Sequence record: NC_054924.1
DNA from: Escherichia phage vB_EcoM_Lutter
Strand: one strand, 5' to 3'
DNA: 64,000 bases
Position numbers and translations under genes: made by a program. Shown here piece after piece: positions 1 through 64,000 of the stretch (the first letter of the stretch is position 1; the number at the start of each line of letters is the position of its first letter). Under the pieces are notes generated by a model. It worked only from the letters and a program-made list of their open reading frames with translations, did not search any database and was not told the origin of the DNA.

Positions 1-268
1 ATTTGCAGAAATTTTAGCGTAAGCTGAAGTATTAGAAAGAACAATAACTGTTCCGCCATCATACAACCAATTAGCAGCAAAGTTAGTCACAGCAATTGAT
101 TTACCAGATTGACGTCCACCATCTAGTCGAAGTGTGCAATACTGTTTGAGTAAGTCTTCAAATGGTGGGATATAATCGTTTTTACAAATTTCTTCTACTC
201 TAGCATCAGAATGGTGTGTAAAAGCATTCATCAGGGATAGATAAGGACCAGTTAAAAATGTTCTCATT
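1..268 (-). CDS. Hypothetical protein, N-terminal part only (gene runs off the window start); P-loop-like motif GRQSGKS
   Basis: Minus-strand ATG at 268-266, open to position 1; translation MRTFLTGPYLSLMNAF...LDGGRQSGKSIAV contains a Walker-A-like motif. Confidence 0.4.
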
Positions 269-444
269 TTGTTATCTCTAAATTTGGGCCATTCCGTGGC
301 GCGTGAATTGTCCATTTCTGTATTTACCCATTACCGCACTTGGGATCGACCTTATTACAGGTTGGCGGGAATCCCTCACAGAATCATGAGGTCCAGCTTG
401 TTCCCATGTTATTTGAATATAAATAGTCCTAAGTATAGGCCTTA

Positions 445-1023
445 TTAATTACCACGGGCTGCATTAGCAACGGCATAAGCGTACTGAACATTAGCGTCCT
501 TAAACGTACCTTTAGAGGTATCTATTTCTGCCTTAAAGCCGCCTTTAGCCATAACATCGGCAAATTCTTTACGGAAAGCCATTGCATCAAGACCTTTCCA
601 TGATGATTTGTGCTTAGCGAATTCAAGACCAGCGTAGTTGACAGCCTTAGCTAATTTATTATCAATGACCCATTTACCGGCTTTAGGCACAAACTTCGGG
701 CCTTTTTGTTTAGAGAACAGTTTTAAATTCCAGCGACGAAGATCACTGTCGGCTTTAACAAAAGCTGCGTCTAAGTTACTAGCAACAACATCTTCAATAT
801 GAGCAAATTTAAGTCCGTCAACTTCAATATTTAAATCGGTACGCCAGCGAAGTCCTTCCCAAGCGAAAGCTTTAAAGTCAGAAGCCTTTGTAGCTAAGTA
901 TCGTTCAATAGGAGCTGTTTTAGGGTCAAAGCCGTTTCCCGATCGATAGGTCCACTCATCTTTATTAATGCCTTTGGCCTTTTCCACAGAAGCTTCAGCG
1001 ATAAATTCTTTATACGTTTTCAT
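445..1023 (-). CDS. ipIII: Internal protein III (capsid-packaged, injected)
   Basis: 192 aa ORF; N-terminus MKTYKEFIAEA is the T-even capsid-targeting sequence with an I-A-E protease site; size and position match T4 IPIII. Confidence 0.8.
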   Translation of the reverse strand: MKTYKEFIAEASVEKAKGINKDEWTYRSGNGFDPKTAPIERYLATKASDFKAFAWEGLRWRTDLNIEVDGLKFAHIEDVVASNLDAAFVKADSDLRRWNLKLFSKQKGPKFVPKAGKWVIDNKLAKAVNYAGLEFAKHKSSWKGLDAMAFRKEFADVMAKGGFKAEIDTSKGTFKDANVQYAYAVANAARGN

Positions 1024-1087
1024 TTTTGTTTCCTTGTTTGTTTTGATAGAGTAATTATACCATATTAATACTTAAGCGTAAACCGTT

Positions 1088-1348
1088 TAAGCTTCACCGC
1101 CAGAAATAATTCCGAAGTTGTTAAAATCGTATCCAATATCGTCAACATCTACTTTAGGACTTGTAGCAACATAAGCAATTTCACTGCGTTTTGCATAGGT
1201 GTTGATTTCTTTACCATCACCACCTAAGAAAAAAATACCCATTACGTTTTAATGAGCCAAAATCTTCGGCATCACCAACGAAAGCTTTAACTTTAAATTT
1301 GGGGCCTTTGGCATCTGCTTCAGCGATAAATTCTTGATACATTTTCAT
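1088..1348 (-). pseudogene. ipII: Internal protein II-like gene interrupted by a frameshift in an A7/T7 homopolymer
   Basis: ATG at 1348 gives MKMYQEFIAEADAKGPKFKVKAFVGDAEDFGSLKRNGYFF then stop; the +1 frame continues LGGDGKEINTYAKRSEIAYVATSPKVDVDDIGYDFNNFGIISGGEA to the stop at 1088-1090; frames join at the 7-nt run 1229-1235. Confidence 0.55.
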
Positions 1349-1354
1349 TTTTCC

Positions 1355-1768
1355 TTAGTAAATTGATTTACCATAGTATTTGTACCAAGTCGGACGTTGA
1401 GCAATTTTTTCATCTAAGCGTGCTTGACTTATCGCAATGGACGCTTCGGACGGGACATAATTATTACGAAATTCGGCAGGGATGTCGGAAATATCCTGGA
1501 CTGTCGTGTCCTTGATTTTGAAACCACGTTTCAAGCATTCGGCGATTAGCTCGATTTGTCGTAAACGTAAAAATTCAAGTTTGTCGTAAAAGAATGTTAC
1601 GTGACCTGTGCCTAAGATAAATGTTGGAGAGATTTTAAAATCCTTTACACGTTTACCGTTTTGAACATGTTTACGGACTGCACCAAATACGCGTGGTAAT
1701 TCACGATACTCAGCCATAAGATGTTGGTCGGTCAGTTCAGAAACAAGTGTTAAATTGATACGAGTCAT
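1355..1768 (-). CDS. denV: Endonuclease V (pyrimidine-dimer DNA glycosylase)
   Basis: [12 protein letters not shown]...[12 protein letters not shown], 137 aa, near-identical to T4 EndoV by recall; track start 1780 is a TTG extension, ATG at 1768 has a GGAGGA SD. Confidence 0.9.
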
Positions 1769-1780
1769 AATTTCCTCCAA

Positions 1781-1827
1781 GTAGTTGATGAATGTATAGT
1801 ATCAAAACCCTTGGAGGAAGTAAACAA
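1781..1827 (-). promoter_or_regulatory. Early promoter with stem-loop (PeSL-like) upstream of denV
   Basis: Minus strand GTTTAC, ~17 nt, TACTAT; 8-bp inverted repeat cctccaag/cttggagg encloses the -10. Confidence 0.45.
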
Positions 1828-3068
<1,241 letters not shown>

Positions 3069-3087
<19 letters not shown>

Positions 3088-3557
3088 TCAGTGATAAAGC
3101 TATTTAAATTTTGAGCATATTTCTTTTCATCATAAATCTTTTGCTGTCTGCGTAAACGCCATGGCATTTCAATGAACGTGTACCATATCCCAGATAATAT
3201 TGCTGCTGTAAAAATATTAACAAGTATGGTTAAAATAATCCAATCTCCCGTTCTGTCTACTGGACTTTCTCCAAAGAAGCAAAATACAAATGATGTCACA
3301 GGAAAACTAATAATATACCACAGAATCATAATCTTATCTGTGAACCAATCAGTGTTCGTTAATTTAGCGCGACCATTATGAATACACACGAATTTATCAT
3401 CTGTTGCAGTAGATGGCTTAACTGGTTGATATCCCATTCTAAACTCCCTAATCAGCAAATTTTTCATATCTTCGGAACAGCCATTCCAGTCAACTCTATC
3501 AACTGAAATGCCATCATCCCCATCATCTAAATCATACCAGCGAGTTTTTAAAATCAT
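3069..3557 (-). CDS. Small membrane protein, paralog 1 of a tandem family
   Basis: 162 aa; two hydrophobic helices then a basic stretch and C-terminal motif FITECRKLK; ATGA overlap with the upstream gene. Confidence 0.6.
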
Positions 3558-3928
3558 TTGATTTTCCTACAATCATTCACGAATTCTTTCATTGATTCAT
3601 TTTCAATATAAGACATGTAGTTATTATATTCTTTTAATTGTATTTTGTAATCCTTTTTTCTTTGCCAATTTATTTTAAAATTATCATAATGAAAATATAA
3701 AATAATACCAAAGAATGAAAATAATGAAATCGCTATAGTATAATGAAGTTCACTCCAAACTTCTATTATATCTACTATACCGCTGACATTACTGCGGATG
3801 TTTAAAATAATACAGTCAATCATTAATCCAATAAGACTACCCGCAAGAGCTGCAGCCAACGCCACAGCAAAAATTAAAAATGACTCAGAAAACGAATATT
3901 TGACTTTATTTAGTTTTGGCTTTTGCAT
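3554..3928 (-). CDS. Small membrane protein, paralog 2
   Basis: 124 aa; hydrophobic helices; C-terminal FVNDCRKIK. Confidence 0.6.
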   Translation of the reverse strand: MQKPKLNKVKYSFSESFLIFAVALAAALAGSLIGLMIDCIILNIRSNVSGIVDIIEVWSELHYTIAISLFSFFGIILYFHYDNFKINWQRKKDYKIQLKEYNNYMSYIENESMKEFVNDCRKIK

Positions 3929-4302
3929 CGTGATTCCTTAACAAATTTCATAATTTCATCAAATTCATACGCGGCAAGTTTAAGCTGATGTTCCTTTTTA
4001 ATCTTTTTACACTGTGCTTTCCAATCACGTACACGTTTACGATAATGTCTTCCTTGATACCAATATCCTATCCAATTTACAGGTACTAATAAAAGTGGAA
4101 CTATTAATGGAAGAATTAGCATTAACACAAGTATTTCGCCAGAATCAATATCAGTCATAACATCTAAAACACCTCCAATAATCAATAGAATTACAAATGA
4201 TATGAGTATAACAGGACCTATTAACACATCAGTAGAAATTATCTGGCGCTTTAATTCATACTTTAAGGGTTTACTTGGAAGATACATTGATGGCTTTGAC
4301 AT
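3910..4302 (-). CDS. Small membrane protein, paralog 3
   Basis: Track start 4323 is TTG; ATG at 4302 (MSKPSMYL...) has an AAGGAA SD; C-terminal FVKESRCK. Confidence 0.55.
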   Translation of the reverse strand: MSKPSMYLPSKPLKYELKRQIISTDVLIGPVILISFVILLIIGGVLDVMTDIDSGEILVLMLILPLIVPLLLVPVNWIGYWYQGRHYRKRVRDWKAQCKKIKKEHQLKLAAYEFDEIMKFVKESRCKSQN

Positions 4303-4879
4303 ATTCTCTACATTCCTTAACAAATTTTTCTAATAATAAATCGCTTTCAAAATTAGGATTTTCCACGAATTTATCAAAAAGATCATCAACGATAGTTAAG
4401 ATATTCTTTTTATTAAGAATACGCTTATTTTCATATTTTGTTTCAGAGTCAACTATAAGAGTAAAGAAATATTTCTTTCCCTGAAATTTTACCGTAGTAT
4501 CAATATAGAACAAATTTGACTTTTGTAAATTACGTTTAAACCATGCGTCACTTAAACTATAAACGCCAAGATAATCATAATCGTCGTTTAAATAACAAAC
4601 TGTCCATTCAGGAGAAATGAAATCAGTAAATTCAACATCAAAATCACATGTCAATGAATGAATCGATTCAATACTTTTAATAAGTATTCCAGGACGTATT
4701 AAAGACTTTTTACCTCTGGAAAATCTTCCAGAAAGACTTTCATTAGTTTCATATGAAGAACCCCAATAATAATTACGCCCTTCTGCCATACGTTTAAGAG
4801 CATTTAGTAATTGATCTGGAACATCAACCTGTCTTTGGAACTCTTCAAACATTGAATTGAAATCACTTTGCATTTTCAT
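4271..4879 (-). CDS. Hypothetical protein sharing the C-terminal FVKECR motif
   Basis: 202 aa, not hydrophobic; C-terminus EKFVKECREYVKAINVSSK. Confidence 0.6.
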   Translation of the reverse strand: MKMQSDFNSMFEEFQRQVDVPDQLLNALKRMAEGRNYYWGSSYETNESLSGRFSRGKKSLIRPGILIKSIESIHSLTCDFDVEFTDFISPEWTVCYLNDDYDYLGVYSLSDAWFKRNLQKSNLFYIDTTVKFQGKKYFFTLIVDSETKYENKRILNKKNILTIVDDLFDKFVENPNFESDLLLEKFVKECREYVKAINVSSK

Positions 4880-4900
4880 TCCTACTTACTCCAAGTAATA

Positions 4901-4914
4901 GGGGCCGAAGCCCC
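4901..4914 (-). terminator. Stem-loop with UUCG tetraloop after 4921..5514
   Basis: ggggccgaagcccc; minus-strand RNA is GGGGC-UUCG-GCCCC. Confidence 0.5.
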
Positions 4915-4920
4915 TTATCA

Positions 4921-5514
4921 TTATTTCAGAGAATTAATATATTCCTGAACATCGGCAGAGGTAGTTTCAACCCCAGAAATATTACCATTAAAGGTTTCAA
5001 CTCGAGCAAGGGTATCTTCAATATCAACCTTAGTCAGTGCTGCAATTTCAACTACATCATCTGCAGTACTAATTCCAAGGGCATTTGCTGCGCGAGTTTC
5101 ACGGATATATTCCAATTTAACTGCAAGTTCTTGGCGAGCATCATCCAATTCAACTACTTTCTTAGCGATTTCAATTCGCATTTCAGCATAACCATCAGCT
5201 TTAGTAGTCAACTGCTCAGCTGTTCGACGATATAGTAAACCGAGTTTAGCATGCATTGTTACATCTTGACCTTCGGAAAGAAGCTTGCGAATTTCACGCT
5301 CTTTTGATTCGGCTTGCTTATTCTTTTCGACAATAAGTTCACGAATACGCTTTTCTTCATTAATAGATTTAACGGAAGCAGTTTTTAGATCTTTAATCTT
5401 ATCAAGTAGTTTTGCTGCCGCAGCAGTATACTGTTCTTCAACAGATAGATTTTTAGCCATAGCAGAACCAAGTTTAGTGCGAATAAACTCAACAATTTTC
5501 TTCAGTGTGTTCAT
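4921..5514 (-). CDS. Coiled-coil protein with PspA/IM30 (phage-shock protein A)-like sequence pattern
   Basis: 197 aa; [42 protein letters not shown] and [27 protein letters not shown] resemble the [35 protein letters not shown] and TLVDDTLARMKKEI...TRARQQAL segments of E. coli PspA by eye. Confidence 0.5.
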
Positions 5515-5570
5515 AGTATTTCCTTAGGTTGGTATAATTAGATAATATCACGTTTTAATAGATTGTAAAC
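5515..5570 (-). promoter_or_regulatory. Early promoter upstream of 4921..5514
   Basis: Minus strand GTTTACA, ~17 nt, TATTAT. Confidence 0.4.
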
Positions 5571-5906
5571 TTATTCTTCGTCTAGCTCGTCGATAAAGGC
5601 GTCGATGGCCTCGACAACAGCATCATTGATAGCCAATAAAATAAAATCATCGTCAGTACCTTTAGAAGATTCTAAAGCATTGATATATGCTTGATTGGCG
5701 AGTTCCCAAGCCTTTTTAAAATAAGGAGCTTCATCATCGGGGCCAACGAAACGTACGCCTTCAAAGATACGGTTAGCATAATCCAATACCCACTGTACAG
5801 GCATGTTTTGAGAACGTTCGTTAAACTCTTTAAATTCCTTAGATTCAAAAAGCTCTTCAGGATAATCATTTCTATTACAAAAAGCTTTACTAAAGTTACG
5901 TTTCAT
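5571..5906 (-). CDS. Hypothetical protein
   Basis: 111 aa ORF with ATG start; acidic C-terminus. Confidence 0.55.
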   Translation of the reverse strand: MKRNFSKAFCNRNDYPEELFESKEFKEFNERSQNMPVQWVLDYANRIFEGVRFVGPDDEAPYFKKAWELANQAYINALESSKGTDDDFILLAINDAVVEAIDAFIDELDEE

Positions 5907-5950
5907 AATGTTTTCCTTGTGATGATAAGTCTATAGTAACGCCTTCATAC
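5907..5950 (-). promoter_or_regulatory. Early promoter upstream of 5571..5906
   Basis: Minus strand GTTTACA, 17 nt, TACTAT. Confidence 0.4.
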
Positions 5951-6115
5951 TTAGATGTAAACTATTTCAACATCACCTTTTGCTGCTTTATAACCTTCAG
6001 CCCAAGATACAACCGAGTTTTTATCTGAAGATTCAAATTCTGGCATTGGGCTTTCGCCAATGTTCACGCAGTATGTTTCTTCATTTTCGTCGAACCAAAT
6101 AATTAAAGTAGTCAT
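5951..6115 (-). CDS. Small hypothetical protein (54 aa), absent from the ORF track
   Basis: ATG at 6115 preceded by GGAGAAATAA; MTTLIIWFDENEETYCVNIGESPMPEFESSDKNSVVSWAEGYKAAKGDVEIVYI. Confidence 0.4.
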   Translation of the reverse strand: MTTLIIWFDENEETYCVNIGESPMPEFESSDKNSVVSWAEGYKAAKGDVEIVYI

Positions 6116-6183
6116 TTATTTCTCCGTTTCTGTATTTGTTTTGATAAGTCTATAATAACACCGTCCTTGGTGTTTGTACACAA

Positions 6184-6447
6184 TTATTTCATATTATTGA
6201 AATATTCTTCTGCGATTTCGTCGTTATCATGGTAAACTTTAGAAGACAGTTTAACATAACCTTCTGCCGTGAACATATTAATCACAACCTTTACAGTATA
6301 CCACTGACCATCTTCATTACCCATTACTGCGTAAGTTTCAAACATCGGATGATCAGGACCGATAACTTTAATATCATTCACTGTACGACCAAAATCTTCT
6401 GAAACACATTTCATAAAGAAGTTGAACAGTTCGCCGTAATTATCCAT
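6184..6447 (-). CDS. Hypothetical protein
   Basis: Track start 6459 is TTG; ATG at 6447 (MDNYGELF...) with GGAGAAT SD. Confidence 0.55.
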   Translation of the reverse strand: MDNYGELFNFFMKCVSEDFGRTVNDIKVIGPDHPMFETYAVMGNEDGQWYTVKVVINMFTAEGYVKLSSKVYHDNDEIAEEYFNNMK

Positions 6448-6658
6448 TTTATTCTCCAAGTTGTTTTCTGTATCAGTAGTTGATAGTTGTATAGTACCAT
6501 GGAAGAACAGGGATGTAAACAGTTTTGTGAAAAAATTTTTTAAAAAGTTTTGGGGAATTCTGGGGCAGGGAGGGGCAATTAAAGGATAGGATAATATATT
6601 ATAACGGGTAGAAACTAAATGATGTCTGGAGAGGCCCAGAAAGGCCTAGATGCCAAAA

Positions 6659-6682
6659 AGCCCCAATCTTTCGGTCGGGGCT
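6659..6682 (-). terminator. Stem-loop downstream of 6690..7163; near-identical copy at 7214-7237
   Basis: agccccaatctttcggtcggggct. Confidence 0.45.
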
Positions 6683-6689
6683 AAGAATG

Positions 6690-7163
6690 TTATTTGATTT
6701 GTTTAGCAGACCAAATGCGGTCTTTGATAATTTTTTGGATGTCTTCAACATACTCAAGAGAGTGAACATGTGGATTATCTTTGAAACTATGAGCTCGCGC
6801 AAGTTTCTGGCCTTCAGTTTTGATTACTAAAAGCTCTTTAAGGATAGCTTCATATTTGGAGATAATTCCTTTAACAATATTTTTCTCTTGTGCGACTTTA
6901 GGATCTGCTTTAGGAGCAGGTTTACCCGAAGCCTTTGCAAAAGCAGCGCCAGTAGCAACTAAACTTTTCCAGGCCATACTAACTGCATTTCCCGTAAATC
7001 CTTCCGCTTTCATGTCGCGTGCGAACTGGAATCGCGATTCATCAGAAGCATCTTTATAGGAATATTTACCCGCTGCAATGGCTGCTTTTGCGACAGCTTG
7101 AATTTCGGTGCTAGATGCTTCATTTAACACCGCTTCATTTAAAAATTGAGTATATGATTTCAT
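6690..7163 (-). CDS. Candidate internal (capsid-packaged) protein with capsid-targeting-like N-terminus
   Basis: 157 aa; MKSYTQFLNEAVLNEA resembles the MKTYxEFIAEA targeting sequence, with two L-x-E motifs; own late promoter at 7200-7207. Confidence 0.6.
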   Translation of the reverse strand: MKSYTQFLNEAVLNEASSTEIQAVAKAAIAAGKYSYKDASDESRFQFARDMKAEGFTGNAVSMAWKSLVATGAAFAKASGKPAPKADPKVAQEKNIVKGIISKYEAILKELLVIKTEGQKLARAHSFKDNPHVHSLEYVEDIQKIIKDRIWSAKQIK

Positions 7164-7199
7164 CTTATTTCCTGTTTTAATTTGTAGATTTAATATACT

Positions 7200-7207
7200 T
7201 ATTTATA
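7200..7207 (-). promoter_or_regulatory. Late promoter (TATAAATA) for 6690..7163
   Basis: Plus-strand tatttata, ~35 nt upstream of the ATG at 7163. Confidence 0.5.
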
Positions 7208-7213
7208 CTAAAA

Positions 7214-7237
7214 AGCCCCAACCTTTCGGCTGGGGCT
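7214..7237 (-). terminator. Intrinsic terminator (stem-loop plus U-run)
   Basis: agccccaacctttcggctggggct; minus-strand RNA is followed by UUUUU. Confidence 0.55.
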
Positions 7238-7242
7238 AAGCC

Positions 7243-7548
7243 TTGCGGCAACCTTGTCGGGGTTCCACCTGCTAAGGCAAGTGTTTGTACGAAACGCCGG
7301 GATTCGAACCCGGTTATTAAGCAGTTGACGCTACTCAATATTTTTAAAAGGCCATATCTCGACCATATCCGAACGTTCCGTCAAAAACGCTACTCGGCTT
7401 ACGGCAAAGATATTTCCTCGAATCGATAATTCTGTGCGCCGTTTCTGCTGTGATGTAAGGGGATATTAACAAATCGTAAAGATTTATTAAGACCAGTCCT
7501 TACTCAGGGAACATCAGTCCGACGTCTTGCCGGTAGCGACCCGGCTTC
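7243..7548 (-). ncRNA. Candidate small stable RNA(s) at the distal end of the tRNA cluster (tRNA-like T-arm, no canonical tRNA fold)
   Basis: About 300 nt without a credible ORF between the terminator and the next gene; minus strand has ccggguucgaaucccgg (T-arm-like); in T4 this region encodes stable RNAs C and D (recall). Confidence 0.3.
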
Positions 7549-7893
7549 TTATTTTGGCATATCATCAATTTGCTCTCGACGCCGACGCCATAGATTAATC
7601 GCTTCATTGGCACATTCTGCGTTTGGTATATGACGGCAGCAATATAATGATTCGCGTTTCTGGAACCGATGTTGCAACGGAATTTCGTTTAAAAGGTCTT
7701 TACGGTCAAAGTATTCAAAACTAGTTAACCCGGAACGGTTTTTAAGAAACTTCCAATATCCGAATTCATTTTGAAAATAGACATAATCAGCATGCTGATA
7801 CAGCGAATTAATTAACCTATCGGAAATAACAGTGTCATTGTGATTAAAATAGAATGTTAAATCATGAACTACTAAATAAACATTACCTTTCAT
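7549..7893 (-). CDS. Hypothetical protein
   Basis: 114 aa ORF with ATG start, between the tRNAs and the putative stable-RNA region. Confidence 0.5.
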   Translation of the reverse strand: MKGNVYLVVHDLTFYFNHNDTVISDRLINSLYQHADYVYFQNEFGYWKFLKNRSGLTSFEYFDRKDLLNEIPLQHRFQKRESLYCCRHIPNAECANEAINLWRRRREQIDDMPK

Positions 7894-7909
7894 ATTTTCC
7901 TCACTTAAT

Positions 7910-7985
7910 TGGTCGAGGCAGTAGGGATCGAACCTACGACCTAGGACTTAGAAGGTCCTTGCTCTTCCTTCTGAGCTATGCCTCG
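7910..7985 (-). tRNA. tRNA-Arg (anticodon UCU)
   Basis: Manual cloverleaf: acceptor cgaggca/tgcctcg, anticodon stem aggac/gtcct, loop cuUCUaa, T-loop ttcgatc, encoded CCA. Confidence 0.8.
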
Positions 7986-7989
7986 GATT

Positions 7990-8064
7990 TGGCGGACGTG
8001 ATAGGATTCGAACCTATAACCAATCGCTTAACAGGCGATCGCTCTGCCATTGAGCTACACATCC
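7990..8064 (-). tRNA. tRNA-Asn (anticodon GUU)
   Basis: Manual cloverleaf: acceptor ggatgtg/cacgtcc, anticodon stem atcgc/gcgat, loop cuGUUaa, encoded CCA. Confidence 0.7.
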
Positions 8065-8068
8065 AAAT

Positions 8069-8155
8069 TGGTGGGGAGTGATGGAGTCGAACCACCCGAG
8101 TCGCAATGACAATGGATTTACAGTCCACACCGCTACCTCTACGGGATAACTCCCC
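8069..8155 (-). tRNA. tRNA-Tyr (anticodon GUA), type II
   Basis: 87 nt; acceptor ggggagt/actcccc; anticodon loop cuGUAaa; long variable arm; encoded CCA. Confidence 0.65.
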
Positions 8156-8168
8156 TTAATTCTTAATT

Positions 8169-8243
8169 TGGTGGCCCTGGGTGGAATTGAACCACCATCT
8201 GGCGATTATGAGTCGCTTGCTTGAACCTTCCAGCTACAGGGCC
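8169..8243 (-). tRNA. tRNA with anticodon CAU (Met, or Ile if C34 is modified)
   Basis: Acceptor ggccctg/cagggcc; anticodon loop cuCAUaa; T-loop ttcaatt; encoded CCA. Confidence 0.65.
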
Positions 8244-8251
8244 AAATTTTC

Positions 8252-8734
8252 TTATTTTATGTAGTATTTATTTAAAAACTTTCTAGCTTGAGTATGGCTA
8301 ACATTTATAGCGTTTGCATAATTTTTAATAAAACCTCGTTCATCCATATTAAAATTTTCTAATATTTTTAATCGTCTAGTTATCTCATCTTGGCTTAAGG
8401 TACTTGCATTATTTTTAGAAATTTTTTCTAAAGACTGCACTGAGTGTTTTCGACCATTAAAATTAAAATTTTTAGATTTTGGAGGAAATCTATCATTTAG
8501 TCTCGCATCTTTTGTATTTTGATTATTAGTTGCGCAATATATGTTATTTAATGAGTATGGTCCTTTATCACCAAAACGACACATACAGTATTCATGACCC
8601 TTTCTTCCACGCTTATCATAATTTCCCGTTGATTTCCACCAATTCAACCACTCATCAAAAGTTAAATTCCATTCAATGTTTCTACGTATAGCAGAATTCC
8701 GCTGAGAAATATATTTTGCATAATCTTCTTTCAT
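8252..8734 (-). CDS. Hypothetical protein inside the tRNA cluster; possible degenerate homing-endonuclease-like protein with a C-terminal DNA-binding tail
   Basis: 160 aa from the ATG at 8734; RRNIEWNLTFDEW and GHEYCMCRFGDKGPYSLNN resemble HNH-family fragments; C-terminus SHTQARKFLNKYY resembles the C-terminus of the HNH protein at 9130-9738. Confidence 0.4.
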   Translation of the reverse strand: MKEDYAKYISQRNSAIRRNIEWNLTFDEWLNWWKSTGNYDKRGRKGHEYCMCRFGDKGPYSLNNIYCATNNQNTKDARLNDRFPPKSKNFNFNGRKHSVQSLEKISKNNASTLSQDEITRRLKILENFNMDERGFIKNYANAINVSHTQARKFLNKYYIK

Positions 8735-8781
8735 CACAAATTTCTCTACTTATTACATACACTAAGCTAAATCAGCAAAAC

Positions 8782-8871
8782 TGGCGGAGGCGATAGGATT
8801 TGAACCTATGAGTCGCCGGAGCGACTGCCGGTTTTCAAGACCGGTGCATTAAACCACTCTGCCACGCCTCC
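8782..8871 (-). tRNA. tRNA-Ser (anticodon UGA), type II
   Basis: 90 nt; acceptor ggaggcg/cgcctcc; anticodon stem ccggt/accgg, loop cuUGAaa; long variable arm. Confidence 0.8.
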
Positions 8872-8873
8872 AG

Positions 8874-8947
8874 TCTCCGCGGCAGGATTTGAACCTGCGA
8901 CATTCTGCTCCCAAAGCAGACGCTCTACCAAACTGAGCTACACGGAG
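8874..8947 (-). tRNA. tRNA-Pro (anticodon UGG); CCA not encoded
   Basis: Acceptor ctccgtg/cgcggag; anticodon stem tctgc/gcaga, loop uuUGGga; 2-nt spacer to tRNA-Ser (Pro-Ser dimeric precursor as in T4). Confidence 0.8.
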
Positions 8948-8957
8948 TAAATTAAAT

Positions 8958-9031
<74 letters not shown>

Positions 9032-9036
9032 AAATT

Positions 9037-9123
9037 TGGTGCGAGAAGTGGGACTCGAACCCACAAGGAAATCATTCCGCAGCATTTTAAGTGCTGTGCC
9101 TTTACCAATTTGACCATTCTCGC
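9037..9123 (-). tRNA. tRNA-Leu (anticodon UAA), type II
   Basis: 87 nt; acceptor gcgagaa/ttctcgc; anticodon stem cagca/tgctg, loop cuUAAaa; long variable arm. Confidence 0.8.
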
Positions 9124-9129
9124 GCTATA

Positions 9130-9738
9130 TTATTTATTACGTGAAAAAGACTGTTCTATCAATTCTGGACACTTTCGTTCTATCCATTTTCTAGCTTTTT
9201 GTGGGCTTATACCTATTATTTTAGCAGCTTTACTAACCCATCCAAATTTAGAATAATCGATTTTAACTAATTCTTCGTAAATTTCATCAGTTAAAATCTT
9301 TTCATTAATATTTACCAGTAAATGATATAATTTATTATCATTAGCAATTTTAATGAATCTTTTATAGTTTCCGCCTTTACTTAAACCTAATGAAGTAATT
9401 GCAGATGATATAGTAGCCGAATTTAATAGTGCGTTTAAAATTTCTTCATCACTAACATTATAACGCTTTTTATTATTTTTAATATTTTTACCAGCAAAAG
9501 TATCAGTTTGCGAATGGCAGTTTGGACATAATAATCTTAAATTTGATTTAAGATGATTTTTGTTATTTCCATCAATATGGTCTAATTGCAGAACAATATG
9601 CTTATTTTGCCATTTTGAAATTTTACAAATTGCACACTCATATGGAAAAATATTTTCTTTTATTATTTTGTCTTTCAGCTTTCCTGTACTAAAATTTGGA
9701 TGTTTTCCTTCAAAAATTTCAGCTAATTTAGTATCCAT
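9130..9738 (-). mobile_element. HNH-family homing endonuclease, free-standing, abutting tRNA-Leu
   Basis: CAICKISKW...HIVLQLDHIDGNNKNHLKSNLRLLCPNCH is a canonical HNH/zinc-finger motif; basic helix-turn-helix-like C-terminus; track start 9762 is TTG, start uncertain. Confidence 0.7.
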
Positions 9739-9848
9739 AATATGATTCCCAATTATTAACAAAGGCTCTCAAACAAGAACCCTTGATGATAGAGGGTATT
9801 AATCAGTGCGGTATGAGTTAATAATAACAAATAATTCTTAAAGCATAT

Positions 9849-10136
9849 TTACCATTTATGATAATACATATTTACGATGCATTCAAGACCCAAAGGATTC
9901 TTGAAAATATCATATTCAAGAGGACCTTTTTCTGTTTCAATAAAGAAATCAAAATTTACTGTATTAAATTTACGGTCTTCCTTTACTAATTTAACTTGTG
10001 AAGATGAACGGTCAATGTAAACCTTTTCAACTTCAAAATATGTTAAAATGCCATAATCATCAATCAAGGCTTTAGCCGCGTCTTGATCATATTTATATCC
10101 ATTTTCAATGGACGATACTTTCGCATAAAGAATCAT
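9849..10136 (-). CDS. Hypothetical protein
   Basis: ORF; track start 10142 is TTG, first ATG at 10136. Confidence 0.5.
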   Translation of the reverse strand: MILYAKVSSIENGYKYDQDAAKALIDDYGILTYFEVEKVYIDRSSSQVKLVKEDRKFNTVNFDFFIETEKGPLEYDIFKNPLGLECIVNMYYHKW

Positions 10137-10138
10137 TA

Positions 10139-10522
10139 TCAACCTTCATCAACAATAGTATGCGTATTGGCATTTACAATTTGCCACCAATCAAAGCGAT
10201 TAGAACCATAATCTGGTTTGTTTTCATTTTCTTTGATAATGTCACGGAGTTCATCTTCAGTGGCGGCTTTCGCGATTAAATCAGCATATCCACCACGAGG
10301 ATAATAATTATCACCTGCAAAAAGTAAAAAGTTTGGTTTAATGTTATTGAACTCTTCAAGAGTAATAACTGTTCCTGATGGTAGTTGAACAATCTCTACA
10401 TATTTATATCCCAATTTTTGAGCAGCATCTACTGCTTCAAGCAAAGTATCATGAGCCCATCCAATTTGACAACCTGGCTTTTCAGATGGATTAGCCTGAT
10501 AATCCGCATACACTTTATACAT
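10139..10522 (-). CDS. Hypothetical protein
   Basis: ORF; track start 10531 is GTG, first ATG at 10522. Confidence 0.5.
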   Translation of the reverse strand: MYKVYADYQANPSEKPGCQIGWAHDTLLEAVDAAQKLGYKYVEIVQLPSGTVITLEEFNNIKPNFLLFAGDNYYPRGGYADLIAKAATEDELRDIIKENENKPDYGSNRFDWWQIVNANTHTIVDEG

Positions 10523-10523
10523 T

Positions 10524-10709
10524 CTATTCACCTTTAGAAATTTTATCCATAACGATAGCGATTAAACCAATTAAAAATGCTACTACAAGTGAAAAAACGT
10601 TTTCTGCTGTAGTCAATAATCCGCATATAAATCCAACAAACATTGAAAAACTAAAAGCAGAAGCAGAAATTGCAATAGCAACATTTCGAATTAATTCACA
10701 ACGTTTCAT
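10524..10709 (-). CDS. Small hydrophobic (single-pass membrane) protein
   Basis: 61 aa; ATG with GGAG SD immediately downstream of an early promoter. Confidence 0.5.
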   Translation of the reverse strand: MKRCELIRNVAIAISASAFSFSMFVGFICGLLTTAENVFSLVVAFLIGLIAIVMDKISKGE

Positions 10710-10721
10710 TTTATTCTCCTC

Positions 10722-10791
10722 AGTAGTTGATAGGGTAATAGTATCACAACTAAAACCCTATGTAAACAACTTTGTGAAATTATTTTAAATC
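10722..10791 (-). promoter_or_regulatory. Early promoter plus stem-loop cassette (PeSL-like); copy 1 of a direct repeat
   Basis: Minus strand GTTTACA (10761-10767), 17 nt, TACTAT (10738-10743); 30-nt core 10762-10791 is identical to 11092-11121. Confidence 0.55.
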
Positions 10792-11037
10792 TTCTAATCG
10801 TTTCTTCATCTTAGAACCATTTTTAGCAATTTCTCCTGCATCGGAGCATAACGCTAAAAGTGCTTTAACTTTAGTTTGGTCTCCTTTAAAAGACGAAGGA
10901 TCGACCGCAGCAGCAAGTTCTTTAATACGAGAGAAAAGACGCTCAGCTTCAGCTAAAGCCATTCCAAGCTTTACTTCCATACCGTGAGAAGATTCAGTAA
11001 TAGTAGTTTTTGTAGCAAACTCTTTGAAAGTTTTCAT
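10780..11037 (-). CDS. ipI: Internal protein I-like protein (ipI locus, variable allele)
   Basis: 85 aa; MKTFKEFATK... N-terminus; sits immediately downstream of 57B in the transcription direction, as ipI does in T4. Confidence 0.65.
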   Translation of the reverse strand: MKTFKEFATKTTITESSHGMEVKLGMALAEAERLFSRIKELAAAVDPSSFKGDQTKVKALLALCSDAGEIAKNGSKMKKRLEDLK

Positions 11038-11040
11038 TTT

Positions 11041-11806
<766 letters not shown>

Positions 11807-11807
<1 letters not shown>

Positions 11808-12520
11808 TATAGTACCTTTAGTGTATTTTTAATTTTAGAAAAAAGTTCTTCAAGAGAACCATCGTTTGTAATTACTAAATCGCCATTACGAATTGGCAAT
11901 CCAGCTTCTGTAATATGAGTATCATTGGATTTTTGACCAGGACGAACTACATGAATTACTGTAGCACCCATCGCCCTAGCCGCATCCATTTCATGATCTT
12001 GACGAGTATCAGGAACGATATAATAATCATAACCTGAGTTAAATTTATCAAGATAATCTAAAGCAAATAATTTTACCCAATACATGCGGTCGAAGTTATT
12101 AACAATCAAATCCGTACCTAGGGCTTGCATCAGACGACGGACTGACCATTGATCTTCAATATTATTTATAACGTCAGCAATCTTGTTAAATGCTACGAAA
12201 TTAACTGCGTCATCAAAAACAAACACACCTTTAATTGGGCTTTTACTATTAAGATAGCAAAATGCTTGTTCCATAATCGTAATTACTTCTAATTTAGTCA
12301 GATTTAAATTAGTTTCACGATCATAGTCAATTCCTTCAAACTCTTTACGAGTTAAACAAGGATAGTCAGTGTTTGCTGCAAATACACCCCATGCATAAGC
12401 CAATGCATCCTTAATAGGACCAGCAAGTTGATATTTAACTGCAGAATAATTATTCATAATAAAATCTGCAGTAGTATCTTTTCCACTACGCTTTACACCA
12501 CTTAAAAAGATTAGTTTCAT
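11807..12520 (-). CDS. 1: Deoxynucleoside monophosphate kinase
   Basis: 237 aa; P-loop GVKRSGKDT; position between 57A and 3. Confidence 0.85.
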
Positions 12521-12569
12521 ATGTTTCTCCTCAAATTTAGTTAAGATTATAACACATGAAACTGAAGCA

Positions 12570-13100
12570 TTAAACTTCTGCTATAATTTTTCCATCTTTT
12601 TCTACTTGAAAATACGTATAAGGAATCGTTGCTGTGCATACTAAGGCTGGGTCTGAATCTTCTGTGTAGCTAAATTCTACTTCAGACAGGTCAGAAACCC
12701 AGGGCTTATAAAAATTTATTGACATCACGATTTCAGTTTTACTATTATCTAAAATGTAAAGCGTAATGTATTCAGGACCTGTTTTTTGGGCAGTATTTTC
12801 GCCTGTAAGATAGTTACTAGTTCCTAGCATCCATTCATACATTCCTATCCATGACTTAAGCTCTTCATCAACTATAAATCTCACGATGAGTGGGTCGTAC
12901 TCAAATGTAACACCTGGACGTTGTGCTCGGCCTAGTCCAAACGGCCCAGTCACGGTATCAGTAACAGGTATCCTAATTCCCGGAATAGGAACTGACTGAG
13001 CATTTAAAGTAAAAGCAGATGTAGTATTACTATGCGGTATTGATACTACAAAGTTAGTTGTATTTGCTTGGTTAAAAATTTGTTGTAGTGCTTGCGACAT
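12570..13100 (-). CDS. 3: Tail tube terminator / sheath stabiliser gp3
   Basis: 176 aa from the ATG at 13100 (GAGGA SD); the track start is an upstream extension. Confidence 0.8.
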   Translation of the reverse strand: MSQALQQIFNQANTTNFVVSIPHSNTTSAFTLNAQSVPIPGIRIPVTDTVTGPFGLGRAQRPGVTFEYDPLIVRFIVDEELKSWIGMYEWMLGTSNYLTGENTAQKTGPEYITLYILDNSKTEIVMSINFYKPWVSDLSEVEFSYTEDSDPALVCTATIPYTYFQVEKDGKIIAEV

Positions 13101-13206
13101 ATATTCCTCATAATGCTTCATAAATGTTGGTGGTATAATGGGTCTAAGTCCCTTCCATTCAATTCCAATTAGAACAAACAATAGAAAAGAATGGAAGATA
13201 ATAGAA

Positions 13207-14031
13207 TTAGATATTTGACCAGACTTTGTTTGCAGAGAAACGTTTTCCTTTTGAAACGAACTGCTGAAGTGGCATTAATACAACGTTCGCCCAGTCTTTC
13301 GGGGCGATTTCAACAAGGCTACCCATAATATTACCGGGTATATATGCCTTAATCATTTGGTCTGCACCCCTAAATCCTTTCACTTGACTCCAATCAATTT
13401 TTAATTTCGTTTTATTAGTAATAGTAGGTGTATTCGAATATTGCTTTAAAAGCTCTTCTAGAAATTGCTGACGAGCTTTAGGTGGAATATAGTGCAAGTT
13501 TAATCCGTACATTAAATTATGCTTACCTAAACCAAGGTAAATTATCAAAGGAAATTTATCCCAGTAAGGAAGAGTTTCCTTATGTTTAGCATCATAAGCA
13601 AAAGCATATATTCGTCCCGGCTGCGGGCGAACAACTTTATGTCCTTTTACTTGCTTAATAGTTTCAGCAAACCACTTTCTGGTTTTATTATTAATTGCTG
13701 CACCTTCATTACGAATTTTATCACGCAATGTTTGCCTGAATGAATTTATCATAAGCAGTTGTCTTTCTTGCTTATTGAGTTTATTCATTGGTTTTGATTC
13801 AAGCTTTTGAATCTTTTCAGCCGTTTTAATTCCTGAAGCATATTTTGACATTGCCGAAGTAAACGTAGAGTATTTGATTCCTCTTTCTTCAGCAAATTGC
13901 TTTCCTGTCATTCCTTTTGCTTTGGCCTTTTTATATTCAAGACCTATCTGAATCCATTTCTTTTCGTTTAATGATTGCTTAACCTTTGGAACTTGGGGAG
14001 TGCTTTCATTAATTATTTGAAAAATAGCCAT
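13207..14031 (-). CDS. 2: DNA end-protector protein gp2
   Basis: 274 aa; TAATG overlap with the gene 4 stop; T4 order 3-2-4. Confidence 0.85.
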
Positions 14032-14483
14032 TATGCCCCCTTAAAGCCAAGAGCTCGTAATCCATCTTCTGTTAGAATTCTAAATTTTATTCCACGCTTT
14101 TCAGCTAAAGATTGTGCTGCTTTCCATTTGTCGGTATTAACGGAATATGTATAAATTTCATTCATAAATCTTTTCTTCGCTGCAGTTGTTAGATGTGCTG
14201 GTTTAACTGGTGGTTGTGTTTCTTTTTTAGGTTTTATTTCAATAAAAAATTCTTGTCCAGAAGAATCTTTCATCCAAATATCCATGAAGTATCTACGTTT
14301 TTTCCCTTCGGCATTACAAAAATAAGGAATTACTGCTGTTTCACTACCCCATGCAATAATTTCTGGATTTTTATCTAACCATTCAAAAAAGAATTTTTCC
14401 CAATTTGATCTATACGTAATTTTTTTAGGGTCACCTCTATATTTTGATATATTTTTAGGAACCCATTTTCCAGAATATGCCAT
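14031..14483 (-). CDS. 4: Head completion protein gp4
   Basis: 150 aa; synteny. Confidence 0.8.
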
Positions 14484-14494
14484 TGGATTCTCCT

Positions 14495-14502
14495 TATAAA
14501 TA
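14495..14502 (+). promoter_or_regulatory. Late promoter (TATAAATA) for 53
   Basis: Exact TATAAATA about 30 nt upstream of the gene 53 ATG. Confidence 0.6.
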
Positions 14503-14509
14503 GATAATA

Positions 14510-14517
14510 TATTTATA
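14510..14517 (-). promoter_or_regulatory. Late promoter (TATAAATA on minus strand) for 4
   Basis: Plus-strand tatttata about 30 nt upstream of the gene 4 ATG; divergent with the gene 53 promoter. Confidence 0.55.
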
Positions 14518-14530
14518 AACAGGAGGGCCC

Positions 14531-15121
14531 ATGCTCTTTACATTTTTTGATCCGATTGAATATGCGGCCAAAACGGTGAATAAAAACGCGCCGACTATTC
14601 CTATGACAGATATTTTTAGAAACTATAAAGACTATTTCAAACGTGCTCTTGCGGGATACCGCTTACGTACTTATTATATTAAAGGTTCACCACGCCCGGA
14701 AGAATTAGCAAATGCTATATATGGAAATCCACAGCTGTATTGGGTTTTATTGATGTGTAATGATAATTATGACCCGTATTATGGATGGATTACTTCACAA
14801 GAAGCTGCTTATCAAGCATCTATACAAAAATACAAAAACGTAGGTGGAGACCAAATAGTATATCATGTGAATGAGAATGGTGAAAAATTTTATAATTTAA
14901 TATCATACGATGATAATCCATATGTTTGGTATGATAAAGGCGATAAAGCTAGAAAATATCCTCAATATGAAGGAGCACTTGCTGCGGTCGATACGTATGA
15001 AGCGGCTGTTCTTGAAAATGAAAAACTTCGTCAAATAAAAATAATAGCAAAATCAGACATTAATTCATTTATGAACGACCTTATACGTATAATGGAGAAA
15101 TCTTATGGAAATGATAAGTAA
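14531..15121 (+). CDS. 53: Baseplate wedge protein gp53
   Basis: 196 aa; synteny and length. Confidence 0.85.
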   Translation: MLFTFFDPIEYAAKTVNKNAPTIPMTDIFRNYKDYFKRALAGYRLRTYYIKGSPRPEELANAIYGNPQLYWVLLMCNDNYDPYYGWITSQEAAYQASIQKYKNVGGDQIVYHVNENGEKFYNLISYDDNPYVWYDKGDKARKYPQYEGALAAVDTYEAAVLENEKLRQIKIIAKSDINSFMNDLIRIMEKSYGNDK

Positions 15122-16832
15122 TAACCTTAATTGGTTTGTTGGTGTTGTTGAAGATAGAATGGACCCATTAAAATTAGGTCGTGTTCGTGTTCGTGTGGTT
15201 GGTCTACATCCACCTCAAAGAGCACAAGGTGATGTAATGGGTATTCCAACTGAAAAATTACCATGGATGTCAGTTATTCAACCTATAACTTCTGCAGCGA
15301 TGTCAGGAATTGGAGGTTCCGTTACTGGACCAGTAGAAGGAACTAGAGTTTATGGTCATTTTTTAGACAAATGGAAAACTAACGGAATTGTCCTTGGCAC
15401 GTATGGTGGAATAGTTCGCGAAAAACCGAATAGACTTGAAGGATTTTCTGACCCAACTGGACAGTATCCTAGACGTTTAGGAAATGATACGAACGTATTA
15501 AACCAAGGCGGAGAAGTAGGATATGATTCGTCTTCTAACATTATCCAAGATAATAACTTAGACACCGCAATAAATCCCGATGATAGACCACTATCAGAGA
15601 TTCCGACCGATGATAATCCAAATATGTCAATGGCTGACATGCTTCGCCGTGATGAAGGATTAAGACTAAAAGTTTATTGGGATACCGAAGGATATCCTAC
15701 AATTGGTATTGGTCATCTTATCATGAAGCAGCCAGTTCGTGATATGGCTCAAATTAATAAAGTTTTATCGAAACAAGTTGGTCGTGAAATTACTGGAAAC
15801 CCAGGTTCTATTACAATGGAAGAAGCGACGACTTTATTTGAGCGTGATTTGGCTGATATGCAACGTGACATTAAATCACATTCTAAAGTAGGACCAGTCT
15901 GGCAAGCTGTCAACCGTTCTCGTCAAATGGCATTAGAAAATATGGCATTTCAGATGGGTGTTGGCGGTGTAGCTAAATTTAACACAATGTTAACTGCTAT
16001 GTTAGCCGGAGATTGGGAAAAAGCATATAAAGCCGGTCGTGATTCATTGTGGTATCAACAAACAAAAGGCCGTGCATCCCGTGTTACCATGATTATTCTT
16101 ACGGGGAATTTGGAATCATATGGTGTTGAAGTGAAAACTCCAGCTAGGTCTTTATCGGCAATGGCTGCGACTGTAGCTAAATCTTCTGACCCTGCTGACC
16201 CTCCTATTCCAAATGACTCGAGAATTTTATTCAAAGAACCAGTTTCTTCATATAAAGGCGAATATCCTTATGTGCATACAATGGAAACTGAAAGTGGACA
16301 TATTCAGGAATTTGATGATACCCCTGGGCAAGAACGATATAGATTAGTTCATCCAACTGGAACTTATGAAGAAGTATCACCATCAGGAAGAAGAACAAGA
16401 AAAACTGTTGATAATTTGTATGATATAACCAACGCTGATGGTAATTTTTTGGTAGCCGGCGATAAAAAGACTAACGTCGGTGGATCAGAAATTTATTACA
16501 ACATGGATAATCGTCTTCACCAAATAGATGGAAGCAATACAATATTTGTCCGTGGCGATGAAACTAAGACAGTTGAAGGTAATGGAACTATCCTAGTCAA
16601 AGGTAATGTTACTATTGTAGTTGAAGGTAATGCTGACATTACAGTTAAAGGGGATGCTACCACTTTAGTTGAAGGAAATCAAACTAACACAGTAAATGGA
16701 AACCTTTCTTGGAAAGTTGCCGGGACAGTTGATTGGGACGTTGGTGGTGATTGGACAGAAAAAATGGCATCTATGAGTTCTATTTCATCTGGTCAATACA
16801 CAATTGATGGATCGAGGATTGACATTGGCTAA
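15105..16832 (+). CDS. 5: Baseplate hub / cell-puncturing device with lysozyme domain, gp5
   Basis: 575 aa; internal DEGLRLKVYWDTEGYPTIGIGHLI lysozyme domain paralogous to e; C-terminal VEGN beta-helix repeats. Confidence 0.95.
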   Translation: MEMISNNLNWFVGVVEDRMDPLKLGRVRVRVVGLHPPQRAQGDVMGIPTEKLPWMSVIQPITSAAMSGIGGSVTGPVEGTRVYGHFLDKWKTNGIVLGTYGGIVREKPNRLEGFSDPTGQYPRRLGNDTNVLNQGGEVGYDSSSNIIQDNNLDTAINPDDRPLSEIPTDDNPNMSMADMLRRDEGLRLKVYWDTEGYPTIGIGHLIMKQPVRDMAQINKVLSKQVGREITGNPGSITMEEATTLFERDLADMQRDIKSHSKVGPVWQAVNRSRQMALENMAFQMGVGGVAKFNTMLTAMLAGDWEKAYKAGRDSLWYQQTKGRASRVTMIILTGNLESYGVEVKTPARSLSAMAATVAKSSDPADPPIPNDSRILFKEPVSSYKGEYPYVHTMETESGHIQEFDDTPGQERYRLVHPTGTYEEVSPSGRRTRKTVDNLYDITNADGNFLVAGDKKTNVGGSEIYYNMDNRLHQIDGSNTIFVRGDETKTVEGNGTILVKGNVTIVVEGNADITVKGDATTLVEGNQTNTVNGNLSWKVAGTVDWDVGGDWTEKMASMSSISSGQYTIDGSRIDIG

Positions 16833-17361
16833 TATACTTCCAATGAGCGCTGATTTAGGAGAATCCATGGAAGGTTCTTCTATCGACGTCACCTTTACCG
16901 CTCAATTAGAAACAGGTGAAACGTTAGTATCTATAAATATAACTAGTTACGAAGAAACTCCTGGGGTTTTAGTAGAAGAAAATCGCTTATACGGAACATA
17001 TGAATCTGTGTTTGGATTTGGAAATGACGCGTTGAAATATCGTTTAGGCGATGAATTTAAAACTGCTGCTTCATGGGAAGAACTTCCTACTGATTCTGAC
17101 ACTCAGTTGTATTTGTGGAAAGCTCCTCAGAATCTCCAGAAGACATTCACTTACGAAGTAACATTAATATATGACTACCAAGAACAAAGTGAATCTGGAG
17201 GTTCTGGCAGTAATTCTAGGTCATCTTCTGATACTACTGAACCAACGGATCCTCCTGCTCCAATAAGAAAAACTCTCGTTAAAAATTATACTAAAACTAT
17301 AGTTGGAAATTGGAGTCGTTGGGCTAATAAATTGAGAAGCTATGTGTATGAGAGGCCATAA
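16804..17361 (+). CDS. 5.1: gp5.1-like protein
   Basis: 185 aa ORF in the T4 5.1 position; start uncertain. Confidence 0.6.
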
Positions 17362-17655
17362 ATGTCAGGATTAAGTTATGATAAGTGTGTCACTGCTGGC
17401 CATGAAGCGTGGCCTCCAACAGTTGTGAATGCTACACAAAGTAAAGTATTCACTGGAGGAATTGCTGTTCTCGTAGCAGGTGATCCAATTACAGAACATA
17501 CAGAAATTAAAAAGCCATATGAAACACATGGCGGAGTGACACAACCCAGAACTTCTAAGGTATATGTCACTGGAAAGAAAGCTGTTCAAATGGCTGATCC
17601 AATATCATGCGGTGATACTGTGGCTCAGGCATCATCTAAAGTATTCATTAAATAG
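17362..17655 (+). CDS. 5.4: PAAR-repeat spike-tip protein gp5.4
   Basis: 97 aa; position after 5/5.1. Confidence 0.8.
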
Positions 17656-17663
17656 GATTTAAA

Positions 17664-19646
17664 ATGGCAAATACCCCTGTAAATTATCAATTAACAAGAA
17701 CAGCAAATGCTATTCCCGAGATATTCGTCGGGGGTACGTTTGCTGAAATAAAACAAAACCTCATTGAATGGCTTAATGGTCAAAATGAATTTTTGGATTA
17801 TGATTTTGAAGGCTCAAGATTAAACGTTCTGTGTGACCTTTTGGCTTATAATACGCTGTACATTCAACAGTTTGGTAATGCTGCTGTGTATGAAAGCTTT
17901 ATGCGTACTGCTAACTTACGAAGTTCAGTTGTTCAAGCTGCACAAGATAACGGATATTTACCTACTTCAAAATCCGCTGCGCAGACCGAAATTATGTTAA
18001 CATGCACCGACGCATTGAATAGGAATTACATTACTATTCCTCGCGGAACTCGCTTTTTAGCATATGCAAAAGATACTTCTGTTAATCCATATAACTTCGT
18101 TTCTACCGAAGACGTTATTGCTATTCGTGATAAAAATAACCAATATTTTCCACGTTTAAAATTGGCTCAGGGACGTATAGTAAGAACTGAAATCATTTAT
18201 GATAAATTAACACCTATTATCATTTATGATAAAAATATTGATAGAAACCAGGTTAAATTATATGTTGATGGAGCGGAATGGATTAACTGGACGAGAAAGT
18301 CAATGGTTCATGCTGGTTCAACATCAACGATTTACTATATGCGTGAAACTATTGATGGAAACACTGAATTCTATTTTGGCGAAGGTGAAATTTCTGTTAA
18401 TGCTTCTGAAGGAGCTTTGACCGCTAATTATATCGGAGGTCTTAAACCTACCCAGAACTCTACGATTGTTATTGAGTACATCAGTACTAACGGTGCAGAT
18501 GCGAATGGTGCAGTCGGATTTTCATATGCAGATACATTAACAAATATAACTGTCATCAATATTAATGAAAATCCAAACGACGACCCAGATTTTGTCGGAG
18601 CAGATGGCGGCGGTGATCCAGAAGATATTGAACGTATTCGCGAATTGGGTACTATTAAACGCGAAACCCAGCAACGTTGCGTAACTGCGACTGATTATGA
18701 TACATTCGTTTCAGAGAGATTTGGTTCTATTATTCAAACTGTTCAGACTTTCACTGATTCTACTAAACCTGGGTATGCATTTATTGCTGCTAAACCTAAA
18801 TCAGGATTGTATTTAACTACTGTGCAACGTGAAGATATTAAAAATTATCTCAAAGACTATAATTTAGCTCCTATTACGCCATCAATTATTTCTCCTAATT
18901 ATCTTTTTATTAAGACTAATTTAAAAGTCACATATGCTTTAAATAAGCTGCAAGAATCCGAACAGTGGCTCGAAGGTCAAATAATTGATAAAATTGATCG
19001 TTATTATACCGAAGATGTAGAAATTTTCAACTCGTCTTTTGCCAAGTCTAAGATGTTGACATATGTAGATGATGCAGATCATTCTATCATTGGTTCATCA
19101 GCGACAATTCAAATTGTTCGTGAAGTACAAAACTTCTATAAAACGCCTGAAGCAGGTATTAAATACAATAATCAAATAAAAGATCGTTCTATGGAATCTA
19201 ATACGTTTTCATTTAATTCTGGACGAAAGGTTGTAAATCCTGATACTGGTTTAGAAGAAGATGTATTATATGACGTTCGTATAGTATCAACAGACCGAGA
19301 TTCTAAAGGAATTGGTAAAGTTATTATTGGTCCATTTGCTTCTGGCGATGTTACAGAAAATGAAAACATCCAGCCGTATACAGGCAACGATTTTAACAAA
19401 TTAGCAAATTCTGATGGACGCGACAAATACTATGTTATCGGTGAAATAAATTATCCAGCTGACATGATTTATTGGAATATCGCTAAAATTAATTTAACAT
19501 CTGAAAAATTTGAAGTTCAGACTATTGAATTATATTCTGACCCAACCGATGATGTTATCTTTACTCGCGATGGTTCACTGATTGTATTTGAAAATGACTT
19601 ACGTCCACAATACTTAACTATCGATTTGGAGCCTATATCACAATGA
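17664..19646 (+). CDS. 6: Baseplate wedge protein gp6
   Basis: 660 aa; synteny. Confidence 0.9.
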   Translation: MANTPVNYQLTRTANAIPEIFVGGTFAEIKQNLIEWLNGQNEFLDYDFEGSRLNVLCDLLAYNTLYIQQFGNAAVYESFMRTANLRSSVVQAAQDNGYLPTSKSAAQTEIMLTCTDALNRNYITIPRGTRFLAYAKDTSVNPYNFVSTEDVIAIRDKNNQYFPRLKLAQGRIVRTEIIYDKLTPIIIYDKNIDRNQVKLYVDGAEWINWTRKSMVHAGSTSTIYYMRETIDGNTEFYFGEGEISVNASEGALTANYIGGLKPTQNSTIVIEYISTNGADANGAVGFSYADTLTNITVININENPNDDPDFVGADGGGDPEDIERIRELGTIKRETQQRCVTATDYDTFVSERFGSIIQTVQTFTDSTKPGYAFIAAKPKSGLYLTTVQREDIKNYLKDYNLAPITPSIISPNYLFIKTNLKVTYALNKLQESEQWLEGQIIDKIDRYYTEDVEIFNSSFAKSKMLTYVDDADHSIIGSSATIQIVREVQNFYKTPEAGIKYNNQIKDRSMESNTFSFNSGRKVVNPDTGLEEDVLYDVRIVSTDRDSKGIGKVIIGPFASGDVTENENIQPYTGNDFNKLANSDGRDKYYVIGEINYPADMIYWNIAKINLTSEKFEVQTIELYSDPTDDVIFTRDGSLIVFENDLRPQYLTIDLEPISQ

Positions 19647-22600
19647 CAGTAAAAGCACCTTCAGTCACTAGTCTCAGAATTTCCAAGTTATCCGCAAATC
19701 AGGTGCAAGTACGCTGGGATGACGTTGGTGCTAATTTCTACTATTTTGTAGAAATCGCTGAGACAAAAACAAACTCGGGGGAAAATCTCCCGAGTAATCA
19801 ATACAGATGGATTAACTTAGGATATACTGCAAATAACAGCTTCTTTTTTGATGATGCTGATCCATTAACAACATACATTATTAGAGTAGCTACGGCGGCG
19901 CAAGATTTTGAGCAGTCTGATTGGATTTATACCGAAGAGTTTGAAACTTTTGCTACAAATGCTTATACATTTCAAAACATGATTGAAATGCAATTAGCTA
20001 ATAAATTCATTCAGGAAAAATTTACTCTTAATAATTCTGATTATGTTAATTTTAATAATGACACTATAATGGCTGCATTGATGAATGAATCATTTCAATT
20101 CAGCCCATCGTATGTTGATGTTTCATCAATAAGTAATTTTATTATTGGTGAAAATGAGTATCATGAAATACAAGGTTCTATTCAGCAAGTATGTAAGGAT
20201 ATTAACCGAGTTTATTTGATGGAATCAGAAGGAATTCTATATCTTTTTGAGCGCTATCAACCCGTAGTTAAAGTATCTAATGATAAAGGACAAACCTGGA
20301 AAGCTGTAAAGCTCTTCAATGACCGCGTAGGATATCCTTTATCTAAGACTGTATATTACCAATCTGCGAACACAACATACGTTCTAGGATACGACAAGAT
20401 TTTCTACGGCCGTAAATCAACTGATGTTAGATGGTCAGCTGATGATGTCAGATTTAGTTCGCAGGATATAACATTTGCTAAACTTGGTGACCAATTACAT
20501 CTAGGATTTGATGTAGAAATTTTTGCCACTTACGCGACTTTGCCAGCGAATGTATACCGCATTGCAGAAGCTATTACTTGCACTGATGATTACATTTACG
20601 TTGTCGCCAGAGACAAAGTTAGATACATAAAAACGAGTAATGCACCTATAGATTCTGATCCATTATCTCCAACATATTCGGAAAGACTTTTTGAACCTGA
20701 TACCATGACTATAACTGGAAATCCTAAAGCAGTATGTTATAAAATGGATTCTATCGGTGATAAAGTTTTTGCTCTTATTATTGGTGAAGTTGAAACATTA
20801 AATGCCAATCCGAGAACATCAAAAATAATTGATTCCGCTGATAAAGGAATATATGTTTTAAATCATGACGAAAAAACATGGAAAAGAGTTTTTGGTAATA
20901 CCGAAGAAGAAAGAAGACGTATTCAACCCGGATATGCGAATATGTCAACTGACGGTAAATTAGTTTCTCTGTCTTCGAGTAATTTTAAATTTTTAAGCGA
21001 TAATGTTGTTAATGACCCTGAAACTGCAGCAAAATATCAGTTAATTGGTGCCGTCAAATATGAATTTCCTCGTGAATGGCTAGCTGATAAGCACTATCAT
21101 ATGATGGCATTTATAGCGGATGAAAAATCTGATTGGGAGACTTTTACTCCTCAACCAATGAAATACTACGCAGAACCGTTCTTTAACTGGTCTAAAAAAT
21201 CTAACACACGCTGTTGGATAAACAACTCTGATAGAGCTGTAGTAGTTTATGCTGATTTAAAATACACCAAAGTTATAGAAAATATTCCGGAAACATCACC
21301 AGATAGATTAGTTCATGAATACTGGGATGATGGTGATTGCACTATAGTAATGCCAAATGTTAAATTCACTGGATTTAAAAAATACGCATCAGGAATGCTT
21401 TTCTACAAATCTTCTGGCGAAATAATTTCTTATTATGATTTTAACTATCGTGTGAGAGATACAGTAGAAATTATTTGGAAACCAACTGAAGTATTTTTAA
21501 AAGCATTTTTACAAAACCAAGAGCGTGAAACTCCTTGGTCGCCTGAAGAAGAGCGTGGATTGGCTGATCCTGATTTAAGACCATTGATTGGCACAATGAT
21601 GCCTGATTCTTATTTGTTACAGGATTCGAATTTTGAGGCATTTTGCGAAGCATATATTCAGTATCTTTCTGATGGATATGGAACTCAGTATAACAATTTA
21701 CGAAATTTAATTCGTAACAAATATCCACGAGAAGAGCATGCATGGGAATATTTGTGGTCAGAGATATATAAAAGAAACATTTATTTAAATGCTGACAAAC
21801 GCGATGCTGTTGCAAGATTTTTCGAATCACGCAGCTATGATTTTTATTCTACTAAAGGAATTGAAGCATCATACAAATTTCTTTTTAAAGTTCTTTATAA
21901 TGAAGAGGTTGAAATTGAAATTGAATCTGGGGCTGGTACTGAATATGATATAATTGTTCAATCTGATTCTTTGACTGAAGACTTAGTAGGACAAACGATT
22001 TATACAGCTACAGGAAGATGTAATGTTACTTATATAGAAAGAAGTTATTCTAATGGTAAATTGCAATGGACCGTGACTATACATAATCTTTTGGGGCGTT
22101 TAATAGCAGGGCAAGAAGTTAAAGCAGAAAGACTTCCTAGTTTTGAAGGCGAAATTATTCGTGGGGTTAAAGGAAAGGATTTGCTTCAAAATAATATAGA
22201 CTATATTAATAGAAGTCGATCATATTATGTAATGAAAATTAAATCCAATTTACCTTCTTCTCGTTGGAAATCTGACGTTATTCGTTTTGTTCATCCAGTG
22301 GGATTTGGATTTATAGCAATTACCCTTTTAACGATGTTTATTAATGTTGGTTTAACTCTTAAACACACAGAGACTATAATTAATAAATACAAAAACTATA
22401 AATGGGATTCTGGATTGCCTACTGAATATGCTGATAGAGTAGCTAAATTGACTCCAACTGGTGAAATTGAGCATGATTCGGTAACAGGTGAAGCAATTTA
22501 TGAGCCTGGCCCAATGGCTGGTGTAGAATATCCTCTTCCTGATGACTATAATGCTGAAAATAATAATTCAATATTTCAAGGTCAATTGCCGTCTGAACGA

Positions 22601-22741
22601 CGTAAATTAATGAGTCCTTTATTTGATGCATCTGGAACAACATTTGCGCAATTTAGAGATTTAGTTAATAAACGTCTAAAAGATAATATAGGAAATCCAA
22701 GAGACCCTGAAAATCCAACACAGGTTAAAATAGATGAATGA
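19643..22741 (+). CDS. 7: Baseplate wedge protein gp7
   Basis: 1032 aa; synteny. Confidence 0.9.
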   Translation: MTVKAPSVTSLRISKLSANQVQVRWDDVGANFYYFVEIAETKTNSGENLPSNQYRWINLGYTANNSFFFDDADPLTTYIIRVATAAQDFEQSDWIYTEEFETFATNAYTFQNMIEMQLANKFIQEKFTLNNSDYVNFNNDTIMAALMNESFQFSPSYVDVSSISNFIIGENEYHEIQGSIQQVCKDINRVYLMESEGILYLFERYQPVVKVSNDKGQTWKAVKLFNDRVGYPLSKTVYYQSANTTYVLGYDKIFYGRKSTDVRWSADDVRFSSQDITFAKLGDQLHLGFDVEIFATYATLPANVYRIAEAITCTDDYIYVVARDKVRYIKTSNAPIDSDPLSPTYSERLFEPDTMTITGNPKAVCYKMDSIGDKVFALIIGEVETLNANPRTSKIIDSADKGIYVLNHDEKTWKRVFGNTEEERRRIQPGYANMSTDGKLVSLSSSNFKFLSDNVVNDPETAAKYQLIGAVKYEFPREWLADKHYHMMAFIADEKSDWETFTPQPMKYYAEPFFNWSKKSNTRCWINNSDRAVVVYADLKYTKVIENIPETSPDRLVHEYWDDGDCTIVMPNVKFTGFKKYASGMLFYKSSGEIISYYDFNYRVRDTVEIIWKPTEVFLKAFLQNQERETPWSPEEERGLADPDLRPLIGTMMPDSYLLQDSNFEAFCEAYIQYLSDGYGTQYNNLRNLIRNKYPREEHAWEYLWSEIYKRNIYLNADKRDAVARFFESRSYDFYSTKGIEASYKFLFKVLYNEEVEIEIESGAGTEYDIIVQSDSLTEDLVGQTIYTATGRCNVTYIERSYSNGKLQWTVTIHNLLGRLIAGQEVKAERLPSFEGEIIRGVKGKDLLQNNIDYINRSRSYYVMKIKSNLPSSRWKSDVIRFVHPVGFGFIAITLLTMFINVGLTLKHTETIINKYKNYKWDSGLPTEYADRVAKLTPTGEIEHDSVTGEAIYEPGPMAGVEYPLPDDYNAENNNSIFQGQLPSERRKLMSPLFDASGTTFAQFRDLVNKRLKDNIGNPRDPENPTQVKIDE

Positions 22742-23738
22742 TTCAAGTGTTATCTATCGTGCGATAGTTACTTCAAAATTTAGAACAGAAAAAATGTTGA
22801 ATTTTTATAATTCAATTGGAAGTGGTCCGGATAAAAACACTATCTTTATCACATTTGGAAGATCAGAACCGTGGTCATCAAATGAAAATGAGGTGGGCTT
22901 TGCCCCACCTTATCCAACTGATTCTGTATTAGGCGTAACTGACATGTGGACGCATATGATGGGAACCGTAAAGGTTCTTCCATCTATGCTTGATGCAGTT
23001 ATTCCTCGCAGAGATTGGGGAGATACTAGATATCCGGATCCATACACATTTAGAATTAACGATATTGTAGTGTGTAACTCAGCTCCTTACAACGCTACTG
23101 AATCAGGCGCAGGCTGGTTAGTATATCGTTGTTTAGATGTTCCTGATACCGGAATGTGTTCAATCGCATCTTTAACTGATAAGGATGAATGCCTTAAGTT
23201 AGGTGGAAAATGGACTCCTTCTGCTAGGTCAATGACTCCTCCTGAAGGTCGAGGAGATGCTGAAGGAACAATTGAACCTGGGGACGGGTATGTGTGGGAA
23301 TATCTATTTGAGATTCCGCCTGATGTATCTATAAATAGATGCACGAATGAATATATCGTGGTTCCTTGGCCTGAGGAATTAAAAGAAGACCCGACTAGAT
23401 GGGGGTATGAAGATAATCTCACTTGGCAGCAAGATGATTTTGGATTAATTTACCGTGTTAAGGCAAATACTATCCGTTTTAAAGCATATTTAGATTCAGT
23501 TTATTTTCCTGAAGCTGCATTGCCAGGAAATAAAGGATTTAGACAAATATCAATAATCACGAATCCTCTTGAAGCTAAAGCTCATCCAAATGACCCAAAC
23601 GTTAAAGCTGAAAAGGATTATTATGATCCGGAAGATTTAATGAGGCATTCGGGCGAAATGATTTATATGGAAAATAGGCCACCTATTATTATGGCAATGG
23701 ATCAGACAGAAGAAATCAATATTCTGTTTACATTTTAA
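22734..23738 (+). CDS. 8: Baseplate wedge protein gp8
   Basis: 334 aa; synteny. Confidence 0.9.
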   Translation: MNDSSVIYRAIVTSKFRTEKMLNFYNSIGSGPDKNTIFITFGRSEPWSSNENEVGFAPPYPTDSVLGVTDMWTHMMGTVKVLPSMLDAVIPRRDWGDTRYPDPYTFRINDIVVCNSAPYNATESGAGWLVYRCLDVPDTGMCSIASLTDKDECLKLGGKWTPSARSMTPPEGRGDAEGTIEPGDGYVWEYLFEIPPDVSINRCTNEYIVVPWPEELKEDPTRWGYEDNLTWQQDDFGLIYRVKANTIRFKAYLDSVYFPEAALPGNKGFRQISIITNPLEAKAHPNDPNVKAEKDYYDPEDLMRHSGEMIYMENRPPIIMAMDQTEEINILFTF

Positions 23739-23769
23739 CTTAAGGGAGCCCATGGGCTCCCTTTTTCTT

Positions 23770-23777
23770 TATAAATA
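23770..23777 (+). promoter_or_regulatory. Late promoter (TATAAATA) for 9
   Basis: Exact TATAAATA 25 nt upstream of the gene 9 ATG, after palindrome gggagcccatgggctccc. Confidence 0.6.
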
Positions 23778-23801
23778 CTATAAACTCATAAGGAAACCGC
23801 T

Positions 23802-24668
23802 ATGTTCATTCAAGAACCAAAGAAATTGATTGATACCGGCGAAATTGGTAACGCTTCTACTGGTGATATCTTATTCGACGGTGGTAATAAAATTAATAGT
23901 GATTTTAACGCAATTTATAATGCGTTTGGCGATCAACGTAAAATGGCAGTAGCAAATGGCACTGGAGCAGATGGTCAAATTATCCATGCTACTGGATATT
24001 ATCAAAAACACTCTATTACAGAGTACGCAACTCCAGTGAAAGTCGGCACTAGACATGATATTGATACCTCTACTGTAGGTGTTAAAGTTATCATTGAAAG
24101 AGGCGAACTCGGCGACTGCGTTGAATTTATTAACTCAAATGGATCAATATCAGTTACTAATCCTTTGACAATTCAAGCTATTGATTCAATTAAAGGTGTT
24201 TCGGGTAATTTAGTAGTAACTAGCCCATATAGTAAAGTTACTTTACGCTGCATTTCATCTGATAATTCTACGTCGGTTTGGAATTATTCTATTGAAAGCA
24301 TGTTTGGACAAAAGGAATCACCAGCTGAAGGTACATGGAATATTTCTACATCCGGATCAGTTGATATTCCACTATTTCATCGCACTGAATACAATATGGC
24401 TAAATTGCTAGTTACATGCCAATCGGTAGATGGAAGAAAAATTAAAACAGCAGAAATAAATATTCTTGTGGATACTGTTAATTCAGAGGTCATTTCTTCT
24501 GAATATGCTGTCATGCGAGTTGGGAATGAAACCGAAGAAGACGAAATCGCTAATATTGCATTTAGTATTAAAGAAAATTACGTAACGGCGACTATAAGTT
24601 CTTCAACTGTCGGTATGAGAGCAGCAGTTAAAGTTATCGCTACGCAGAAAATCGGGGTGGCTCAATAA
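23802..24668 (+). CDS. 9: Baseplate protein gp9 (long tail fibre socket)
   Basis: 288 aa; synteny. Confidence 0.9.
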   Translation: MFIQEPKKLIDTGEIGNASTGDILFDGGNKINSDFNAIYNAFGDQRKMAVANGTGADGQIIHATGYYQKHSITEYATPVKVGTRHDIDTSTVGVKVIIERGELGDCVEFINSNGSISVTNPLTIQAIDSIKGVSGNLVVTSPYSKVTLRCISSDNSTSVWNYSIESMFGQKESPAEGTWNISTSGSVDIPLFHRTEYNMAKLLVTCQSVDGRKIKTAEINILVDTVNSEVISSEYAVMRVGNETEEDEIANIAFSIKENYVTATISSSTVGMRAAVKVIATQKIGVAQ

Positions 24669-26476
24669 TGAAACAAAATATTAATATCGGTAATGTTGTA
24701 GATGATGGTACCGGTGACTACCTGCGTAAAGGTGGTATAAAAATAAATGAAAACTTTGATGAGCTTTATTATGAACTCGGTGATGGTGATGTTCCATATT
24801 CAGCCGGTGCCTGGAAAACTTATAATGCTTCATCAGGACAAACATTAACAGCAGAATGGGGAAAATCATACGCTATTAATACATCTTCTGGAAGAGTGAC
24901 TATAAATCTTCCAAAGGGCACAGTTAATGATTACAACAAGGTAATTAGAGCTAGAGACGTATTTGCTACATGGAACGTCAACCCAGTTACACTAGTAGCT
25001 GCTTCCGGAGATACGATTAAAGGGTCTGCAGTACCAGTTGAAATTAATGTTCAATTCAGCGATTTAGAACTAGTGTATTGTGCCCCAGGACGTTGGGAAT
25101 ATGTCAAAAATAAACAAATTGACAAAATTACCAGTTCAGACATTAGTAATGTAGCTCGTAAAGAATTTTTAGTCGAAGTCCAAGGACAAACAGACTTTTT
25201 AGATGTTTTCCGTGGAACCAGTTATAATGTAAATAACATCAGAGTAAAACATCGTGGTAACGAATTGTATTACGGCGATGTGTTTAGCGAAAACAGTGAT
25301 TTTGGCTCTCCGGGCGAAAATGAAGGAGAACTAGTTCCTCTTGATGGATTTAATATTCGATTAAGACAGCCTTGTAATATTGGTGACACTGTTCAAATTG
25401 AAACATTTATGGATGGTGTATCGCAGTGGAGAAGTTCATATACAAGACGTCAAATTAGATTGTTAGATTCAAAATTAACGTCAAAAACTTCTTTAGAAGG
25501 AAGCATTTACGTTACTGATTTATCAACAATGAAATCAATTCCATTTTCTGCTTTTGGATTAATTCCAGGAGAACCTATTAATCCTAACTCTCTTGAGGTT
25601 CGTTTTAATGGAATTTTGCAGGAATTAGCTGGCACAGTTGGAATGCCATTATTTCATTGTGTTGGTGCCGATTCAGACGATGAAGTAGAATGCTCTGTTT
25701 TAGGTGGAACTTGGGAACAATCTCATACCGATTATTCAGTTGAAACTGATGAAAACGGCATACCGGAAATTTTACATTTCGATAGAGTATTTGAGCATGG
25801 TGACATTATCAATATCACCTGGTTTAATAATGATTTGGGTACATTATTAACGAAAGATGAGATTATTGATGAAACTGATAATCTCTATGTATCGCAAGGG
25901 CCGGGAGTAGATATTTCTGGTGATGTAAATTTAACAGACTTCGATAAAATTGGTTGGCCAAATGTAGAAGCAGTTCAATCTTATCAACGCGAATTTAATG
26001 CTGTTTCAAATATCTTTGATACGATTTATCCTATTGGAACTATATATGAAAACGCTGTTAATCCAAACAACCCTGTTACATATATGGGATTCGGCTCATG
26101 GAAATTATTTGGGCAAGGAAAAGTTTTAGTTGGATGGAATGAAGATATTTCGGACCCTAACTTTGCTTTAAATAACAATGATTTAGATTCGGGTGGAAAT
26201 CCTTCACATACTGCAGGTGGAACAGGTGGTTCTACTTCTGTTACATTGGAAAATGCTAATCTTCCTGCAACTGAAACAGATGAAGAAGTTCTAATAGTTG
26301 ATGAAAATGGATCAGTCATTGTTGGTGGGTGTCAATACGATCCAGATGAATCCGGTCCAATCTACACTAAATACCGCGAAGCTAAAGCATCTACTAACTC
26401 TACTCACACTCCGCCAACATCAATAACTAACATTCAACCATATATTACAGTTTATCGTTGGATAAGGATTGCATAA
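24668..26476 (+). CDS. 10: Baseplate wedge protein gp10
   Basis: 602 aa; synteny. Confidence 0.9.
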
Positions 26477-27135
26477 TGAGTTTACTTAATAATAAAGCGG
26501 GAGTTATTTCCCGCTTAGCCGATTTTCTTGGTTTTAGACCTAAAGCTGGTAATATAGATGTAATGAATCGTCAATCAGTTGGGTCAGTGACAATTTCTCA
26601 ATTAGCGAAAGGTTTTTATGAACCAAACGTAGAATCAGCTATTAATGATGTTCATAATTTTTCTATAAAAGACATTGGTACAATTATTACTAATAAAACT
26701 GGTGTTTCTCCTGAGGGTGTTTCTCAAACTGATTATTGGGCATTTTCTGGAACTGTAACAGACGATTCTCTTCCTCCGGGTTCTCCTGTTACGGTATTAG
26801 TATTTGGTCTTCCAGTTTCAGCAACAACTGGAATGACGGCAATTGAGTTTGTTGCAAAAGTTCGTGTTGCCCTTCAAGAAGCTATTGCGTCATTTACTGC
26901 TATCAACTCATATAAAGACCATCCAACAGATGGTAGTAAATTAGAAGTTACTTATTTAGATAATCAAAAACATGTATTAAGCACATATTCTACATATGGA
27001 ATAACTATTTCACAGGAAATTATTTCTGAGTCTAAACCTGGCTACGGTACATGGAATTTATTAGGCGCACAAACTGTAACTTTAGATAATCAGCAGACTC
27101 CTACAGTACTTTATCATTTTGAGAGAACAGCATGA
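26476..27135 (+). CDS. 11: Baseplate wedge protein gp11
   Basis: 219 aa from the ATG at 26476 (TAATG overlap with gene 10; track start is TTG); [20 protein letters not shown]. Confidence 0.9.
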
Positions 27136-28715
27136 GTAATAATACATATCAACACGTTTCTAATGAATCTCGTTATGTAAAATTTGATCCAACTGGTACA
27201 AATTTTCCGGAAGAGATTACTGATGTTCAGGCTGCTATAGCAGCCATTTCTCCTGCTGGCGTAAATGGAGTTCCTGATGCATCGTCAACAACAAAGGGAA
27301 TTTTATTTCTTGCCACTGAACAGGAAGTTATAGATGGAACTAATAATACCAAAGCAGTTACACCGGCAACGTTGGCAACAAGATTATCATATCCAAATGC
27401 TACCGAAGAAGTTTATGGACTTACACGTTATTCAACAGACGATGAAGCTGTAGCTGGTGTTAATAATGAATCATCTATAACTCCGGCTAAATTTACTACA
27501 GCAATTAATCACATTTTTGATACACGAATTTCTTCTGAAAGTTCACTTGGCGTTATTAAGTTATCATCTCTACCGCAAGCATTAGCTGGTGCAGATGATA
27601 CTACTGCAATGACTCCATTAAAAACGCAGCAGTTAGCTATTAAATTAATTGCGCAAATTGCTCCTTCTGAAACTACAGCTACAGAGTCTGACCAGGGTGT
27701 TGTTCAATTAGCAACAGTAGCACAGGTTCGTCAGGGAACTTTGAGAGAAGGCTATGCAATTTCTCCTTATACGCTAATGAATTCTACTGCTACTGAAGAA
27801 TATAAAGGCGTAATTAAATTAGGAACACAATCAGAAGTTAACTCGAATAATGCTTCTGTTGCTGTTACTGGTGCAACTCTTAATGGTCGTGGTTCTACAA
27901 CGTCAATGAGAGGCGTAGTTAAATTAACTACAACTGCCGGCTCACAGAGTGGAGGTGATGCTTCATCAGCACTAGCTTGGAATGCTGACGTTATCCATCA
28001 AAGAGGCGGTCAAACTATTAATGGAACACTCCGCATTAATAACACGCTTACAATAGCTTCAGGTGGAGCAAATATTACCGGAACAGTTAACATGACCGGT
28101 GGTTATATTCAAGGTAAGCGTGTCGTAACACAAAATGAAATTGATAGAACTATTCCTGTCGGAGCTATTATGATGTGGGCCGCTGATAGTCTTCCTAGTG
28201 ATGCTTGGCGTTTTTGCCACGGTGGAACTGTTTCAGCATCAGATTGTCCATTATATGCTTCTAGAATTGGAACAAGATACGGCGGAAGTTCATCAAATCC
28301 TGGATTACCTGATATGCGTGGTCTTTTTGTTCGCGGCTCTGGTCGTGGCTCTCACTTAACAAATCCAAATGTTAATGGTAATGACCAGTTTGGTAAGCCT
28401 AGATTAGGTGTAGGTTGTACTGGTGGATATGTTGGTGAAGTACAGAAACAACAGATGTCTTATCATAAACATGCTGGCGGATTTGGTGAGCATGATGATT
28501 CTGGGGCATTCGGTAATACCCGTAGATCAAATTTTGTTGGTACACGTAAAGGACTTGACTGGGATAACCGTTCATACTTCACCAATGATGGATATGAAAT
28601 TGACCCGGCATCGCAGCGAAATTCCAAATATACGTTAAATCGCCCTGAATTAATTGGAAATGAAACACGTCCATGGAACATTTCTTTAAACTACATAATT
28701 AAGGTAAAAGAATGA
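27132..28715 (+). CDS. 12: Short tail fibre protein gp12
   Basis: 527 aa; synteny. Confidence 0.9.
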
Positions 28716-30175
28716 CAGATATTGTACTGAATGACTTACCATTCGTTGACGGCCCTCCTGCAGAGGGCCAGAGCCGCATTTCCTGGATTAAAAACGGCGA
28801 AGAAATATTAGGAGCTGACACACAATATGGAAGTGAAGGCTCAATGAATAGGCCCACAGTTTCTGTATTAAGAAATGTTGAAGTTCTCGATAAAAACATC
28901 GGAATACTTAAAACATCTTTAGAAACCGCAAATAGTGATATTAAAACAATTCAGGGCATCTTAGATGTATCTGGTGATATAGAAGCTTTAGCACAAATAA
29001 GTATCAATAAAAAGGATATTTCTGACCTCAAAACGCTAACCAGTGAACATACAGAAATATTAAATGGAACTAATAGTACAGTTGACAACATTCTTGCTGA
29101 TATTGGTCCATTTAACTCCGAGGCCAACTCTGTATACAGAACGATCAGAAATGATTTATTGTGGATAAAGCGTGAACTTGGACAATACACAGGTCAAGAT
29201 ATTAATGGTCTTCCTGTTGTAGGAAATCCTAGCACAGGAATGAAGCATCGCATCATTAATAATACTGATGTCATCACTTCACAGGGAATACGTTTAAGCG
29301 AATTAGAAACAAAATTCATTGAATCTGATGTAGGTTCTTTAACTATTGAAGTTGGTAATCTTCGCGAAGAGCTTGGACCGAAACCACCGTCATTTTCACA
29401 AAACATCTACAGTCGTTTAAATGAAATTGACACTAAACAGACAACATTCGAATCTGACATTAGTGCTATTAAGACCTCAATAGGATATCCAGGAAATAAT
29501 TCGATTATCACGAGTGTTAATACAAACACTGATAATATTGCATCTATTAATTTAGAGCTAAATCAAAGTGGAGGTATTAAACAGCGTTTAACAGTTATTG
29601 AAACTTCCATTGGTTCAGATGATATTCCTTCGAGTATTAAAGGTCAAATCAAAGATAATACAACTTCAATCGAATCTCTGAATGGAATCGTCGGTGAAAA
29701 CACTTCATCCGGTTTAAGAGCGAATGTTTCGTGGTTAAACCAAATTGTTGGAACTGATTCTAGCGGTGGACAACCTTCTCCTCCTGGGTCTCTTTTAAAC
29801 CGAGTTTCTACAATTGAAACTTCTGTTTCAGGTTTGAATAACGATGTTCAGAACCTACAAGTAGAGATTGGTAATAACAGCACAGGAATTAAAGGGCAAG
29901 TTGTAGCGTTAAATACTTTAGTAAATGGAACTAATCCAAACGGTTCAACTGTTGAAGAGCGCGGATTAACCAATTCAATAAAAGCTAACGAAACCAACAT
30001 TGCATCAGTTACACAAGAAGTGAATACAGCCAAAGGTAGTATATCTTCTCTGCAAGGTGATGTTCAAGCTCTACAAGAAGCAGGTTATATTCCTGAAGCT
30101 CCAAAAGATGGTCAAGCTTACGTTCGTAAAGACGGCGAATGGGTATTACTTTCTACCTTTTTATCACCAGCATAA
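28712..30175 (+). CDS. wac: Fibritin (whisker antigen control)
   Basis: 487 aa coiled-coil protein; C-terminus [27 protein letters not shown] is the foldon trimerisation domain. Confidence 0.95.
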
Positions 30176-30178
30176 CAT

Positions 30179-30194
30179 GGGGCCGCAAGGCCCC
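30179..30194 (+). terminator. Stem-loop (GNRA loop) after wac
   Basis: ggggccgcaaggcccc. Confidence 0.45.
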
Positions 30195-30207
30195 AAAGGA
30201 TTTTTAA

Positions 30208-31909
<1,702 letters not shown>

Positions 31910-31950
31910 TAAATATTATAAACTAATTAAAGCCCAGATTAGGAGAAATC

Positions 31951-35091
<3,141 letters not shown>

Positions 35092-35119
35092 TATTAAAGC
35101 ATATTAAAGAGGATTAAAA

Positions 35120-37099
35120 ATGACTTTATTATCTCCGGGCATTGAGCTCAAAGAAACTACGGTTCAAAGCACCGTGGTTAATAACTCTACTGGTACAGCA
35201 GCTCTGGCCGGTAAATTCCAGTGGGGTCCTGCTTTTCAAATTAAACAGGTTACAAATGAAGTAGATTTAGTTAATACTTTTGGTCAACCTACAGCTGAAA
35301 CTGCTGACTATTTTATGTCTGCAATGAATTTCTTACAATACGGAAATGATTTGCGAGTTGTGCGTGCTGTCGATAGAGATACCGCTAAAAACTCATCTCC
35401 GATTGCCGGTAATATTGAATACACTATTTCTACCCCAGGTAGTAACTACGCGGTTGGAGATAAAATCACGGTTAAGTATGTTTCAGAAGACATTGAAACA
35501 GAATGTAAAGTTACCGAAGTAGATGCTGATGGAAAAATTAAGAAAATTAATATTCCTACTGCAAAAATTATCGCTAAAGCGAAAGAAGTCGGTGAATATC
35601 CAACATTAGGTTCTAACTGGACCGCGGAAATTTCTTCGTCTTCCTCTGGTTTAGCTGCAGTAATAACTCTTGGAAAAATTATTACTGATTCTGGTATTTT
35701 ATTAGCTGAAATTGAAAATGCTGAAGCTGCCATGACAGCTGTTGACTTTCAAGCAAATCTCGAAAAATATGGAATTCCAGGAGTAGTAGCTCTTTATCCA
35801 GGCGAATTAGGCGATAAAATTGAAATTGAAATCGTATCTAAAGCTGACTACGCAAAAGGAGCTTCTGCATTACTCCCAATTTATCCAGGTGGTGGTACTC
35901 GTGCATCTACTGCTAAAGCAGTGTTTGGATATGGACCACAAACTGATTCACAGTATGCTATTATAGTTCGTCGTAATGATGCTATTGTTCAAAGCGTTGT
36001 TCTTTCAACGAAGCGTGGTGAAAAAGATATTTACGATAGTAACATCTATATTGATGACTTTTTCGCAAAAGGTGGTTCAGAATATATTTTCGCAACTGCA
36101 CAAAACTGGCCAGAAGGCTTCTCTGGAATTTTAACTCTGTCTGGTGGTTTATCATCAAATGCTGAAGTAACAGCAGGAGATTTGATGGAAGCTTGGGACT
36201 TCTTTGCTGACCGCGAATCTGTTGATGTTCAGTTGTTTATTGCGGGTTCTTGTGCCGGTGAATCTTTAGAAACAGCATCTACTGTCCAAAAACACGTCGT
36301 TTCAATTGGGGATGCTCGCCAGGATTGCTTAGTACTGTGCTCACCACCGCGTGAAACTGTAGTTGGAATTCCTGTAACTCGTGCAGTAGATAATTTAGTT
36401 AACTGGAGAACTGCGGCAGGTTCATACACTGATAATAACTTTAATATCAGTTCAACCTACGCAGCAATTGATGGTAACTACAAGTATCAGTATGACAAAT
36501 ATAATGATGTGAATCGTTGGGTTCCATTAGCAGCTGATATTGCTGGTTTATGCGCAAGAACCGATAACGTATCTCAGACTTGGATGTCTCCAGCTGGTTA
36601 TAATCGTGGCCAGATTCTTAACGTTATTAAACTGGCTATTGAAACTCGCCAGGCTCAGCGCGACCGTTTATACCAAGAAGCTATCAACCCGGTAACTGGT
36701 ACAGGTGGTGATGGTTACGTATTGTATGGTGATAAAACAGCTACTTCTGTTCCTTCTCCATTTGATCGTATTAACGTTCGTCGTCTGTTTAATATGTTGA
36801 AAACGAACATCGGACGTAGTTCAAAATATCGTTTGTTCGAATTAAACAACGCGTTTACTCGTTCATCATTCCGCACAGAAACTGCCCAGTACTTACAGGG
36901 AATTAAAGCTCTCGGTGGAATTTATGAATATCGTGTAGTTTGCGATACAACAAATAACACTCCGTCAGTAATTGATAGAAATGAGTTTGTTGCAACATTC
37001 TACATCCAACCGGCTAGAAGCATTAACTACATTACCTTAAACTTCGTAGCAACTGCTACTGGTGCAGATTTCGATGAGTTAACTGGTCTTGCAGGTTAA
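35120..37099 (+). CDS. 18: Tail sheath protein
   Basis: 659 aa; synteny and length. Confidence 0.95.
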   Translation: MTLLSPGIELKETTVQSTVVNNSTGTAALAGKFQWGPAFQIKQVTNEVDLVNTFGQPTAETADYFMSAMNFLQYGNDLRVVRAVDRDTAKNSSPIAGNIEYTISTPGSNYAVGDKITVKYVSEDIETECKVTEVDADGKIKKINIPTAKIIAKAKEVGEYPTLGSNWTAEISSSSSGLAAVITLGKIITDSGILLAEIENAEAAMTAVDFQANLEKYGIPGVVALYPGELGDKIEIEIVSKADYAKGASALLPIYPGGGTRASTAKAVFGYGPQTDSQYAIIVRRNDAIVQSVVLSTKRGEKDIYDSNIYIDDFFAKGGSEYIFATAQNWPEGFSGILTLSGGLSSNAEVTAGDLMEAWDFFADRESVDVQLFIAGSCAGESLETASTVQKHVVSIGDARQDCLVLCSPPRETVVGIPVTRAVDNLVNWRTAAGSYTDNNFNISSTYAAIDGNYKYQYDKYNDVNRWVPLAADIAGLCARTDNVSQTWMSPAGYNRGQILNVIKLAIETRQAQRDRLYQEAINPVTGTGGDGYVLYGDKTATSVPSPFDRINVRRLFNMLKTNIGRSSKYRLFELNNAFTRSSFRTETAQYLQGIKALGGIYEYRVVCDTTNNTPSVIDRNEFVATFYIQPARSINYITLNFVATATGADFDELTGLAG

Positions 37100-37134
37100 T
37101 ACGGTGCATTCTAAAGGCCTGTTTCGGCAGGCCA

Positions 37135-37142
37135 TATAAATA
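37135..37142 (+). promoter_or_regulatory. Late promoter (TATAAATA), first of two upstream of 19
   Basis: Exact TATAAATA after hairpin ggcctgtttcggcaggcc. Confidence 0.5.
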
Positions 37143-37193
37143 CACTATATCCTTAATTCTTTAATTCTATATGCCCTAGGTTAAACATAGGGA

Positions 37194-37201
37194 TATAAAT
37201 A
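37194..37201 (+). promoter_or_regulatory. Late promoter (TATAAATA) for 19
   Basis: Exact TATAAATA 15 nt upstream of the gene 19 ATG. Confidence 0.6.
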
Positions 37202-37215
37202 CTACAGAGGCTAAT

Positions 37216-37707
37216 ATGTTTGTAGATGATGTAACACGAGCGTTTGAATCTGGTGATTTTGCTCGACCTAACTTATTCCAAGTAGAAATTTCTTATCTTG
37301 GACAAAATTTTACGTTCCAATGTAAAGCTACTGCTTTACCAGCTGGTATTGTAGAAAAAATTCCAGTCGGATTTATGAACCGTAAAATTAACGTAGCAGG
37401 CGATCGTACATTCGATGACTGGACTGTTACAGTAATGAACGATGAAGCTCATGATGCTCGCCAGAAGTTCGTTGATTGGCAAAGCATTGCTGCGGGACAA
37501 GGAAACGAAATTACTGGTGGAAAACCTGCAGAGTATAAAAAGAGCGCTATCGTTCGTCAATATGCTCGTGACGCTAAAACAGTAACAAAAGAAATTGAAA
37601 TTAAAGGTCTGTGGCCTACTAACGTGGGTGAACTTCAATTAGATTGGGATTCAAACAATGAAATCCAAACCTTTGAAGTAACTCTTGCTCTCGATTATTG
37701 GGAATAA
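37216..37707 (+). CDS. 19: Tail tube protein
   Basis: 163 aa; synteny. Confidence 0.95.
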   Translation: MFVDDVTRAFESGDFARPNLFQVEISYLGQNFTFQCKATALPAGIVEKIPVGFMNRKINVAGDRTFDDWTVTVMNDEAHDARQKFVDWQSIAAGQGNEITGGKPAEYKKSAIVRQYARDAKTVTKEIEIKGLWPTNVGELQLDWDSNNEIQTFEVTLALDYWE

Positions 37708-37739
37708 AATGAATGGGGAGAAATCCCCATCCTGCTTAA

Positions 37740-39364
<1,625 letters not shown>

Positions 39365-39365
<1 letters not shown>

Positions 39366-39622
39366 TGGAAGGTTTAATTGAAGCTATTAAATCAAACGAC
39401 CTCGTAGCCGCTCGTAAATTATTTGCTGAAGCCATGGCTGCAAGAACGATTGATTTAATTAAAGAAGAAAAAATTGCTATCGCTCGTAATTTCTTAATTG
39501 AAGGTGAAGAACCTGATGATGAGGATGATGACGAAGACGAGGATGATGAAGATAGCGATGATAAAGACGACAAAAAAGACAAAGATTCTGACGAAGATGA
39601 CGAAGACGAGGATGATGAATAA
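39365..39622 (+). CDS. 67: Prohead core protein gp67 with polyacidic C-terminus
   Basis: 85 aa; [20 protein letters not shown]..., Asp/Glu-rich tail. Confidence 0.85.
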
Positions 39623-40047
39623 TGCTTCTGATCCCTGAAACTCATGAATTAGTTCTCGAGAATGTCGAAGCACTTATTCCTGAAGCACAGGGTCGCTTTG
39701 ACGAATTGTCTTCTGCTTTAAATAAAGACGATATAAATACAATTGTCGAGAATATGCTTGATGATGAAACTGATTTAGCGATTGCATTAGCTTCTATTAA
39801 TGAAGATATGCCGCTAAATGAATTCATCGTTAAACATGTTTCTGCTCGTGGTGAAATTACACGTACCAAAGACCGCAAGACGCGTGAACGTAATGCATTT
39901 CAAACCACCGGGCTGTCTAAAGCAAAACGTAGACAAATTGCTCGCAAAGCTACCAAAACGAAGATTGCCAATCCAGCAGGTCAATCTCGTGCTCAGCGTA
40001 AGCGTAAAAAAGCTCTTAAACGCCGTAAAGCATTAGGATTAAGCTAA
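39622..40047 (+). CDS. 68: Prohead core protein gp68
   Basis: 141 aa; synteny. Confidence 0.85.
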
Positions 40048-40685
40048 TGAATGAACCCCAATTACTAATTGAAACTTGGGGTCAACCTGGCGAAATTATT
40101 GATGGCGTACCAATGCTTGAATCCCACGATGGAAAAGACTTAGGTTTAAAACCTGGTTTATACATCGAAGGAATATTCATGCAAGCGGAAGTCGTCAATA
40201 GAAATAAACGTCTTTATCCAAAACGCATATTAGAAAAAGCGGTAAAAGACTATATCAATGAGCAAGTTTTAACTAAACAAGCTCTCGGAGAATTAAATCA
40301 TCCTCCACGCGCTAATGTTGACCCGATGCAAGCCGCTATCATTATAGAAGATATGTGGTGGAAAGGAAATGACGTATACGGACGAGCTCGTGTTATTGAA
40401 GGTGACCATGGTCCTGGAGATAAATTAGCAGCTAATATTCGTGCCGGATGGATTCCAGGAGTTTCTTCTCGTGGATTAGGTTCATTGACTGACACAAATA
40501 AAGGTTATCGTATCGTAAACGAAGGATTCAAATTAACTGTAGGTGTTGATGCAGTATGGGGTCCAAGTGCTCCAGATGCATGGGTAACTCCTAAGGAAAT
40601 TACCGAATCACAGACGGCGGAAGCCGATACAAGTGCCGATGACGCCTATATGGCTCTCGCAGAGGCCATGAAAAAAGCGTTATAA
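40047..40685 (+). CDS. 21: Prohead core protease
   Basis: 212 aa; synteny. Confidence 0.9.
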   Translation: MNEPQLLIETWGQPGEIIDGVPMLESHDGKDLGLKPGLYIEGIFMQAEVVNRNKRLYPKRILEKAVKDYINEQVLTKQALGELNHPPRANVDPMQAAIIIEDMWWKGNDVYGRARVIEGDHGPGDKLAANIRAGWIPGVSSRGLGSLTDTNKGYRIVNEGFKLTVGVDAVWGPSAPDAWVTPKEITESQTAEADTSADDAYMALAEAMKKAL

Positions 40686-40688
40686 ATA
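40681..40688 (+). promoter_or_regulatory. Late promoter (TATAAATA) for 22
   Basis: Exact TATAAATA overlapping the gene 21 stop. Confidence 0.55.
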
Positions 40689-40715
40689 TTATTATCTAAA
40701 CAACAGGACTACAAA

Positions 40716-41525
40716 ATGCTTAAAGAACAACTGATTGCCGAAGCGCAGAAAATTGATGCTTCCGTTGCTCTTGATAGTATTTTCGAATCAGTTAATATTT
40801 CTCCGGAAGCAAAAGAAACTTTCGGCACTGTATTCGAAGCTACCGTCAAGCAGCACGCCGTTAAATTAGCTGAATCTCATATCGCTAAAATTGCTGAAAA
40901 AGCAGAAGAAGAAGTAGAAAAAAATAAAGAAGAAGCCGAAGAAAAAGCTGAGAAGAAAATCGCTGAGCAAGCTTCTAAATTCCTTGACCATCTTGCAAAA
41001 GAATGGCTCACTGAAAATAAATTAGCAGTAGATAAAGGTATCAAAGCCGAACTGTTTGAATCCATGCTTGGTGGATTGAAAGAGCTCTTTGTTGAACACA
41101 ACGTTGTTGTTCCAGAAGAATCAGTTGATGTTGTAGCTGAAATGGAAGAAGAGCTGCAAGAACATAAAGAAGAATCAGCTCGTCTGTTCGAAGAACTCAA
41201 TAAGCGTGACGCATATATCAATTATGTGCAGCGTGAAGTGGCATTGAGCGAAAGTACTAAAGATCTGACTGAGTCTCAAAAAGAAAAAGTCTCTGCTCTG
41301 GTCGAAGGTATGGATTATTCAGATGCATTCTCAAGTAAATTGAGTGCAATCGTAGAAATGGTGAAGAAATCTAATAAAGATGAAAGCACTATTACTGAGA
41401 GTATAAATACTCCTGATACTGAAGCAGCCGGACTGAATTTCGTCACTGAAGCTGTAGAAGATAAAGCTGCACAGGGTGCAGAAGATATTGTAAGTGTATA
41501 TGCGAAAGTCGCATCTCGTTTCTAA
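40716..41525 (+). CDS. 22: Prohead scaffolding core protein
   Basis: 269 aa; acidic coiled-coil; synteny. Confidence 0.9.
   Translation: MLKEQLIAEAQKIDASVALDSIFESVNISPEAKETFGTVFEATVKQHAVKLAESHIAKIAEKAEEEVEKNKEEAEEKAEKKIAEQASKFLDHLAKEWLTENKLAVDKGIKAELFESMLGGLKELFVEHNVVVPEESVDVVAEMEEELQEHKEESARLFEELNKRDAYINYVQREVALSESTKDLTESQKEKVSALVEGMDYSDAFSSKLSAIVEMVKKSNKDESTITESINTPDTEAAGLNFVTEAVEDKAAQGAEDIVSVYAKVASRF
41402..41409 (+). promoter_or_regulatory. Late promoter (TATAAATA) for 23, inside the 3' end of gene 22
   Basis: Exact TATAAATA about 135 nt upstream of the gene 23 ATG. Confidence 0.5.
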
Positions 41526-41543
41526 TTTTAAAGGTTAACACAA

Positions 41544-43109
41544 ATGACTATCAAAACTAAAGCTGAACTTTTGAACAAATGGAAGCCATTACTGGAAGGT
41601 GAAGGTTTACCGGAAATTGCTAATAGCAAACAAGCGATTATCGCTAAAATCTTTGAAAACCAGGAAAAAGATTTCCAGACAGCTCCGGAATATAAAGACG
41701 AAAAAATTGCTCAGGCATTCGGTTCTTTCTTAACAGAAGCTGAAATCGGTGGTGACCACGGTTACAACGCTACTAACATCGCTGCTGGTCAGACTTCTGG
41801 CGCAGTAACCCAGATTGGCCCGGCTGTTATGGGTATGGTACGTCGTGCTATTCCTAACCTGATTGCTTTCGATATTTGTGGTGTTCAGCCGATGAACAGC
41901 CCAACCGGTCAGGTATTCGCACTCCGCGCGGTATATGGTAAAGATCCGATCGCTGCCGGTGCTAAAGAAGCATTCCACCCAATGTATGGTCCAGATGCAA
42001 TGTTCTCTGGTCAGGGTGCTGCTAAGAAATTCCCAGCTCTGGCTGCTAATACTACTACAGTTGTAGGTGACATCTATTCTCACTTCTTCCAGGAAACTGG
42101 TACTGTATATCTGCAAGCTTCTGCTATCGTAACACTTGATTCTGGCGCGACTGATGCAACTAAATTAGATGCCGAAGTTAAGAAACAAATGGAAGCTGGT
42201 GTACTGGTAGAAATCGCTGAAGGTATGGCTACTTCTATCGCTGAACTTCAGGAAGGTTTCAACGGTTCTACCGATAACCCATGGAATGAAATGGGCTTCC
42301 GTATCGATAAACAAGTTATCGAAGCTAAATCTCGTCAGCTGAAAGCTGCTTACTCCATCGAATTAGCACAAGACCTCCGCGCTGTTCACGGTATGGATGC
42401 TGATGCTGAACTGTCTGGTATTCTGGCTACCGAAATCATGCTGGAAATCAACCGTGAAGTTGTTGATTGGATTAACTACTCAGCTCAGGTTGGTAAATCT
42501 GGTATGACCCTGACTCCGGGTTCTAAAGCTGGTGTGTTTGACTTCCAGGATCCGATTGATATTCGTGGTGCTCGCTGGGCGGGTGAATCCTTTAAAGCTC
42601 TGTTGTTCCAGATTGACAAAGAAGCAGTTGAAATTGCTCGTCAGACCGGTCGTGGTGAAGGTAACTTCATTATCGCTTCCCGTAACGTAGTTAACGTTCT
42701 GGCTTCAGTTGATACTGGCATTTCTTATGCTGCACAGGGTCTGGCTACCGGCTTTAACACTGATACTACCAAGTCAGTATTTGCTGGTGTTCTGGGTGGT
42801 AAATACCGTGTATATATCGACCAGTATGCTAAACAGGATTATTTCACTGTAGGTTATAAAGGTCCGAACGAAATGGATGCTGGTATTTACTACGCTCCAT
42901 ATGTAGCTCTGACTCCGCTGCGTGGTTCCGATCCGAAGAACTTCCAACCAGTAATGGGATTCAAAACTCGTTACGGTATCGGTATCAACCCATTTGCAGA
43001 ATCCGCTGCTCAGGCTCCGGCTTCTCGCATCCAGAGCGGTATGCCTTCTATTCTGAATAGCCTTGGTAAAAACGCTTACTTCCGCCGTGTATATGTTAAA
43101 GGTATCTAA
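41544..43109 (+). CDS. 23: Major capsid protein
   Basis: 521 aa; MTIKTKAELLNKWKPLLEGEG..., near-identical to T4 gp23 by recall. Confidence 0.97.
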   Translation: MTIKTKAELLNKWKPLLEGEGLPEIANSKQAIIAKIFENQEKDFQTAPEYKDEKIAQAFGSFLTEAEIGGDHGYNATNIAAGQTSGAVTQIGPAVMGMVRRAIPNLIAFDICGVQPMNSPTGQVFALRAVYGKDPIAAGAKEAFHPMYGPDAMFSGQGAAKKFPALAANTTTVVGDIYSHFFQETGTVYLQASAIVTLDSGATDATKLDAEVKKQMEAGVLVEIAEGMATSIAELQEGFNGSTDNPWNEMGFRIDKQVIEAKSRQLKAAYSIELAQDLRAVHGMDADAELSGILATEIMLEINREVVDWINYSAQVGKSGMTLTPGSKAGVFDFQDPIDIRGARWAGESFKALLFQIDKEAVEIARQTGRGEGNFIIASRNVVNVLASVDTGISYAAQGLATGFNTDTTKSVFAGVLGGKYRVYIDQYAKQDYFTVGYKGPNEMDAGIYYAPYVALTPLRGSDPKNFQPVMGFKTRYGIGINPFAESAAQAPASRIQSGMPSILNSLGKNAYFRRVYVKGI

Positions 43110-43124
43110 TCTTTGACGATTTAA

Positions 43125-43144
43125 GGGACCTTCGGGTCCCTTTA
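43125..43144 (+). terminator. Intrinsic terminator with CUUCGG tetraloop after 23
   Basis: gggaccttcgggtccc followed by ttt. Confidence 0.6.
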
Positions 43145-43157
43145 GTTGTTTTTATGG

Positions 43158-43165
43158 TATAAATA
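43158..43165 (+). promoter_or_regulatory. Late promoter (TATAAATA) for 24
   Basis: Exact TATAAATA 28 nt upstream of the gene 24 ATG. Confidence 0.6.
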
Positions 43166-43192
43166 AATCATATAAACCAAAAGGAAAGCGCA

Positions 43193-44476
43193 ATGGCTAA
43201 AATCAACGAACTTCTGCGCGAATCAACCACAACGAATAGCAACTCAATCGGTCGCCCAAATCTCGTTGCTTTGACTCGCGCTACCACTAAATTAATATAT
43301 TCTGACATTGTAGCAACGCAAAGAACTAATCAACCTGTTGCTGCTTTTTATGGTATCAAATACCTTAACCCTGATAACGAATTTACATTTAAAACTGGTG
43401 CTACTTACGCCGGCGAAGCTGGGTATGTAGACCGAGAACAAATCACAGAATTAACAGAAGAGTCTAAATTAACTCTCAATAAAGGCGATTTATTCAAATA
43501 TAATAATATCGTTTATAAAGTATTAGAAGATACACCATTTGCTGATATTGAAGAAAGCGATTTAGAATTAGCTCTTCAGATTGCAATCGTTCTTTTAAAG
43601 GTTCGTCTATTTTCTGATGCTGCAGTAACAAGCAAATTTGAAAGCTCTGATAGTGAAATTGCGGATGCTAGATTCCAGATTAATAAATGGCAAACCGCAG
43701 TTAAATCTCGTAAACTTAAAACTGGCATTACGGTTGAATTAGCACAAGATTTAGAAGCAAATGGATTCGATGCTCCTAATTTCTTGGAAGATTTGCTTGC
43801 AACTGAAATGGCGGATGAAATCAATAAAGATATTCTGCAGTCTTTGATTACAGTATCAAAACGCTATAAAGTCACAGGAATTACTGATACTGGATTCATT
43901 GATTTGAGTTATGCATCTGCACCTGAAGCTGGTCGTTCATTATACCGAATGGTGTGTGAAATGGTTTCGCATATCCAAAAAGAATCAACTTATACAGCAA
44001 CGTTCTGTGTTGCTTCTGCTCGTGCCGCCGCGATTCTTGCTGCATCAGGTTGGTTAAAACATAAACCAGAAGATGATAAATATCTTTCACAAAATGCCTA
44101 CGGGTTCTTAGCTAATGGTTTACCGCTTTATTGCGATACTAACAGCCCATTAGATTATGTAATCGTTGGTGTAGTAGAAAATATCGGTGAAAAAGAAATT
44201 GTTGGATCAATTTTCTATGCTCCGTATACAGAAGGTCTCGACTTAGATGACCCTGAACATGTAGGTGCATTTAAAGTTGTTGTTGACCCAGAAAGTTTGC
44301 AGCCATCTATCGGTTTATTAGTTAGATATGCTTTATCAGCAAATCCTTACACCGTAGCAAAAGATGAAAAAGAAGCAAGAGTAATTGATGGTGGAGACAT
44401 GGATAAAATGGCGGGTCGTTCAGATTTGTCTGTTTTATTAGGTGTTAAGCTACCAAAAATTATCATTGATGAATAA
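43193..44476 (+). CDS. 24: Capsid vertex protein
   Basis: 427 aa; paralogous to gp23; synteny. Confidence 0.95.
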   Translation: MAKINELLRESTTTNSNSIGRPNLVALTRATTKLIYSDIVATQRTNQPVAAFYGIKYLNPDNEFTFKTGATYAGEAGYVDREQITELTEESKLTLNKGDLFKYNNIVYKVLEDTPFADIEESDLELALQIAIVLLKVRLFSDAAVTSKFESSDSEIADARFQINKWQTAVKSRKLKTGITVELAQDLEANGFDAPNFLEDLLATEMADEINKDILQSLITVSKRYKVTGITDTGFIDLSYASAPEAGRSLYRMVCEMVSHIQKESTYTATFCVASARAAAILAASGWLKHKPEDDKYLSQNAYGFLANGLPLYCDTNSPLDYVIVGVVENIGEKEIVGSIFYAPYTEGLDLDDPEHVGAFKVVVDPESLQPSIGLLVRYALSANPYTVAKDEKEARVIDGGDMDKMAGRSDLSVLLGVKLPKIIIDE

Positions 44477-44482
44477 AACAAA

Positions 44483-44504
44483 GGGACCTTTCGGTCCCTT
44501 TTTA
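44483..44504. terminator. Bidirectional intrinsic terminator between convergent 24 and rnlB
   Basis: gggacctttcggtccc flanked by A-run and T-run. Confidence 0.6.
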
Positions 44505-44505
44505 T

Positions 44506-45510
44506 TTAACTTACCAATTCAATCCAAGCCGGACGAAGTACATCTTGTACCATTTTAACTAATTCCTTTTTAATCAAAGAAGGATTATCCGCTTGAGTTA
44601 GAGTAATACCTTCACGAGAAGTTTCTTCCAAAATATCTTGAACAGTTAGTCCCATCACCTTTCCAAAATCTTTTGGACCAATTTCGCCAATTTTAGAAAT
44701 AACGTTATTTACTCGGTTTAGTGTAACGTAACAAGCTAAAATCCCCACCAATTTGTTATCAGCTTCTGACAGTTCAACTTTAGCTTTAATAGGCTTATCA
44801 GACTTTTTCTTTTCACTAAATTTAGAATTCTTGCATTTGATGGCTACACGATTGCGATTAGGCAGCCAAGAAGGATAACAAGGTTTCAATACATATCCTT
44901 CAGCGGTAAATACTTCGCCTTTGGCTTCAGCTTTCCAAACACATTTGTTAGCGTCAATTAAACCTGCATTATCTACGGTAAAATTATAAGACGGAACAAC
45001 AGAATCCAAATCATTTGGAAGTTTAATAAGATCTTCAAATTTACCACGACCCAAAAGTGGAGCGATTTTAAACCCAAATGAATTACAAAACGATTCCATC
45101 ATGTAATCATCAACATAAGTTACATCACCACTTTCGGTAGTGACAATAATGTCAAATACATAAAAATCTTTATCGCCATAATCAACATTCTTCTGAATGC
45201 CAGGTCCAGCGAATTCGCCAAAAACTTGATAAGTCACAACAGCTGAAGTTTCCATAATTTCTTGGACAGCTTTAATAGAATCTTCGTAATTCTTTAAAAT
45301 AATTTCATAACCGAAGAAATCTTCAGCAGGAAGAATTGGTCCAGTACGTTTAGCGCAAGTTACTTTATCACGCTCAATAATCAATGAGAAATTTGTGCCG
45401 TGAATCTTTTCACGAGCTACCCATTCGCCGCCAGTCAATCCCAAGCTATAAAGTTTTTCAATAAATTTAGAGTTGTAATGATTTTCAAGACTGCTATACT
45501 TTTTAAACAT
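44506..45510 (-). CDS. rnlB: RNA ligase 2
   Basis: 334 aa; nucleotidyltransferase motif [10 protein letters not shown]; T4 position after 24. Confidence 0.9.
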
Positions 45511-45519
45511 AATTAATCC

Positions 45520-45798
45520 TCAAAATGTAATTTCTAACCAATCACCATCACGCTGATCACTATTGACTTTAAAGCTGAATCCCTCTTTTCTCAGCCAATC
45601 ACCAATTTCTTCAGTAATCAATTTATCGCGAGCAGTACAATAATAACTAAAATATGTTTTACCTTGTTCAGCTGCTTTATTAGCAAGTTCTGAAAAATCT
45701 TTAATAAAACACTCTAGCTTAAACTGTTTACTTTTTAATGCTTTTTCACGTAATTGATTAGCAAAAGATTCATTTTCATAAAGATCATACTGTTCCAT
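45520..45798 (-). CDS. Hypothetical protein (24.2-like)
   Basis: 92 aa ORF; synteny. Confidence 0.6.
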   Translation of the reverse strand: MEQYDLYENESFANQLREKALKSKQFKLECFIKDFSELANKAAEQGKTYFSYYCTARDKLITEEIGDWLRKEGFSFKVNSDQRDGDWLEITF

Positions 45799-46000
45799 TT
45801 TTCACCTTTTTATTGATATGTCTTTTTCTATAGACAACTTTTTCTCGAGTTTCAAATTTATTCTTAGCAGTCATAGCTCGAGCCCATAATACAGCCACTT
45901 CTTTCGCCTGTAAGTTTAATTCACGAGCAATTTCAATGAATGACTTTCCAGACTCATGAAGAGTAAACACCACAACCTCAGTTCTCATAATCAATCTCAT
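45785..46000 (-). CDS. Hypothetical small basic protein (24.3-like)
   Basis: 71 aa ORF; synteny. Confidence 0.55.
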   Translation of the reverse strand: MRLIMRTEVVVFTLHESGKSFIEIARELNLQAKEVAVLWARAMTAKNKFETREKVVYRKRHINKKVKNGTV

Positions 46001-46069
46001 GTTATCGAGTTGGTGCCATTATATACATCATTTTCTGATTGTGTTTTGTGTGCTTTCAAAATGAAGAAA

Positions 46070-46083
46070 GGGGCCGAAGCCCC
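46070..46083 (-). terminator. Stem-loop with UUCG tetraloop after hoc
   Basis: ggggccgaagcccc, same motif as 4901-4914. Confidence 0.5.
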
Positions 46084-46089
46084 TTATGA

Positions 46090-47220
46090 TTATGGATAGG
46101 TATAGATGATACCAGTTTCTAAAGCAGTTTTATGAATGATGTATCCATTACGTGATTCTTGAACATCAACTTCTGGATAGTCTTTCATCATCTTCTGAAG
46201 GGTGTAACGATGCAGGTAGTATTTACTATCTGGATCTTCAGTTTTCCAATCTTTACCTTCTTCGGTCATTTTTTGGATTTCATCCATAACCCACCAACCG
46301 CACCAGATGTAAGCTGAAGTACGATGTGGAAGAGGATGAACATAAGGTAATTCACCTTCTGGTTCCGGAGCAACTTTATCAGTTACCTGAACTTGACCTT
46401 CTGCTGTAATAGTTTTGCTATCGTAATCAGTTGCAGTAATAGTTGCAGTAACTTCAATAGTTTGACTTCCAATAGATGATGTATCAACAGTGTATACATT
46501 AGTTGACCCTTCTACTGGAGAAGAATCTTTCTTCCATGAATATTCGATTTGTGCTTCTTCTGGAGCATCCGTAACATTAGCAGTAAATGTAGCCGAAGCA
46601 TCTTGCTGAACGTTAATAGAAGGAGGAGTCAATGTAACCCGTGGATTCATTGTTTTCTTATTAACAGTCAATGATACTTCATTAGAAGTAACTTCCTTTT
46701 CATTGTAATTTTCTGCAGTTACTTGCGCTACACACTTAACTGTTTTAGCTCCAACTGTGGTAGGAGTATAGTTAAATGTAGTAGTAGTTTCTCCATCGAC
46801 CAGAGAACCGTCAACATACCACTGATACGTAGCAGATGCTCCTAGCGGCTGCGAAGCTAAGGCAGCAGTAAATTGAACTGGGGTTCCAATTACTCCTGCT
46901 GGAGGACTATCAGGAGTTACTGCCAACGTAGTTGACTGAGTTTTATTTTTAACCGTGATAGTCGTAGTAATTTCTGCTGTTTCGGGACTACTATCGGCAA
47001 CTTGATTTGTTGCAACAACTTTAATTGTTTTTGTTCCAGCAGGTCCTTTTAATACATAATTAAAAGTTGCTTCAGCTCCATCTTGTGGAACATCATCTAC
47101 GCTCCAAGCATATGTAATAGGTCCATCTCCAGTTTGACCACTGGGTGTAGCAGTAAACTGCTGAGTCTGATCTATAACTCCAGTAGGTGTTTTAGGAGTT
47201 ATATCAACTGTAAAAGTCAT
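46090..47220 (-). CDS. hoc: Highly immunogenic outer capsid protein (Ig-like domains)
   Basis: 376 aa, T/V/S-rich beta-type repeats; synteny. Confidence 0.9.
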   Translation of the reverse strand: MTFTVDITPKTPTGVIDQTQQFTATPSGQTGDGPITYAWSVDDVPQDGAEATFNYVLKGPAGTKTIKVVATNQVADSSPETAEITTTITVKNKTQSTTLAVTPDSPPAGVIGTPVQFTAALASQPLGASATYQWYVDGSLVDGETTTTFNYTPTTVGAKTVKCVAQVTAENYNEKEVTSNEVSLTVNKKTMNPRVTLTPPSINVQQDASATFTANVTDAPEEAQIEYSWKKDSSPVEGSTNVYTVDTSSIGSQTIEVTATITATDYDSKTITAEGQVQVTDKVAPEPEGELPYVHPLPHRTSAYIWCGWWVMDEIQKMTEEGKDWKTEDPDSKYYLHRYTLQKMMKDYPEVDVQESRNGYIIHKTALETGIIYTYP

Positions 47221-47229
47221 AAGTTATCC

Positions 47230-47910
47230 TTATTTTAATGTTACGAAAGAAGAATTGCGTGTTTCACGAATTAAAACTGATCCGTCACGGTTAATGTAAT
47301 AAATTAAGCTAAATAAAGTTTGGTGTGCTGACGCATGCTCAAAACTTGTTGGGTGAGATTTCCAATCCGGAGTTTCAGCTATCCATTGATAAATCCACCA
47401 AGGAACAGTGCAGAATCCTGGATTTTTTCCAATCAGCTGAAGATTCGGACTAAAGTTTTCCGGAAGAGTAAATACAGACGGCTTTTCAGATTCAATAATC
47501 TCAGCTACAGCCTGCTCGAATTTTTCTTCAACAAAAGGAGTATCTTCAATCAAAACATCGGTATTTTCAGGAATTTTATCCGTTTCTACTACTTCAATTT
47601 TAATGTCAGATTTAACCGGAGAATCAATCAGAAGTGCTGCTTCTGGATTGACTTCTTCATCGTCATATTTTAACCCCTCTGCAGCATCAGCAGCATCAAT
47701 TAAGTCTTTAATAGATAACCCATCAGTCTCTGGCATAGGTTCACTAGCGAGCTTCTGGAGGGCTTCTTCAATATCAACAACGATATTATCAAAAGATTTA
47801 TTCTTTTTGACTTTTATACCAAACTGTTCAGCATATTCAGCTAATTTAGCTTTAGCTTCTTTATTATCATCAAGAGCCTTCAGCTCTGCAATATAATCTT
47901 TATCTATCAT
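47230..47910 (-). CDS. inh: Inhibitor of prohead protease
   Basis: 226 aa; position between hoc and uvsW. Confidence 0.8.
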   Translation of the reverse strand: MIDKDYIAELKALDDNKEAKAKLAEYAEQFGIKVKKNKSFDNIVVDIEEALQKLASEPMPETDGLSIKDLIDAADAAEGLKYDDEEVNPEAALLIDSPVKSDIKIEVVETDKIPENTDVLIEDTPFVEEKFEQAVAEIIESEKPSVFTLPENFSPNLQLIGKNPGFCTVPWWIYQWIAETPDWKSHPTSFEHASAHQTLFSLIYYINRDGSVLIRETRNSSFVTLK

Positions 47911-47923
47911 AATATTTCCTCAG

Positions 47924-47931
47924 TATAAATA
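47924..47931 (+). promoter_or_regulatory. Late promoter (TATAAATA) for uvsW
   Basis: Exact TATAAATA 30 nt upstream of the uvsW ATG. Confidence 0.55.
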
Positions 47932-47960
47932 TAGATATATTTATTACATGGTATTTAGAC

Positions 47961-49472
47961 ATGACTGACATTAAAGTACATTTTTATGATTTTAGTCACG
48001 TGAGAATTGATTGTGAAGAAAGCACATTTCATGAACTCCGTGATTTCTTTAGCTTTGAAGCTGATGGGTATCGTTTTAATCCGAAGTACAAATATGGTCA
48101 CTGGGATGGACGAATCCGTCTTTTAGATTATAATCGTCTTCTTCCATTCGGTTTAGTCGGGCAAATTAAAAAGTTCTGTGATAACTTTGGCTATAAAGCC
48201 TGGATTGACCCACAGATTAACGAAAAAGAAGAATTATCAAGAAAAGATTTTGATGAATGGCTTTCTAAATTAGAAATCTATTCAGGAAATAAAAGAATTG
48301 AACCACACTGGTATCAAAAAGATGCAGTGTTCGAAGGATTAGTTAATCGTCGTAGAATTCTTAATCTTCCAACATCCGCTGGTAAATCGTTAATTCAAGC
48401 TCTGCTTGCTCGGTATTATTTGGAAAATTATGAAGGTAAAATTCTTATCATTGTTCCAACAACTGCTCTAACAACTCAGATGGCTGATGACTTCGTTGAC
48501 TATCGTTTATTCAGTCATGCAATGATAAAGAAAATTGGTGGCGGAGCATCAAAAGATGATAAATATAAAAATGATGCACCAGTCGTTGTTGGTACATGGC
48601 AAACTGTAGTAAAACAACCGAAAGAATGGTTCTCACAGTTTGGAATGATGATGAATGATGAATGCCATCTTGCTACAGGAAAAAGTATTTCATCTATCAT
48701 ATCAGGTTTAAATAACTGTATGTTTAAATTTGGTTTGTCTGGTTCATTACGTGACGGCAAAGCCAATATCATGCAGTATGTTGGAATGTTTGGTGAAATA
48801 TTTAAGCCAGTAACGACCTCTAAATTAATGGAAGATGGACAAGTAACTGAGTTAAAAATTAATAGTATTTTTCTTCGCTATCCCGATGAGTTCACTACTA
48901 AATTAAAGGGAAAAACTTACCAAGAAGAAATAAAAATTATTACTGGGCTCAGTAAAAGAAATAAATGGATCGCTAAATTAGCTATTAAGCTTGCACAAAA
49001 AGATGAAAACGCTTTTGTCATGTTTAAACATGTATCGCATGGTAAAGCTATTTTCGATTTAATTAAAAATGAATACGATAAAGTTTATTACGTATCAGGG
49101 GAAGTTGATACCGAAACCCGCAATATAATGAAAACCTTAGCTGAAAATGGTAAAGGAATAATTATAGTAGCTAGTTATGGTGTATTTTCTACTGGTATTT
49201 CAGTTAAAAATCTACATCACGTTGTTTTAGCGCACGGTGTTAAATCAAAAATCATTGTATTACAAACAATCGGTCGTGTATTACGTAAGCATGGTTCTAA
49301 GACAATAGCAACAGTCTGGGATCTTATAGATGACGCGGGCGTTAAGCCAAAATCTGCTAATACGAAAAAGAAATATGTTCATTTGAACTATCTTTTAAAA
49401 CACGGCATTGATCGTATTCAGCGCTACGCAGATGAAAAATTTAATTACGTAATGAAAACAGTTAATTTATAA
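47961..49472 (+). CDS. uvsW: UvsW DNA/RNA helicase (SF2)
   Basis: 503 aa; Walker A LPTSAGKS, DECH box MMNDECH. Confidence 0.95.
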   Translation: MTDIKVHFYDFSHVRIDCEESTFHELRDFFSFEADGYRFNPKYKYGHWDGRIRLLDYNRLLPFGLVGQIKKFCDNFGYKAWIDPQINEKEELSRKDFDEWLSKLEIYSGNKRIEPHWYQKDAVFEGLVNRRRILNLPTSAGKSLIQALLARYYLENYEGKILIIVPTTALTTQMADDFVDYRLFSHAMIKKIGGGASKDDKYKNDAPVVVGTWQTVVKQPKEWFSQFGMMMNDECHLATGKSISSIISGLNNCMFKFGLSGSLRDGKANIMQYVGMFGEIFKPVTTSKLMEDGQVTELKINSIFLRYPDEFTTKLKGKTYQEEIKIITGLSKRNKWIAKLAIKLAQKDENAFVMFKHVSHGKAIFDLIKNEYDKVYYVSGEVDTETRNIMKTLAENGKGIIIVASYGVFSTGISVKNLHHVVLAHGVKSKIIVLQTIGRVLRKHGSKTIATVWDLIDDAGVKPKSANTKKKYVHLNYLLKHGIDRIQRYADEKFNYVMKTVNL

Positions 49473-49487
49473 GGGCTTCGGCCCTTT
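49473..49487 (+). terminator. Stem-loop with UUCG loop after uvsW
   Basis: gggcttcggccc followed by ttt. Confidence 0.5.
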
Positions 49488-49497
49488 GGAGAAAAAG

Positions 49498-49728
49498 ATG
49501 TTACTAGGATTTAAACAATTTCTTTATGAAGCTTCTATTGATGAATTTATGGGTAAAATTGCCTCTTGTCAAACATTAGAAGGTTTAGAAGAACTTGAAG
49601 CTTATTATAAGAAAAGAGTCAAAGAAACTGAATTAAAAGATACTGATGACATCTCTGTAAGAGATGCTTTGGCAGGAAAAAGAGCTGAATTAGAAGATTC
49701 AGACGATGAAGTAGAAGAAAGCTTTTAA
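49498..49728 (+). CDS. uvsW.1: UvsW.1 small acidic protein
   Basis: 76 aa from the ATG at 49498 (GGAG SD; track start is TTG). Confidence 0.75.
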   Translation: MLLGFKQFLYEASIDEFMGKIASCQTLEGLEELEAYYKKRVKETELKDTDDISVRDALAGKRAELEDSDDEVEESF

Positions 49729-49783
49729 ATTAAAAAAGGCCCAACCAAAAAGGAAGGGCCAAAACTATAGACTAAAGGTCACA

Positions 49784-49951
49784 CTATAGCAAAAGTTGTG
49801 TTTCATTTAATTGTTCTTCCGAACTTTCTGAAACTGGTAGTTCTTTAATGTAATTATAGCAAGGCCCAGGATGTACAGGACCTTTGTCTGTTTCAACAAC
49901 CAATGCAGAATCGATTGGAGTTTTACAGACAACACAAATCTTATCTGACAT
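49784..49951 (-). CDS. Small Cys-containing protein (uvsY.-2-like), absent from the ORF track
   Basis: ATG at 49951; MSDKICVVCKTPIDSALVVETDKGPVHPGPCYNYIKELPVSESSEEQLNETQLLL (55 aa). Confidence 0.5.
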   Translation of the reverse strand: MSDKICVVCKTPIDSALVVETDKGPVHPGPCYNYIKELPVSESSEEQLNETQLLL

Positions 49952-49979
49952 GATTGTCTCCTCTGAATTATATATCTAT

Positions 49980-50204
49980 TTATACAACTCTCATATGCAT
50001 ATCAATGCCCATATCTTTAGAATAAAAATATTCATCAAGATATCCGGCAAATTTTCCTTTAATATAAAGGACATCTTCACCACACGGGTGGTCGGCCAGG
50101 ATACGAATATCCTGACGCTTAAGATTATGCTTTTTCATTAAGAATTGAATTTCCGTTTCAAATTCTTCTTCATAATTAAAAGCATCATCAATGCTATATC
50201 TCAT
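49980..50204 (-). CDS. Hypothetical protein (uvsY.-1-like)
   Basis: 74 aa ORF; ATGA overlap with the uvsY stop. Confidence 0.65.
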   Translation of the reverse strand: MRYSIDDAFNYEEEFETEIQFLMKKHNLKRQDIRILADHPCGEDVLYIKGKFAGYLDEYFYSKDMGIDMHMRVV

Positions 50205-50617
50205 TATTTTCCAGCCTCAAATGCTCGCATGTCTTGAATATGCTTAATAGCAAATCCGCGTGATTTAATAGCATCAAGAGCTCCGCTACAGAAATCCAAT
50301 AAAATTCCCCAATATTGCAATGAAGTATCAACCTTTAAAACATCCTTATCAGCTGATAGAACTGTCTTCATTTCTGATTTCTCGTAACGATCCATACTAA
50401 ATTCATCACCATCTCCTCGTCCCGAGTAGTAGTCTAATCTAGCTTTAAGAGCAACTTTTTTCTGTGCGTCAATTCTAAGCATTTCCTTTTTAATACTTGA
50501 ATGCTTATTAAGCCATTTACTATATAACATCACATTATTAGCTGCTTCATACTGTAATTTAGTCGAATCTATAAACACATCTTTCTTCAATTCTTCTTGA
50601 AGATCTTCTAATCTCAT
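50204..50617 (-). CDS. uvsY: UvsY recombination mediator
   Basis: 137 aa; MRLEDLQEELKKDVFIDSTKLQYEAANNVMLYSKWLNKH... Confidence 0.95.
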   Translation of the reverse strand: MRLEDLQEELKKDVFIDSTKLQYEAANNVMLYSKWLNKHSSIKKEMLRIDAQKKVALKARLDYYSGRGDGDEFSMDRYEKSEMKTVLSADKDVLKVDTSLQYWGILLDFCSGALDAIKSRGFAIKHIQDMRAFEAGK

Positions 50618-50683
50618 ATTGTTCTCTATTCAATTGTTATTGGATGGACTTAGATTCATTATACCACGTTTTAACGTGAAGCA

Positions 50684-51082
50684 TTATACCCTATTACTCG
50701 AAGCCAGTTGCAGTTTTATCTGCTCAATATCATCAGGGTTATCGATGACCGAAAAGCGTATTTCTACTATCAGAGTATAATCATCATAAACTGGTATCAC
50801 ATTAACTGATAATTTATCAATACGTGGCTCATAGTTTCTTACTGCGCTTTCAATATTGCGCTCAACTGTGTCAGCAGTAAGAGGAGTCATATTTTCAAAA
50901 AGCTGGTCTGATAAATCACATCCAAATTCAGGGTCAAACGGTCTTGAACCTTTTCTTGTTGTAATAATTCCCAAAAGACTGTTTTTAATTGACCTTAATC
51001 CAAGTGATCTGGAAACATCTTTGTTCCAATCCATTTTCATTTCCGGGTCAATATCAGAATAAAGCTTATTAATATTTGCCAT
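50684..51082 (-). CDS. 25: Baseplate wedge protein gp25
   Basis: 132 aa; synteny uvsY-25-26. Confidence 0.9.
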   Translation of the reverse strand: MANINKLYSDIDPEMKMDWNKDVSRSLGLRSIKNSLLGIITTRKGSRPFDPEFGCDLSDQLFENMTPLTADTVERNIESAVRNYEPRIDKLSVNVIPVYDDYTLIVEIRFSVIDNPDDIEQIKLQLASSNRV

Positions 51083-51708
51083 TATAGTAACTCAAAGAAC
51101 TCTTTGAGGCCTCTTATTACGTGAGCATGGGTTTTTCCACACTCTGGACACTTAATTGGAACAGCCAAATAAACGGTAGGTTTTAAAAGCATATCTTTTA
51201 TAGCTACAATATCTGACTCTGTGATGATAGAATATAAATCTTCTAGTTCCTTTTCATTTAAGTCTTCAACTGGAATGCTTTCCCCGTTAGCATGAATCGT
51301 TTCTATGCATGATACTATCATGTGGGCTATATTTTTATCATCAAAAATTTTAGGGTATCGGAATTTAATTTTAATGTCACCCAGTGTATACCAGAGGTCT
51401 TCTGATGCATCTATTTGTGTATGTAATAGATTTATATGGGTTGGTATTTCAGTTCCACAGGTGCACTTCCAGGAGTTTTCGTGATTAACTTCGCCGAGAG
51501 AATGTGCCCATAAATGAATCAGCAGTAGTTCTGATTCTTGGCGGTTTAAATCTTTTGCATTTGTGCAGTCTTTGATTAGCTTTTTAACAATTACTTCTAC
51601 GGAACCATTATTTTTGGCAGTAATAAGTTCTAGATATTCTTTAAGCGTGAATGCGCGACAATTGATTATTTTAGAACCAACTCTCACATCAAATTTGTAT
51701 TCATACAT
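51082..51708 (-). CDS. 26: Baseplate hub protein gp26
   Basis: 208 aa; synteny. Confidence 0.85.
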
Positions 51709-51729
51709 ATTTAGCTCCTTTATTTATCA

Positions 51730-51741
51730 TATTTATAAATA
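51730..51741. promoter_or_regulatory. Overlapping divergent late promoters for 26 and 51
   Basis: Palindrome tatttataaata: TATAAATA reads on plus (51734-51741) toward 51 and on minus (51730-51737) toward 26. Confidence 0.6.
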
Positions 51742-51758
51742 GAATAAAAGGAGCATCT

Positions 51759-52508
51759 ATGGCAAACATTATTCGTTGTAAATTACCAGATGGTGTTCAT
51801 CGTTTTAAACCATTTACGGTAGAAGATTATCGAGATTTTTTGTTAGTTCGAAACGATATAGAACATCGGTCACCACAAGAACAAAAAGAAATAATTACTG
51901 ATTTAATTGATGATTATTTTGGAGACTATCCGAAGACTTGGCAACCATTTATATTTTTGCAGGTATTTGTAGGGTCAATAGGTAAAACAAAAGTACCAGT
52001 CACATTTGTATGTCCAAAATGTAAAAAAGAAAAGACAGTTCCATTTGAAATATATCAAAAAGAATTAAAGGAACCTGTTTTTGATGTAGCTAATGTTAAA
52101 ATTAAATTAAAGTTTCCTTCTGAGTTTTATGAAAATAAAGCAAAGATGATTACTGAAAATATTCATTCTGTTCAAGTAGATGAAATATGGTATGATTGGA
52201 AGGAAATTAGTGAATCAAGCCAAATAGAACTTGTTGACGCCATCGAGATAGAAACATTAGAAAAAATTCTCGATGCAATGAATCCTATTAATTTAACTCT
52301 ACATATGTCATGCTGTAATAAGTACATTAAAAAATACACTGATATAGTAGATGTGTTTAAGCTATTAGTTAACCCAGATGAAATATTTACTTTTTATCAA
52401 ATTAATCACACACTCGTAAAAAGTAATTATAGCTTAAATTCAATAATGAAAATGATTCCTGCCGAGCGCGGATTCGTATTAAAACTGATTGAGAAGGATA
52501 AACAATAA
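51759..52508 (+). CDS. 51: Baseplate hub assembly protein gp51
   Basis: 249 aa; synteny. Confidence 0.85.
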
Positions 52509-53683
52509 TGAGTATGTTGCAACGCCCCGGATATCCAAATCTCAGCGTTAAATTATTTGATAGCTACGACGCTTGGAGTAATAATAGATTTGTTGAATTA
52601 GCTGCTACTATTACCACATTAACTATGCGGGATTCTCTTTATGGCCGAAATGAAGGGATGCTGCAGTTTTATGATTCTAAAAATATCCATACAAAAATGG
52701 ATGGAAATGAAATAATTCAGATTTCTGTAGCTAATGCAAACGATATTAATAATGTTAAAACACGAATTTATGGATGTAAGCATTTTTCCGTGTCAGTAGA
52801 TTCAAAAGGTGATAACATCATTGCTATTGAATTGGGAACTATTCATTCTATAGAAAATCTTAAATTTGGTAGACCATTTTTCCCTGATGCAGGTGAATCT
52901 ATAAAAGAAATGCTTGGCGTCATTTATCAGGATCGCACATTATTAACTCCAGCAATAAATGCTATAAATGCTTATGTTCCTGATATTCCATGGACTAGCA
53001 CATTTGAAAACTATTTGTCATATGTAAGAGAAGTTGCTCTAGCTGTAGGAAGCGACAAATTTGTATTTGTGTGGCAAGACATCATGGGAGTTAACATGAT
53101 GGACTATGATATGATGATAAATCAAGAACCATATCCAATGATTGTCGGTGAGCCATCTTTAATAGGTCAATTCATCCAAGAATTAAAATATCCATTAGCA
53201 TATGATTTCGTTTGGTTGACTAAATCGAATCCTCACAAACGTGACCCAATGAAAAATGCTACTATCTATGCTCATTCATTTTTAGATTCTTCATTGCCAA
53301 TGATTACTACAGGAAAGGGTGAAAACTCTATTGTAGTGTCAAGGTCAGGTGCTTATTCTGAAATGACTTATAGGAATGGATATGAAGAAGCTATTCGTCT
53401 TCAAACTATGGCACAATATGACGGTTATGCTAAATGTTCTACTGTCGGTAATTTTAACTTGACTCCTGGTGTTAAAATTATTTTTAATGATAGTAAAAAT
53501 CAATTTAAAACCGAATTTTACGTTGATGAAGTTATCCACGAATTATCAAATAATAATTCCGTAACTCATCTATATATGTTCACTAATGCAACGAAACTGG
53601 AAACAATAGACCCAGTTAAGGTTAAAAATGAATTTAAATCTGATACTACCACTGAAGAAAGTAGTTCTTCCAATAAGCAATAA
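52508..53683 (+). CDS. 27: Baseplate hub protein gp27
   Basis: 391 aa; synteny. Confidence 0.9.
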
Positions 53684-54161
53684 AGAAGTTTCTATTCCTA
53701 AAATGGGTCTTAAACATTATAACATTTTAAAGGATGTTAAAGGTCCTGATGAAAATTTAAAACTTCTTATTGATTCTATTTGTCCGAATTTATCACCGGC
53801 AGAAGTTGATTTCGTTTCTATTCATTTATTGGAATTTAATGGAAAGATTAAATCTCGTAAAGAAATAGATGGCTATACTTATGACATTAATGATGTCTAT
53901 GTATGCCAAAGATTAGAATTTCAATACCAAGGAAATACATTTTATTTTAGACCTCCTGGAAAATTTGAACAATTTTTAACGGTGAGCGATATGTTATCTA
54001 AATGCTTGCTTAAGGTCAATGATGAAGTTAAAGAAATTAATTTTCTTGAGATGCCAGCATTCGTTTTAAAATGGGCAAATGATATTTTTACAACTTTAGC
54101 AATTCCTGGCCCTAATGGTCCAATAACTGGAATTGGCAATATTATTGGATTATTTGAATGA
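53628..54161 (+). CDS. 28: Baseplate hub distal protein gp28
   Basis: 177 aa; overlaps the 3' end of 27. Confidence 0.85.
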
Positions 54162-55930
54162 AAAAGCCACAAGAAATGCAAACGATGCGTAGAAAAGTTA
54201 TTTCAGATAATAAACCAACACAGGAAGCGGCTAAATCCGCTTCTAATACTTTATCTGGACTTAATGATATATCTACGAAATTGGATGATGCTCAAGCTGC
54301 CTCTGAATTAATAGCTCAAACTGTCGAAGAAAAATCGAATGAAATAATTGGAGCAATTGATAACGTAGAAAGCGCAGTGAGTGATACTACTGCTGGTTCT
54401 GAGTTAATTGCTGAAACTGTCGAAATTGGCAACAATATTAATAAAGAAATCGGTGAATCACTCGGAAGCAAATTAGATAAATTAACAAGTTTACTAGAGC
54501 AAAAAATTCAGACAGCTGGAATTCAACAGACGGGAACTAGTTTAGCCACGGTTGAAAGCGCTATTCCTGTTAAAGTCGTTGAGGATGATACTGCCGAATC
54601 TGTGGGTCCTTTATTACCAGCTCCCGAAGCAGTTAATAATGATCCTGACGCTGATTTTTTCCCTACCCCTCAACCAGTTGAACCCAAACAAGAATCACCA
54701 GAAGAAAAACAGAAAAAAGAAGCATTTAACTTAAAATTATCTCAAGCTTTAGATAAATTAACAAAGACAGTTGATTTTGGATTTAAGAAATCCATTTCAA
54801 TTACTGATAAAATATCAAGCATGCTATTTAAGTACACCGTCAGTGCTGCTATTGAAGCTGCTAAAATGACTGCAATGATATTGGCTGTTGTTGTTGGAAT
54901 AGACCTTTTGATGGTTCACTTTAAATATTGGTCAGATAAATTTTCGCAGGCTTGGGATTTGTTTAGTACAGACTTTACTAAATTCTCTAGCGAAACCGGA
55001 ACATGGGGTCCTTTATTACAGAGCATCTTTAGTTCTATTGATGAAATTAAAAAGTTCTGGGAAGCGGGAGATTGGGGTGGATTAACAGTAGCTATTGTTG
55101 AAGGGCTTGGAAAGGTTCTTTTTAATTTAGGTGAACTTATTCAGCTTGGAATGGCTAAATTATCTGCTGCAATTCTTCGAGTCATTCCTGGCATGAAGGA
55201 TACTGCTGATGAAGTAGAAGGAAGAGCACTAGAAAATTTCCAAAATTCTACTGGAGCATCTCTCAATAAAGAAGACCAGGAAAAAGTTGCAAATTATCAA
55301 GATAAACGAATGAATGGAGACCTTGGTCCGATAGCAAAAGGATTAGATAAAATTGCTAATTGGAAAACTCGTGCATCTAATTGGATTCGTGGGGTTGATA
55401 ATAAAGAAGCACTGACTACCGACGAAGAACGTGCAGCAGAAGAAGAAAAATTAAAGCAACTTTCGCCTGAAGAAAGAAAAAATGCTTTAATGAAGGCTAA
55501 TGAAGCCCGTGCCGCAATGATTCGCTTTGAAAAATATGCTGATTCAGCTGATATGAGTAAAGACTCAACGGTTAAATCAGTTGAATCTGCCTATGAAGAC
55601 CTTAAAAAACGGATGGATGACCCGGATTTAAACAATTCACCGGCAGTTAAAAAAGAACTTGCTGCTAGATTTTCTAAAATTGATGCTACTTATCAAGAGC
55701 TCAAGAAAAATCAGCCTAATGCCAAACCTGAAACTTCTGCTAAATCGCCAGAAGCGAAACAGGTCCAGGTTATTGAAAAGAACAAAGCACAGCAAGCTCC
55801 TGTTCAGCAAGCATCTCCTTCAATCAATAATACTAATAATGTTATTAAGAAAAATACTGTCGTTCATAATATGACACCCGTAACGAGCACGACTGCTCCT
55901 GGTGTATTTGATGCGACTGGAGTTAATTAA
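54158..55930 (+). CDS. 29: Baseplate hub / tail-length tape-measure protein gp29
   Basis: 590 aa; synteny. Confidence 0.9.
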   Translation: MKKPQEMQTMRRKVISDNKPTQEAAKSASNTLSGLNDISTKLDDAQAASELIAQTVEEKSNEIIGAIDNVESAVSDTTAGSELIAETVEIGNNINKEIGESLGSKLDKLTSLLEQKIQTAGIQQTGTSLATVESAIPVKVVEDDTAESVGPLLPAPEAVNNDPDADFFPTPQPVEPKQESPEEKQKKEAFNLKLSQALDKLTKTVDFGFKKSISITDKISSMLFKYTVSAAIEAAKMTAMILAVVVGIDLLMVHFKYWSDKFSQAWDLFSTDFTKFSSETGTWGPLLQSIFSSIDEIKKFWEAGDWGGLTVAIVEGLGKVLFNLGELIQLGMAKLSAAILRVIPGMKDTADEVEGRALENFQNSTGASLNKEDQEKVANYQDKRMNGDLGPIAKGLDKIANWKTRASNWIRGVDNKEALTTDEERAAEEEKLKQLSPEERKNALMKANEARAAMIRFEKYADSADMSKDSTVKSVESAYEDLKKRMDDPDLNNSPAVKKELAARFSKIDATYQELKKNQPNAKPETSAKSPEAKQVQVIEKNKAQQAPVQQASPSINNTNNVIKKNTVVHNMTPVTSTTAPGVFDATGVN

Positions 55931-55938
55931 GGAATAAT

Positions 55939-57033
55939 ATGGCAATTGTTAAAGAAATAACTACTGATTTAATTAAAAAGTCCGGTGAGAAAATTTCAGC
56001 CGGACAGAGCACTAAATCAGAAGTAGTAACTAAAACATACACTGCCCAGTTTCCAACTGGGCGTGCTAGTGGTAATGACACTACAGGGGACTTCCAGGTA
56101 ACAGATCTATATAAGAATGGATTATTATTTACTGCATACAATATGTCATCTAGGGATTCTGGAAGTCTTAGATCGATGAGATCTAACTACTCTTCTTCAT
56201 CTTCGAGTATTTTAAGTACAGCTAGAAACACTATTAGTAGTACAGTATCAAAACTATCAAATGGATTAATATCAAATAATAATTCAGGAACAATAAGTAA
56301 AGCTCCTGTCGCAAACATTCTTTTACCGAGATCTAAATCTGATGTTGACACATCATCACATAGATTTAATGATGTTCAAGAAAGCCTTATCAGTAGAGGC
56401 GGAGGTACTGCTACTGGTGTGCTAAGTAATGTTGCTTCAACTGCAGTATTTGGGGCACTGGAAAGTATAACACAAGGTATAATGGCTGATAATAATGAAC
56501 AGATTTATACGACAGCCAGAAGTATGTATGGTGGTGCTGAAAATAGAACTAAAGTGTTTACATGGGATTTGACTCCACGTTCAACAGAAGATTTAATGGC
56601 TATTATTAATATCTATCAATATTTTAACTATTTTTCTTATGGTGAAACAGGTAAATCTCAATACGCTGCTGAAATAAAGGGGTATTTAGATGATTGGTAT
56701 CGTTCTACGTTAATTGAACCTTTATCTCCGGAAGACGCAGCTAAAAATAAAACACTATTTGAGAAAATGACAGCAAGTTTAACGAACGTTCTTGTAGTTT
56801 CAAACCCGACAGTTTGGATGGTGAAAAACTTTGGTGCAACATCTAAGTTTGATGGAAAAACGGAAATATTTGGTCCATGCCAAATACAGAGCATTAGATT
56901 TGATAAAACACCTAATGGTAACTTTAACGGATTAGCTATTGCTCCAAACCTCCCTAGTACATTTACTCTCGAGATTACTATGAGAGAAATTATCACGTTA
57001 AACCGTGCTTCTTTATATGCGGGGGCTTTTTAA
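55939..57033 (+). CDS. 48: Baseplate tail-tube junction protein gp48
   Basis: 364 aa; synteny. Confidence 0.9.
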   Translation: MAIVKEITTDLIKKSGEKISAGQSTKSEVVTKTYTAQFPTGRASGNDTTGDFQVTDLYKNGLLFTAYNMSSRDSGSLRSMRSNYSSSSSSILSTARNTISSTVSKLSNGLISNNNSGTISKAPVANILLPRSKSDVDTSSHRFNDVQESLISRGGGTATGVLSNVASTAVFGALESITQGIMADNNEQIYTTARSMYGGAENRTKVFTWDLTPRSTEDLMAIINIYQYFNYFSYGETGKSQYAAEIKGYLDDWYRSTLIEPLSPEDAAKNKTLFEKMTASLTNVLVVSNPTVWMVKNFGATSKFDGKTEIFGPCQIQSIRFDKTPNGNFNGLAIAPNLPSTFTLEITMREIITLNRASLYAGAF

Positions 57034-57998
57034 TGTATTCTTTAGAGGAATTTAATAATCAAGCAATAAACGCAGATTTCCAACGTAATAATATGTTTAG
57101 CTGCGTTTTTGCAACAACTCCATCAACTAAAAGCTCTTCGTTGATAAGTTCAATTAGCAACTTTTCTTATAATAACTTGGGCCTAAATTCAAATTGGTTA
57201 GGATTAACTCAAGGTGATATTAATCAGGGAATTACCACGCTAATTACAGCTGGCACACAAAAACTAATAAGAAAATCAGGAGTCAGTAAATATCTTATTG
57301 GTGCCATGAGTCAACGTACTGTCCAGAGTTTATTAGGCTCATTTACAGTCGGTACATATTTAATCGATTTCTTTAATATGGCGTATAATTCATCTGGATT
57401 GATGATATATTCTGTAAAAATGCCAGAGAATAGATTATCTTATGAAACTGACTGGAACTATAATTCTCCTAATATTCGTATAACTGGGAGAGAATTAGAC
57501 CCTTTGGTTATTTCATTTAGAATGGATTCAGAAGCTTGTAACTATCGTGCAATGCAAGACTGGGTTAACTCTGTTCAAGACCCAGTAACTGGACTACGTG
57601 CTTTGCCGCAAGATGTCGAGGCAGATATTCAGGTTAATCTTCATTCTCGTAATGGATTGCCTCATACTGCGGTGATGTTCACCGGATGCATTCCAATATC
57701 AGTGAGCGCTCCTGAGTTATCATATGATGGAGATAACCAAATAACTACATTTGACGTTACTTTTGCGTATAGAGTGATGCAGGCTGGAGCAGTTGATAGG
57801 CAAGCTGCGCTTGAATGGCTTGAATCTGCTGCTATAAATGGTATTCAAAGCGTTCTCGGAAATAGTGGAGGTGTTACTGGACTATCTAATTCGCTTTCAC
57901 GACTCAGTAGATTAGGGGGAACTGCAGGAAGCATTTCAAACATTAATACTATGACAGGAATTGTCAATTCGCAAAGTAAAATATTAGGAGCAATATAA
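57033..57998 (+). CDS. 54: Baseplate tail-tube initiator gp54
   Basis: 321 aa; synteny. Confidence 0.9.
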   Translation: MYSLEEFNNQAINADFQRNNMFSCVFATTPSTKSSSLISSISNFSYNNLGLNSNWLGLTQGDINQGITTLITAGTQKLIRKSGVSKYLIGAMSQRTVQSLLGSFTVGTYLIDFFNMAYNSSGLMIYSVKMPENRLSYETDWNYNSPNIRITGRELDPLVISFRMDSEACNYRAMQDWVNSVQDPVTGLRALPQDVEADIQVNLHSRNGLPHTAVMFTGCIPISVSAPELSYDGDNQITTFDVTFAYRVMQAGAVDRQAALEWLESAAINGIQSVLGNSGGVTGLSNSLSRLSRLGGTAGSISNINTMTGIVNSQSKILGAI

Positions 57999-58002
57999 CA
58001 AC

Positions 58003-58020
58003 GGGGACCTTTCGGTCCCC
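58003..58020. terminator. Bidirectional intrinsic terminator after 54
   Basis: ggggacctttcggtcccc followed by a T-rich run. Confidence 0.6.
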
Positions 58021-58026
58021 ATATTT

Positions 58027-58317
58027 TTATTTGCGGAATGAAATGAAAGCAGAAACTGAAGCAACTAAACTGTCTTCAATATAAACTTCAATTTTTACCG
58101 GAGCTTCTGACTCAAATTTACCTGTTACTACACCCTGAAAAATACTTTCAGTCTGTTCTGGCTTTGAAAAATTTTCAGAAGGAAAAATTCCGAACTTTTT
58201 ATCTGTTCCGAAAATTTTGATAAATTCATCATAAACTGCTTCGTTAAAAGCATTATCAGCAGGAATAACGCCTTCAACTACAAGTTCTTGACCTAAAAAG
58301 CGTAAAGAAGATTTCAT
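58027..58317 (-). CDS. Hypothetical protein (alt.-3 region)
   Basis: 96 aa ORF with ATG start. Confidence 0.55.
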   Translation of the reverse strand: MKSSLRFLGQELVVEGVIPADNAFNEAVYDEFIKIFGTDKKFGIFPSENFSKPEQTESIFQGVVTGKFESEAPVKIEVYIEDSLVASVSAFISFRK

Positions 58318-58349
58318 TTTGTGTTCCTCATGTTATGTCAGTAAGACTA

Positions 58350-58735
58350 CTATAACACAACACGAGGGACTTGTAAACTACATTTTGAACTTTTTAGTAC
58401 GCGTAATAGGCATGCGTCAATTTTATACTGTTTCATTGTTTGAAGAGCAGTATCAAAAACAGCATTAATGACGCCAATTGGATTTCCACCCAAGTTTTTA
58501 AGTTTAACTAATGATAGTTTCTCATTAACACCTATCATTACGATATGCATCATTTTGTCGCCTGGTTTAACGTTTTATCTGTATCACCGCCAGAGGTGTA
58601 TGTACAAAATCTAAATCCAGGAAGCACGCTTTCTTCGCCGGCTTGAATAGCAAAAATTTGTGGTATTTTATGCTTAGGATTTAAGTTAACAACCGGCGCC
58701 GAAGCGCCGTCAAATAATTATGTAATAAGTTCCAT
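58350..58735 (-). pseudogene. Degenerate tandem copy of the alt N-terminal region
   Basis: Begins 3 nt after the alt stop with ATGGAACTTATTACA (MELIT) then in-frame TAA; downstream LNPKHKIPQIF...FCTYTSGGDTDK and, after a frameshift, MMHIVMIGVNEKLSLVKLKNLGGNPIGVINAVFDTALQTMKQYKIDACLLRVLKS parallel alt residues ~1-130. Confidence 0.6.
58694..58709 (-). terminator. GC-rich stem-loop with UUCG tetraloop just downstream of alt
   Basis: cggcgccgaagcgccg; minus-strand RNA is CGGCGC-UUCG-GCGCCG; lies within the alt pseudo-copy at a position with no counterpart in alt. Confidence 0.45.
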
Positions 58736-58738
58736 GAT

Positions 58739-60835
58739 TTATCCTTGAACGAACTTGTAAGGCATGTTTGCAATATCTATGCAAGACGCAATAATTCCAA
58801 GAGATGATTCTACTTTCTGTTTAACATTTGATGAAACAAATGATGCAAAGTCAACTCTGTCTTCTATTTCAATATCACCTGTCATTGCAACCAATTCACC
58901 AGTTTCCATTAAATGGTCTCCATCATAGATTACCGATTCGGTGAGCTCTTCCGTGGTCATAACTTCAGCTTGAATGAGTTTTGTATTATTAGATGTTGTT
59001 CCGTCATTATTAGAAGCATCAGTTATTTTATTAACTTTGACCATCAATCCACGCGGTAGAATAACTTCAGCTTCTGTTGCTATTCCGAGACTTCCTGGAT
59101 ATACAACATTAACTTTATGAGCTCCATCAATTGCCCATCCTATTTGAACTTTAACGTATTCAGGATTTTCTTTATACGCTCTTATTTCGTTTGGATTAAT
59201 AGTTATTCCTTCTTCATTTTTATCAACTGTTAATTCATTGCGAGCTTCTGGTTCTAAAAGACCAATACCAGCATGTGTAATTCCAAAACGTCCAAAAATG
59301 ATAGGAGTTAAAGAAGTAGATACAAAATTTCTGAAATAGAATACTTTATTTTTAACTAGTGCTTCGTATATAGGAGCAGTCATACTTTGAGCACGATAAA
59401 CTGTAATGCCTTCTGGTATACGATCACCATTTTCAAAAGCAGAATCTAAATTAGTTATAGCAGCTTCAATTTCTTTTTCACTCATTACTTCATAACGTTC
59501 TGGATCATAACGACCCAAAAGAAGATTATTGATGTCAGTATATCCTGAACCGCAATACTCTCTAATGCCACGCTTTTGTGATGGAGTATATTTAGAACCA
59601 TCACGGGCAATAGTAATATCAATCATTGGACCTGCACCAATTCCAGAGAAACTATAAATCATTCTTTTGAGGAATTTAGTTTTTGTCGCGTTCCAGGAAT
59701 TTTTAGTTATTTCTTCCCAGACTTCATCTGGCTGTCCTTTACGGGTTTTATTATGTTTATCAAGCCAAGTATCTTTATATTCTTCAAATAATTGATTAAC
59801 AGCTGCTGCGTATTTCTCTAAACATTTTATTGAAGTAGTCGGTTCATTTTTAATCGCATTAAGAATTACATCTTTAATTTTTTCAGAAACTTCATTAACC
59901 TCACTTTTTGAAAAGAATTTATAGTCATAATGAAGTTCATCTGCAGTTCCTTCGGCAATGATTTTTGCTGCCTTAGTTTTAGAAGCTAATGAATTAATTC
60001 CAATTTTCATTTCTTCTGCTTCGGGAATTAAAGGTGCAGTAGCTGGTTTATTAAAATTAGCTGCTGTAGATTCATACTTCTGGAATAATTCACTTTCAAA
60101 TCTAGAAGACTCTAATGATTGACTTTGTGCAATTGCTCTACGGGAAATTTTAACTTTAACGATTACAGCTTGGTCAGAACGTTTATCATTTTCTTGTGCA
60201 ATAGATGCTGCAATTGCCTCATTTTTAGTTACTTGAGCTCCAGTATCTTTATTGATATAAACATCACCGACCTTCGATTCAACTTTAGTAAAGAGCTCAG
60301 TACTAATTTCCGGAACCCCTGGAATGTCTTCTAGTGATACATTTTTGCGATGTATAAGAATATATGCATACTTTTTATCATAATCCCAGAGTTCCTTAAG
60401 AAGGACGTATCTGCCACCTGAACGACTACGGATAAGTCTATCAGCAATAACTTGAATTTGTCGAGCTTGACCAGCAGTTTTAGACTTAAGAATACGGAGC
60501 ATACAGGCATCAATTTTATACTGACGCATTGTTTGCATTGCAACAGTAAAAACCGAATTGATATAATTAATTGGGCTTGGACCAAGACCTTTCAATTTAG
60601 CAATTGAACCTTTAGCGGTTAATGTAAAAGGAACAATATGCATCATTTTATCGCCCATCTTTAAATCGCGATTAGTATCACCTCCAGATGTATAGGTACA
60701 TAAACGAAAACCTGGTTGTTCAATTGCGTCATCAACATGAACTGAAAAAATTTGTGGTATTTTCTTCTTTGGATTTAAGTTTGTAATTGGAAGAGTAGTA
60801 TCTTCGTCAAATAATTCTGTAATTAGTTCCATCAT
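58739..60835 (-). CDS. alt: Alt-type ADP-ribosyltransferase (injected, modifies host RNA polymerase)
   Basis: 698 aa; size and position (between 54 and DNA ligase) as in T4; N-terminus MMELITELFDED. Confidence 0.85.
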   Translation of the reverse strand: MMELITELFDEDTTLPITNLNPKKKIPQIFSVHVDDAIEQPGFRLCTYTSGGDTNRDLKMGDKMMHIVPFTLTAKGSIAKLKGLGPSPINYINSVFTVAMQTMRQYKIDACMLRILKSKTAGQARQIQVIADRLIRSRSGGRYVLLKELWDYDKKYAYILIHRKNVSLEDIPGVPEISTELFTKVESKVGDVYINKDTGAQVTKNEAIAASIAQENDKRSDQAVIVKVKISRRAIAQSQSLESSRFESELFQKYESTAANFNKPATAPLIPEAEEMKIGINSLASKTKAAKIIAEGTADELHYDYKFFSKSEVNEVSEKIKDVILNAIKNEPTTSIKCLEKYAAAVNQLFEEYKDTWLDKHNKTRKGQPDEVWEEITKNSWNATKTKFLKRMIYSFSGIGAGPMIDITIARDGSKYTPSQKRGIREYCGSGYTDINNLLLGRYDPERYEVMSEKEIEAAITNLDSAFENGDRIPEGITVYRAQSMTAPIYEALVKNKVFYFRNFVSTSLTPIIFGRFGITHAGIGLLEPEARNELTVDKNEEGITINPNEIRAYKENPEYVKVQIGWAIDGAHKVNVVYPGSLGIATEAEVILPRGLMVKVNKITDASNNDGTTSNNTKLIQAEVMTTEELTESVIYDGDHLMETGELVAMTGDIEIEDRVDFASFVSSNVKQKVESSLGIIASCIDIANMPYKFVQG

Positions 60836-60868
60836 ATCCTCTCTAGTGTTTATTCTATTTATAAAATT

Positions 60869-60886
60869 AAAGGCCCGAAGGCCTTT
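60869..60886 (-). terminator. Stem-loop with UUCG loop upstream of alt
   Basis: aaaggcccgaaggccttt. Confidence 0.45.
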
Positions 60887-61073
60887 AGTAATCTAGTGGT
60901 AAGAGAGTACGATATATTTCAAACTTTGGTCCTTTTTCATAGGCATCAAATGTTTCTGTAAATTTATTATAAGCGTATGCATCTACAAATTCGAGAATGA
61001 CTTGTGATACAGAAGTAGAAACATCTCCACCTTCTTTTTGAGCAATGACAATTGTTTCTAAGTAAGCTTTCAT
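60885..61073 (-). CDS. Small hypothetical protein
   Basis: 62 aa ORF; ATGA-type overlap with the gene 30 stop. Confidence 0.5.
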   Translation of the reverse strand: MKAYLETIVIAQKEGGDVSTSVSQVILEFVDAYAYNKFTETFDAYEKGPKFEIYRTLLPLDY

Positions 61074-62533
61074 AGACCAGTTACCTCATGAAAATCACCA
61101 AATACATCCTCGAATGTATTAGCTTTAGTTTTATCTTCACGTAAACGAATCGCAATCGGAAGAAATAATTTAACGTAATCAGTGCGGCCATCAGATTTTA
61201 ACCAACCGTTGCATTCGCACTCTAGAATTTTTCCAATATAATAATTTTGGTTTTCCATAATGCGAGTACGGTCAAGTTCATGTGATTTTACACCGGCTTT
61301 ATCTTTTAAGCCTGAACCAGCATTTACCTTAATTTTTCCACACTCTGACTCAAGAATAAATCCACCCGCTTTAGTAGGGTCTTTACGGTGAGGATAAATT
61401 CCTACAATTTTTAAATCAACATCAATTACTTCTTTAAATTTATAGAGATTTTTTGAACGAGCATTTTCCCATAATCCATCGATATTTTTGAGAATAATAC
61501 CTTCAAGACCTTGGTCAATATACTTTTTATAAATTACCTTAGCTTCATCTAGGTTATTTACTACCTGGTTTTCAATTAAAATTACTTTATCATAGCCTGA
61601 TGTCATTTGTTCTAGTTTAGAAAAACGTACATCATATTTTAAACGAAACGCCGGAAGACCGTATATTTCTACCAACGGGACATAATCCCAGACCTGAAAC
61701 TTCATGCATTGAGCTTCTTTTTCGGAAATGGTTCCCTTTAAAGATTTATTAGCGATTCCATTAGAAGTAGTACGTGATTCAGCTACTTCGGCGAATTCTT
61801 TGGCTTTACTAATTTCAGGATAAGCATCAAAAAGAAAATCTAGGCCTTCTGGCTCCTTTTTAACTTGCTCATGGTATACCAATTCGCCATCAATTAACAC
61901 GCCTTCTGGATGAATCTGGCGGGCTTCAGCGGTCATTTTGATTAATTCTTCCTTAAGAAGATCTAATCCTAGATATTCATTACCGGCTCGTGATAAAAGA
62001 CGAACATCATCTAATTCATCACCTCTGACTTCGGCAAAGCACCGAGCCCCATCAGCTTTTAACTGGGCAAAGGCTGGAAATTTGATATTCTTATTAATGC
62101 CTTTTTCATCATAAGAACTTGCCAGCATTTGAGGTTGTTCAGGAATTAAACCTGGCCAAACTTTGTTTGCAATAGATACTGAAGCACCACATTCAAGGTC
62201 TCGCATCATCACTCGACGCAAAACTTCAGCATCATCTTTTTTACCATCGGTGATATATCCAGTTAATTCCTCAATTGCTGCATTTCCAGTCAATTTCCGA
62301 GTAGCTAATGTGAATTCAATGAAGTCAAGCATATCGGTAAGAGTCAACATTCCAAAACCCTGGGTAGCAATACCAGGTTTAGGCCATTTCTTGATATAAT
62401 ACTGCAGCCCACGAGAATAAGTCAGACGATATACTCGTTTAAGCAATTCATTATCTTTATTCTTTTCAAGAATTGCTTGCTTCTGCTTAGTTGAACCAAT
62501 AGATGCTATTTCGTTCAGAATTTTAAGAATCAT
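61070..62533 (-). CDS. 30: ATP-dependent DNA ligase
   Basis: 487 aa; adenylation motif AQLKADGARCFA (KxDG); size as T4 ligase. Confidence 0.95.
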   Translation of the reverse strand: MILKILNEIASIGSTKQKQAILEKNKDNELLKRVYRLTYSRGLQYYIKKWPKPGIATQGFGMLTLTDMLDFIEFTLATRKLTGNAAIEELTGYITDGKKDDAEVLRRVMMRDLECGASVSIANKVWPGLIPEQPQMLASSYDEKGINKNIKFPAFAQLKADGARCFAEVRGDELDDVRLLSRAGNEYLGLDLLKEELIKMTAEARQIHPEGVLIDGELVYHEQVKKEPEGLDFLFDAYPEISKAKEFAEVAESRTTSNGIANKSLKGTISEKEAQCMKFQVWDYVPLVEIYGLPAFRLKYDVRFSKLEQMTSGYDKVILIENQVVNNLDEAKVIYKKYIDQGLEGIILKNIDGLWENARSKNLYKFKEVIDVDLKIVGIYPHRKDPTKAGGFILESECGKIKVNAGSGLKDKAGVKSHELDRTRIMENQNYYIGKILECECNGWLKSDGRTDYVKLFLPIAIRLREDKTKANTFEDVFGDFHEVTGL

Positions 62534-62799
62534 TGTTCATCCTTCAGAGTTTGATTTACAGCTCTATTATAAATCAATTCATCATTAAGCTCAGTTAAAG
62601 ACCTATGATATGTAGTTCTAACTTTATTTCCTTGCATCCAGTGCTTGATATAAATGAAACCTTGCTCTACACATTTTTTAAAAATTCGTTCGTCTTTTTG
62701 AGCTCGGAATTCTGGATTGCATCTAAAAAATTGATTTACGTGACCGTAATCACGTGTAGTATTACCTTCATTTTCATAAATAGTGTGAACAACAAACAT
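62530..62799 (-). CDS. Hypothetical protein (30.1-like)
   Basis: 89 aa ORF; overlapping start/stop with neighbours. Confidence 0.6.
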   Translation of the reverse strand: MFVVHTIYENEGNTTRDYGHVNQFFRCNPEFRAQKDERIFKKCVEQGFIYIKHWMQGNKVRTTYHRSLTELNDELIYNRAVNQTLKDEQ

Positions 62800-63638
62800 T
62801 AGAATGCTCCTTGGAAAATATTATCACCACAAGTAGGTCTATTATACAAATACTCTATACCGCCGGGTTTAATATAGTTCCATGTCTGAAACGGATGTGT
62901 CTGATATGGATGATATAGATGATTATAAGGATTAAATCCAGGAGTTCTCCAGGTAGTGTTCCAACGAAAAGAATCGTTTTTAATCATCTTTTCAATTACA
63001 TCTTTTATAGCTTTTTCACTATCAAAACTTTCTTTATTTTCCTTTGGTGAAAAAAGCTTATTCTCTACATCGTTCCATGTATAAACTCGCTGAGCAGTTT
63101 TTGGAATACTGTCACGTTCCCCTCGAGCCATCCAATAAACAGGAACACTTAATATTTCACTCGCGTGATCGCAGTGGTGAGCGAGATCGTCAATATAACA
63201 AATTACGTTATATTTCTCTTTTGCCTTTTTGAACAACTCTTCTTTTGAAGAATCATGACCACACATCAGTACTTCTGAGAAGGCACCAGGAAAAAGAGCA
63301 TTCAAATTAAATTGACGATTCAGCAGAGCGTCAATAGAATCACCCAGCGCTGTAACAGCTACAAAATTATAATCTTCTTTTAATTTGTTAATTACACACA
63401 GAGCATCTTTATATGGAGACAAGTAACGAATAAAATCTGAACGATTGTATTTTTCAATTAACTTGACACCAAGTTCTTCATCACAATTAAAAAGTTTACC
63501 AGGAGAAATAAATTTTTCATCTTGGATCATTTTTAAAATATGTTCCAACGGAAGATTATATTTCTGAGCAAAATAAGGAAGGCCTGATTGCCAGCTTAAA
63601 CACACTCCATCAATATCAGTTAAAATAGTAGGCTTCAT
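62799..63638 (-). CDS. Hypothetical protein with HAD-like N-terminal motif (30.2-like)
   Basis: 279 aa; N-terminus MKPTILTDIDGVCLSW resembles HAD motif I (DxDG). Confidence 0.6.
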   Translation of the reverse strand: MKPTILTDIDGVCLSWQSGLPYFAQKYNLPLEHILKMIQDEKFISPGKLFNCDEELGVKLIEKYNRSDFIRYLSPYKDALCVINKLKEDYNFVAVTALGDSIDALLNRQFNLNALFPGAFSEVLMCGHDSSKEELFKKAKEKYNVICYIDDLAHHCDHASEILSVPVYWMARGERDSIPKTAQRVYTWNDVENKLFSPKENKESFDSEKAIKDVIEKMIKNDSFRWNTTWRTPGFNPYNHLYHPYQTHPFQTWNYIKPGGIEYLYNRPTCGDNIFQGAF

Positions 63639-63964
63639 AGAGAGTCTCTTAATAGGTTTAACACATCAATAAATTCAGCTTCGGTTAGTATTGTATCATC
63701 TTTTGTTAGACCACTAGCCATGCTGTGCTTCAAAACTTTTCCTTTCGAGGCTTGTAATGCATCACGAAAGCCCTTGTTTTGGATCGCTGCTTCAAAATAT
63801 GCATTTGTGTATAATTCTTTCCACGCCGGGGAGTATCTTGAAAATGGAACTCCAAGCCAGAAGAGGGTTCCACGGTCCTGAGCTCTTGCATAAGACCTTC
63901 CAGCTTGTTGGGCGGCAAGCCCGGATAACCCAAATATACGACGTTGTTGTTCAACGTTTTTCAC
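63635..63964 (-). CDS. Hypothetical protein (30.3-like)
   Basis: 109 aa ORF; true start could lie upstream near the window edge. Confidence 0.5.
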   Translation of the reverse strand: MKNVEQQRRIFGLSGLAAQQAGRSYARAQDRGTLFWLGVPFSRYSPAWKELYTNAYFEAAIQNKGFRDALQASKGKVLKHSMASGLTKDDTILTEAEFIDVLNLLRDSL

Positions 63965-64000
63965 CTTGCATCCTTGGAGGAATCCTTCAAGACCTCCAAA

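Follow-up and report, generated by a model that had tools for sequence, protein, structure and literature searches.

The window, a 64,000-nt stretch of Escherichia phage vB_EcoM_Lutter (NC_054924.1), carries on its minus strand between 57,000 and 62,600 the DNA ligase gene (gene 30), alt.1, alt, the stretch 58350-58738, a 96-aa ORF and a bidirectional terminator. On the plus strand, genes 54, 48 and 29 (baseplate) converge on these alt-side genes. A megablast search using 57990-58900 as a query matched 501 phage records, nearly all of which are Tequatrovirus, indicating that the window is derived from a T4-like phage; the best matching relatives were FJ1, BYEP02, JEP6 and SG1 (98.7-99.3%). A late-promoter motif (TATAAATA, 60863-60856) is found upstream of alt, and alt.1 is followed by a CUUCGG terminator. 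The features of the alt locus discussed below are:

58739-60835, minus strand: alt, the packaged ADP-ribosyltransferase (ORF of 698 aa, T2-type allele; Pfam ADPrib_exo_Tox, E = 1.9e-36)
58350-58735, minus strand: remnant of a second Alt paralog, equal to T4 alt.-1 plus alt.-2 (nucleotide identity to T4, T2 and RB68)
58718-58735, minus strand: cut-down alt.-1 start, MELIT followed by a TAA (58720-58718) that replaces Glu-6
58694-58709, minus strand: C(UUCG)G hairpin CGGCGC-UUCG-GCGCCG, 30 nt past the alt stop
58573-58576, minus strand: A4 run (A5 in intact paralogs), the frameshift between the alt.-1 and alt.-2 frames (alignments)
58350-58553, minus strand: 67-aa ORF equivalent to T4 alt.-2, consisting of old paralog residues 62-116 and an out-of-frame tail SKCSLQVPRVVL
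58389-58397, minus strand: deletion junction with the one remaining copy of the 9-nt direct repeat CTAAAAAGT
58349-58377, minus strand: predicted sigma-70-type, T4-early-like promoter of alt.-3 (TTTACA, 17 nt, TATAGT, with an upstream TG)
58027-58317, minus strand: alt.-3 (96 aa, DUF5498), the downstream neighbour outside the duplication

A preliminary description of the stretch had presented it as a decayed tandem duplicate of the alt 5' region. The repetition itself is real: in a blastn search of 58350-58738 against the whole 64-kb window the alt 5' end was the sole match above noise (70.4% over 203 nt, E = 7e-21, and 74.6% over 59 nt, E = 4e-5), and a MAFFT alignment of the two regions was also made. 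As described, the copy begins 3 nt past the alt stop (alt TAA at 58741-58739, copy ATG at 58735-58733). Similarity had been placed at alt residues about 1-130; it is present over this part of the protein but ends at alt residue about 118. Codon 6 is indeed a premature TAA (58720-58718) where alt has GAA, the frameshift ahead of the MMHIV segment appears in the alignment as a 1-nt gap in the A-run at 58576-58573, and an ORF of 67 aa survives on the minus strand (58350-58553). The perfect 6-bp GC stem with a UUCG loop was found exactly at 58709-58694 on the minus strand (CGGCGC-TTCG-GCGCCG), where it stands in for a dissimilar alt segment that is 3 nt longer.

Comparison with the alt-proximal ORFs of T4 matched the stretch to T4 alt.-1/alt.-2. 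Between alt and gene 54, T4 (NC_000866) contains the ORFs alt.-1 (T4p199, 61 aa), alt.-2 (T4p198, 67 aa) and alt.-3, and 58350-58735 is ~97% identical to T4 123065-123450 (mean column identity in a four-way alignment). Codon 6 is GAA in T4 and e11/2 and TAA in the window and JEP6. In the part of the T4 RefSeq notes that concerns these ORFs, alt.-1 and alt.-2 together are traced to an old duplication of the beginning of gene alt that was interrupted by a stop codon, and both are listed as paralogous alt duplications by Nolan 2006 (PMC1524935). The stretch is this already annotated remnant, and the feature as such is already known.

A sensitive search with 58350-58738 alone showed that most Tequatrovirus records (including T2, RB68, wV7 and HP3) match positions 1-350 at 92-97%, and that the matched region in those records lies under a full-length CDS annotated as 'Alt-like RNA polymerase ADP-ribosyltransferase'. 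In T2 and RB68 a 685-aa ORF with an ADPrib_exo_Tox domain (Pfam) begins 3 nt past the alt stop, and over its first ~350 nt the window stretch agrees with the 5' end of this intact paralog at 95-97% of positions. The intact paralog shares 41% identity with Alt overall and about 54-76% across the first ~250 residues, and both proteins start with MELITE. The existence of two paralogous Alt-like proteins has been remarked upon before (PMC13600099). The earlier suggestion that a second ADP-ribosyltransferase gene once began here holds, as an intact 685-aa Alt paralog starts from the same ATG in T2, RB68, P8 and most Tequatrovirus records; that of P8 likewise has an ADPrib_exo_Tox domain.

The sequence CTAAAAAGT occurs twice in the 2,058-nt intact gene of T2 and RB68, at nt 340 and nt 2039, 1,699 bp apart, the second copy being located 11 nt ahead of the stop. 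T4 and the window contain a single CTAAAAAGT (58397-58389 in the window), preceded by the sequence that lies before the first repeat and followed by that which lies after the second, and the 3' flank of the remnant is exactly the last 11 nt plus the stop of the intact paralog. With a junction-specific query the fused junction was found in 88 records (89 by the megablast search); the remaining records match from the repeat onward only. The 1,699 bp that were lost include the ADPrib_exo_Tox domain, the catalytic domain that in a functional Alt-like ADP-ribosyltransferase has the R / S-T-S / E-x-E motifs. As 1,699 is not a multiple of three, the 67-aa ORF ends in the odd tail, which reads past the old stop into the alt.-3 promoter. 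The view of the stretch as a duplicate of the alt 5' region has to be given up on this point: the duplication took in the whole gene, and the 1,699 bp were deleted afterwards. Moonvirus CF1 also has two tandem alt genes, of which the second is nearer to Alt2 than to Alt, so that the whole-gene duplication is older than the genus and the T4-type stump is derived. At the upstream repeat, P8 (L015) and IMGVR_UViG_2974787500_000001 (L011) have CTAAAGAGT in place of CTAAAAAGT, which would lessen the microhomology available for a T4-type deletion.

Downstream of the junction, T2 and RB68 have the promoter sequence of alt.-3 as well, past the stop codon of their intact paralog. In the window, the end of the 67-aa ORF overlaps this early-type promoter. 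In T4, alt.-3 belongs to the early class for RNA and protein alike (PMC9697503 Table S2), and mutants of T4 with a C-terminal extension of alt.-3 escape the CmdTAC defence (PMC11618068). Staphylococcus phage SAJK-IND (MG010123.1, 31849-31896) gave a 48-nt match, at 97.9% identity, to query positions 342-389 around the alt.-3 promoter; it sits at the end of a 32-kb record and is probably due to contamination or a chimeric assembly.

To follow the decay of the remnant, variation in the first 116 codons was compared among 15 loci (5 intact copies and 10 remnants), using the intact copies as reference frame. The five intact copies differed by 29 synonymous changes and 1 nonsynonymous change, with 0 stops and 0 indel events, whereas the ten remnants displayed 13 synonymous changes, 10 nonsynonymous changes, 1 stop (E6*) and 3 indel events (synonymous against nonsynonymous plus stop, intact against remnant: Fisher p = 2e-4). 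The remnant indels are a shared loss of one A from the A-run, a 7-nt duplication in HY03 and the loss of one T from a T-run in IME537, and the HY03 and IME537 frameshifts each break the 67-aa ORF itself, independently. The A5 run is reduced to A4 in most junction carriers; SG1 keeps A5 despite having the deletion and the TAA, so that the lesions are not strictly nested, although frameshifts in homopolymer runs (IME537, SG1) may be sequencing errors. An IMG/VR scan yielded 5 contigs only, and allele counts were therefore taken from the GenBank phage collection. Based on exact 51-mers, 43 phage records have the codon-6 TAA allele and 439 have GAA (482 in total). Carriers of the TAA allele include JEP6, SG1, HY03 and FJ1, and all TAA carriers that could be cross-checked against the megablast list are of the deletion type. 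The stop, the frameshifts and the relaxed constraint relative to the intact copies agree with the earlier characterization of the copy as decaying.

The head protease gp21 removes six N-terminal residues of Alt at the motif ITE-6 (PMC5694885). The stop of the window lineage falls exactly on this cleavage-site glutamate, a coincidence to which we give no meaning. Programmed bypass or read-through, by analogy to the gene 60-like combination of a TAA and a hairpin, was considered and rejected: the TAA is found only in remnants with the deletion and usually the frameshift, which leave nothing downstream to decode.

In the reading that we regard as very probable, the stretch is the pseudogene stump of a full-length tandem Alt paralog that is transcribed 3' of alt and of which the hairpin is the one piece likely to be active. 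An ancestral T-even phage carried two full-length tandem Alt-type ADP-ribosyltransferase genes, 3 nt apart and both starting with MELITE. Recombination or replication slippage between the CTAAAAAGT repeats then removed 1,699 bp with the whole catalytic domain, so that codon 116 runs on, in the wrong frame, into the few codons left at the end of the gene. Subsequent loss of one A from the A5 run split the remainder into alt.-1 and alt.-2, and in the sub-lineage of the window phage codon 6 changed from GAA to TAA. These steps are shown by the genome comparisons; the loss of protein function and the role of the hairpin are inferred. The hairpin is older than the deletion, as it was already present in codons 9-14 of the intact gene. 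The remnant appears to have persisted without a functional protein, as a transcribed 3' trailer of alt.

Two other explanations concern the origin of the stretch and its coding capacity. The wording of the T4 RefSeq notes and of Nolan 2006 implies a partial duplication in which only the first part of alt was copied and then acquired a stop and a new start, the T2-type gene being unrelated or later. This would fit the T4 data taken alone; we consider it extremely improbable in view of the 95-97% identity of the remnant to the intact T2/RB68 paralog against only about 70% to alt, the 3' flank that equals the last 11 nt and stop of that paralog, the breakpoints at a 9-nt repeat found twice in the intact gene and the related second gene in another genus (Moonvirus CF1). 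The T4 'duplication of first part' would accordingly better read as a deletion derivative of a full-length paralog. It is also very unlikely, in our judgement, that the stretch encodes a working small protein, with the 67-aa Alt.-2 (in T4 also the 61-aa Alt.-1, whose MELITE end serves head targeting and cleavage in Alt) acting as a stand-alone Alt N-terminal module that might serve as packaging competitor, decoy or regulator. Most remnants, among them those of the window, T4, e11/2, JEP6 and SG1, have kept an open 67-aa frame, a good Shine-Dalgarno sequence (AAGGA) precedes the alt.-1 ATG, and in T4 the stop of alt.-1 overlaps the start of alt.-2 (ATGA), a layout typical of translational coupling. 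The region is also transcribed in T4, where alt.-1/alt.-2 RNA is classed as 'middle', like that of alt (PMC9697503 Table S2). Against these points stand the 11 nonsynonymous or stop changes next to 13 synonymous ones in the remnants (1 next to 29 in intact copies), the independent frameshifts of HY03 and IME537 that break the ORF, the codon-6 stop in 43 records that would also abolish coupling to alt.-2, and a C-terminal tail that is out-of-frame read-through into a promoter. The 67-aa ORF matched no Pfam family, whereas the intact T2 paralog has a match. The Alt.-1 and Alt.-2 proteins were undetected in T4 infection; small proteins are easily missed by mass spectrometry, yet other small T4 proteins were detected in the same proteomics (PMC9697503 Table S2).

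The hairpin had been described as inserted into the copy, which proved incorrect: the same bases are already present inside the intact paralog CDS of T2, RB68 and P8, where they encode D-G-A-S-A-P. It is identical and present once per genome at 15 of the 15 loci, its wobble positions are invariant, and it is contained within the 51-mers of the 482 records; since the whole 5' region is highly conserved, the invariance of these 16 nt is not informative alone. The isolated hairpin consists of 6 G-C pairs (-11.2 kcal/mol). It lies +30 nt from the alt stop with the UUCG on the sense strand, and the ORF that follows alt is dead in the window, while in T2-type phages the hairpin is intragenic. In T2-type and T4-type phages it is read through by translating ribosomes. 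The codons involved are rare (GGC 14%, TCG 6%, GCG 8%, CCG 14%; genome third-position GC 24%); for this peptide, the combination of codons used has a joint probability of about 1e-5. With random synonymous coding of D-G-A-S-A-P-V, some stem of at least 6 bp arises with a probability of 0.12.

The window contains 7 UUCG hairpins with a stem of at least 5 bp, where dinucleotide shuffles give an expectation of 0.64. Of the tetraloops that sit on stems of 6 bp or more in the window, UUCG is the most frequent, tied only with CGAA, which is the loop of the same palindromic UUCG hairpins viewed on the opposite strand. The six other UUCG hairpins are located at 4900-4915, 43123-43142, 46068-46085, 49471-49486, 50097-50114 and 60868-60887. 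Five of these six are C:G-closed and lie -2 to +14 nt from a same-strand stop codon, and for those five and the hairpin downstream of alt the UUCG is on the strand of the preceding stop codon (6/6). The sixth (50097-50114) is A:U-closed, has a predicted energy of -6.8 kcal/mol and lies inside the ORF 49980-50204.

An intrinsic-terminator scan did not call the hairpin downstream of alt because it lacks a U-tract; its tail is GUUGUUAAC, with 4 U in any 8-nt window. The detection of alt.-1/alt.-2 RNA in T4 indicates that transcription or RNA survival continues past the hairpin. The second alt gene of Moonvirus CF1 lacks a hairpin at the corresponding site, and Gelderlandvirus STML-198 has a single alt. 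A search of 57900-61100 against Rfam at a permissive threshold gave three sub-threshold chance matches, none of them at the hairpin. A literature search for Term-seq or other 3'-end maps of T4 returned nothing usable, and UUCG hairpins are not discussed in Uzan and Miller 2010.

The predicted pair probability of the hairpin in the window depends on context, being 0.92 with 30 nt on either side, 0.74 with 60 nt and 0.05-0.09 with at least 200 nt; for T4 and RB68 it stays at 0.5-0.8. In window contexts of at least 200 nt, a long-range helix with 58626-58643 is predicted to be better by 0.4-1.7 kcal/mol. The region 58626-58643 (minus strand) is a second GC-rich patch, AGCCGGCGAAGAAAGCGU, which is specific to the second paralog and can pair over ~15 bp with the hairpin region; when the window and T2 are folded with long contexts, this pairing prevails over the local hairpin. 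This patch varies at four wobble positions among genomes, which suggests that the competing helix is probably incidental, and we have not taken it as selected. Co-transcriptional folding would also favour the local stem.

Within the pseudogene reading preferred above, the hairpin would most likely work at the RNA level, where it may mark the end of the alt mRNA by blocking 3'-to-5' exonucleases or by terminating weakly; from its class, position, orientation and rare codons it may plausibly be a leaky 3' barrier or stabiliser of alt mRNA. With a gap of only 3 nt between the two genes, such an element would have evolved within the first codons of the downstream paralog. That the hairpin is functionless, being a by-product of self-complementary G-A-S-A-P codons or of local GC that persists because the region is young and conserved, is possible though somewhat doubtful. 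The chance of 0.12 for a stem of this length, the absence of a kept hairpin in Moonvirus, the missing U-tract, the competing long-range fold and the non-significance of zero variants in 16 nt given the overall conservation are all compatible with it. On the other side, the rare G/C-ending codons maximise stability and create an exact C(UUCG)G loop (about 1e-5), no other part of the N-terminus is less like alt than this segment, which also has a length difference of one codon, it resembles the other post-stop UUCG hairpins of the window in form, strand and position, and wobble sites are free to vary in the GC-rich patch nearby whereas those of the hairpin are invariant. A stronger claim, to which we attach little probability, is that selection maintains the hairpin, alone of all parts of the stump, as an RNA element by which the late alt mRNA has its 3' end defined or protected. 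In the sub-lineage of the window, the codon-6 stop would then halt ribosomes ~10 nt before the stem, so that the hairpin would no longer be melted by translation and would be freed as a dedicated 3' UTR element. If true, it would document how an RNA structure within a coding region can survive the gene that contained it.

Other variation was observed at the alt locus. The window Alt (58739-60835) is 90-100% identical to T2 Alt (L005:3907-6000) throughout, and T4 Alt (L003:5455-7503) is 27-63% identical to the window Alt over residues ~251-600 with both ends at 98-100%; the central/catalytic module of alt has been swapped between lineages. Tequatrovirus KAW1E185 (L016:4504-6561) has a single hybrid alt that is alt-type to about residue 600 and Alt2-type in the last ~90 residues, pointing to an unequal crossover between tandem paralogs and an independent loss of the second gene. 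The second alt of Moonvirus CF1 (L017:4440-6562) is annotated as two overlapping CDS and the alt of Pu-Krd-SF5 (L014:1459-3506) as two CDS with a 200-nt gap; these may be either further breaks of the locus or sequencing/annotation errors. With a microhomology deletion, an unequal-crossover hybrid and a swapped catalytic module, the alt locus is a recombination hot spot.

What is added here to the known remnant is its exact origin (a 1,699-bp microhomology deletion in a paralog that T2 keeps), the evidence for neutral decay and the finding that the hairpin is older than the death of the gene. The feature is real but ordinary, and its significance lies mostly in annotation tidying: the T4 'hypothetical proteins' Alt.-1 and Alt.-2 would best be treated as one pseudogene, to which the many database entries of the 67-aa ORF labelled 'RNA polymerase-ADP-ribosyltransferase' would also belong. 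T4 lacks a putatively packaged and ejected enzyme that its close relatives carry, which may matter for work on host ADP-ribosylation and anti-defence. The hairpin offers a small testable case of an RNA structure within coding sequence.

Among known systems, T4 alt.-1/alt.-2 shares with the window the position 3 nt after alt and before alt.-3 on the same strand, as well as the hairpin, the A4 frameshift, the deletion junction and the 67-aa ORF. T4 alt.-1 is an open 61-aa ORF, whereas alt.-1 of the window is 5 codons long owing to the GAA to TAA change at codon 6, an allelic difference within the same remnant; the window alt is the T2-type allele, unlike that of T4. The 685-aa second Alt of T2, RB68, P8, 6phi13 and most Tequatroviruses has the same start and the same first ~116 codons with the hairpin, and its locus shares the downstream promoter and alt.-3 with the window. 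Compared to this gene, the window lacks 1,699 bp and has gained a frameshift and a stop, leaving what is best seen as a stump and not a gene. In KAW1E185 the second paralog was lost at the same locus, as in the window, but one intact gene without a stump remains. C(UUCG)G hairpins were reportedly first described in T4 mRNA by Tuerk et al. in 1988. These hairpins, summarised in PMC4371310, have in common with that of the window the C:G-closed UUCG, the GC stem, the location on the transcribed strand and, more loosely, the position past a stop codon; the window contains five other examples. The window hairpin differs from this T4-type class in that it lies 30 nt past the stop instead of within 14 nt, and in that it resides in present or former coding sequence and is spelled in rare codons.
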